This document shows, one piece after another, positions 1-64,000 of a DNA stretch of 64,000 nt. Position 1 is the first letter of the stretch; each line of letters starts with the position of its first letter. The translations under genes were made by a program, and so were the position numbers. The stretch comes from Glycera tridactyla (Eukaryota), in NCBI GenBank assembly GCA_965644265.1, contig OZ286470.1, positions 8,990,001 to 9,054,000 on the forward strand. Reading direction: 5' to 3'. The notes under the pieces were generated by a model. It did no database searches. It was not told the DNA's origin and saw only the letters and a program-made list of their open reading frames with translations.

Positions 1-327
1 AGCCAATGCAACTGTGTCAGTGGATGTATACTCCCCAGGGAGATGAGAAAGACTCAAGCTTGAACAGACCTGCCAAGGAATGTAATTGTAAAGTCGGGTG
101 AACTTGCTAAGGATACCAGACTGTAAACCACTACATTTACATTTATATTTACATCATTCCTGATCAAATAATGTTCCCTAATTTTGCCCAGGGCGATAGC
201 TGGCCATTCAGGGCCATCAGAAATACTACAATCGATTTATCAATACGAACAGGTCGAACGTGTGTGGCCTTGGGTGGTAGGTCGCGACACGTTATAGAAA
301 TATCATCTTGATGAAGATTCGCATAGG

Positions 328-456
328 AGGATGGCGGCCAATATCAGCCCAACCTTGAATAATTGAGTAAGTTTCGTCGTATCAGATTTGATGTCTGTCA
401 TAAATGCCGACGGAAATGACGTTCATTTCCGGTTCCTGGCGGCTGGCGCGTGCGCA
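328..456. promoter_or_regulatory. CpG-rich TATA-less promoter-like motif cluster
   Basis: YY1-like GATGGCGGCC (330-339), ETS-like TTCCGG (427-432) and NRF1-like GCGCGTGCGCA (446-456) within 130 bp. Motif matches only. Confidence 0.4.
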
Positions 457-477
457 CTTTTCAGCAGTCAGTTTGGC

Positions 478-1040
478 NNNNNNNNNNNNNNNNNNNNNNN
501 NNNNNNNNNNNNNNNNNNNNNNNNNNNNNNNNNNNNNNNNNNNNNNNNNNNNNNNNNNNNNNNNNNNNNNNNNNNNNNNNNNNNNNNNNNNNNNNNNNNN
601 NNNNNNNNNNNNNNNNNNNNNNNNNNNNNNNNNNNNNNNNNNNNNNNNNNNNNNNNNNNNNNNNNNNNNNNNNNNNNNNNNNNNNNNNNNNNNNNNNNNN
701 NNNNNNNNNNNNNNNNGACACAGGCAGACAGGAAGGCAGCCAGGCNNNNNNNNNNNNNNNNNNNNNNNNNNNNNNNNNNNNNNNNNNNNNNNNNNNNNNN
801 NNNNNNNNNNNNNNNNNNNNNNNNNNNNNNNNNNNNNNNNNNNNNNNNNNNNNNNNNNNNNNNNNNNNNNNNNNNNNNNNNNNNNNNNNNNNNNNNNNNN
901 NNNNNNNNNNNNNNNNNNNNNNNNNNNNNNNNNNNNNNNNNNNNNNNNNNNNNNNNNNNNNNNNNNNNNNNNNNNNNNNNNNNNNNNNNNNNNNNNNNNN
1001 NNNNNNNNNNNNNNNNNNNNNNNNNNNNNNNNNNNNNNNN
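478..1040. other. Assembly gaps (N runs 478-716 and 746-1040; others at 3281-3511, 4149-4300, 4356-4505, 5749-5912, 23615-24368)
   Basis: Runs of N, several bordered by microsatellite-like sequence; all poly-X ORFs in the track are artefacts of these gaps. Confidence 0.98.
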
Positions 1041-1311
1041 GTTAGGCATGCCGGACCCCTGATTGCAAGCCTCTCTGACGGCGACACCATTAGAAATCTC
1101 TGTCTTTGTGGCTTGACTCCATTCCGACGCTGTTTCATGTTCTGTTGTTGATGATGGTAGCGCTTTCATTGCCGATGATCACAGGTAATAGGAATTAATT
1201 ATGCAAAGTATGCAGTGTTTTTACTCCACATTATGACCATGAAAGCCTGCCACTACACCCTCATCATCCCTGTCACCAACTATCAAATGTAGATACTATT
1301 GAACTCTTCAT

Positions 1312-1700
1312 ATTCCAAATATGGCGGGTACGTTTCACACGATAAATTCGCTATTTTTCGTTTGATATCGGTTTTAATGGCACGAATGCATTGTACATGT
1401 CTTACGTCGATCATCAAACATGCATGTTTCAGGTACTGTGCGTGCTTTTGAAGAGGATTTTACACCATCATCTCTGATTTATTTCGGAAAATCCGCCGAC
1501 ATTATGAGCGATTATTGGTATATGAAACAATAGAGATACGCCCTGAAACCAGCGTGAAATTGACATATTTGGCATTCCAAGGTGTAAGATACCAGTAGAC
1601 TTCGCAGTAATCACATAGCGGAGATCTCAACGATGTATGTCAGCGTGTTTCGTTTGAATCCAATGCGAATTCGCGTTGTTGTGGCCAAAAAACGTACCAA
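1312..1700 (+). mobile_element. Internally deleted copy of a non-autonomous TIR DNA element (same family as 6598-7570)
   Basis: Shares ATGGCGGGTACGTTTCACACGATAAA with 6614-6640, and internal blocks (GAAACCAGCGTGAAAT, CGAATTCGCG) with 7330-7550. Confidence 0.65.
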
Positions 1701-1879
1701 AATTTTCACTGAAGTGTAGGTGGGCGCAGAGATTGGCTAAGCTCACAAGTATGTATAATGCCATTGTACTGCGAGCATGGACCAGTCATCATTTCAAAGC
1801 TGCTTCACTTATGAGCAACAGAGAATCATACCTCTAGTAGGGCATATTTTTGAAGATATGTATAATATGGTCGATATCG

Positions 1880-2315
1880 CGCACACGTGTACATGCGTTT
1901 GTGTGTATGTGTGTGCGCGTTTGTGTGTGAGTGTTTGTGCATGTGTGTGTGTATATATATTTGTGTGTGCGTGTGTGAGCTGGTGATGATGGTGAGTGCT
2001 AGTGTTGTGTGTGTGTGTGCGTGTGTGTATTTTTTGCATGTGTGAGTGTGTGAGCGTGTGCGTGTGTGTGTGAGCTGGGGAGGATGGTGAGTGCTAGTGT
2101 TGTGTGTGTGTGTGTGCGTGTGTAGGGTGTGGCATGTGAGCGTGTGTGTGTGCGTGAGCTGGGAGAATGGTGAGTGCTAGTAGTTGTGTGCGTGATTGGG
2201 CTGTTGTTACAGGGTTTAGTGGACTGATCCCGATCAGATAGACATGAGGATCAGAAACAAGGTCAGTCATGTCACTCGCTGCCTGCCATAGCATGACAGC
2301 CCAGCTCAGCCATGT

Positions 2316-2385
<70 letters not shown>

Positions 2386-2550
2386 GTGTGTGTGTGAGCT
2401 GGGAGGATGGTGAGTGCTAGTGTTGCGTGCGTGATTGGACTGTTGGAGCGGGGTTTAGTGGACAGATCCTGACCAGAGAGACATGAGGATTAGGCACAAG
2501 GTCGGTCATGTCACTTGCGGCCTGCCATAGCATGACAGCACAGCTCAACC
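1880..2550. repeat. (GT)n microsatellite complex with interspersed units and a ~155-bp duplication
   Basis: GAGCTGG..ATGGTGAGTGCTAG unit occurs four times between GT runs; ~2155-2310 is duplicated at ~2395-2545. Confidence 0.9.
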
Positions 2551-4044
2551 TTCAATACTAGCGCGATGCCTTGCGCATGGCCTATTGCAACAGCATTTGT
2601 CTCGCTGAGCGTCGATACATGCACCTATCTGATTCTCATTTCGTAATAGTGGAATAAAGATGGTGATGAATATCGATGGTTTCAAAGGTAGGAGAAGCAT
2701 TGGTAACATGATGAATGCCATCGAAAATCACCTCAAAAGAAATGAAAATCATGAAGCTTTATGAAGCCTCGAAAATGTCACCTTTGGACAAAAAGCACCC
2801 CTTTTCAGGGACCTCATCAAAGGATGTTGTGATCATATCATGCTATGAACGACCTTTCTCCAGAGACCACCTGTCTTGAAAGATCATTTCAATGCGACAA
2901 CGGGCCTTCTTTGTGGAATAATTCGATTAATTTTTTAGACATTTAAAAACAGTCACAATCAGGGATTGTAATGGATGGTAAACTTTCAATTTTTCTACCA
3001 ATGTTTGCCTGAAAAATAGAATAGGAACATAAAATAGATTTACGGTGGCATTGCGGTGACGTCGGCTGGTTCTAGATCAGCTTTGTTGTGAAAGATAACA
3101 AGACATGAACGGTGATAAAATAACAAGGATTATTTTGAGGTGGTTGAGAGCAAACTGGATGAATTGTGGGTTGGTAGCGGCTGCGACTTGCGTCACTACC
3201 ACTCTATCTCTGCCAAAATAGATGGGAAAGAATGAAAACATGCACCCCTCCCTACCTGTCCCTCCGTAGTCAAATCACATNNNNNNNNNNNNNNNNNNNN
3301 NNNNNNNNNNNNNNNNNNNNNNNNNNNNNNNNNNNNNNNNNNNNNNNNNNNNNNNNNNNNNNNNNNNNNNNNNNNNNNNNNNNNNNNNNNNNNNNNNNNN
3401 NNNNNNNNNNNNNNNNNNNNNNNNNNNNNNNNNNNNNNNNNNNNNNNNNNNNNNNNNNNNNNNNNNNNNNNNNNNNNNNNNNNNNNNNNNNNNNNNNNNN
3501 NNNNNNNNNNNCAACATGCCACTTCACCACAGCCGTCTATAGACAATAATTATGATAGGAGCATGCTAGGCTCATGCAACCAACTCTGTTCTGTGGTTGC
3601 TTACACGAAAGCCAGAAGAGAAAGGCTCAAGCTCATACTGGCCTTCCATAGAATGAAAGAGTAAAGTAGGGTGAACTTCATAAAGGTGCCAAACCGTGTT
3701 TTCATACACAATTTCCAAACATTTTCTAAATCTTCCCCATGATGGATGAACATTGGGAGTCGGTCACGAACCAGGTGAGCTTCATAAAGAAGCCAGTGAG
3801 GTGTTATTGTTGTGTCTAATCCATGCGAGCGCGGATTACGCACATGTTGCACGCCATTACTATCGCATCAGTTGACACGCTGCGATGCCATTTCCCTGGT
3901 AACGGCCACATTCGCGCGTATGAATGGGGCGCGAGGTGTGGCTCAAACGCGGGAAAAACAACACTTGGCGTACAAGAGATATTCCAGTGTTGGTATGGTA
4001 CATTCGTGCTGTGAATACACTCGGATTTAAATGGAACCCTGATA

Positions 4045-4076
<32 letters not shown>

Positions 4077-6189
4077 GATTTTCTGTCGTTCTGATTCGGT
4101 CCTACTCTACCCGTCTCTCTTCCTCTCTTCACCGATCTGTCCCAAAATNNNNNNNNNNNNNNNNNNNNNNNNNNNNNNNNNNNNNNNNNNNNNNNNNNNN
4201 NNNNNNNNNNNNNNNNNNNNNNNNNNNNNNNNNNNNNNNNNNNNNNNNNNNNNNNNNNNNNNNNNNNNNNNNNNNNNNNNNNNNNNNNNNNNNNNNNNNN
4301 CTCTCTCTATCTATCTATCTAACTTTCCCTCTATCTCCCTCTCCCTCTATCTATCNNNNNNNNNNNNNNNNNNNNNNNNNNNNNNNNNNNNNNNNNNNNN
4401 NNNNNNNNNNNNNNNNNNNNNNNNNNNNNNNNNNNNNNNNNNNNNNNNNNNNNNNNNNNNNNNNNNNNNNNNNNNNNNNNNNNNNNNNNNNNNNNNNNNN
4501 NNNNNGCACCCATTTCTCCTCAACCCAGCGGCACCCTTCATTTTTGTCAGCATAATTTTGGGGATTATGGACAGTGCAGTTGTTTGTTTTACGTCATGTG
4601 AGCACCATATGGGATATACTGAGACGTCCATGTAATTGCTGGGATGGATTGAGACCATTCACGACTCCTGCTTCTTGGTCATGAAGGAGAGCTAAAAACC
4701 ATTAAATTCACTGATACTTAAGGTGCCGTTTCTCGTATCTTGTGGGTTATGTCGTTGTTGTCGTTGTTGTTGTTGTTGCTGCTGGCTTTTTGAATAGTGG
4801 GAAGACAAATGTCTCGCTTCAGCCACATGCACCTCCGATCCAACACTGAGTGACATGAATGGATCGTGACTTTTACCACCATAAGTACCAGAAATGACAC
4901 CTAAGGGATCTGTGATTTTCCCAGAGAAGGGTGTTCCGAATGGTAACACCAAAGCACATTGTATAGGCGTCACAATATAGCACATATGTCGCTGACGCGA
5001 CATTAATCCAGAACCAACCAACCAATCGTCATCTCAATTGTATCATGTTTCGCTCTGACTCATAGGTGAATATAATTGTCAGCTAGAGATGGATTTCAAC
5101 GAAAGAGGAGCTCACTGTGTGCCACAAAATATGATCATCTCGCAGAGTCAGTATTTCCATTCAGTCTTTTCGTCAATGCAAGGACAACTGAGAGATGGTT
5201 TTTAGGCACTCTGCACCTTGAGATAATACGATAATCTATGGCAAGACATAGTGCAAAAAGGTCGGAATGGTTTCCGTACGATAACTTCGGAACTCGCAGG
5301 GCTAGCCTTTTCAAACTTGGTGTACCGACTTTCCTGGGTTATGGCAAGACACCTATTGATGTTGAGTTGGCCATTCATTATCAATGTCACTGCGTGCAAA
5401 AAGGTCACAAGGGTTTTCAGACAATAACTTCAAAATTCCGTGGGCTAGCCTTCTCAAATTTGGTGATTAGACTCCCCTAGGCTGTGGTGGACACCCATTT
5501 ATTATTATTCACAGAACCTTGAATCGGGCGATCTATAGATCTCCAGAAGTGTCCATGGGTAGGGTGGGAGAAAGTATCCAGCTCGCATAGACCGGGAACA
5601 CACGACATGCATAATCCTTTTGGATGATAGGTCATAACTCTCTAATATGTCTATGAACTTGTCAGCTAAGTGAACAAGAAATATCCCCCTTCCTACCCAG
5701 TGCAACGAACCAACCTCATACAGCACAATGCCAACATTTGTCAAGAATNNNNNNNNNNNNNNNNNNNNNNNNNNNNNNNNNNNNNNNNNNNNNNNNNNNN
5801 NNNNNNNNNNNNNNNNNNNNNNNNNNNNNNNNNNNNNNNNNNNNNNNNNNNNNNNNNNNNNNNNNNNNNNNNNNNNNNNNNNNNNNNNNNNNNNNNNNNN
5901 NNNNNNNNNNNNTCAATTACTGGGATGACGCTGCAAGATGCTCTGTCTGTCAGTAGTATCATCAGTAGGAGCAGCATCCGGTTGCCATGGGCAACTAGTT
6001 GCACTGATGAGACATTCTCCGTCACATCCCAAATCATTACCATCCTAATAAGGCAAATATGTACAAGATAGGAGTACAATGTAACACCGAGCTGATGAGC
6101 CATCTCATCATGATATGTGATATGTCATTAGAAACATGATACAATCCAACCTGTCCACATAGACCACCTCCGCATTGCATAACAATAGT

Positions 6190-6298
6190 CCATATAGATA
6201 TTCTTCGTCCGCACCGGGGATGCTCCGTTCTTGGAGCAATTGTGTGTTGTTTCTGTTGAAACCTGACGAATATAAATAAAGTTCTCTTATCTTATCTA
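6190..6298 (+). mobile_element. 3' end of a 5'-truncated LINE (CR1/L2-like tail)
   Basis: AATAAA followed by a short (TCTTA)n tail: ...GAATATAAATAAAGTTCTCTTATCTTATCT. Confidence 0.5.
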
Positions 6299-6597
6299 GG
6301 TGGTCTTCGTTCAGAAGTTATTCACTTCAGAGAGTGCTATTGCATGCCGAGCTGGGTGGTCTTTGTGTCGCTGGTTTGGTCCGAGGTTAGGGCGCAGATC
6401 CTCTAATACACCTCCTTGCGGTGGCCTTTGTAGGTGGGTGGTGTTTTTGAAGATCGAGGTGGTATCTATAGCAGGTTCGACTATATTTTCGGTCGAGCAA
6501 TGAAATAATTGTTGTCCTTTTCCAAAACCCGAGATGGTGCCAAAGTACGTTGGCTTTGGTACCGCAGATTCGGATCAGCCTGCAGTCTTTTCCGGTT

Positions 6598-7570
6598 AAA
6601 CTCTGAAATCCAAATGGCGGGTACGTTTCACACGATAAAGTCACCATTTTTAAGGATGCCTGCCTTGCCGGCATCCTTCTTCTTACCTCTCTCGTTTGGA
6701 ACTGCAGTTTAGATGAAAAAAATGGAACCTATTTCTACAGGTTTTTTTTGATAGCCGATTGAAAGTGATAAACTGCTTCGATTCCCTTGAAATCTTGTAT
6801 GGCTGTTGTGATAGCCTGTCTGCTTTGCATGGATTACTTAGATAGCTCTTTATGAGTCAATTTTCTATGGAAATGGCTCCTACTCCTAGAAATCTTTTGC
6901 CAGCTCATGATCAATTTTGGCTCACCATCAGGGTTGACATCGCTAATGATATGAATACTCTCTACTTTTTTCTGTTCATATTAAACTGATGATTCGTTGC
7001 ACACTATGGGTATACATTAAAGCAATTCAATGATTGGGTTTTGAGAGTAAGATATCCCCATCCAGGCCATTTCGACACAGGGAGCAGCTGGTGGACTGGA
7101 TGAATGTGGAAATTCAAATTGATTTCTCTCACAGTCACCAGCAGAGGAGATGTGTGTTACCAGGCATCCTTTTATCGGCATACATGCCTAGTTTTGTCTT
7201 ATCTGAGTTTTAATGGCATGAATGTATTGAGGAGATCTTCCGGCGATTAGCGAACCCGGTTTCAAGTAGAATGCATGCTTTTGGAGAGGATTGCCCTGTA
7301 ATTTCATTGATTTTTTTCCGGCGGATCCGTCGACATTATCGGCAAATATTTGTATGTGGAACAGTGGAGATGCGACCGCAGTACTTGCCCATGAAACCAG
7401 CGTGAAATCGACAAATAAATGGTTCTAATGTGAAATATACAAGGGAACTTCGTCGTGGTCACATTTCCAGTCATTGGAGATGTCAACAATGACTGTGAGT
7501 TTCAATCCAATCCGATTCGAATTCGCGATGCTAGGGTGAAAAATGTACCCGCCACGATAGAACTTGACAG
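6598..7570 (+). mobile_element. Non-autonomous TIR DNA transposon, superfamily unresolved
   Basis: Left end AACTCTGAAATCCAAATGGCGGGTACGTTT is inverted relative to AAATGTACCCGCCAC at ~7543-7557; an isolated right end of the same family lies at ~42478-42512. Confidence 0.65.
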
Positions 7571-8019
7571 ACTCTTTTTTCCGTCGGAGACGGTACTGTT
7601 TTCGGTCTGGGATTAAATTACCACCTCTCCACTGTAAATCGACGACCAATCTTCTTTTTGAAGACATTTCTTGTTAGTGCACATTTGCATGGTTCTGTTC
7701 CTTCTTCGCTCATTCCGACTTCTCATCATTCATCGAAATTTCGTAGATTACTTCCTCCATATCCGAACCCTAGCCCCCCCCCCCCCTCTTGTTGATCCGT
7801 CCACTGTGAACATCACTCCCATGAACCCCGAACACGAGGTGGTGTTGAATCAGGAAGCTTGTCGAATCAATGTAGCAGTCAGTTCAAACACACCACCACC
7901 CATATAGGATGATACATCAAAATCAATTGGTGGCATGACAGAACCTCAAAGAACCTCAAAGAGTGTGTCTCACGGAACTGTTCCATCAACGGATAGGTAA
8001 AAGAAACCAAGGAATGTGG

Positions 8020-8480
8020 GGTATGTTCCTGTATGCACGTATAAGAACCACTGCTGTCTTCCGCACAGGGCAGGGACGCCCCCCGATAGCAGTGCCTCTT
8101 AACTTCAGCATTCTCAGTTTTTTCAGTCCGATATAACCCAAGGTGGTGGTTGAAAGGACGTTGAACCCAAACAAACAAACAAATCTCCTCGTAGATTCCA
8201 AGGCCTGGGCAAAGGCATACAGGCCCGCGACCGTAAAGTCAGGTCGATCGTTTAAAGAACCACTAGCTGCTGTCTTCCGCACAGAGCAGGAACGGCCCTC
8301 GGCAGCGGTGCATCTCTTCTTCAGCATTTTCAGTTTTTCAGTCCGATATAACCCAAGGTGGTTGAGAGATCATTAAACCCAAACTAACAAACCTCCGTGT
8401 GGGTTCCAAGGACTGTGCGAATGCGAAAGCCCCGGCAAAAGGATGCAGACCCGCGACCGTTAAGTTACCGGTGGGTCGAT
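8020..8480 (+). mobile_element. Two tandem SINE 3' halves (Meta-SINE-like core) with duplicated downstream flank
   Basis: AAGAACCACTGCTGTC core to ...GGTGGTTGAAAGGACGTTGAACCC(AAAC)n tail, repeated at ~8043 and ~8255 together with ~70 bp of flank. The Meta-SINE label is from recalled core similarity. Confidence 0.7.
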
Positions 8481-10862
8481 CGTTCAATTTGAAATGGACG
8501 CGCACCTGCGGAGCTGTTTGGCAGGCACCACGTGGTTCCGCCGGGTCTTGTCGGTGTGCAACCGCGAAAGAGAAAGCGGTCAAATCACACCTTTCACACG
8601 GTGTTGTTGTTGCCACTCTTCTCACACTCTCCCGAATAAGGATGGGAACTAGAGATGTTCGGAAAGAAGAACAGCGACAAGATTACGCGAGGAAACAGGT
8701 AGAACCTGTATTTGGCGGTTTTTGCCGTCTGCATCTTGGACTCGGTTCTATGGCGACAAAATCGGGAAGTTTGAGTGTGCACGTGTGGGTCGTTTCTTCG
8801 GGGCAAAACTCGACAGGAACGGAAACCGTTCCCTCAACGTTTCGAGTCGTCAAATCGGTGAGATCCTAAGTTTCGGCCTGAACTACACTGTCAAGCTCCA
8901 CCCTAAACACCCCTAGAATTGTCTCTCGATCGAGAAGCTGAGTTGTATATCGAATTTGCCATTTAGGGGATTTACTGTTCTCATCTCTTGGTCCAACAGA
9001 TGATCACAGTCAACCAAGACTTGGATGTTTATTCAATTGCACTTCCCCCGACTAGAGACCACCACCTACGATGGGAGACCGCTTTTTCAGGGCAGCTTTT
9101 TTATTTGGCATAGTCAAATATACCTCTGACGAGAGACCACCTCTTTTGAGAGACCACTTTTTGATGCCATTTAGGGTGGTCTCTCATTGCAAGTTTCGCT
9201 GTATAGGGTTTGCATCTCTCACCAGTGAACAGATAGTATTTATCATATAATTCCAGATTGGACAGTAGCACTTGGATGAACTACCTTCATTTCAGAGGTG
9301 ATATATGAAGAACCACTGTCCCTCTTTTACCCCTCTACCCAGGTGTGATTAGGTTTTCCTTTTGGTGTGAGCAGAAATGGTAATGTTAGTCTTCAAATAT
9401 TCCAAGATCTGATTCCTTAATTCCCATTCGAGAAGTCAAACCCAATTTTTGTGGCCAAGGCTGGGCTTTCATACCTCTGAAAATCATAGAAAATAGAAAA
9501 TCATCTCATCAAAGAAATATCTTTCATTGATTGATTTTTGTTCAAAAGACAGCCGCTCATCGAGCGAAGTGGGGAAGAGTCCATCCTCAAAAAATGAAAC
9601 AAACATTGAATTGCATTGAACTGCAGTATACATTTATTGAGTATTGAATTTATGGAACTACTCAGCAAAATTTTTAACAATTAATGGAATCCTCAACAGC
9701 TATCTTTTTGTCCGGCAAAAAGGTAGGCGTTCGACTCAGTTTGTTCACACCAAGTATGGCCTATTTGTGAGCCACATGTATGTGCGGTTGGAGTATAGAG
9801 GTGCATGCATAATGGATGAAAGTATTTCAAGTTGTCGCAGCCCAGTGATTGATGTGTGCATGTTATATGTTGTGATCATTTGCAATGCCTAGTAAATTGG
9901 GGGTTGAAATTTAGCCTGTTCAGCTCAACATCCAAGGACAATGTCTTGTTTTTTTCCCAGCCAAAATTGACCCATGAAATAGGCTTCATTGAGATAAGCA
10001 CAAAAAATATGGACAATGCCAAGAAATCTGTACATTATTTCAAGGATGTGCCTGTGAGATTCATGCTCATAATCCCTTGTGGAATGTATGGCAAAAATCT
10101 GCACTGTCAGGCGTGACAAGATATTAATTGTAGTAAATATCATGGTGGTCATGGCACAGGATGGCCTTAGTAGGCAGGTGACCCCTCTATGAGGTGGCCC
10201 CTTCTACAGATTTGACAGTACAGTGTACAGTCAAACCTCCTCTACAGACCACCTCTCTATAAAAACCACCTCCCTATGAAGGCCACTTTTTGATGGGATC
10301 GAAGATGATTGTTTTTGATAGTGCTATAATGCGATTTTGTACTTTTAAGGCTGTTTCAGTCAGTCTCTGACGTGTTCAGTGTTGAAGCAGGTTTCCAATG
10401 GTGAAGAAAAATCAGATTTTTTATGGTAATAGTCATTTTTCATCACTGATGGCCTCAAGGTGATGGTGTTTTTTTTGTAGATGAATGTTTTCCCGATTCC
10501 ATTTGTTTTGTTGGAAAAATGTGAATCCCGTTAATATTTCATGTTGAAAACTGATTCAATGAAATGGCTACTGATTCCTACGAAGCTTTTTCTGAATTCC
10601 AGTTAGCTAAAATCATTTGCTGAGAGGTTTTTTTTCTTGGAGGTATCTCAGTGAAGTTATTATGAGGCTCTTCAGAACATAGATACAAGTATTGTGAAAC
10701 CTGCTTTGAGAGAAATGACGAGAGAGCAACTCTGACTGGAGATTACATCTTCAGGGCATCTTTGTAATTGAGCATAATACCTCCAATGAAGGACCACACC
10801 ATCTGACAGACCCTTTTTTGGTGACATTTAGGGCAGTCTTTTGTCACAGGTTTCACTACATC

Positions 10863-11036
10863 CAGTGAAGCCTGTATAGATAAAGTCCCCGACCATTGAC
10901 CACCTCCGATAGGAGACCGCTTTTCACTGCAGCTTCTCTAATTGACATAGTCATATACCTTTGATGGGAGACCACCTCTTTTCAGAGACCCCTTTTTGAT
11001 CACATTCAGAGTGGTCTCTCATCACAGGTTTCACTG
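10863..11036. mobile_element. Tc1/mariner-type MITE family A (GAGACCACCT/AGGTGGTCTC sub-repeats)
   Basis: TIR CAGTGAAGCCTG...CAGGTTTCACTG with right-hand TA. Roughly 25-30 full or partial relatives occur across the window (e.g. ~9050-9203, 10120-10300, 10690-10858, 13730-13925, 15350-15640, 16178-16345, 19370-19530, 25340-25410, 40030-40210, 48420-48600, 53065-53290, 54835-54985). Confidence 0.85.
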
Positions 11037-11055
11037 TATATCTACATTATTGATA

Positions 11056-11371
11056 CAGTCAAACCTGTCTTTAAAGACAGCATTCGCTTGCATGGAAAGT
11101 GGCTTTTATAGGCAGGTGGTCTTTATCTATAGAGAGGTCATTCACTTTGATGAGAGACCACCTTTTTCCAGAGACCCCTTTTTGATCACATTCAGGCAGG
11201 TCTCTCGTCGTAGGTCTCACCTATTCATGAAGACAGCATTTGGTTGCATTAAAAGGGGCCTTTATAGACAGAAGGTCTTTATAGAGTGGTCATTCACTGT
11301 CGATAATACTACCACGGTCACAGGTCAGGGTGGCCTTGAGGGAGAGGTGGTCTATAGAGCAGGTTCTACTG
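11056..11371. mobile_element. MITE family A, composite copy
   Basis: TA|CAGTCAAACCTG...CAGGTTCTACTG|TA. Confidence 0.8.
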
Positions 11372-11434
11372 TATCATTGTTTAATTATACAATGTGTGAA
11401 AGAAACAGCCAGTGGGGGAACCCAGTGCATGATG

Positions 11435-11632
11435 ACTAGGATATCAAAGGTCAGCCATGTGAGAGGGAGCCTACTTCGGTATGCATGTAAAAGAACCACT
11501 GCTGTCCTTTGCAAAGAGTAGGGATCACCTCAGCAATGGTGCCTATTTTCTTCAGCATCTCAGTTCTTTCAGTCTTATATAACCAAAGACAGTTGAAAGA
11601 TGGTTAAACCAAAATGAACGAACAAACGAACC
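11435..11632 (+). mobile_element. SINE copy, same family as 8020-8480 (fragments also at ~9305 and ~45180-45250)
   Basis: GCATGTAAAAGAACCACTGCTGTCCTTTGCAAAGAGTAGGG core and ...GGTTAAACCAAAATGAACGAACAAAC tail. Confidence 0.7.
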
Positions 11633-12423
11633 GGCAATGGGAGTCGTGTGTTCTCTGGTTGACTTGCCGAGAGTGGGATCAGGTGCGGACGGTGTCTGTC
11701 TGCCTTGTCTTATGGTTAGATATAATTGACGGATCACCGACATAATGAGAGTTTAGCTGTACATGTCTGTCACCATCCATCTTGCAACCGACCCTGTCTC
11801 TGAGACCGTGATTCTTCAGATATTTCAGATATAGGCCCAAAGATGTACCTCCTGCATGTAATACAAGACAAACATACTCCACTCCAACTTCAGTATTGGT
11901 AATTCTGTAATACTACTATTTTCCCCATTGCAAGAAACTGAAAATTCCATATTCCGGTTGTTGTAATCGTCACATGTATTGATAGAAATATGGGATGGCT
12001 ACCGTCATTTCCAAGCTGTACTGGTAGATCTCACCTGCCAGTCACAAGTGTGTAGTCCCGGCGTAATGTATGGTGAAAGTTTTCATGAGGTTTGTTAGAA
12101 AGTGGTTGACAATTACTGATGTATGGTTGAAAGTGCTTGACACAAGAAGTAAGTCAGTCATTCTGCATGAATCTGGGTTAAGAAAATCACGAATCTTTGA
12201 AACATTGTTTTCAAGTTGACATGGTAGAACATTACTATTTCTTTATGGCTGATCATGACTTGTTCAGTTGCTTTTGAAATGCTGTTCAGGAGAGACAAAA
12301 CTCTGGCTGCTACTGCTTCTGTTGCTGCTCCTTGTTGACTCTGCCACTTCCAACGTCACCACCACCACCAACATCACCACCACCACCATCATTGAAGGGC
12401 AGCATCTCAATAATCCTTGAATA

Positions 12424-12600
12424 CAGTTAAACCTGCAATGTGAGACCCCAACCGGAGACCACCTGAGACCACCTCCGGTGCATTTTCAGGGCAGTTTTTC
12501 CATTTGGCATAGTCAAATATACCTGTGACGAGAGACCACCTCTTTCGAGAGACCACTTTCTGGTGATATTTAGGGCAGTCTCCCGTCACAGGTTTCACTG
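12424..12600. mobile_element. MITE family A copy
   Basis: TA|CAGTTAAACCTG...CAGGTTTCACTG|TA. Confidence 0.85.
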
Positions 12601-13006
12601 TAGTGCAACATGTCCTGAGAGGTTAAATATTGTGGGAAACAGCCTACTCTGGTTGAATGAAATTAATCCTGTTGCTTGGGACAAGACTTGCCTTGTACTA
12701 TACTTTATCTGTTCATGGGGGGGGGGGGGGGGGCTTGTAGTCAATTCAAAAGACTATCAATGTCACCTTGAGAATATGGGGTTGAAAGTGAGAAAATAAA
12801 ATTTGTGGATTCTCACCAATTGTTCACTGATAATCATATTTCAGTCACTGGCGGCTTTTAGATTCCAATTTAGTCTCATGCATCATGAGATGCAGGTTTA
12901 GGCAAGTATGAAGTGATAGCTGCAGTGACTTAACAATCATTCAGGTCCATTCTTACCAGTATTCAAGTTCCGATGTGATAAAGACAGTAACTGATATGGT
13001 ATAATG

Positions 13007-13643
13007 TAGGGCTGGGACGAAACAGGATAATCACGAAATGAAACATTTCTAGAAAGACTCCTCATGAAACAGATAACGAAATGAAACACGGTTTGTCCCT
13101 CCTTAGGAATCTGACGCCGCGATCCTCCTCTGTGCAAACCGCCCGTGGCTTTGTATTATGGCCATCGCTACTATCGAATATCAACGCGCCCGCCAAAAGT
13201 TCGTCAAATCACCCTTATTCAAGCTGTCTACCACAATTCAGACGTCTCTTTCATGAAACGATGTATTCTCGCATCATATCAATGGCCGATCAGCAGTCGC
13301 TATTTGGCCATTAGAAATACGATCGTGCGAAACCAGGTTATTAGAAATGAAGAGGACATTTTTGCATCGCAGCCGCTGATTGGCCGAGAGCACGCAGTCT
13401 TGATTCTATTGGCCAATCAGGATCGAGATTGGGCAATATTAGAGGAATGATGGAATCACCACAAATGGCGATCTTCCCTCTGTTTATCCATGCTAAATAC
13501 CAATAATACAGGTTTGTGGCATGGCCCATCTCTAAATTTGTGTGTTTCGTTGTATTTCAAAATCCTCCTCTTGGTTTCGAAACAATCGTTTCGCTGGTAA
13601 AATATCGGTATTATCGGAATTTCAGCGAATCGTCCAACCCCTA
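13007..13643. mobile_element. Non-autonomous hAT element (637 bp)
   Basis: TIR TAGGGCTGGGACGA / TCGTCCAACCCCTA; perfect 8-bp TSD GTATAATG at 12999-13006 and 13644-13651. Confidence 0.92.
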
Positions 13644-27199: not shown

Positions 27200-27560
27200 G
27201 TTAAGTTCATCAGGTTTAAGCAAGATTTGTAGAGGTGTGACTGAACTGTCAGCCACTTCTACTTGAGAAAACATTCTGGTCTCGATAACCTCATGCCAAT
27301 AAGTTATATAGTGAGATTTGCTATCATTACACTCATTGGGTTTATGTCAGGTTTGTAGAGGTGGGTTTGAACTGTCAGCTTCTTCCACTACCAGACAACC
27401 TTCGTGGTTCCTCATCATCATGTACTGAGCAGTGTTCATGTCATTGTTGGGTCCATCAGGCTTATTTGAGGTATGAAGAGGTGTTTCTGAACTGTCAGCT
27501 ACGTCAAGTAGAATATGTCCTGGGATTGTCTCAAGAATGCCTGCAGAGGATATCACATGC
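27200..27560 (+). mobile_element. Three tandem fragments of repeat family B
   Basis: GTAGAGGTG..GAACTGTCAGC core occurs at ~27230, ~27355 and ~27475. Confidence 0.75.
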
Positions 27561-28129
27561 ACCTCCTTTAAATGAAGAACACATGATGCAGGGTTGCATC
27601 CAGAGGGGGGCATGGGGGCATTTGATGCATTTCATCAACTGTGGACCCCTTTTCAACGCAATCAGGGGCCACAATGGCCCCCTAAATCAACAAGAGGCTC
27701 CACTTTTTTCATACTAAGTTAACCCACTTTGAGAAATGTTATGAAGAAATGCCCCCTTTTCTTAAATTTGAGGGGACAAATGCCCCCAATTTTGGAAATT
27801 CTGAATGCAACCCTGCACATGACACACATAATTCTTCGGGTTGATAAATGCTGTCACACTCCAAACAATCAGTATCAATCATTTGAAACTGAATTGCAGT
27901 GAAGAAGATCAGTAAGCATCATGGCCATCCACATGTTTATTTGAATTTTTGTGGCAGCCACAATTGATGATTTTAGTGCTGCATGAATAGGTCTTTTTGA
28001 ATTACAATAGCTAGGAGCATTGTTTGACTAACACTAGCATTTATCATATAGATGATTTTTCATGATCAATCAGTGGCTGCTGGTAGCAGATATTGTCATT
28101 ATGCAAAAAGCAGGTACCAGGCACACCAA

Positions 28130-28420
28130 GGGCTGCAGCTAGGTTTACCAGGTTGTGTGATTGACATCGTACTGCAAGTATAGGGCACAAGGGTAGACCT
28201 TTTGTATCCTTTCTTCAGCTGATGGCAAAATGTGCTCGAGTGGCATCGTCATGTGATCTTGTTTTTGGGATGGTCTCATGTGACGGTTGGATCACTACCC
28301 GATATATTGGCCGGAGGTTGTGGCAGCCCCGGTCCTTGTTGAGCACTGTTTCTTCTTTGGCAGTATAGATATCCTGGCTACTAAACAGATCAATCAGTGA
28401 CCTAGTTGGCTCTCCATATC
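28130..28420 (-). mobile_element. Degenerate 3' end of a Penelope-like element (GIY-YIG remnant)
   Basis: Minus frame from 28418 reads YGEPTRSL...QDIYTAKEETVLNKDRGCHNLRPIY, resembling the PLE motifs YIGETxRSL and AIYIRxxxPxLNRDxGxxxLxxIY; followed by CTGAAGAAAG. Confidence 0.5.
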
Positions 28421-31400
28421 ATCGAAAGCATGCAAATAGTTCTCATATTATTTATTGATATATCATTTTGTGAAAAGTGGTGCCCTCAATTGTGTCTTCG
28501 ATGATGAGATTGTGTATATACAGAGCATCTTTTGAGAAGAGCTGATGAAGTGTGGCTGAGCACGGTATTTACATACTGGCAGTTGTTGACCCGGTCAACA
28601 CGGTCGCATCTGTGATTGAGCCCGTCATTTATGTCGGCCAAGCACCACTTGTGGATATGTACAGGGGCAACTAGTCGTGTTAACGCCAGCGCTTTCAGAG
28701 GACGGGAGGATAACCGTCGAGCGGAGATGAGTACCGACGCATGTTCGCACCTCAGGAAGACAACAAGAGGAAGTCAGCCGCTGCTTGGCCATGCCTACTG
28801 CTTGCCTACTTCCTGTTCAGGTTACACCTGCCAATTTCTCACCTCCATTAACTCTCATCAAAGCTGGGGAAATGCCGTGTGAAATGAAAGCACAATTGTG
28901 CAGGAAGACCCAATTCTTTCTTGTTCTTTCCTTATTTACTAGTACCGTATGACATTATTGTTGGCTCATTTTAGATTTTTAAAATGTGTAATTTCAGGTG
29001 GAAATTCTTGATTGACATGGTTGCCATGAGTAGTGATGGCATAAAGAATCACTATTACACAACCGCAAAGAATAAGGTACCCATTCTGATCAAGCAAATG
29101 CATGCATGAGAGAGGAGGGCTGAAAACCCAACTGATAGAGAAAATTACATGTCACTTGGATTAGACCTCTTTTAACCCTATATATGCCCTAGTGGAGGCT
29201 CAGTGACCCCGGTGACCTTGTGTAAGCCTTATGAGTAAATTCCATGTTCACAGGGTAACACCATGGATAACTGTTCCAATAAGAAAAATGACTCTTTCAG
29301 CGTCAGTGAATTTCACGAATGTTCACCATTTGTTGGGTACCTGGGAAGAAGAGCCTTGAATGATCACACCCATGCCCATTGCATGGGTGTCACAATATTG
29401 CACATGTGGTGCTGATATGCTGCTAAACCACAATTAACCAACCAACCAGCCCATCTATATATGAACTGACAGTAGCACTGGGAAGACCAGGCTAGGAGGA
29501 TGTTACTGGGCTAAAATAAAATATTTCAGTCAATACAGTCAAAATAAACAAACAAACAGAATTCACATCGGCACCAAGCCAGAGACTTACTTAGCCCAAT
29601 GCTGCTGGTTCTCTGCCCGAGTCACCGAGTGCAACTCTTTCCTAAAATCTGCCAATGATTTACCCTGAGTTCACCAAGTAGATATGCCATCCTCTGGAAA
29701 CATTTATGAACATGATGATGGGAAGGGTGAACCAAGCATAATGTAAGATTTGATGAAAACAAAATGTTGTGGGGGGCTGGAAAAAATATAGGCTCCAGTC
29801 TGTCAGCCCCCCCCCCCCATTATATTGTAAATGATCAACACTGCATGCAACTTTCATGAGGCCCAGGGATTCCCAATTACTGGAGATATATGAATTTTGG
29901 GGCACATTGATACAGTTTTGATGTGCCATTTAGCATTTTGATGTGCTCCTTTGGTCAAAGTATGCTGACTTGAACATCTCATATATCATTTTGCTTTTTC
30001 CAACTACATATGCCTTCGAGCAAAGGTTTTGGGAGGATGAGGTATATTGGAGTCACTCTGTTGGTCGGTCAGTCGATTGACCTGTGAACTACTTCCACAT
30101 TTCTTTAGACTACAGGATTGAAACTGAATGTTTGTCATCATCATGAAGTGTAGAGGTACAAGACCTAATTTCCATGCCAATTGATCCACACATTCTGGAG
30201 TTATTTGAGAGAAAAAAATGCATCTGTGTGTTCAGAATTTTTTGAGACAGCCGGAATTGACCAGGCCCATTTACTCTGTCGGTATTTTGTAAGGCCTTGC
30301 AATAATGTACATAATTTTCCTTGGCTGTGCTTTCATTGTTGTGTAACATTTTCCAATGATATTAAGGTTCTTATTTGTGTTATGTAAGACTTCTCAGTAA
30401 TGTATGACTATTTGTGAGTCCTTATTATGAGGGTGGTTGATTTCATCCACTCCTTTGTTCTCTCCACAAGTTGAATGTTGAAAAATGAACAAATTGACCG
30501 CAAAAACTTTCAATAAGCCATGTATCAGTGTGATCAGTTACACTGTTGGATTTTCATTACATGCCGATGCTTGATGCATGTTTTCTTCTCCTTCTTGAAT
30601 GCTAACCAACTCCTGTTACTGGATTTAATCAAATTCTTTTCTCTCCATATTACTAGCTTAAAATCCTGAGGTGTCTGATTGAAATGTATCGTGATTGCAA
30701 TTTACTGGGCTCCCTTTCAAGACCGTCCCTCTTCGATAGGTCTGTTTGCTTGAGAATGGAGATCTGAATTCCCTGTATTCATTCGATATTTCTGACCACA
30801 AAAATACCACAAAATTCAGTGGGATCATGGAAAATTCCGGTCCCAATAATCAGAGATGCTGGTGATGTAATGAAGTTTGAAAATTCGAAATCTGACTGAT
30901 TAAACATCATTCCATAGTTGCATCGATGATGAGTTCAAAATGTTGATAAATGTCTGTTTTATCACAAAGAAAGAGATTCACTTGATGAAAAATATCTTGC
31001 GGGCAAGATATGATTTGCCGGACACAAAAGAGAGGGCCACTAGTGTTGTAACAGAGATACACAAATTACAGAGATACACGAATTACTTACAACACTTTTG
31101 ATCTCAGAAATTTCACGAATGGAGGGATTGTCACCTTTAGAGACAGTACCTCAGTTATAAGAACAAATCAACACCCACCTACACCAATCCACAATCACTC
31201 CCTCCGATACGAGTGTGCATTCATCCACCTACACTAATTCTGACAATGATCTCTTCATTAAGATAACAGATGATGAAGATCATATTTCGGACCCTGAGAT
31301 GAATACGATTGAATTGTACTGGTAAAGTCTGTGGGAAGCCATCTTGAGTGGTTAATCCGTCCCTTTATTGATTATTGAATCAATTGCGGTTGATTGGGAT

Positions 31401-31675
31401 CAGTGGCTGACAGGATGATGCTGGCGGGATTACTTGATAAGTCCTGTCATGTTGGAGTGGATTAAACCGCTAATTACCAGACAGAATTCGTTCATTAACA
31501 TGACGAGACAGCTTGATGCGATCAGAACATTGAATGTCAAATTCATATTGCCTGCACACCGAAATTTTTTTGAAGCTAGCATAGGTGGTGTCAGTTAACA
31601 TGGTTCCAAAATCCAACTTGGTATGAAGAAGACTAAATTTGCTTATAAGGAATGATTGTTGAAACAATTTCGATG

Positions 31676-31767
31676 ACTTCCGGCTCCACCTAGGAGTCTT
31701 GATCACGTGATATTACATGCCATCCAAAATGTCGACAAAATCGTTTCAACAATAATCAACAGTAAGC
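31676..31767 (+). promoter_or_regulatory. Promoter/first-exon-like cluster
   Basis: ETS ACTTCCGG (31676), E-box TCACGTGA (31703), YY1/initiator-like CAAAATGTCG (31725), then a donor-like ACA|GTAAGC at 31762. Confidence 0.4.
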
Positions 31768-33224
31768 AAATTTTGTATTCTTCATGACTCGGCTTGGAAC
31801 CAGGAAGAATGTCGTTTCTACCCACTTGGTATGTTTTTATGTCATCCACAATATTTCTCAGTCTCCATTTCTCATTGGATTATGAATTCAATTGCATCAC
31901 TGGATTGTATAACATCTCCGATGATCATCAAACCTATTTTCAGATAGCTTGCCTGGTTCTGAAAATGTGTTCGCACTGCGGCCTCGGGACTTCCAGCGGC
32001 TGTCGTTGCACCTGGTTGGGAAAAATGCTGATCACACGCGGCCAGTACTTCTTACTATAATCCCACCCATGTCCTTTGCATTTGTCTCACAATATTGATG
32101 TGATGTTTGTATCCAACCACAAATAATCAACAGAATTTTTTTTCAAAAATTTAGTAGAAACTACGACAATCCTACATATAGTTTTATTACACTCAAGTCT
32201 TAGCAAAATGGGTCATATCAGTCACAATCACTCATTATCACTCATCAGTCATCCTCATTTTGTTATCATTTGTATATATCATCTGCATCTGCTCATCTGT
32301 TAGATTTGACTAATTGACCTGTTTTTCCTACGTCGTCATCTTGAAAACGAATGCACTGTATGCAATCGTTATGACGGATAGAAATAATAATAATTGAGTC
32401 GAATTGAATTGAACAGAAATTGTGATGAATAGTTCTCCTCACACGCGGCTGCTTTTTGACAAGAATTCCTCACAATTTCATGGCATTCCTCAATCAAATC
32501 TCCGGATATTGTTGGTCACGAAAAGAGCACAAAAAATCCAATGAGATGCCATGCTCATAATCTGTGCATGAAATTGGTGCTGGAAATGACAGAACTGAGC
32601 AATACAACTTCTATTAGAACCCATCATGATCTGACATCAGCTCTCAGCACGAAATGTGTTGGAAATTGAAGGCATTTGTTGTATGAGGTGATGGTATCAG
32701 TGCAAGTCATCAAGATCACATTCTTAATCACACGGTTGTCAGCATGAACTGCCAACACGTCACCACCGAGTACCGTATATTGACAAATATACACGCGAAG
32801 GTGCAGGCGAGTGCTGTGGGCTTCTATTTGGAACTGATTATAAGGGAAAACTTATCACAATTTTGTCATAAATGTGATGTAAACACTCTCTGAATCAATG
32901 AATAATGATGGCAGCCTTTCGTCTTCCCGGTATCGACACATGTTCTGTGGTCATCGCTGGTAGCCTTGATGACTAAGGAGGAGATGCATGTAAAATTTAT
33001 ATGAATGTATATGTGGCAATATACAGAACAACATGTATCCTTCCTGTTTTCCCATCTGTAAATGAGTATATTGAAAATGAGTCGAAATCAAAATGACAGA
33101 CTTTTTTGACATCTCTGGTGATTGGAAAGTTGATATTGATAAAGTACACTCGTATTTTACCTCAGTGCACAAACTATGTCAATTTCACCGTACTTTATTA
33201 GAAGGCAGGTGCAGGTCATATCCT

Positions 33225-33585
33225 CATTCTTCCATGTTAAGGTTCAACATGTTCATATTAGATAGTTAGAGGTGTGTCTGGACTGTCAGCTATTTTAATT
33301 TGACACTTTCCTGGACAGAACATCTGGGTTGATACGTACCACAAAAAATCAAACAAACAAATCAATCAGTGTACTGATGTAGGTATTTCATGAAAACTCA
33401 AGATGGCATTGAAAGTTTTAGAAGCTTGACAACCTTTCTGCCTCTGTATCACCTTGTGTTCAGGGTTTGTGAGAGTGGTGTCTGCAGGGGAGAGAACATC
33501 TAGCTTTCATTGACCCGGAACGCACGACATACATAATCCTCTTGATTGATACAATCTGTTAAACATCAGACAATAAATCAATCAC
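33225..33585 (+). mobile_element. Repeat family B: an internally deleted copy plus a second 3' half
   Basis: Two 3' ends: ...GGGTTGATAC..(AAAC/AATC)n at ~33330-33370 and ...GATACAATCTGTTAAACATCAGAC at ~33545-33580. Confidence 0.8.
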
Positions 33586-34229
33586 CATTCTTCTAGCAGA
33601 GTTTTCAATAAAATGAGAATTCAATAAAATGAGAACACATTTCTCAGAGCATGCAAGTTATCTGAAAATAGGGTTGATGATCATCGGGGCTGTTATACAA
33701 TCCAGTTATGCAACTAAATTCATAATCCAATGAGAAATGGAGACTGAGCATGTGAAATGTATCCATTTCATTTGTAATCAACAGACTATAGGGTTTCGAT
33801 TCAATGCTTCATCATCACTGTAGAATACGAATATAACCGCAGGATTTCAACTCGGTAGTTACGAGAGTTAAGTAATTTCGATTAATGCGTATTGAAATAT
33901 AATATGTCATCGCTTATCATATTAGATTTTAGTGATGAATGTTATTGGTAATTTCAATTATGTCAGATATATATCAGGACATGTGTTGTCATGGTAATGT
34001 TCTACTGACTTTGTGATATTTCAGTTTCAAATATGCATGGCTTGATTACATCATCTATTCACCGAAAATTCCTGAAATCGTTCGATTTCAGATATGTGAC
34101 ATGTTCATTTTATTCTCTCAGATTTTCTGGGATGAAATTAAATTGAACCAGAAATACCACAAGGTTAATTTTTGTGTCTGTTGCTTTGTTGTAGGTGAGG
34201 GAAATATGCAACCCAGTGGAGACTGGTAG

Positions 34230-34555
34230 GGATCATCTGAGTTTCAAGTACTGTGCTTTGCTCAGAATGAAGTTTTGCTATCAGTCTTGAGTGTCAGTGT
34301 CTAGAAAATCACATAGTCAGATATGCCATGTTACGGTTCACCATGTTCATGATATAGTTAGAGGTGTGTCTAAATTGTCAACCACTTCCACTTGACAATC
34401 TTTCGGGTTACCCATCACTTTGTGTCCAGGTTTGTGAGAGTGATGTCTGAAGGGGAGAGAACATCTGACTCTCATTGACCATGAACACACAGCATATGTA
34501 ATCTTCTTGGTTGATACATGATGTTAAACATTATTCATAGACAAAACAAGCAGCC
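34230..34555 (+). mobile_element. Repeat family B, longest copy
   Basis: Aligns with the 14660-14745, 15700-15915 and 41530-41820 copies; ends GGTTGATACATGATGTTAAAC plus an A-rich tail. Confidence 0.8.
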
Positions 34556-35229
34556 TGCAACCATACATTCATTATTTAATTAACCAATAATGTGATTCTT
34601 TGAGTCAGAACTGTCATGAATGTGTCATATCAGCATATGTCAATGGGCTGATCAGCTATTAGCACTAAATCTGTATTTTTGTCGTCGTGATTTCGGGCAT
34701 TTCTGTTGAATTCTCATTGGGTCATTAACAACCTCGAATGATGTTTCTCAAACAAATTTAAGCATTTTATCTTTTGGAGAATGATCTGCGAAAAATAAGC
34801 ATCAGAAAAAGGGCGGAACGACTGTAGTTTAAGAGTACTGACACAGTCTTTGGTCACAAATGTTATGCCAGAGCCACTGGGATCTTATGTTATGTCTCCC
34901 CTGTGAAATATGTGCCAGTGGGTGAGCCTAGTGGCAGAGCCAGGGCCAGGAAGTCCATGGAGGTCAGTCAGGTTGATCAGTTATTTATGAGGTATCAATC
35001 ATTGTGGCGGGTAACATAGTGGCGGGTGGCCAGCAATTATTTATGTAGCGGCATATTGTGGAGGCCTACCTGTGTGTATTACTCCCCTCAGACTCAACCA
35101 TCATCACTGCTAACACCGCCGCCTGACTTCTCTCTAAATCAACTTGTATCTATATTGATAAGCCTTTCCGTGGACTCCCACCACTGCCATTTGCTAAGTA
35201 ACATTTTTACCAAGCAAAGACAAAATCAT

Positions 35230-35430
35230 GTTGAGTAGGTAGAGGTGTGTCTGAACTGTCAGCTACTTTTACTTTACAACCTTTCAAGTTCCCCATCATC
35301 ATGTGTCCAGGGTTTGTGAGAGATATGTCTGAGAGGGAGAGGACATCTAGCTTCCATTAACCAAGAACACATGGCATACATAACCCAGGGTTGATACATG
35401 CGGTTAAACCACAGACGGACAAACAAATCC
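35230..35430 (+). mobile_element. Repeat family B, 5'-truncated copy (another at ~36230-36350)
   Basis: Core plus GGTTGATACATGCGGTTAAACC(ACAG/ACGG/AAAC) tail. Confidence 0.8.
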
Positions 35431-37898
35431 GAGACAAAATTTGCCGTCTTTGAGTATATCTCATATCACTCACCTCAGTCTTATCAATGATTGCAAGATT
35501 GAAATAAATTTAAATAACGCATAGTAGATAAGATGAAGGAGATATTATATTGAACTTTCGCTAATTGGAGAATATGTGAGGGAAAGAGGCTGTCCCGGAT
35601 GGTCATTTTGACATCACTCTCCTTGGTCCTACAAAATTATAATATGATCATTGCTGAATGATTTGTCATTGATGAATGACTATTTTATGTGCTGATAAGG
35701 TTCCTTGGAAACAATGTGTTGATGCAAATGTAAGCTTTGATACTCTGATATCGGAGTTACTCGCGGACTGAGAGTGTCTGTGAGCATTGTATTGATTCTT
35801 CAATTCCATATTTTGTACTCGCTCAAGAGCTTGTCATGCCCAATGGAATGGAGGTGCATTGTTGTTGTCAACAGTTGATTCAATTTGGTCATCCGGCTAA
35901 GAGCTGCCGTGAGTGATTTGTGGACCAGAGACAGCATCATGCAACAGAAGGTGGCAAAGTCATGATTGTTGGTGGCTCCGCCGTGCCGCCCGCATTCACC
36001 GCCATGCCTCGCCTGACATTCATCATTGTAGAGGTTGCCGTGGCAATTTATTATGTTCATGTCTCACTTGCCGCCGAGTCCATTAGGTCGGCAGTCATTT
36101 TTCCGCTTTGAATAGGTGTAGGTATACAAAGAAAACCATTACATGTGAAAGGTGCCTCATGCGTTCTGGATCAACCTATAGTCCAGTGTATCGGTCAGAT
36201 TTACATGCATGGTTTGTGATGTTTTCAGAATCATGCAATCTTTGTGTTGAGGGTTCATGAGAGTGATGTCTGCAGGGTCTTACTGAATCTGAAACTTTTG
36301 GAGATCAGGAACACATGGAATACATGATCCTTTGGGTTGATACCTGCTGGTAAACTTTTGGTTCTGTTGATGACTAACATCTCACTGGCACCATAGAGGT
36401 GCTTTGATAGAATGCATGTTCAAAGTCTTTGAGGTAGCTATACTGAGCGCCCTGGAACATCTCTCTTACAGATATCGGTGAATTGATACTTACTCCCAGA
36501 TACCACAATAATTTTGGTTAAAAATAGCTGGTTGTTCCTACATGCTTGTATGAGCTCTATCTGCCTGGAAAAGAACTGACAATAGCTCCCCAAAACACCC
36601 CAGATAAAATTTTGTGAAGAGGTTGTCTACTGTAGTAAAGACCATCATGATCACAGCTTAGGGTGGCATTTGTATGTGGCCTTTGTATAGAGGTGGTCTT
36701 TTGAGCGGGTCAGACAATATTTCAGAGAAAAATGATTCCGGTTGCAATAGAGGGTGGGACGATGGTGGCGGAGGTGGGGGCAACCAATTTGTATGTAACC
36801 TATGCTTTGTCCTGGTCATGTGGCGTAATGTGGATCAGGGGATCAATACTCTTTGATCATCCGACACCATCTGCCAATCTCAATCACCATCACAAATTCA
36901 GTAACATGGCTACCTGTCAAGAGTAACCTACTTACCTTCACTTCAATTTCTCACTCAACTGCCATGTTACGTAATGTTGAGCAATGTTATCACTTGAATG
37001 GGTGACCTAGCTTAGCCCGAACAAGTATCTAAGATTTGATATGTACCTGCACCTGTACATAGATCATGTGTGAAATAAGCGAATTCTTCATTTATTCACT
37101 CCGTCACTCAACCTGGGTGTGATTATATGACAGGCTGTGGAGGCAGTCATTAGGTGTCTACCAAAGGCATGCTCTGAGATGCCCTTTCATCAACGAATAG
37201 AAATTCAGCCTCAAAAGTAAATTGTAGATTCTTTATTTTATAACGAATAGAAAAAGTACAGTTGGCTGTCAAAAAGATGAGCTTCCGGAGAAAGAGTACA
37301 GTGAACCTGCAACAAGATACCACCTCTGATGGAGAGTGATTTTCATAGTAGCACAAGAGACCACCTGTTATGAGAGACCCCCATTTTGATGAGATTTAGG
37401 GTGGTCTCTTGTCAGAGGTTTCACTGTACACGATCTGTCGGTGATCTGCTATGTGTCAGCATGTCAGCGTATGCGAGCTGGATCCACATTTTATCAGCAT
37501 ATAGTAGCCGTATCATATTATGATTTTTTCTATATCCGGGACACCAACTGTATTATGAGAGGTTGGATATTTAAAAATATATTGCTAATATATGAGTTGA
37601 TAAATTCCTTGAGCCTCGATGAAGAATTTGATCTCACCCCTATCTATCATGCTCGTTGCATTGTGCACTATGATGATGGTTAGCAAGGCATGACAACTTT
37701 TTTTGGGCTGATGAGACTGGCACCAAATACTGCTTTGTCTTCTGAGATAATACCATGATTGATATATCGTATATAGAGTAAATTCATACAGCATATATAT
37801 CCAGTTGAATCTGTATTCAGCAGTAAGCCTTGGGAAGCCAACAAGTGGTTACTTGAGAAATCAAAATTTGGCTGCACAAGACAGGTGGTTGCTGAATA

Positions 37899-38075
37899 CA
37901 GTGAATCCTGGGACGAGAGACCACCCTAAACGTCACCAAAAAGTGGTCTCTCAAAAGAGGTGGTCTCTCGTAGGAGGCATATTTGACTATGGTAAATAGA
38001 GGAACTGCCCTGGAAAAGCAGTCTCCCGTCGGAGGTGGTCTCTTGTCGGGGGGTCTCTTGTCGCAGGTTTCACTG
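37899..38075. mobile_element. MITE family A copy nested in the TA of a related MITE (~37805-38100)
   Basis: GCTGAA-TA|CAGTGAATCCTG...CAGGTTTCACTG|TA-CAGTGGTTGCC; another family A copy lies at 37299-37426. Confidence 0.85.
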
Positions 38076-41000
38076 TACAGTGGTTGCCTACTACAGGTTC
38101 CAGTATATACCAGTTTATAGAATATTCTCCATTTCTCACAATAATGGTAATAGAAATGATGATGATGTTTCTGATAACCAATCTATGTTGATGAAGGTGA
38201 AACATGTAAGCATCTTTTGGTGTGGTACTACTCATGATACGTGAATTTTGTTAATGATGACAAGAACAATAATTGCAACGACAATGTCAGTGATGGTAAT
38301 GTAAAAGATGGTGCTGTTCCTGATGTGAACATTGATGGCTTTTTGAGTTTAGCTTTTGTAGGAGGGAGACCCCAGATTAGAGAATAGTCATAAGACCCCA
38401 GATTAGAAAATAGTCACTGTATATACTGGCGTATAACTCATTTATTTTTTACAAGCTGAAAACAAGGGGGTCAACTTATATGCCAGACAAACTTTTAGTA
38501 AAAGTTTTACTGGGACAAGACTGATGCTGAAAGTGATCTTTTTCACAACTTCCAATTGCTTTCTAAGTGCCCAAAATACAGCCGGTTGTCAATAAATAGT
38601 ACCAAATGTGCGAATAGTGTCCCTACTTGCATGTTTCATAATTGTTTTAAGAGAAAATCCCGGCATTTCTGCAAATAACACTGATAAAAGTGGTGAAAAC
38701 ACTTGGCAGGTACGACCATCCGAGTGTTTCGCCATTTTGAACCTCATTGGATCACATGATCAGGAATGAGAAAAAAATTAATTTGCATAATTTATCTTGT
38801 TTTTGATACAACCAGGAGCTTCTAGCCTCATGGCTAGACACAACAATGGCGCCCAGATCACTGTTAAATATGACAGCCTTTGTTTTTATCGCAGAATAGG
38901 CGATTATTCAGCATTGACACATAATTTCAGTTGCGGGAACCGCATCATCATGGATGGTACCTGTAAATAATTGAAGTATAAAGGCGCGATCGACCTAACA
39001 ATAGCCGGGGTAAGGTGCAAATTGGCTCCTTTACACGGTTGTCTTTGATCTGTCAGCTGTTGATGTATCACTTCACTTGTCGCTAATTGACTTGCTGAAA
39101 CTGATCACATATGAGTTTGATTGGCCCCTCTCCATGCCTTTGAAATTTGGCTTTTCTTTGATAATTTTCCCCGATATTCACTATTTGCCATGTCAAGTCT
39201 GAGCAAATCTATGAGAGACCATCTGTCTTTTAAGACAATATTTATGTGTTCTCTTATCTTGTCTTTTGTCACAATATTTTAACTTTGGTCGAACTCCAGG
39301 AGGCCTTCTTCTTGGTTGCTTGTGGCTAATTTTCCAGCTGCATTTTTATCGAAGGATTGCATTTTATATCTTTCACGAATTTAATGAAAGTAGATGCTTT
39401 TCTGATTTAATGAATTTATCGATAATACTGCGGCATAGTTCAGGATGCATTCCACTCCTCCAAGTGGATTTTCAGTAAATAGATGAATAGATAAAATGAC
39501 CTGTTCAATTTATGGCAATATAGTATGAGGACTAGTTGAAGGGTTGGGAAGCTGATGGCAGTTCTGTCAGGAGAGCAGGCGACCAGAGAGTGGGTGTTCT
39601 TCATGGTTAGCACGCATTCCTCGTCGTCCCACGAGACACCGCGTTCATTTAGGAATTGAGTTTACGGCAGCTGTACCGCCTGAAGTCGGTAGTTACACAC
39701 GGACTGATCCGCTTGGTTTTTATGTTCTCGTTGGATTAGAATAGATGTTTGACATGCATGCGCAACTCTCCGCGGAGATATTTTTTGAAGAGCGGTCCGT
39801 GGCAATTTTGCTGACATCTGCGCGCCTTGCCCATGTTGGTCACAGAGATACTGGGTTTTATCCATTGCATCTTCATATAGAGTGAGCAATATTTTTACCA
39901 GAATAGTTGTCTGGCATAGGGTTTTGAGTCAGAAATGGAGTACAGTCAAACATGTTGACAAATTGTCTCTCTCAACAGATTTCCTTCAAGATGAGATAAG
40001 ATGAACAAACTTTATTCACCCTTGGACATGAGATATATGCAAATGTGTAATTAGTCCTAGATGGACTTTCTCCAGAGAGATTGTACATTGAATACATTTC
40101 TAGAGTGGTCATGAATAAATTTTCAGAGTGGTCACGTCTCGGGATGGTCCTTATAGACAAGGTGACTGAGTGAAGCGATGGTCTCTTTGAAAGGGTGGAA
40201 GGTACAATGACATGCAATGATCAAGCTTCTCATGCAAGACCACCACAGGAGCCAAGAAAATAATGAATGATTAGCCAAATCATATCATTGTGAGTCCAAG
40301 GTGCCAGTCAAAATATCAACTTAGGAGTCTACTGCCTCCTAAATATTTTGGCTAGCAGAGAGTTGTAGCTATTTTTGGTGTTCGGTGCCATCCTTCGATT
40401 ACCACTGGTCATTGACGTTGTTAGAGAGGCCTTTCCTTCAGCGTCAGATCATGGATCCATCACCAGTCTTCAATGACCTGTGGATGATGTTACACAGGGA
40501 TCAAGAATTCTTTGATCTTGTCTGCACCACCGATCTTCTCTCCACGATTCTGATATGTTGCATGCCTGGAATTTCTGATCCGCATTTCATTGATGATCCA
40601 TCCATCTTAACCTTGGCATCAGTGTGATGAATATAGTAAGAAGTACAGGCCTCGGGACTCTCGGCGGCTGTCGTCGCAACTCGTTGGGAAAAACGTCGAT
40701 CACACCCGGCCAGTACTTCTTACTATTCTCTCTCGACTATATCACTGTATATTGGCTGATTATGACAAAGAAATTGAATGCGGGTGGCGTTCTTGTGATG
40801 TTAGCGTGTGAAGTTATGCGAGCATTGGGCCCATTCAGAATTCCACTGGGCGGTTTCTTGAAAAATCGTGAACTATCATTCCGTTCGACTGGAAGTGTTA
40901 CTCCACGATCGTGAACTAGTTACTGCTCGGAAAAAATCGGCTGTGAAGTAACTATTTTTCGTGAAGTACCAGTTAAATGGGCCCATAGACAGTTGGGCTT

Positions 41001-41529
41001 GTTTACGTTTTCATGACGCTACTTCGGCCTCGGGACTGCAGCCTCGGGATCGTCGCGCTAACTAGGATAACTTCACCATGGCAACGATTGTTTTAGTGCG
41101 CTCGGCGATGTTCGGCTCACGGACGGAAACACCCGAAGTGGGTGTGACAGATCACTTTTGGGGGTGAGAGATCACCGGTGTTCTCTCACCTCCCTATCTT
41201 TCCCTCAAAATGGCTGTGGTCGTGAGAGAATGGAGGTGGTGTCATCTTCTCTGTTAGTTTGTCTATAATCCAACTGTTAACTGTCATGTTACTAACCCTT
41301 GATACCTCCTAATTGAACACCCAGACCTGAGGCTTCTCCTTGTATCTAGTGATGTGCGTTCAGAGATGTCAACTGCTACGGTTTTGGAGTAGCAACGGCT
41401 CTTTTCAGGCCAAAATTCTTGCAATTTCCAAGTGATGCTACTCTGAAAAATCAGCATTTGTCTTATCATTCCATTTCAAATACTGGTGCTGCTACTCTTT
41501 GAAAGTGGCCTTGCTACTGTTTTTGTCCA

Positions 41530-41822
41530 TCCATGTGCTTTGCTTAAAAAAAAGCATTGCCATCAGGCTTGACTGTCAGCTTCCAGCCAGTTACATATTT
41601 GGATATGCCACAATATGGTGAGTAGGTAGAGGTGTGTCTGAACTGTAAGCTACTTCCACTTGACAACCTTTCAGGCTCATCATCATCTTGTTCAGGGTTC
41701 TTGTAAGTGATTCCTGCGGGGGCCAGAACAGCTAGCTTTCATTGACGAGGAACACACAGCATACAAAATTCTCTGGGTTGATACATGTCGTTGAACATCA
41801 ATCAAGCAATCAATCAATCAAT
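41530..41822 (+). mobile_element. Repeat family B copy with (CAAT)n tail
   Basis: ...GGGTTGATACATGTCGTTGAACATCAATCAAGCAATCAATCAATCAATC. Confidence 0.82.
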
Positions 41823-43207
41823 CCCTCGACACTGAGCTTAGGTGATAATGCTGATATACCATCGCAGTAGCCATTCACTGAAAAAAAAGTCGGGTGATTC
41901 CTAAAAGATTCAATTTGTGAGCAACATGAAAATCTACCATTGAAGAAAACCTGTTCTTCATTACTCTTTCAAGACTCTTTTCTGAGATGAAAATATGAGA
42001 AGGGAGGCATATTTAATCTTTATATAACAGAAATTGGTATTGCATTAGCCAGTGTTAAGCTGGCGGCCGTTGTCGGCTGGTACAGTTTCTTCTTGCTAGC
42101 GATACTATGATGACACGCCGAGATGAAATGAAGCATTGAGTTTCTCCTCTGAGGATGCTGCCAGACATTCGATATCTGGCTGGCACGGAAAATGCTGCCT
42201 GGACAGCTTAGTCTGGTGAGCACATCATAGAAAATAATCTCTGTTTTTTTTCTCGTGAATAACAGGAACATGACACAAGTTACAACAGAAATGTAGCACA
42301 ATTTGTGATAGAAATGTAACACAAGTATTGGGATGAAAAATGCGAGAATATCTTTGTCTTTTCATGTCACTGCTCAACCGAACGTAGACATGGTGAACAA
42401 TTATGGATATACAATTCCTATTCAGTGATGCTCAAGTATGAATTGCACCAAAATGGAAACCAATAATTTCAATGTCTGAAATGTACCCGCCACATTTGGA
42501 TTTGACAGAGTTTAGGTATGATTGTCCCTCAAAGTATGGCTTATAAGTGGCTGAAGACCAAACAAAAACACAGCGGAATCTGTAGATTGAAATTGCCATC
42601 TCAGATGTCTCTAGGTGACCTGGGATACTTTAACATGTATAAAAATAGATCATTGGTAATAGAATGGATCATGTGATGAGAGACTGCCCTGCATGTCACC
42701 GAATGCTGTGTGGCAAAAATGATGGTCTCTTCTTGAGTTTGATCAAAGGAAAGGGGCTTTGGGAAAGTAGTGTTGATGCAGTTGGTCTCCCATTAGGGTG
42801 ACCCTAGTAACATAATCTACATCACCGCGACAGGACTGAAAAAATGGTGAGTGCATCACAGTGGGATTGGGGTATCCCCAGTTGAAAAAAAAATACTTTA
42901 GGCGCAGATGACATAGCCAGACCATAGAACTGAAATTAATGGGACTTTAGCAGAAGTGGCAAAAATAAATGAGGTTGAACCAAGAGAAGACAGGGATTAT
43001 GTCCTCTCATGTAGCAGATGTAGGCGTGGGAAATCTGTTTCTTATATAATATGGGGGCTGTTAATGCTCATGTCTGAAAGTCGATACGCCAATTTGAAAG
43101 GGGAGTGGCGGCAAAATTGAAGCTATCACATCATGATTCTGGGTGAAACATGAGTGATTTGGATTAAACTGGGATAGCTATTTTAGTAAAATTTTCTACA
43201 GGAAATA

Positions 43208-43597
43208 CAGTCAAATCTCTCAATAAAGACCGACTTCGGTCATATCAAAAAGTGGCCTTTATATGGAGGTAGTCTTTCAGTGATGGCTCCGAGGTATGGA
43301 TAAAGTCAGACATTTGTCTCTTCACTATTCAAAATATGAGACAATTTACATAAATATGGAACAAATGTTATGAGTGCTTGCTCTGGGGTGGGACTGAAGC
43401 AAGTCATTTGTCTCACTACTTCTTAAAATGTGAGACATTACAATCAAATGTGAGACAAATGTCTCACAATCTCCCCTGATATCCAACACTGGTCTTTATA
43501 GAGAGGACTTTTTAATACTACCACGGTTGCAGCTCAGGGTGACCTTCATAGAGAGTTGGTCTTGATAGAGAGGTGGTCTTTAGAGAAGGTTCGACTG
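43208..43597. mobile_element. MITE family A copy interrupted by a family C MITE
   Basis: TA|CAGTCAAATCT...AGGTTCGACTG|TA; removing the insert and one TSD restores the family A sequence. Confidence 0.85.
43278..43491 (+). mobile_element. hAT-like MITE family C, copy 2
   Basis: CAGTGATGG...CCAACACTG with a perfect 6-bp TSD GTCTTT. Confidence 0.9.
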
Positions 43598-44087
43598 TAC
43601 GATTCTACCACCAATGCAGCAATAATTGAGGATATTCAGTGGTGATAATATATGGGGTTTAGGATTGTGAAGGGTTCCCCTGGTGCTGCCTATTGGGAAT
43701 GATGCGGCCCATATGTTGCATCATTACATCCACTCTCCCAGATTTACTGGCAAGCATTTCATTCATGATAAACACTTCAGAAATGTTTCTATCAATTTTT
43801 CATCATCTATACACCACCACAGATCATTTTGGGTTAAAAGCTCAAGCAGTTGACTTCTTCCAGATTCAAACTCCGAACCCCTTGCACTGGCAACATCTAC
43901 CAGATGCAAGAATTCCAATGTAATTGCCAGTGCTTGACCTCAATATGGATTGATCCTCCATGTATAGCTTGTATGAAAGGCAACTTTGATTGGCAGCAAT
44001 GATGTTTATATTCAGCACCTTGTTGCATTTGTTGAGTGAACATGGCAAATATCAGTGGGTTTCACAATTTCAATATTGAGCCTTATA

Positions 44088-44264
44088 TAGTAAACCTGTC
44101 TTGGGAGACCACCCCAACTGCCAACAAAAAGTGGTCTCTCAAGACAGGTGGTCTCTCATTGGAGGTATATTTGACTATGTCAAATAGCGAAGAGCCAATG
44201 AAGAGCGGTCTCCCATCAGAGGGTGGTCTTCCAAAAGAGAGGTCTCCCAAGACAGGTTTCACTG
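44088..44264. mobile_element. MITE family A copy
   Basis: TA|TAGTAAACCTG...CAGGTTTCACTG|TA. Confidence 0.85.
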
Positions 44265-45331
44265 TATCAGCATACATAGAAGATTAATTTGTGGCCAGTG
44301 TATGATGTTAGTTAACGAGGAATCAAAGCTTTAGTCATCCGTTTGAGGAATGTATCGATATGTTCATCAAAATGATGATCTGATAAGATCTAACTCCAGT
44401 CATAAATTCACCTTGTGTGTCATATCTTAACGACATAATTCAAGTGAGGGATGATCATTTCTGAGTCAGATTTCGAGGAAGAATACCACACCAGCATCTG
44501 CTAATACTGTGCGCAGCTTGGTGTAATTCTATTGTGGGGGAAGTGAGTGCATTGTACTTGCATTAAGCTATCATGATGGAGAAGCCTTCAAAGTACATCC
44601 GTCCCCATTCGTCAGCTCCAGGCTAATGCCCGGCTGCCGCTTGTCTACCGCATGACCTCTGTCACGGCGGGATCACTGTCACATGACATCGCAAGCTCCC
44701 CCTGTACGCCTGGAGGGTGTGTCAGCCCTGGCCCTGGTTGAGAGAGGGTTGATTATCTCGACATGCTGATTGATCATGAGTGTTCTGAAAGAAATGCTGA
44801 TGGGTTAAGTTGAGTTAACTCATGCTGATTCCTGACTAAACTGAATTGTTGGACACCAATGAGCAGGAATCGCACCTGTATGGGTGTCTATATCCATGTA
44901 TTTGCCACACCCACATAGGGTATATTTCAATTTGGAGATATTCAAAAGATTGTTGCCTCAGAAAATTTCAGTAAAAAGGTGACTGATGTGGAAAGACCAC
45001 ATCCTGAGGTGAGGCCTGATTATTTCGTATTCTCAAATATAGCACCAATCAGAGACCACCTGTCTTGAGAGACCACTTGGTATCTGGGCCAATCACCCAA
45101 GACAGGTTTGACTGTATATCAATAGGCTGGGATCAAATGAGGTATATATTTGTAGACAACAATTGGTATTGGTGTCCATGCATGTGGAAGAACCACTGCT
45201 GTCTATCACAAAGAGTAGAGCATGGCCCCAACAGCAGTGCTGCCTTCCTTCAACATTCTCTGTCAGATGACCTTGAAACTTTGAAAGGGGTTAAAGTCAA
45301 AGCAACAGAGAGAGTAACAAACATGAGTCTC

Positions 45332-45553
45332 CAGGGCTCTACGTTAACTTTTTTCTTCAGTTGTCCTTTGGTCAGGTGTATTGGGATTTTTACCTGCCCT
45401 CACTGCCGTTTTCACCTGCCCTCCTGCATATAATCATAGGCCAAATAAGGCTCAGGTACCTGCCAATTGGGCAGTTGTACTGATGAAATCACCTGCCCCG
45501 ACAACAAATTTGCCTGCCTGCGCCAGTAGGGCAACCCTTAGAGTAGAGCCCTG
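45332..45553. mobile_element. hAT-like MITE family D (ACCTGCCC sub-repeats)
   Basis: 11-bp TIR CAGGGCTCTAC/GTAGAGCCCTG; flanks GTCTC/GTCTT. Other copies at 48625-48846, 52066-52267, 61865-62086 and a degenerate one at ~47880-48066. Confidence 0.88.
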
Positions 45554-47029
45554 GTCTTACATTGTGAGGAAGTGAAGTAGGCTCGGTTACCAAATACCAT
45601 TCACATTCATTGTTTTTCATTATTCATTTTTCATCCTTCATTGCAGTATCATTCACCGTATTATACTAACTTGTGAACACTCTTTCCATAATGCTATTCC
45701 ATGGAAGATATCATCAACTACCATATTCTCAAGTTCATTCATCTCATCTTATGAAGTTTTTGTTGTGAGTTCATTTGTTTTTCGTCTTCCTGGAGAACCC
45801 CCCAAGATAGGGGTAATTGTATTTCTATGCATCAGAATTTTTTTTCCCTCAATTAATAATTACATTCCTGTAGGAGGTACAAGAACCTTTTCATCCATAC
45901 AGGAGTACAAACACACATAACAGCAGGACAAGCAGGCAGATGAGAGGACACTGAAATAAATCTGATGAAATATACTATACCATACATTACATGAACTATA
46001 AATCCACCATTTGCCAGGTTTCAGTTTCCTGTAAGAAGTTACCTTGTTATTTACCAGACAAAGTAATCAATCATGGAGTCACTTTTTGGGGGGAAGGGGG
46101 GGGGGGTCTAGCTAAGTATCATGGAAAACAATATAGTTGAGAGGGTGGACAAACTCCCAAATTCTTGTGATGCAGACGTGAGGTCTGGGAAGTAATCAGG
46201 CCAGAATGAGAATGTAGATGATGCAAATGTGCAGGTTAGGCCTCAAGTAGATGTCGGGCGGGTAATCACCCGCTCATATTGGCACTTAATGAAGTTACTG
46301 CTTCGTAGGAGGTCGCCCATGTCGTACAGCACACAATCACCCATCGCCATCATCGTCAACGATGCAGCACCCGATGAAAGACGCGATTATCGGGTGGAAT
46401 GACCCCAATGACGCAGGTGGATAATGAGGTCGCGCGGCTTATTAACATAGAGCGTGTTGATTCTACCATCCAGTCTGGGAGCGCTCGTATCATATCGACA
46501 CTCCTGACTGGAGCACGGCGCACCTTTTATCAGTCGTCCCGAGATGATTTGCTTGCAGATTGATTCAATCAGTCAATTTGGTGTCCAATTTCACTAATCG
46601 ATGTAACATCAGTGGAATTGATATCGCGTTGCGTTTTGGCAAGATTGGATTTATTAAATGTGATTCGACTGGTACCTGGAATGTCCTTTCATATTCTGGG
46701 CCAACATATTTGGTTATTTTGCACCAAGCACCATAGAAATTGTGGCATGCCGTCCTAAGCCTCAAGGTGTCTCTGTGACCATAGCTTAGCTGTGTGCAGC
46801 CTAGTCTGTTTCTCTTCTTTGTGTAGCTAAATGCAATTGAAATAGATTAATTGGAATGTTCTCCAAACAATCAATCATGGGGTTGTTGTCAATCCCTGGC
46901 AGTTTTTCCATCGGTAATGACACTGAGATTGGGATAGTCAGGATTGGAAAGTTGTGTTTTGAGGATACCATCCTACACTGATGCGATATGAATCCACTGA
47001 TAGTTCAGACAAGTAGTTGTCCACAAAAG

Positions 47030-47835
47030 TCAATTCCAATGCCATGGACACAGAGTAATTACAATGGCAAGGACACAGTAAGTAATTCCAATGGCATGGA
47101 CACAGAGCGTAATTACAATGGCAAGGACACAGAAAGTAATTACAATGGCATGGACACAGAAAGTAATTCCAATGCCATGGACACAGAAAGTAATTCCAAT
47201 GCCATGGACACAGAAAGTAATTCCAATGCCATGGACACAGAAAGTGATTCCAGTGCCATGGACACAGAAAGTAATTACAATGGCATGAACATAGAAAGTA
47301 ATTACAATGGCATGAACATAGAAAGTAATTCCAATGCCATGGACACAGAAAGTAATTCCAATGCCATGGACACAGAAAGTAATTCCAATGCCATGGACAC
47401 AGAAAGTAATTCCAATGCCATGGACACAGAAAGTAATTCCAATGCCATGGACACAGAAAGTAATTCCAATGCCATAGACACAGAAAGTAATTTCAATGCC
47501 ATGGACACAGAAAGTAATTCCAATGCTATGGACACAGAAAGTCATTCGAATGCCATGGACACAGAAAGTCATTCCAATGCCATGGACACAGAAAGTAATT
47601 ACAATGGCATGGTCATAGAAAGTAATTCCAATGCCATGGACACAGAGAGTAATTGCAATGCCATGGACACAGAAAGTAATTCCAATGCCATGGACACAGA
47701 AAGTGATTACAATGCCATGGACACAGAAAGTAATTACAATGCCATGGACACAGAAAGTAAATGCAATGCCATGGACACAGAAAGTAATTACAATGCCATG
47801 AACACAGAAAGTAATTGCAAAGCCATGGACACAAG
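47030..47835. repeat. 27-bp minisatellite, ~29 copies (open frame AMDTESNSN on +)
   Basis: Unit GCCATGGACACAGAAAGTAATTCCAAT; accounts for ORF 46988-47845 and the overlapping minus-strand ORFs. Confidence 0.95.
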
Positions 47836-48624
47836 CGAGCTGTAGGGAGAGAGACCTTTGTGCTTTTGAGCAGTAGTGTCAGGGCTCCATGCCAAGGGCT
47901 GCTCTACTGACTGACTAGGTATTGAGAGTAGGTGATTCTCTCAGTCAGCCTGGCTGAGCTACATGACTATTTTTCAGTTCATGATTATATGCATGAGGCC
48001 AAGTGAAAATCCCACTTCATCTGCTTAAAGGAAAGCTGGAGAAAAAATGTTAATACAGGACCCTGAGTAACAGCTATAATGCAATGATCAGAATGGTAGA
48101 TCTTCAATAATACACCATTTGAATATGTAAAGAACATTTTCTGAAAGGACCTGATACCTTGTGGATTGGAACCTGGAATTCCAGCATGCGCCCCCCCCCC
48201 CCCAAGCAGTCTCATCCACAGAGCTACCCAGACTGCCACAAAAAAGATGTGGTGATATGCCCTATGTGCTTTCAACAATATAGTCAATACTACCAGACAG
48301 TGGAAATGGCCCTAGTCTCTTGCTCAAAGTGTATTATGGTGGAACCTCTTTTGAGAGTGCCCTCTTTTGAGACTCCCTTCTTTTGAGTGAATGCTTTTAA
48401 TCGGTACAATTCTCTTTCAAATATACAGTAAAACCTGCTATAGTGTAATCCTGTCCACAGTGAAATCCTGTCTACAGTGAAAAGAAAAATCTGGCCCGTG
48501 ACTTTTCACTATAGACAGGTTTTACTGTATCTCCAATGAGAGACCACCTCTTGTTCTTGGCATTTTGGGCCGGTCTCCCAAAAGAGGTTTTACTGTATCA
48601 TATAATATATTATAAATCTCATGA

Positions 48625-48846
48625 CAGGACTCAACGCTGAGGGTTACTCTACTGGCACAGGCAGGTAGATTTGTTGATAGGGCAGGTGATTTTATGAGTC
48701 TGCCATCCAGATGGGCAGGTACCTAACCATTATTTAGCCTATGATTACATGCAGAAGGGCAGGTAGAACTGATAGTGAGGGCAGGTGAAAATCCCACTCC
48801 ACCTGCCCAGAGAACAGCTGAAGAAAGAAGTTAATGTAAAGCCCTG
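48625..48846. mobile_element. MITE family D, opposite orientation to 45332
   Basis: CAGGACTCAACG...GTAAAGCCCTG; flanks CATGA/CATAA; GGGCAGGT repeats. Confidence 0.8.
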
Positions 48847-50309
48847 CATAATTATTTGGGACATCCGGAGTTACAGGAAAGAATATATACATGTACATTA
48901 AAAATAGGAGAGAATAAACATGAACGTGAGGTGAGAATGATCATGGATTGTAGGTAACATATGACATCAGTACTGTAACTGCGGGCCATGTGCTAGATGG
49001 GCTAAAATATCCTATCATCTTGATTGAAATTCTCATTTTTTGTCCCTGACCAGTCTGGTCATGCTCCCACATTAACTGCCTTCCAATTTAGCCGATGCTA
49101 AGATGGGAGGGATAATTATGAGATTTCTGCAGAAATAGTGAGTCAACAGTTTCAAACAGCTTCACATGTACCATATTCTCCCTAATTAGTGCCCCCAGGT
49201 ACTTGCTGATTCGAAGGAAGGGGCGGTTATTTGTTCGAGATGTTAAAAAACGATCAGCGTTTACATACAATAATTTGGATGGGGTGCACACATTGCATGT
49301 AAATGCTCAACTGTACTATGATTTCTCAAGCCTGATACGATGGCGGGATGATTCGGATCAGATTGTACAGAAAAATGTATTTTACAAGCAATATCTCTAT
49401 CATCATAGGTTAACATGGTGCACATTTGACAAATGGTATCATCTCATTTTTACCTCGCCTCAACGAAGTTGAAGAGAGGTATTGTCCTCACATCAGCGTC
49501 AGCGTCGGCGTCGGCGTCGGCGTCTGCGTCGGCATCGGCGTCGGCGTCCGCACTCTTACAATGTTTTACGTCAAAGTTTTACGTCAAAGTTTTTTTTCTG
49601 CGAGATTTCATGTCAAAGTTTTTCTTTAACCCTTCTACCATCATCAGATCTTGTGCACATGGGCTATAATACATCAGGAATGATATTAAGAGAGCACTAC
49701 GTCAAAGTTTTACGTCAAAGTTTTTCATTGGAGTCTGTAGCTCAGTAACTATGGCCCCTACCACCACCAGATTTCATACACACATACTCCTGATTATTGG
49801 GAGAGGTGTCCATCCATCCATTCAGCATTATCCCAGTTTTGTATCTTATTTTTGGGTGAAAAATGCATATTTTTGAGGATATGGACTTCACGTCAAAGTT
49901 TTGGTTGGAATCAGGTGACTCCACAACCATGGCCCCTACCATCACCAGTTTTCATGCACACATGCTCCATTGTGTTACAGGAGATGGTTACCCTTCACAC
50001 CAGCAGTATCTCACTTCAGGGTAGTGATTTTGGGGTGAAATTGCCCATTTGTGGGAAATTGGACTTTATGTCTTAGTTTTTGTTCAGGTCAGGTCACTCT
50101 TCAACCATGGCCCCTACCTCCACCAGATTTGATGTAGACATGCTCCAATGTATTTGTGGGGGGGGGGGGGGGGGGGAGGGGAGGCATCCAACCATCACCA
50201 TAGCCGTATGCATGCCAGTCGTGTGATGTATCATAGATTTGGGATAAAACCTCACTTTTTTTAGATGACTGGACTCTTGACGATTTCAGTGAGTACCAGG
50301 ACACACCAA

Positions 50310-51985
50310 ACTCAAAAGGCCTGGTTGGTTTTGGGGTGAAAATTGGTTTTTCAGAAATTGATTTTTCTAAAGATGGTGGCTGTTCATAGCCATTCCAAAC
50401 TTGGTGTGGATGCAATTCATAGCATTCCCTAATGAATGTCAGCCATAGAGGGGGTCTCCCAAAAGGCCTGGTTGGTTTTGGGGTGAAAATTGGTTTTTCA
50501 GAAATGGACTTTTCTGAAGATGATGGCTGTTCACAGCCACACCAAACTTGGCGTGGATTTAATTCATAGCATTCCCTAATGAATGCCAGCCATAGATGGG
50601 GTCGCCCAAAAGGCCTGGTTGGTTTTGGGGTGAAAATTGGTTTTCCAGAAATGGATTTTTCTAAAGATGGTGGCTGTTCATAGCCACACCAAACTTGGCG
50701 TGGATGCAATTCATAGCATTCCCTAATGAATGCCAGCCATAGAGGGGGTCTCCCAAAAGGTCTCTTTTTTTGGGGGGGAATTGGTTTTTCAGAAATGGAT
50801 TTTTCTAAAGATGGTGGCTGTTCGTAGCCACTCCAAACTTGGCTTGGATGCAATTCATAGCATTCTCTGATGAATGCCAGCCATAGAGCGGGTCTCCCAA
50901 AAGGCCTGGTTGGTTTTGGGGTGAAAATTGGTTTTTCATAAATGGATTTTTCTAAAGATGGTGGCTGTTCACAGCCACACCAAACTTGGCGTGGATTTAA
51001 TCCATAGCATTCCCTAATGAATGCCAGCCATAGATGGGGTCACCCAAAAGACCTGGTTGGTTTTGGGGTGAAAATTGGTTTTTCTGAAATCAATTTTTCT
51101 AAAGATGGTGGCTGTTCACAGCCACACCAAACTTGGCGTGGATTTAATTCATAGCATTCCCTAATGAATGCCAGCCATAGATGGGGTCGCCCAAAAGGCC
51201 TGGTTGGTTTTGGGGTGAAAATTGGTTTTTCTGAAATCAATTTTTCTAAAGATGGTGGCTGTTCATAGCCACACCAAACTTGGCGTGGATGCAATTCATA
51301 GCATTCCCTAATGGATGTCAGCCATAGATGGGGTCGCCCAAAAGGTCTGGTTGGTTTTGGGGTGAAAATTGGTTTTTCTGAAATCAATTTTTCTAAAGAT
51401 GGTGGCTGTTCACAGCCACACCAAACTTGGCGTGGATTTAATTCATAGCATTCCCTAATGAATGCCAGCCATAGATGGGGTCGCCCAAAAGGCCTGGTTG
51501 GTTTTGGGGTGAAAATTGGTTTTTCTGAAATCAATTTTTCTAAAGATGGTGGCTGTTCATAGCCACACCAAACTTGGCGTGGATGCAATTCATAGCATTC
51601 CCTAATGGATGTCAGCCATAGATGGGGTCGCCCAAAAGGTCTGGTTGGTTTTGGGGTGAAAATTGGTTTTTCAGAAATCAATTTTTCTAAAGATGGTGGC
51701 TGTTCATAGCCATTCCAAACTTGGCTTGGATGCAATTCATAGCATTTCCTGATGAATGCCAGCCATAGATCGGGTCTCCCAACAGGCCTGGTTGGTTTTG
51801 GGGTGAAAATTGGTTTTCCAGAAATGGATTTTTCTAAAGATGGTGGCTGTTCATAGCCACACCAAACTTGGCGTGGATGCAATTCATAGCATTCCCTAAT
51901 GAATGCCAGCCATAGAGGGGGTCTCCCAAAAGGCCTCTTTTTTTTGGGGGGGGGGGGGGAATTGGTTTTTCAGAAATGGATTTTC
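50310..51985. repeat. 147-bp tandem array (~11 copies) inside the HINE
   Basis: TAGATGGGGTC at 51031 and 51178 give a period of 147; produces the 49-aa pseudo-repeat ORFs 50101-50853 and 51040-51882. Confidence 0.95.
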
Positions 51986-52065
51986 ATGATGATGGACACT
52001 GTTCCTAGCCAAAGCATCCCTCATTGATTCTCAGCCATGTATGGGATTGCCCATTAGCCCTAATG

Positions 52066-52267
52066 CAGGGCTTTCCGTTAACTTTTTTCTTCGGCTGTCA
52101 CTCGAGCAGATGAAGTAGGATTTTTACCTGCCCTCCCTGTCATTTTCACCTGCCCTCCTGCATATAATCGTAGCCCAAATAAAGGTTGCGTACCTGTCCA
52201 TTGGGCAGGCAGATTGATGAAATCACCTGTCTGCCTGTGCCAGTAAGGCAACCACTGTAGAGCCCTG
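52066..52267. mobile_element. MITE family D nested in the HINE
   Basis: CAGGGCTTTCCG...GTAGAGCCCTG; flanks TAATG/TACTG. Confidence 0.85.
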
Positions 52268-52629
52268 TACTGTTATTTTAGAGAAATTTACTTTTTCAAA
52301 AAGATTTTTTGAGGAAAAGTACTTTTCCAAGCATACTTATGTATTGGGTCTTCCTATGCGATCAGGGACTGTATGCACCCATCAAAGAAGCAGCACTGTT
52401 TTGTTTTGTAAACCTCAGATATAAATGCCTTTCTTGAAGCGGCGTGTTGTGTGGCTTCGCCAAGGCGAGGTCTGCCTTCAGTGAAGGCTATGTTTGATGC
52501 TGTTGATATGTAAAAAAACTTTCTAATCTCATCTTTGAGTCAACGCTACCATACATGCTACGATCAAATTTCTTGATTTTTCATTGAGCTCCTTTGAATG
52601 ATCAGTGAACAAATATCAAGAAATATATA

Positions 52630-52890
52630 ACCAAAATATCTCTACTCTCTTATAGGCATAGCATAGCAATGAGTAGGCCCCTTGTGTGTGTATTTGTTGC
52701 TGACCAAGTACAGTCAAACCTGTCTATAAAGACCGCCTTCAGTCGCATCAAAAAGTGGTCTCTATAGGCAGGTGGTCTTTATAGAGAGGTAATTTACTGT
52801 TGAAAATACTACAATGGTCGCAGCTCAGGGTGGTCTTTATAGAGAGGTGGTCTCTATAGAGAGGTGGTCTTTAGAGCAGGTTCGACTGTA
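52630..52890 (+). repeat. Left arm of a 261-bp inverted duplication (79 bp unique flank plus family A MITE 52711-52888)
   Basis: Reverse complement of 55100-55360 with one mismatch (GAGTAGGCCC vs GAGTGGGCCC). Confidence 0.97.
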
Positions 52891-53402
52891 TTTTCAACAG
52901 TAAATGACCTCTATAAAGACCACCTGCCCATAAAGACCGCGTTTTGATGCGACCGAAGGCGGTCTTTATAGACAGGTTTGACTGTACCTTGCTTATGCCT
53001 ATCTGATCCACTCGGTGAAGTTCGCCTACTCCATCTGCTATACCATGAATAACAATACCATAATACAGTGAAACCTGTGATAAATGTCACCTAAATGTCA
53101 CCAGGAAGCAGGTCCTGAAGAAGGGAGTTCCCACATTAGATGTATACAGTCTGACTCTATAAAGAGCACCTGAGCTGCGACCGTGGTAGTATTTTCAACA
53201 GTAAATGACCTCTCTATGAAGACCACCTGCCTATAAAAACCGCTTTTTGATGCGACTGAAGGCGGTCTTTATAGACATGTTTGACTGTATTTGACTCTGT
53301 CAAATAGAACAACTAATGCCGAGGTGGTCTCTCATCAGGGGTCTCATTGCAGGTTCAATGCTCCATCTCTCATTATGGTATCTGACAATATCATGGGAAT
53401 GT

Positions 53403-53575
53403 TTTTGTTTGTTTGAGGTCTAACGGTATGTATCAACCCTAGGGTCATGTATGCCATGTGTTAATGGTTAATGAATGCTGCATATTCTCTCACCTGCAAA
53501 CCTCACTCCCACAAACCATGAACACAAGATGATGGCGATCCTGAAAAGTTATCACGATGAAGTAGTTGACAGTTG
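53403..53575 (-). mobile_element. Repeat family B copy in minus orientation, inside the inferred inversion
   Basis: Reverse complement of the family B 3' half, with the (TTTG)n tail on the left. Confidence 0.8.
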
Positions 53576-53924
53576 CATTATCATAGGAATCATATTGTGG
53601 GGTGTTACATAATCATTTTGGAATTGAGACAAATCATTTGGGGTTGATTACGAGACAGGAGATTTGAGAGCGACCAATCTGGATGATGTCCATACATAAA
53701 AGTGAAAGATTAGTTCATGGATTGTGATGTAATTGATGCAAAACTCATCACAACGAGATGGGGAACATTTCACATTGAAGTCATTAATTAGCTATTGAGT
53801 TGCACACTTCACAGACATTCTTGCACATCAAAAACTCATACACCATCAGACACTCACACCTTTTTAAATGTTCTCAGATAGCCTACATAGACCCAACTTT
53901 AGAAAAATGCTGTCGATTACTATG

Positions 53925-53938
53925 GTAACCATGGCAAC
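53925..53938. promoter_or_regulatory. RFX X-box-like motif
   Basis: GTAACCATGGCAAC, overlapping a second imperfect box ATTACTATGGTAAC. Confidence 0.45.
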
Positions 53939-55099
53939 CAACAGAAACCAACTCAATTTCAGTTGAAATCAAATATCAATAAATTAAGCCACAAAAGATG
54001 GCCATTGTAGTTACATGCATCTAAGATATTCATGGCTGGTTCCCTCCAGGCAATAAAGTCTTAGGTAGTCCTCATAAATTCTCCCCATAAATTTGGTTAA
54101 TTTACGACGGGATTATAATAATCACATTTTATGATGGGATGGCTTGCTGCTCGGATGGTGATTGGCTGCGTTACAAGGTGACAGACCCTCACCAAGTGTA
54201 CTTGATGCACCAGCAAACTCAGCCCATCTTTGATACATCAACATTTGTGAGTTATGATCATGATTGTGAAAGGCAAAATGTTTTGGACTATAATAGTACT
54301 TATACAGAAAAAGCATCGTCGAGCCTGTCCCAAGCATGTGAGGAAGGGAAGATACAAAGTATGCTTAGGACAGGTGCATGCCTGGTACAACCACCTCATC
54401 TCAGTAACCACCTACTTATAGATAAAATCTGCATGGATTTGACAACGAGTACTGAGCCAATAGTGTAAAACAACAAAGTTGGGTAGTTGTTTAGTTGCAA
54501 GTACCGTGAACTCTTTACACGAGATCCTTAGAACTCTTGAGATTCCTACAAGCTGTTCCTTCTGGTCAATCTGTCACAATAGTGAGGTATCAGCATATAT
54601 AAGATAGAAGTTGGTCCAACAAGTGAGTAAAAATATGCAGCAGTACGAGGCATCCAAGTGTGGTCATGGCGATGATTTTTCACGCCCACCTCATATTGTT
54701 GCCAGGGAGAGATGGAATAATGCGGGGATGCTCATGCACTGGAGAATACAATTTGCTGAGAAAAATTTCATTTTTGTTTCTATACTGATGATCGCAAATA
54801 CCTGTCCTGCGGATGGGAATTTACACAGTAATACAGTTGAACCTTCCGGAGACCACCTCTACACAAAGGTCACCTGCCTATAAAGGTCACCCTGACCTGT
54901 GAAAGATAGTATCTTCAACAGTAAACAGCCTCTCTCTGAAGACCATCTTTTGATATGACCGAGGGTGGTCGACAGGTTTTACTATCTCTAAACACAGGTG
55001 AGTGGGCTTGTTTGACTTAAAAACCTGAAATATCATTGAGGGATTACTCGGCTATCTATCCATGCTTTGCCCAATTTTGATTATTAAACCTGCACAATG

Positions 55100-55360
55100 T
55101 ACAGTCGAACCTGCTCTAAAGACCACCTCTCTATAGAGACCACCTCTCTATAAAGACCACCCTGAGCTGCGACCATTGTAGTATTTTCAACAGTAAATTA
55201 CCTCTCTATAAAGACCACCTGCCTATAGAGACCACTTTTTGATGCGACTGAAGGCGGTCTTTATAGACAGGTTTGACTGTACTTGGTCAGCAACAAATAC
55301 ACACACAAGGGGCCCACTCATTGCTATGCTATGCCTATAAGAGAGTAGAGATATTTTGGT
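55100..55360 (-). repeat. Right arm of the 261-bp inverted duplication
   Basis: See 52630-52890. Confidence 0.97.
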
Positions 55361-56117
55361 TTGGTTTTGGTTATTTTGGTCAGGTTTGACTGTACTACCC
55401 CGGTCACAGCTCAGGTGGTCTTTCTAGAGAGGTGGTCTTTATAGAGAGGTGGTCTTTAAAGAATGTTCGACTGTAATACGGAAGACAGATGATGGGTGGA
55501 GTCTGACAGAGGTCGTAAGTATCATGGCCTCAATTGCTCAATGTTGGTCTCACAAAACCAATTTACACTGCTTACCCAGATAACATCCTTCAAACATGAT
55601 TTTCTGGATTCATATTTGTGAACTTTAGTTTTGTTTGTAACAGCAATCAAACAATACAAAGTTTGTTCCTTTCCCGAATGACGATAACTTCACATACAAT
55701 CAACTGCAAGATAATGATGAATGAATGAGTCATTTACAGAATGATAAGAGCCATGATATCAGTGATATGAATAATGATCATTATGAATCATTACAATTAC
55801 CAAAATTATCATTACAATTATCAAAATGAATCATTACAATTACCAAGGATACAGATCTTTCATGAATGTTTTAAATGCAGATGTACTCATGCTTCCAGCT
55901 TCAGGATTCCTGTCCACACATAGATTTCATCTCCTCGCCGCGAGCACTTTAAAATTACGCTCACTGATTACAAATTTCTGCTTAGGAATTTCAAGAAAGG
56001 GTTTAGTCCAAGATCAAGTTCGGTGTCCGTGTTCGGGGTTAGACAGCTTACAGATTGGCTCACATGTATAATGTCCATTCAGAACATTATTCATGTGCAC
56101 CAGCTTGTCTTCAGCCC

Positions 56118-56118
56118 T

Positions 56119-56158
<40 letters not shown>

Positions 56159-56160
56159 TC
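56118..56160. repeat. (TTTC)n microsatellite
   Basis: Direct reading. Confidence 0.95.
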
Positions 56161-56391
56161 ATATTATTACAGATATTACTACGCCACTGACAACATGATC
56201 TGCTGAGAACTCCCTTACAAATACTGCCGATGGGGGGTGTTGGGGAAGTGTTCGAACGAGATTTCAACTAATGTAAGAAGATCGCAAGACATAGAAACCA
56301 CAGATGTGATTTGGGAAATACGAACATCGCCATTTCCGGACCAAAAGACGAACTTTTCTACGGGGCTACAGCAACAATAGTCAAAGCGTCC

Positions 56392-57336
56392 ATGACGACG
56401 AAATCGGTGAAACGTAAACAAGACCTGAATACGTCAGCTACCGATGACCCGCCACTGGAAACTCCTGTAAAGAAAGTTAAGTCAGTACCAAACATAAACA
56501 TTGACTTTTATTGCCCGCCTGGACAAAGTACACCATACAAGCAAGCAGTTGAGCCTTCCATCTCATCATATATTACCGAAGAAAGCACAATTGTAAGAGA
56601 CGAAACCATGGATGACACGTCTGAAGACTCGAAGAAGGATGAACACCCGCTAAGTGCTTCGGAAGAGTTCACACACAATTTTCTAATTGCCTTACAAGAC
56701 GATAATGTGAAACTCATTCTGGCCAGTCTTCTAAAAGGAATGTCAGCTGAGCAAAATACCAAAATTGCCGAACTTGAATCAAGAGTGTGTGATCAGGAAC
56801 AGAAGATAACTAGACTAGAAGAAAAAATTGCTGAACGTCAAATGTCAAAGGTGACGGGACCGCCAATCCAACAACTGTATCAACCTGCAAAAGATGACAG
56901 CGAGGAGAGGGAGATGAATCTAGTAATAAGAGGTATAGACGAGCGTGCAAATGCACAAATGGCTGTTACAAAACTCATAAACGATGAGGTCGGGATCCCT
57001 TTCCCGCCTATGGCCATAGCAAACTGCGTCAGACTTGGCCGCCCCTCGCACGAAAAACACCGGCCATTGAAGGTCTCTTTCAGAGACAGAAGCTGGAGGG
57101 ACATGGTTTACAAAGCCCGTCTAAACTTGCGCGACAGGCTACCAGATGTGTTCATACAGGAAGATATTAGTAGGGAAACGAGTCAGCTGGCATATAAAGC
57201 CAGGCAGAAAGTTCGCGAAGGACTGATAAATCGAACATGGATCGCGAACGATAAAGTGTTTATTGTGAAATCAGCTGGAGAAGAAGCGATCCAGATTTCG
57301 ACACAAGACCAACTGCCACCGACCCCGGAATTATAA
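56392..57336 (+). CDS. LINE ORF1 (coiled coil plus L1-type RRM/CTD-like region), ~314 aa from the first ATG
   Basis: Heptad stretch QNTKIAELESRVCDQEQKITRLEEKI, then NLVIRGIDE...NCVRLGR...RPLKVSF...VFIQED...AR..VR.G.I..TW, typical of LINE ORF1 proteins. Frame is open from 56311. Confidence 0.85.
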   Translation: MTTKSVKRKQDLNTSATDDPPLETPVKKVKSVPNINIDFYCPPGQSTPYKQAVEPSISSYITEESTIVRDETMDDTSEDSKKDEHPLSASEEFTHNFLIALQDDNVKLILASLLKGMSAEQNTKIAELESRVCDQEQKITRLEEKIAERQMSKVTGPPIQQLYQPAKDDSEEREMNLVIRGIDERANAQMAVTKLINDEVGIPFPPMAIANCVRLGRPSHEKHRPLKVSFRDRSWRDMVYKARLNLRDRLPDVFIQEDISRETSQLAYKARQKVREGLINRTWIANDKVFIVKSAGEEAIQISTQDQLPPTPEL

Positions 57337-58326
57337 GGAAACTAAGGATGAGCAAGCGCCGAGTACAGAATCGCATCAACAGTTCACCCAAATATACTTT
57401 TGTATTATTACTTATAGCGGTGAACATTATTCGGAACTTTAAACATGAAATAATTATCGGAACTATTTTTTTACAGATCGGCGATTATAACACAATTAGA
57501 AAGTAGTGCCGCAGTCACGCGAGAACGAGGCCGCCAAAAGTTAATTAATAAAAGTGTTAGGCTACCAATAATCCCTAGCGAAACCGGAAGTGAGCATGCT
57601 AGCCAATCAGCGACGACTTCCGGAACCAAGATGGCAGTCAAACATTGAAGAAACGAAACTTTTCTGTCATGAAAATTACGGATACCATATACCATGAGGT
57701 TTCTACATCAACGGGACATCTTCCGCTGGACAGTCCAAATAACGCGCCAACACTGATGATGACCATCGTCTACTGAAACGACGTGAAATGTCGAAACTTC
57801 GCTCCCACATTGACATCGGCACATCTTCTGCAGGAAATCAAGATCAGCTGTGTTTCTTTGCGCGGTGTTGAGTCACAGGATACGGGTGATGATTAAGCCG
57901 CAAATACCCAATTGAAAATCTAGTTGCTCTTTAGTATAGTGGGCAGGATGCTGAGGATCCAATGCCCGGGGTCATGTGCTTGAACCTCTGACCCCAGTCA
58001 GGGAAAAACAGCCGTATAAACGTCACCTATGTATGCAGTTATCAACAGTCATCCCATAGTCTTCAAAAGAAGCGAAGCCACAACAAACTAAGCAGCTCAA
58101 CATGGTAAACGAAAATCTACCTATTTACTTGGTTGACGAGTTTTACTAACCAAGTGCACCACAGTTGATACTTACATAGACATTAGTCACGCATGTATGA
58201 AACTCACGGACTCACAATATGTTGTAATGTTGATGTTACTCATACTGTACTAACTACACGCTGGGGCTTCTCATACAGTTTCAAAATTAGGATATTGACT
58301 GTATATATTATGTACCTGCTTTTGCC

Positions 58327-61300
58327 ATGATCCCATATCCCCCATGGGAAGGTATTATTGTGTATATTCTTAGCTTCCTGAAACTGTCTACCTTAAACAG
58401 TGGCAGTATATATATTTTAAAACCAAAAAAAATCTCCACACCACATGATATAAAATGTTATCATCTCACCTGTCAAGAAAAATCACTTGACATAGAACCG
58501 AATCTATCATTACTTATCTTACTATCAGGTGACATTTCCAGGAATCCTGGACCCCCAAACACTTTTAGAGATTTAAGTAGACTAGCTGGGATTACGATAT
58601 CGCATTTGAACATATGCAGCATTATAAACAAAGTCGATGAACTTACCAGAGTTTTACGTGAGAGCAATACTGATATCCATTTTACCAGCGAGACCTGGCT
58701 AAAGCCACATATACTTGATAATGAAATATCTATTGGTGGGTACTATACTATGAGGAACGATAGAATGGGTGCGAGAGGTGGAGGCCTATGTGTGCATGTT
58801 AAGGAGAGATTTATCACAAACCAAATCGACTCACTATGTAAATCAACCCCTAACTGTGAAACCATTGGTCTAGAGCTGAAGTTACCACATACCCGTAGAA
58901 TCTTTATCATTGGTGTGTATAGGCCCCCTTCGGGGTCTATAACAGGGTTTTTGGATGATATGGGTGAAATCCTTGACTATACGATTGGTATACCAGGCTG
59001 TGAAATAAATATTTGTGGGGATTTCAATATAGATCTGCAAAGAAATAGAACAGTAGAATATAAGAGGCTAAAAAGTTGGAGTGCAACTTATGGTCTCACT
59101 CAACTGATCTCTGGACCAACCAGAATAGGCCTACACGGTGACTCATGTATTGACCATATCTATACAAATCGTACAAATTTCTGTTCTTTCTCTGGCTGTA
59201 TTACACATGGCATCAGTGACCATGATCTCATTTACCTTTGCCGCAAAAAACCAAAAATCAGTGGCAATATGTCTTATATACGTACACGAACTTTTTCGAA
59301 ATTTGTAGAAACTGACTTCCTAGCGAGGCTATCAAGAACAGACTGGGAGCCAGTTATATCCGAAAATGACCCAAACCAAGCATGGGATAAATTCCTAACT
59401 ATCTTTATCCCTATTTGTGATATATACGCCCCATTTAAAAATATAAAGATCAAGGGAACTATTCCGCCCTGGCTAACAAATGATTATTTCTCGGCAGCTG
59501 ATGAAAGAGACTACCTCTATAGTGTTTTCAAAACATCTAGGACTGAGCACAATAAAGAGAGAGCGAAACATGCAAAAAATTTCGCCAACACGCTAAATCG
59601 AAACCTGAAGCGTGAGTACATTTGTAATAAAATAAAAGAAAACAAGCACGACGGCAGAAAACTATGGAAGACCCTGAGAGAGATCGTACCTGACTCTAAA
59701 TCCAATAAGAACCTTATTAAATCCATAAATGGTGAAACGGACCCGTCGAGTATGTCAAATAGTCTAAATGATTTTTTCGCAAATATAGGAGAAAATCTTG
59801 CATCTAAAATCCCTCCTGGGCACCCAGAAATAATACCTGAAATCCCTGGATGTGAAATAGAAATGGAAATTTGTGAAATTGATATTGATGAAGTTGAAAA
59901 ACATTTGAATGCCATCTCATGTTCTAAATCTACCGGCATTGATGGCATAAATGCCAGATTATTAAAATGTGCCCATAAACAAATTGCGGCTCCTATTCAT
60001 CATATAATCAACAAATCACTAACAAAGAATATCTTTCCAAATAAATGGAAATATGCCCGGATCTCTCCTTTATTTAAAGATGGCGATCGCGATAGTCCTG
60101 AAAATTACCGCCCAATCTCTGTCCTGCCAATTCTTGGCAAAATTTTGGAAAGAATCTTTCATGACCAATTTTACACATATATTACAAATCAGAATGTCTT
60201 ACACCATGCTCAGTCCGGCTTTCGAAAGAATCATTCTACAACGTCATGTAACCTATCTGTTATGACCGATTTGCTGTCAGCTATGGATAGAGGCCTCAAG
60301 ATCGGAGTGATATTCTTAGACCTCAAGAAGGCGTTCGATACTGTAGACCATAAGTTGCTATGTCGAAAATTGCAGATGTATGGTATGGGACACGGTGTCG
60401 AACGCTGGATCGGAAATTACCTGTCGGATAGAATTCAAGTTACCTCGTGTAATGGTACCATCTCTGAGCCTAAGTCCGTAAATTGCGGGGTACCTCAAGG
60501 GTCAATCCTCGGACCACTATTGTTTATATTATACATAAACGATATGCCAAATGTCTTATTGAATAGTAAAATCTCTCTGTATGCTGATGATACAGCTATC
60601 TACTATGAATCATCTGATCTGGAAGAAATGGAAACTTGTCTCCAACAAGATCTTGCTGCAGTCGAAAATTGGATGAATGTAAATAAATTATCCCTGAATG
60701 CAAGAAAATCCAAAGTTATGCTTTTCGACAGAAGCCAACAGTGTGACTGTAATATAACAGTAACTGTTAAAGAAGAACCTTTGGAGCTTGTCACGCACTT
60801 TAAATACTTAGGGTTATATCTCGATAAGAAGCTCTCTTTTGACTACCATATAGAGCAACTCTGCAAAAAATCAAAACAAAAACTCGCAAGTCTGGGCAGA
60901 GTAAGAAAGTTTATTTCTGAAGAGACGACAATGTTACTTTATAAGAGCCTACTACTACCCGTACTCGAATATGGTGACACTGTCTATGCAACAGCAAAAA
61001 TCTCAGACTTAACAAAGGTACAGCGTATCCAAAATTCGGCCTGCAGAATCATATTGATGGCTGATAAGAGAACGCATATCAATGAGATGCACAATAATCT
61101 GAAACTATTTTACTTATCTGACAAACGCTTCTATAATCTGTGCGTACAGACCTATAAATGTCTAAACTCATTGTCTCCAAATTATCTGTGTGAGTCTCTG
61201 AGATATGTCAGAGACTATCATACAAGAACTACAAGGTCTGCAGTCAAAAATGACCTGATTGTTCCCCATAGTAGAACTAGAGCAGGTGAACAAACTTTTC

Positions 61301-61419
61301 CTAGCAGGGCTGCATCAGTATGGAACTCAATCCCAAGTTCCATTAGAGAATCTGAAACTCTACGAAGCTTTAAATCTGCTTTATGGTCTTATCTATCCGT
61401 ACAATATAACTTTGAGTAG
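58327..61419 (+). CDS. LINE ORF2: APE endonuclease plus reverse transcriptase, 1030 aa, with an N-terminal 2A-like motif
   Basis: EN motifs HLNICS, SETWL, GVYRPP, GDFNID, IDHI, SDHD; RT motifs NYRPISVL, QSGFR, FLDLKKAFDTVDH, GVPQGSILGP, LYADD, KYLG; LLILLSGDISRNPGP at residues 62-76. Confidence 0.97.
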   Translation: MIPYPPWEGIIVYILSFLKLSTLNSGSIYILKPKKISTPHDIKCYHLTCQEKSLDIEPNLSLLILLSGDISRNPGPPNTFRDLSRLAGITISHLNICSIINKVDELTRVLRESNTDIHFTSETWLKPHILDNEISIGGYYTMRNDRMGARGGGLCVHVKERFITNQIDSLCKSTPNCETIGLELKLPHTRRIFIIGVYRPPSGSITGFLDDMGEILDYTIGIPGCEINICGDFNIDLQRNRTVEYKRLKSWSATYGLTQLISGPTRIGLHGDSCIDHIYTNRTNFCSFSGCITHGISDHDLIYLCRKKPKISGNMSYIRTRTFSKFVETDFLARLSRTDWEPVISENDPNQAWDKFLTIFIPICDIYAPFKNIKIKGTIPPWLTNDYFSAADERDYLYSVFKTSRTEHNKERAKHAKNFANTLNRNLKREYICNKIKENKHDGRKLWKTLREIVPDSKSNKNLIKSINGETDPSSMSNSLNDFFANIGENLASKIPPGHPEIIPEIPGCEIEMEICEIDIDEVEKHLNAISCSKSTGIDGINARLLKCAHKQIAAPIHHIINKSLTKNIFPNKWKYARISPLFKDGDRDSPENYRPISVLPILGKILERIFHDQFYTYITNQNVLHHAQSGFRKNHSTTSCNLSVMTDLLSAMDRGLKIGVIFLDLKKAFDTVDHKLLCRKLQMYGMGHGVERWIGNYLSDRIQVTSCNGTISEPKSVNCGVPQGSILGPLLFILYINDMPNVLLNSKISLYADDTAIYYESSDLEEMETCLQQDLAAVENWMNVNKLSLNARKSKVMLFDRSQQCDCNITVTVKEEPLELVTHFKYLGLYLDKKLSFDYHIEQLCKKSKQKLASLGRVRKFISEETTMLLYKSLLLPVLEYGDTVYATAKISDLTKVQRIQNSACRIILMADKRTHINEMHNNLKLFYLSDKRFYNLCVQTYKCLNSLSPNYLCESLRYVRDYHTRTTRSAVKNDLIVPHSRTRAGEQTFPSRAASVWNSIPSSIRESETLRSFKSALWSYLSVQYNFE

Positions 61420-61864
61420 AAATCAGCTAATAATACTCAAACCTCTCTGTGGTGAAAGTGTGAAAGGATGGTGGCTCAAATTAATGCCTTGACTGGTGTG
61501 AAATTGACTGAATGCATGTGATTTGAGTATTGTATGTACTGCATAAACCATGGTCTGATATTTCTGTGTACCACTGTACTGACATTTTTTATGCTGGGGT
61601 AAAATGATTGCATTCATGGTAATGTCTTTATTCCCTAATAAAAGATTACTTACTTACTTACTTACTTACTTCATTTATTTGACAGTTCATTATACAGGTA
61701 TGGCACTTCAAGTATACAGCAAGTGTAAGAACCCGATGTCATGTGACACCCTGGTTCATGGCTGACATAACCACTATAAAACAAGTTATAAAATACTCAA
61801 AATCCACACCTGGAAGAGACATTTCATGCAATAATAAAATACCATGTGAGAACTCATATAGCGG

Positions 61865-62086
61865 CAGTGCTCTACGCTAATGGTTGCCCTACTGGCACAG
61901 GTAGGCAGATTAGCTGTTAGGGCAGGTGATTTCTTCAGTCCACCTGCCCGATGGGCAGGTACCCAACACTTACTTGGGCTATGATCATATGCAGGAGGGC
62001 AGGTGAAAATGACAGGGAGGGCAGGTGAAAATCATACTTCACCTGCCCGAAGGACAGCTGAACAAAAAAGTTAAGGTAGAGCCCTG
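61865..62086. mobile_element. MITE family D copy
   Basis: CAGTGCTCTAC...GTAGAGCCCTG with a perfect 6-bp TSD TAGCGG. Confidence 0.88.
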
Positions 62087-62237
62087 TAGCGGATCTTGTT
62101 ACTTTCTTTACCAGATAACCATATTCACACTATGATATAGAACCTATACTGTTACACAGCTACTGACTTCTCGATGAAAAAAGGTGATGTCTGACATGTC
62201 GCTTGAATGATCCAATAGTTTCAAAGGAAGGAGATGA

Positions 62238-62680
62238 TATCCCTGATGTAGACATTCTATGTTGCAATATCGAGGCTTTTCAGCAATGGTAAAGATAGCT
62301 ACTTTTGCAGAATAGATACATCACGTTGAGAGATGCCATTGTTAACTATATCCCTGATGTAGACATTCTATGTTGCAATATCGAGGCTTTTCAGCAATGG
62401 TATGGATAGCTACTTTTGCAGAATAGATACATCACGTTGAGAGATGCCATTGTTAACTATATCCCTGATGTAGACATTCTATGTTGCAATATCGAGGCTT
62501 TTCAGCAATGGTACAGATAGCTACTTTTGCAGAATAGATACATCACGTTGAGAGATGCCATTGTTAACTATATCCCTGATGTAGACATTCTATGTTGCAA
62601 TATCGAGGCTTTTCAGCAATGGTATGGATAGCTACTTTTGCAGAATAGATACATCACGTTGAGAGATGCCATTGTAAACC
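62238..62680. repeat. 111-bp tandem repeat, 4 near-identical copies
   Basis: TCCCTGATGTAGAC at 62240, 62351, 62462 and 62573. Confidence 0.96.
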
Positions 62681-63296
62681 ATATCAACTCCATAATAGGT
62701 AGATCTAGAGTGCGATACAGCATGAGACTATTTATTTTTGTTACAAAATGAGAGTTTGTCAGTTGCTCATGTCTCTGCCATCAGGCTAAGTTCATTGTCT
62801 GGTCCAATTTGGTCTGTGATGCTGGAATCATTGCTTGACACTGCGCGGGATGCCTCCATGTTTTGGCCACAGAAGACCGGCTTGTCTGTATGAAAATAAT
62901 TCTCTCTCCCTTCTTTTTAGGATGGTTATGGCTAATCTTTTGTAGTCCATATCAGAAATGATGTTAGTGTATCTGGATTTTGCCAATCTCTGTGGTGCAT
63001 GAATTATCTTTCACACATGATGGATAGAACTGTAGTGTCAAAGTGAAATATTCAGTTGTTAGCCACCAGTTTGTGGTGTATACACACACATGCATGCACG
63101 CACGCATGCACACACACACATCATGAGAAACAAACTCAAAGTAATGAATATAAACACCAAACAGTAGCTGCTGATAAGCCAGTGTTACTGGTGATTGTGT
63201 TGTAAAACAATGCTTGCACATGTCATGGAGACATTAGCGATTTAACCAATACAGAGGACTGTAAAAGGCTTCATGATCCCACCAGACACAGGCTAT

Positions 63297-63907
63297 AGAA
63301 TGAACAGGGATTGCAATAACTGTGGAAAGCATTGTCAGTGTTGGCTCTGAGGTATGGCTGAAGTGAGATGTTTGTCTTGCCACTATTCAAAATGTGAGAC
63401 AATATACACAAATATGGAACAAATGTCACAAGTGTTTACTCTGAGGTCTGACTGAAGTGAGACATTTGTCTCACTACTATTCAAAATGTGAGACATTACA
63501 CTCAAATGTGGGATGAATGTCTCAAAATCTCCCCTGATATCCAACACTGCACTGTGTTTCCCAATATTACTACTCTTGATAAATTTCCAAATGATCGATT
63601 CTGAAAATGAGTGTAATGAACTGTTGAGGCTTGATTCCTCATAATGAATGCTCATTGTCACTACTGTGATATGCTATTGCCTGTCTCAATAACAATGCAT
63701 CGTCATGTCAATACATATTGATTTTTCAGAATGAACAGGGATTGCAATAACTATGGGAAGCACTGTGTTCCCCCAAATTAACACTCTTTAGAAATTTCCA
63801 AATGATCAACTTCACGAAACTATTGTAATGATCTGTAGAGGCTTGATTCCTCATAATGAATATTCAATAACAATGTGTCATCATGTCAATACTTATTCAT
63901 TTTACAG
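63297..63907 (+). repeat. Diverged tandem duplication (~180-220 bp unit; first copy interrupted by a family C MITE)
   Basis: AGAATGAACAGGGATTGCAATAAC...GAGGCTTGATTCCTCATAATGAAT...CATGTCAATAC appears at ~63297 and ~63728. Confidence 0.85.
63336..63549 (+). mobile_element. hAT-like MITE family C, copy 3
   Basis: CAGTGTTGG...CCAACACTG; TSD CATTGT/CACTGT. The empty site AAGCACTGTGTT is preserved in the neighbouring duplicate (~63758-63769). Confidence 0.92.
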
Positions 63908-63952
63908 GTGAGCTTGGCCCTCGTGTTCTACTTGTTGGTCCAAGGCAGCAAG
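63908..63952 (+). CDS. Candidate 45-nt phase-1/1 internal exon of a P-loop NTPase: (G)ELGPRVLLVGPRQQ(G)
   Basis: Acceptor TTATTCATTTTACAG and donor AAG|GTATTG; a hydrophobic beta-strand followed by GPRQQG fits the start of a Walker A GxxxxGK[ST] motif. The K[ST] would lie in the next exon, outside the window. Confidence 0.5.
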
Positions 63953-64000
63953 GTATTGTGATTGAGATTACATTTTGCTCGACTTATGCGTGAAGAAATC

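What the first reader, a model, noticed from the sequence alone, without database searches (positions are those of the whole stretch)
52630..55474. Recent 2.47-kb inversion with a 261-bp inverted breakpoint duplication and a MITE split in two
Seen: 52630-52890 and 55100-55360 are reverse complements with one mismatch, including 79 bp of non-repeat flank. 52891-52986 is the inverted left half of a family A MITE (ending ...GTTGAAAATAC), and 55393-55474 is the matching right half (TACTACCCCGGTC...) in + orientation; joined, they rebuild one MITE, with TAC shared at both junctions. 55361-55394 is filler made of local pieces (TTTTGGT stutters plus CAGGTTTGACTGTA). The only minus-strand family B SINE (53403-53575) lies inside the segment. 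Inference: the ancestral order flank-MITE1-S-MITE2 was inverted by a staggered break or template switch at one end and a break inside MITE2 at the other. Near identity of the arms implies a very recent, possibly polymorphic event.
Basis: partly seen in the sequence, partly recalled or inferred. Interest (0 to 1): 0.78.

Follow-up and report, generated by a model that had tools for sequence, protein, structure and literature searches.

The report
MITE-mediated small inversion with flank duplication
A 262-base inverted duplication brackets a roughly 2.2-kb stretch of repeat-rich, apparently non-coding DNA, but the "MITE split in two" was most likely split by a second copy of the same small transposon inserting at the family's usual self-insertion site, so this looks like a transposon-driven rearrangement of a known kind rather than random chromosome breakage.

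Summary
52629-52890 and 55100-55361 are reverse complements, 262 bp with one mismatch. Each arm is 80 bp of sequence found nowhere else in the genome plus a whole 182-bp MITE. 52888-52986 and 55393-55475 are complementary halves of a second MITE, M2.

The interpretation needs revision. This is a TA-duplicating MITE family with about 52,000 copies. Its central TA is a self-insertion hotspot. The junction "MITE end-TA-centre of another copy" occurs 641 times in the orientation seen here and 625 times in the other. The "filler" is a chain of overlapping exact copies of nearby sequence, ending in the 12-nt MITE terminus next to TA.

The block 55100-55392 has the anatomy of a maize "Composite Insertion": a transposon terminus with a duplicated donor flank, a microhomology junction, then the other terminus.

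My best reading is that copy M1 was integrated by transposase into M2's centre. The flank was captured by aborted repair or re-replication synthesis. The segment was inverted either by the topology of that event or by a later flip between the identical arms.

An inversion remains likely (about 0.8 over all mechanisms). No outgroup, second haplotype or reads were available. This is a known kind of event, of moderate interest.

The parts
52629..52708 (+). A: 80-bp unique flank, the outer part of the left arm
   Evidence: Reverse complement of 55282-55361 with one mismatch. The only two copies in the genome are these.
52709..52890 (+). M1: complete 182-bp MITE (TA + CAGTCAAACCTG ... CAGGTTCGACTG + TA), the inner part of the left arm
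   Evidence: Identical to rc 55100-55281. It is 2.7% from the consensus of the 51 sampled plain copies, a sample chosen partly by similarity to this element. It folds with a 30-bp terminal stem, z = -5.2.
52891..52986 (-). Lo': left half (positions 1-98) of a second MITE, M2, inverted and joined to M1's right end through TA
   Evidence: 92% identity to M1 positions 1-101, reverse strand. The junction is identical to 641 genome-wide nested junctions.
52987..55099 (.). S: 2,113-bp spacer. It holds a shortened MITE (53127-53293, minus strand), a family B SINE (53403-53575), about 1.2 kb found nowhere else in the window (53600-54830) and a degenerate MITE (54832-54948).
   Evidence: ORFs in S have no Pfam match.
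55100..55281 (-). M1': inverted copy of M1, the inner part of the right arm. It is preceded by ...CAATG, which would be M1's ancestral right flank.
55282..55361 (-). A': inverted copy of flank A, the outer part of the right arm
55362..55380 (+). Stutter filler made of overlapping exact snippets of the A'/P' boundary and of the start of A'
   Evidence: 55365-55374 = rc 52627-52636, which runs 2 nt beyond the arm into P. 55372-55380 = rc 52630-52638. 55376-55383 = 55283-55290.
55381..55392 (-). l': 12-nt MITE left terminus (CAGGTTTGACTG) abutting TA
   Evidence: 55381-55396 is identical to 55268-55283, which is the end of M1' plus TACT. It forms the canonical 'L end-TA-R half' nested junction seen in loci L004-L030.
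55393..55475 (+). Ro: TA plus the right half (positions 99-182) of M2, plus orientation
   Evidence: 88% identity to M1 positions 99-182. Its best genome matches are plain 182-bp elements.

Best explanation
Two ordinary copies of one TA-duplicating MITE, M1 and M2, lay about 2.2 kb apart in direct orientation. M1 was flanked by unique DNA A. The family's transposase joined M1's termini to the central TA of M2, which is the family's self-insertion hotspot. That made both TA junctions: M1 right end-TA-left half of M2, and M1 left end-TA-right half of M2.

The event was not a clean cut-and-paste. At the left-end junction, synthesis copied M1 and ran 80-82 nt on into its donor flank A. It then stalled, stuttered, and was joined by microhomology to a 12-nt stub of the left terminus. 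This is the architecture that Zhang et al. 2014 call a Composite Insertion.

The enclosed 2.2 kb is inverted for one of two reasons. Either the ends came from sister chromatids, or were only nicked, and attacked a target on the same molecule, a topology that gives an inversion flanked by inverted element copies. Or the two 262-bp identical arms recombined afterwards and flipped the spacer.

Shown: the duplication, the junction anatomy, the hotspot and the snippet structure of the filler. Inferred: transposase involvement, the order of steps, and the inversion itself.
For: (1) The arms are 262 bp with one mismatch. The flank A occurs only at these two places.

(2) The inner end of the arms falls exactly at the MITE terminus plus TA. 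The other side of the left junction starts exactly at M2's centre.

(3) The same junction occurs 641 times genome-wide, and its mirror orientation 625 times, against 51,804 intact centres. That is about 2.4% of copies, whereas I estimate that MITE centres make up roughly 0.04% of the genome's TA sites. Near-equal orientations, and inner elements of both TIR variants (CAGG and GAGG), argue for recurrent insertion.

(4) Comparison of plain and nested elements shows TA duplicated on insertion. All 51 sampled plain copies carry TA, or a one-base variant of it, at both ends.

(5) The window's four quarters rebuild a full nested element. It aligns end to end at 85-92% with the 25 nested copies that carry the outer right half.

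(6) The filler plus stub tiles as exact local snippets overlapping by 3-5 nt. One snippet reads 2 nt into P, so P-A was contiguous when the filler was made.

(7) The family was mobile late. Copies on different chromosomes are 98.4-98.9% identical only over the 181-185 bp of the element. This is compatible with arms at 0.4% divergence (1 mismatch in 262).

(8) The block's anatomy matches Composite Insertions: transposon termini flanking a donor-flank duplication, with a microhomology junction (PMC4270019). Alternative transposition is a known source of inversions, and the same paper cites rearrangements caused by Sleeping Beauty, a Tc1/mariner element (PMC8225341).

(9) The SINE in S is opposite to the five others in the window.
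Against: There is no outgroup, second haplotype or read data, so the ancestral order is inferred only.

TA flanks every copy of this MITE, so the 'target duplication' at M2's centre cannot be told apart from M1's own flanking TAs.

The 12-nt stub can also be read as one more templated snippet, ending in a 4-nt TACT microhomology with M2's centre. That reading needs no transposase.

Most family copies are 3-15% from consensus, so activity at the time of the event is plausible but not shown. No autonomous partner element was sought.

The present arrangement is not the simple 'Composite Insertion inside M2' isomer. It needs either a special topology or an additional flip.

M1's left terminus carries a CpG-decay change, CAGTCAAACC where the consensus has CAGTCGAACC.
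Confidence: 0.45

Rival explanations
1. Ancestral order was flank-M1-S'-M2. It was inverted in one transposase-independent event, by staggered nicks 262 bp apart at one end and a break in M2 at the other, or by two replicative template switches. The second junction was closed by polymerase-theta-type stutter.
For: It accounts for every segment exactly once, plus the 262-bp duplication. The filler, including the 12-nt stub, tiles as a chain of templated snippets with 3-5-nt overlaps, ending in TACT microhomology with M2's centre. There is a 3-nt GTA microhomology at 52888-52890. Inverted duplications at inversion breakpoints are well documented (PMC1885836).
Against: One breakpoint must fall to the base at M1's terminus and the other at M2's central TA, in the configuration that reproduces a junction present about 1,270 times as a transposition product. 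I estimate the chance at 1e-4 or less. The model gives no reason for either position.
Confidence: 0.17
2. An older, ordinary nested element (M2 with another copy already in its centre, inverted) lay 2.2 kb from plain M1. Homologous recombination between M1 and the inverted inner copy flipped the spacer. A recent gap repair then copied M1, overran into flank A, and was closed by microhomology-mediated end joining.
For: Nested elements are common, so both TA junctions would be inherited with no positional coincidence. Recombination between inverted repeats is the classical route to inversions. Overrun followed by stutter fits synthesis-dependent repair.
Against: It needs at least two rare events. 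Only about 1.2% of copies are nested in this orientation. A 182-bp repeat diverged by 6-10% is a poor recombination substrate. The zero mismatches across all 182 bp require that almost the whole inner copy was replaced. The nearest relatives of both M2's right half and M1 are plain elements, so descent from an amplified composite has no support.
Confidence: 0.12
3. No inversion occurred. The left element (L-R-L') and the right fragment (12-nt stub plus R half) are independent partial nested copies. A 262-bp inverted copy of A+M1 plus filler was inserted at the right by templated break repair.
For: Two of 27 nested copies lack the outer R half, so partial forms exist. Templated insertions from nearby DNA are a known product of break repair (my own knowledge, not checked here). 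No outgroup shows that S was ever in the other orientation.
Against: It requires two rare partial elements that happen to be exactly complementary quarters of one nested element, lying next to each other. It also requires the copied tract to end exactly at the MITE terminus. The SINE orientation argues mildly against it.
Confidence: 0.08
4. A nested element already carried a 97-bp insert (A' plus stutter) flanked by a 16-bp direct repeat. A staggered-break inversion then duplicated the inner MITE plus A' to the left side, so that P|A (52628/52629) and S|M1' (55099/55100) are the new junctions.
For: 55268-55283 and 55381-55396 are a perfect 16-bp direct repeat around 97 bp. All four quarters of a nested element would be contiguous before the event.
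Against: A is unique in the genome, so the insert is not a known mobile sequence. One filler snippet continues 2 nt into P, which implies that P-A already existed. One nick must still fall exactly at the inner MITE's terminus.
Confidence: 0.04
5. Assembly artefact. One or both junctions are chimeric.
For: The region is rich in repeats. No reads were available. Only one haplotype is present in the assembly.
Against: 262-bp repeats 2.2 kb apart are far below long-read length. The junctions have the fine structure of biological repair products, not of assembler joins.
Confidence: 0.05

Closest known systems
Composite Insertions and inversions from alternative (reversed-ends or sister-chromatid) transposition of maize Ac/Ds (Zhang et al. 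2014, PMC4270019; Sharma et al. 2021, PMC8225341)
   Same: Transposon termini sit at both ends of a block that contains a duplicated stretch of donor flank. The two parts are joined internally by microhomology. The block is flanked by the element's target dinucleotide. An inversion is bounded by inverted element copies.
   Different: The superfamily is different, with a TA target rather than hAT's 8-bp duplication. The element is a 182-bp non-autonomous MITE. The scale is tiny: 80-bp flank and a 12-nt stub, against kilobases in maize. The target is the centre of another copy of the same MITE. The present isomer needs a flip or a sister-chromatid topology. Nothing was observed happening; everything is inferred from one assembly.
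Inversions with inverted duplications at breakpoints from staggered breaks (Ranz et al. 2007, PMC1885836)
   Same: A formerly single-copy stretch is now present in inverted orientation at both ends of an inverted segment, and the copies are nearly identical.
   Different: The duplication is at one end only. Both junctions coincide to the base with transposon landmarks. One junction carries a chain of templated snippets.
Nested insertions and self-insertion of MITEs (reviewed for plant MITEs in PMC5172404; clustered insertions in carrot Stowaway-like elements, PMC3695323; neither paper was opened, only listed)
   Same: A MITE sits inside another MITE at a preferred site, with the target duplicated.
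   Different: Here one specific TA at the exact centre of the element takes about 2.4% of all copies, in both orientations. One such nested pair is also associated with a rearrangement.
Ectopic recombination between inverted transposon copies.
   Same: Inverted copies of one element lie at both ends of an inverted segment.
   Different: It does not by itself give a duplicated unique flank, a stutter junction or a terminus stub. The exchange of target duplications that marks this mechanism cannot be read when the duplication is TA.

Membership tests
Tc1/mariner-type (Stowaway-like) MITE | TA target-site duplication | tested here: met
   The plain centre reads ...GAAAA-TA-CTAC.... Nested copies read ...GAAAA-TA-[CAGTC...GACTG]-TA-CTAC.... 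All 51 sampled plain copies have TA, or a one-base variant of it, at both ends, with unrelated flanks beyond.
Tc1/mariner-type (Stowaway-like) MITE | Terminal inverted repeats, small size, no coding capacity, high copy number | tested here: met
   12-14-nt TIR CAGTCGAACCTG/CAGGTTCGACTG. Length 182 bp. At least 51,804 copies. The element folds with a 30-bp terminal stem.
Tc1/mariner-type (Stowaway-like) MITE | An autonomous DDE transposase element with matching termini in the same genome | not tested
Composite Insertion / alternative transposition | Block bounded by the two transposon termini and flanked by the target duplication | tested here: met
   The right terminus is at 55102, after TA 55100-55101. 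The left terminus ends at 55392, before TA 55393-55394. Caveat: TA also flanks every donor copy, so this is weak evidence.
Composite Insertion / alternative transposition | Duplicated donor-flank DNA inside the block, with the two parts joined by microhomology or end joining | tested here: met
   A' (80 bp, otherwise unique) is followed by 19 nt of overlapping templated snippets and a CAG overlap into the stub.
Composite Insertion / alternative transposition | Both halves of the target lie directly beside the block | tested here: not met
   The right half of M2 adjoins the block. The left half adjoins the other M1 copy at 52891, 2.2 kb away and inverted. A flip between the arms or a sister-chromatid topology is needed.
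Composite Insertion / alternative transposition | Transposase active when the event occurred | tested here: inconclusive
   The youngest inter-chromosomal pairs of copies differ by 1.1-1.6%. The arms differ by 0.4%, with a wide error on 1 mismatch in 262.
Staggered-break inversion (Ranz et al. 2007) | Inverted duplication of ancestrally single-copy DNA at the breakpoints | tested here: met
   A is duplicated and inverted, and is otherwise unique. The duplication is at one end only.
Staggered-break inversion (Ranz et al. 2007) | Ancestral collinear arrangement seen in an outgroup or another haplotype | not testable with these tools
   The genome has no relatives in the collection. There is no second haplotype copy of A.
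Recombination between inverted repeats (NAHR) | Inverted homologous repeats existed at both breakpoints before the event | not testable with these tools
   Inverted copies exist now. Whether the right one predates the inversion cannot be told from one assembly.

The most novel reading that the evidence does not exclude
This locus would be a natural, fixed or segregating footprint of alternative transposition with aborted re-replication, a miniature Composite Insertion plus inversion. It would have been made by a Tc1/mariner-type MITE aiming at the centre of another copy of itself. Self-targeting MITE families would then be a recurrent source of small inversions and flank duplications in this genome.
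Probability: 0.3. Interest if true: 0.55.

Novelty: new member of a known kind. Interest (0 to 1): 0.4.

Why it matters
Small inversions are hard to detect and their origins are rarely resolved to the base. Here both junctions can be read exactly.

The reading shifts the cause from random breakage to the transposon's own chemistry followed by error-prone repair. If that is right, it shows outside maize Ac/Ds, for a very abundant MITE, how aberrant transposition both inverts DNA and copies neighbouring unique sequence.

It also reveals a strong self-insertion hotspot: about 1,270 nested copies at one TA. That matters for repeat annotation, because nested copies look like "split" elements. It also matters for any scan that treats split MITEs as rearrangement breakpoints.

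The locus itself has no recognisable gene, so a direct effect on the organism is unlikely.

Tried and rejected
1. Diagnostic substitutions between inner and outer elements of nested copies, to test whether the window's quarters descend from an amplified composite. The inner and outer consensus sequences are identical, and the shared variants are CpG decay or homoplasy. The test is uninformative.

2. Apparent plain-subfamily markers in M2's right half (C at positions 106 and 131). These proved mutually exclusive among the best hits. They are an artefact of picking the closest matches from about 52,000 copies.

3. Other copies of flank A, or of P+A, that might show the ancestral junction or an alternative haplotype. 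None exist. 52250-52495 is a separate young high-copy repeat, and the rest is unique.

4. Genes spanning the region whose exon orientation could show an inversion. The ORFs in S have no Pfam match. The neighbours are a LINE and low-complexity ORFs.

5. A hairpin-tip explanation for a break at M2's centre. The fold puts the central TA in a small loop, but the element is not a simple hairpin. This is weak.

6. Earlier notes of this scan. Nothing was recorded near the locus. Genome-wide notes confirm only that the genome is rich in MITEs.

7. Fetching loci of the other nesting orientation.

8. The large protein searches, structure tools and complex prediction were not used. Nothing here depends on a protein.
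Full report
WHAT IS THERE. The window is G000:C31:8,990,001-9,054,000 of a 2.04-Gb eukaryotic assembly in 207 contigs.

52629-52890 and 55100-55361 are reverse complements: 262 bp with one mismatch, at 52675/55315. Identity ends abruptly on both sides. Each arm has two parts. The outer 80 bp (A, 52629-52708) occurs nowhere else in the genome. The inner 182 bp (M1, 52709-52890) is a complete MITE.

Directly after the left arm, 52891-52986 is the left half of another copy (M2), inverted. At 55393-55475 lies the right half of M2 in plus orientation. Against M1 the two halves cover positions 1-101 and 99-182. Between the right arm and that half lie 31 nt (55362-55392).

THE MITE FAMILY. The element is 182 bp with termini CAGTCGAACCTG...CAGGTTCGACTG. 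It always sits between TA and TA, and the flanks beyond are unrelated. The unsplit centre (...GTTGAAAA-TA-CTACC...) is found 51,804 times at two or fewer mismatches.

Copies are mostly 3-15% from consensus. However, pairs on different chromosomes are 98.4-98.9% identical over exactly the 181-185 bp of the element and not beyond. The family was therefore still moving at about 1% divergence.

THE KEY RESULT. A search with the whole region returned dozens of loci that match 52707-52986 as one unit, at 88-94%. In 27 of them the architecture is R'-TA-L-R-TA-L', where L is positions 1-98 and R is positions 99-182. This is one MITE inserted at the central TA of an inverted copy of itself, with TA duplicated.

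Pattern counts give 641 copies of the junction "R end-TA-L' from the centre", the sequence at 52890/52891. They give 625 copies of the opposite nesting orientation at the same TA. Inner elements of both TIR variants (CAGG and GAGG) occur in both lists.

About 2.4% of all copies thus sit in a site that I estimate makes up roughly 0.04% of the genome's TA dinucleotides. That estimate rests on an assumed TA frequency, not on a tool result. The near-equal orientations are what repeated insertion into a symmetric hotspot predicts.

The window's four quarters, put in order, align end to end at 85-92% with the 25 nested copies that carry the outer right half. So 52890/52891 is not a unique breakpoint sequence. 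It is the standard product of this transposon inserting into itself.

THE SECOND JUNCTION. The 31-nt "filler" resolves completely.
- 55365-55374 is an exact copy of rc 52627-52636. This is the end of A plus 2 nt of the sequence to its left, P.
- 55372-55380 copies rc 52630-52638.
- 55376-55383 copies 55283-55290, the start of A'.
- 55381-55396 copies 55268-55283, the last 12 nt of the MITE plus TACT.

Successive pieces overlap by 3-5 nt. The last 12 nt are the exact left terminus of the MITE, abutting TA and the right half of M2. This is the other canonical nested-insertion junction. The snippet that reads 2 nt into P indicates that P and A were already contiguous when the filler was made.

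WHAT THIS MEANS FOR THE INVERSION. If the two halves of M2 were ever one element, the DNA between them must have been inverted, whatever the mechanism, because the halves now face opposite ways.

The SINE in S lies opposite to all five other copies in the window. By my own rough Bayesian estimate this gives about fourfold support for inversion.

What changes is the cause. Random staggered breaks or template switches would have to hit M1's terminus and M2's central TA to the base, in the configuration that mimics a transposition product. I estimate this at 1e-4 or less.

I tried to decide whether the nested structure was inherited from an amplified composite or made here. Inner and outer consensus sequences are identical, so there are no diagnostic sites. 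The closest relatives of both M1's and M2's right halves are plain elements. That gives no support for descent from a composite.

MOST LIKELY MECHANISM (inferred). M1's ends were joined by transposase to the hotspot TA in M2, 2.2 kb away.

The block 55100-55392 reads, from left to right: right terminus, whole M1, TA, 80-82 nt of M1's donor flank, a microhomology and stutter junction, a 12-nt left-terminus stub, TA. This is the anatomy of the Composite Insertions described for maize Ac/Ds. There, transposon ends inserted ahead of a fork are re-replicated together with flanking DNA. Synthesis aborts, and the broken ends are fused at microhomology (PMC4270019). Alternative transposition is also a documented source of inversions, and the same paper cites rearrangements caused by Sleeping Beauty, a Tc1/mariner element (PMC8225341).

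In the present arrangement the left half of M2 adjoins the left M1 copy rather than the block. So one of two things happened. Either the ends came from sister chromatids, or were only nicked, and attacked the same molecule, which gives an inversion flanked by inverted copies directly. Or a simple Composite Insertion was followed by a flip between the 262-bp identical arms. I cannot separate these two.

An older nested element plus recombination and gap repair gets 0.12, and no inversion 0.08. A pre-existing 97-bp insert plus staggered inversion gets 0.04, and an artefact 0.05. The remainder is unassigned.

LIMITS. There is one assembly, no reads, no relatives and no second haplotype.

TA flanks every copy, so the target duplication is uninformative. 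The 12-nt stub can also be read as a templated snippet with TACT microhomology. The autonomous partner element was not sought. The arms could be older than they look if they homogenise by gene conversion.

SIGNIFICANCE. There is no recognisable gene in or next to the segment. The nearest coding feature is a LINE at 58.3-61.4 kb.

This is a clear, base-resolved example of a transposon-associated micro-inversion with flank capture. It comes with a strong self-insertion hotspot as a by-product. It is a new member of known kinds of event and of moderate interest.

Noticed in passing
genome-wide; in the window at 52888-52892 and 55391-55396: The central TA of this 182-bp MITE is a self-insertion hotspot. 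There are 641 nested junctions in one orientation and 625 in the other, against 51,804 intact centres. Nested copies of about 364 bp are dispersed on many chromosomes. Split MITEs of this family should not be read as breakpoints by default.
   Followed up: partly
window 52250-52500: A young high-copy repeat. At least 40 other copies are 92-98% identical over about 246 bp. It ends near 52495-52510, just before an A-rich run (GTAAAAAAAC), which looks like a SINE tail.
   Followed up: no
window 58327-61419 (+), with 56311-57336 (+) upstream: A 1,030-aa ORF with endonuclease/exonuclease/phosphatase and reverse-transcriptase domains, so a LINE. The 341-aa ORF upstream has no Pfam match and may be its ORF1.
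   Followed up: partly
window 15805-15905, 33427-33573, 35254-35423, 36222-36343, 41641-41809, 53403-53575: Six copies of one SINE family. The five outside the segment all lie on the same strand. This may reflect an orientation bias, for example inside a transcribed region.
   Followed up: partly
window 52709-52986: The L-R-L' unit folds as single-stranded DNA into a roughly 98-bp-stem hairpin (-108 kcal/mol, z = -22). Nested copies of this family are therefore strong cruciform or hairpin formers and potential fragile sites.
   Followed up: no
loci L084-L098 versus L041-L075: The family has two terminus variants that change together on both ends: CCTG...CAGG and CCTC...GAGG. This looks like subfamilies with co-varying inverted repeats.
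   Followed up: no
window 478-5912 and 23615-24368: Seven runs of N, 1,985 bases in all.
   Followed up: no
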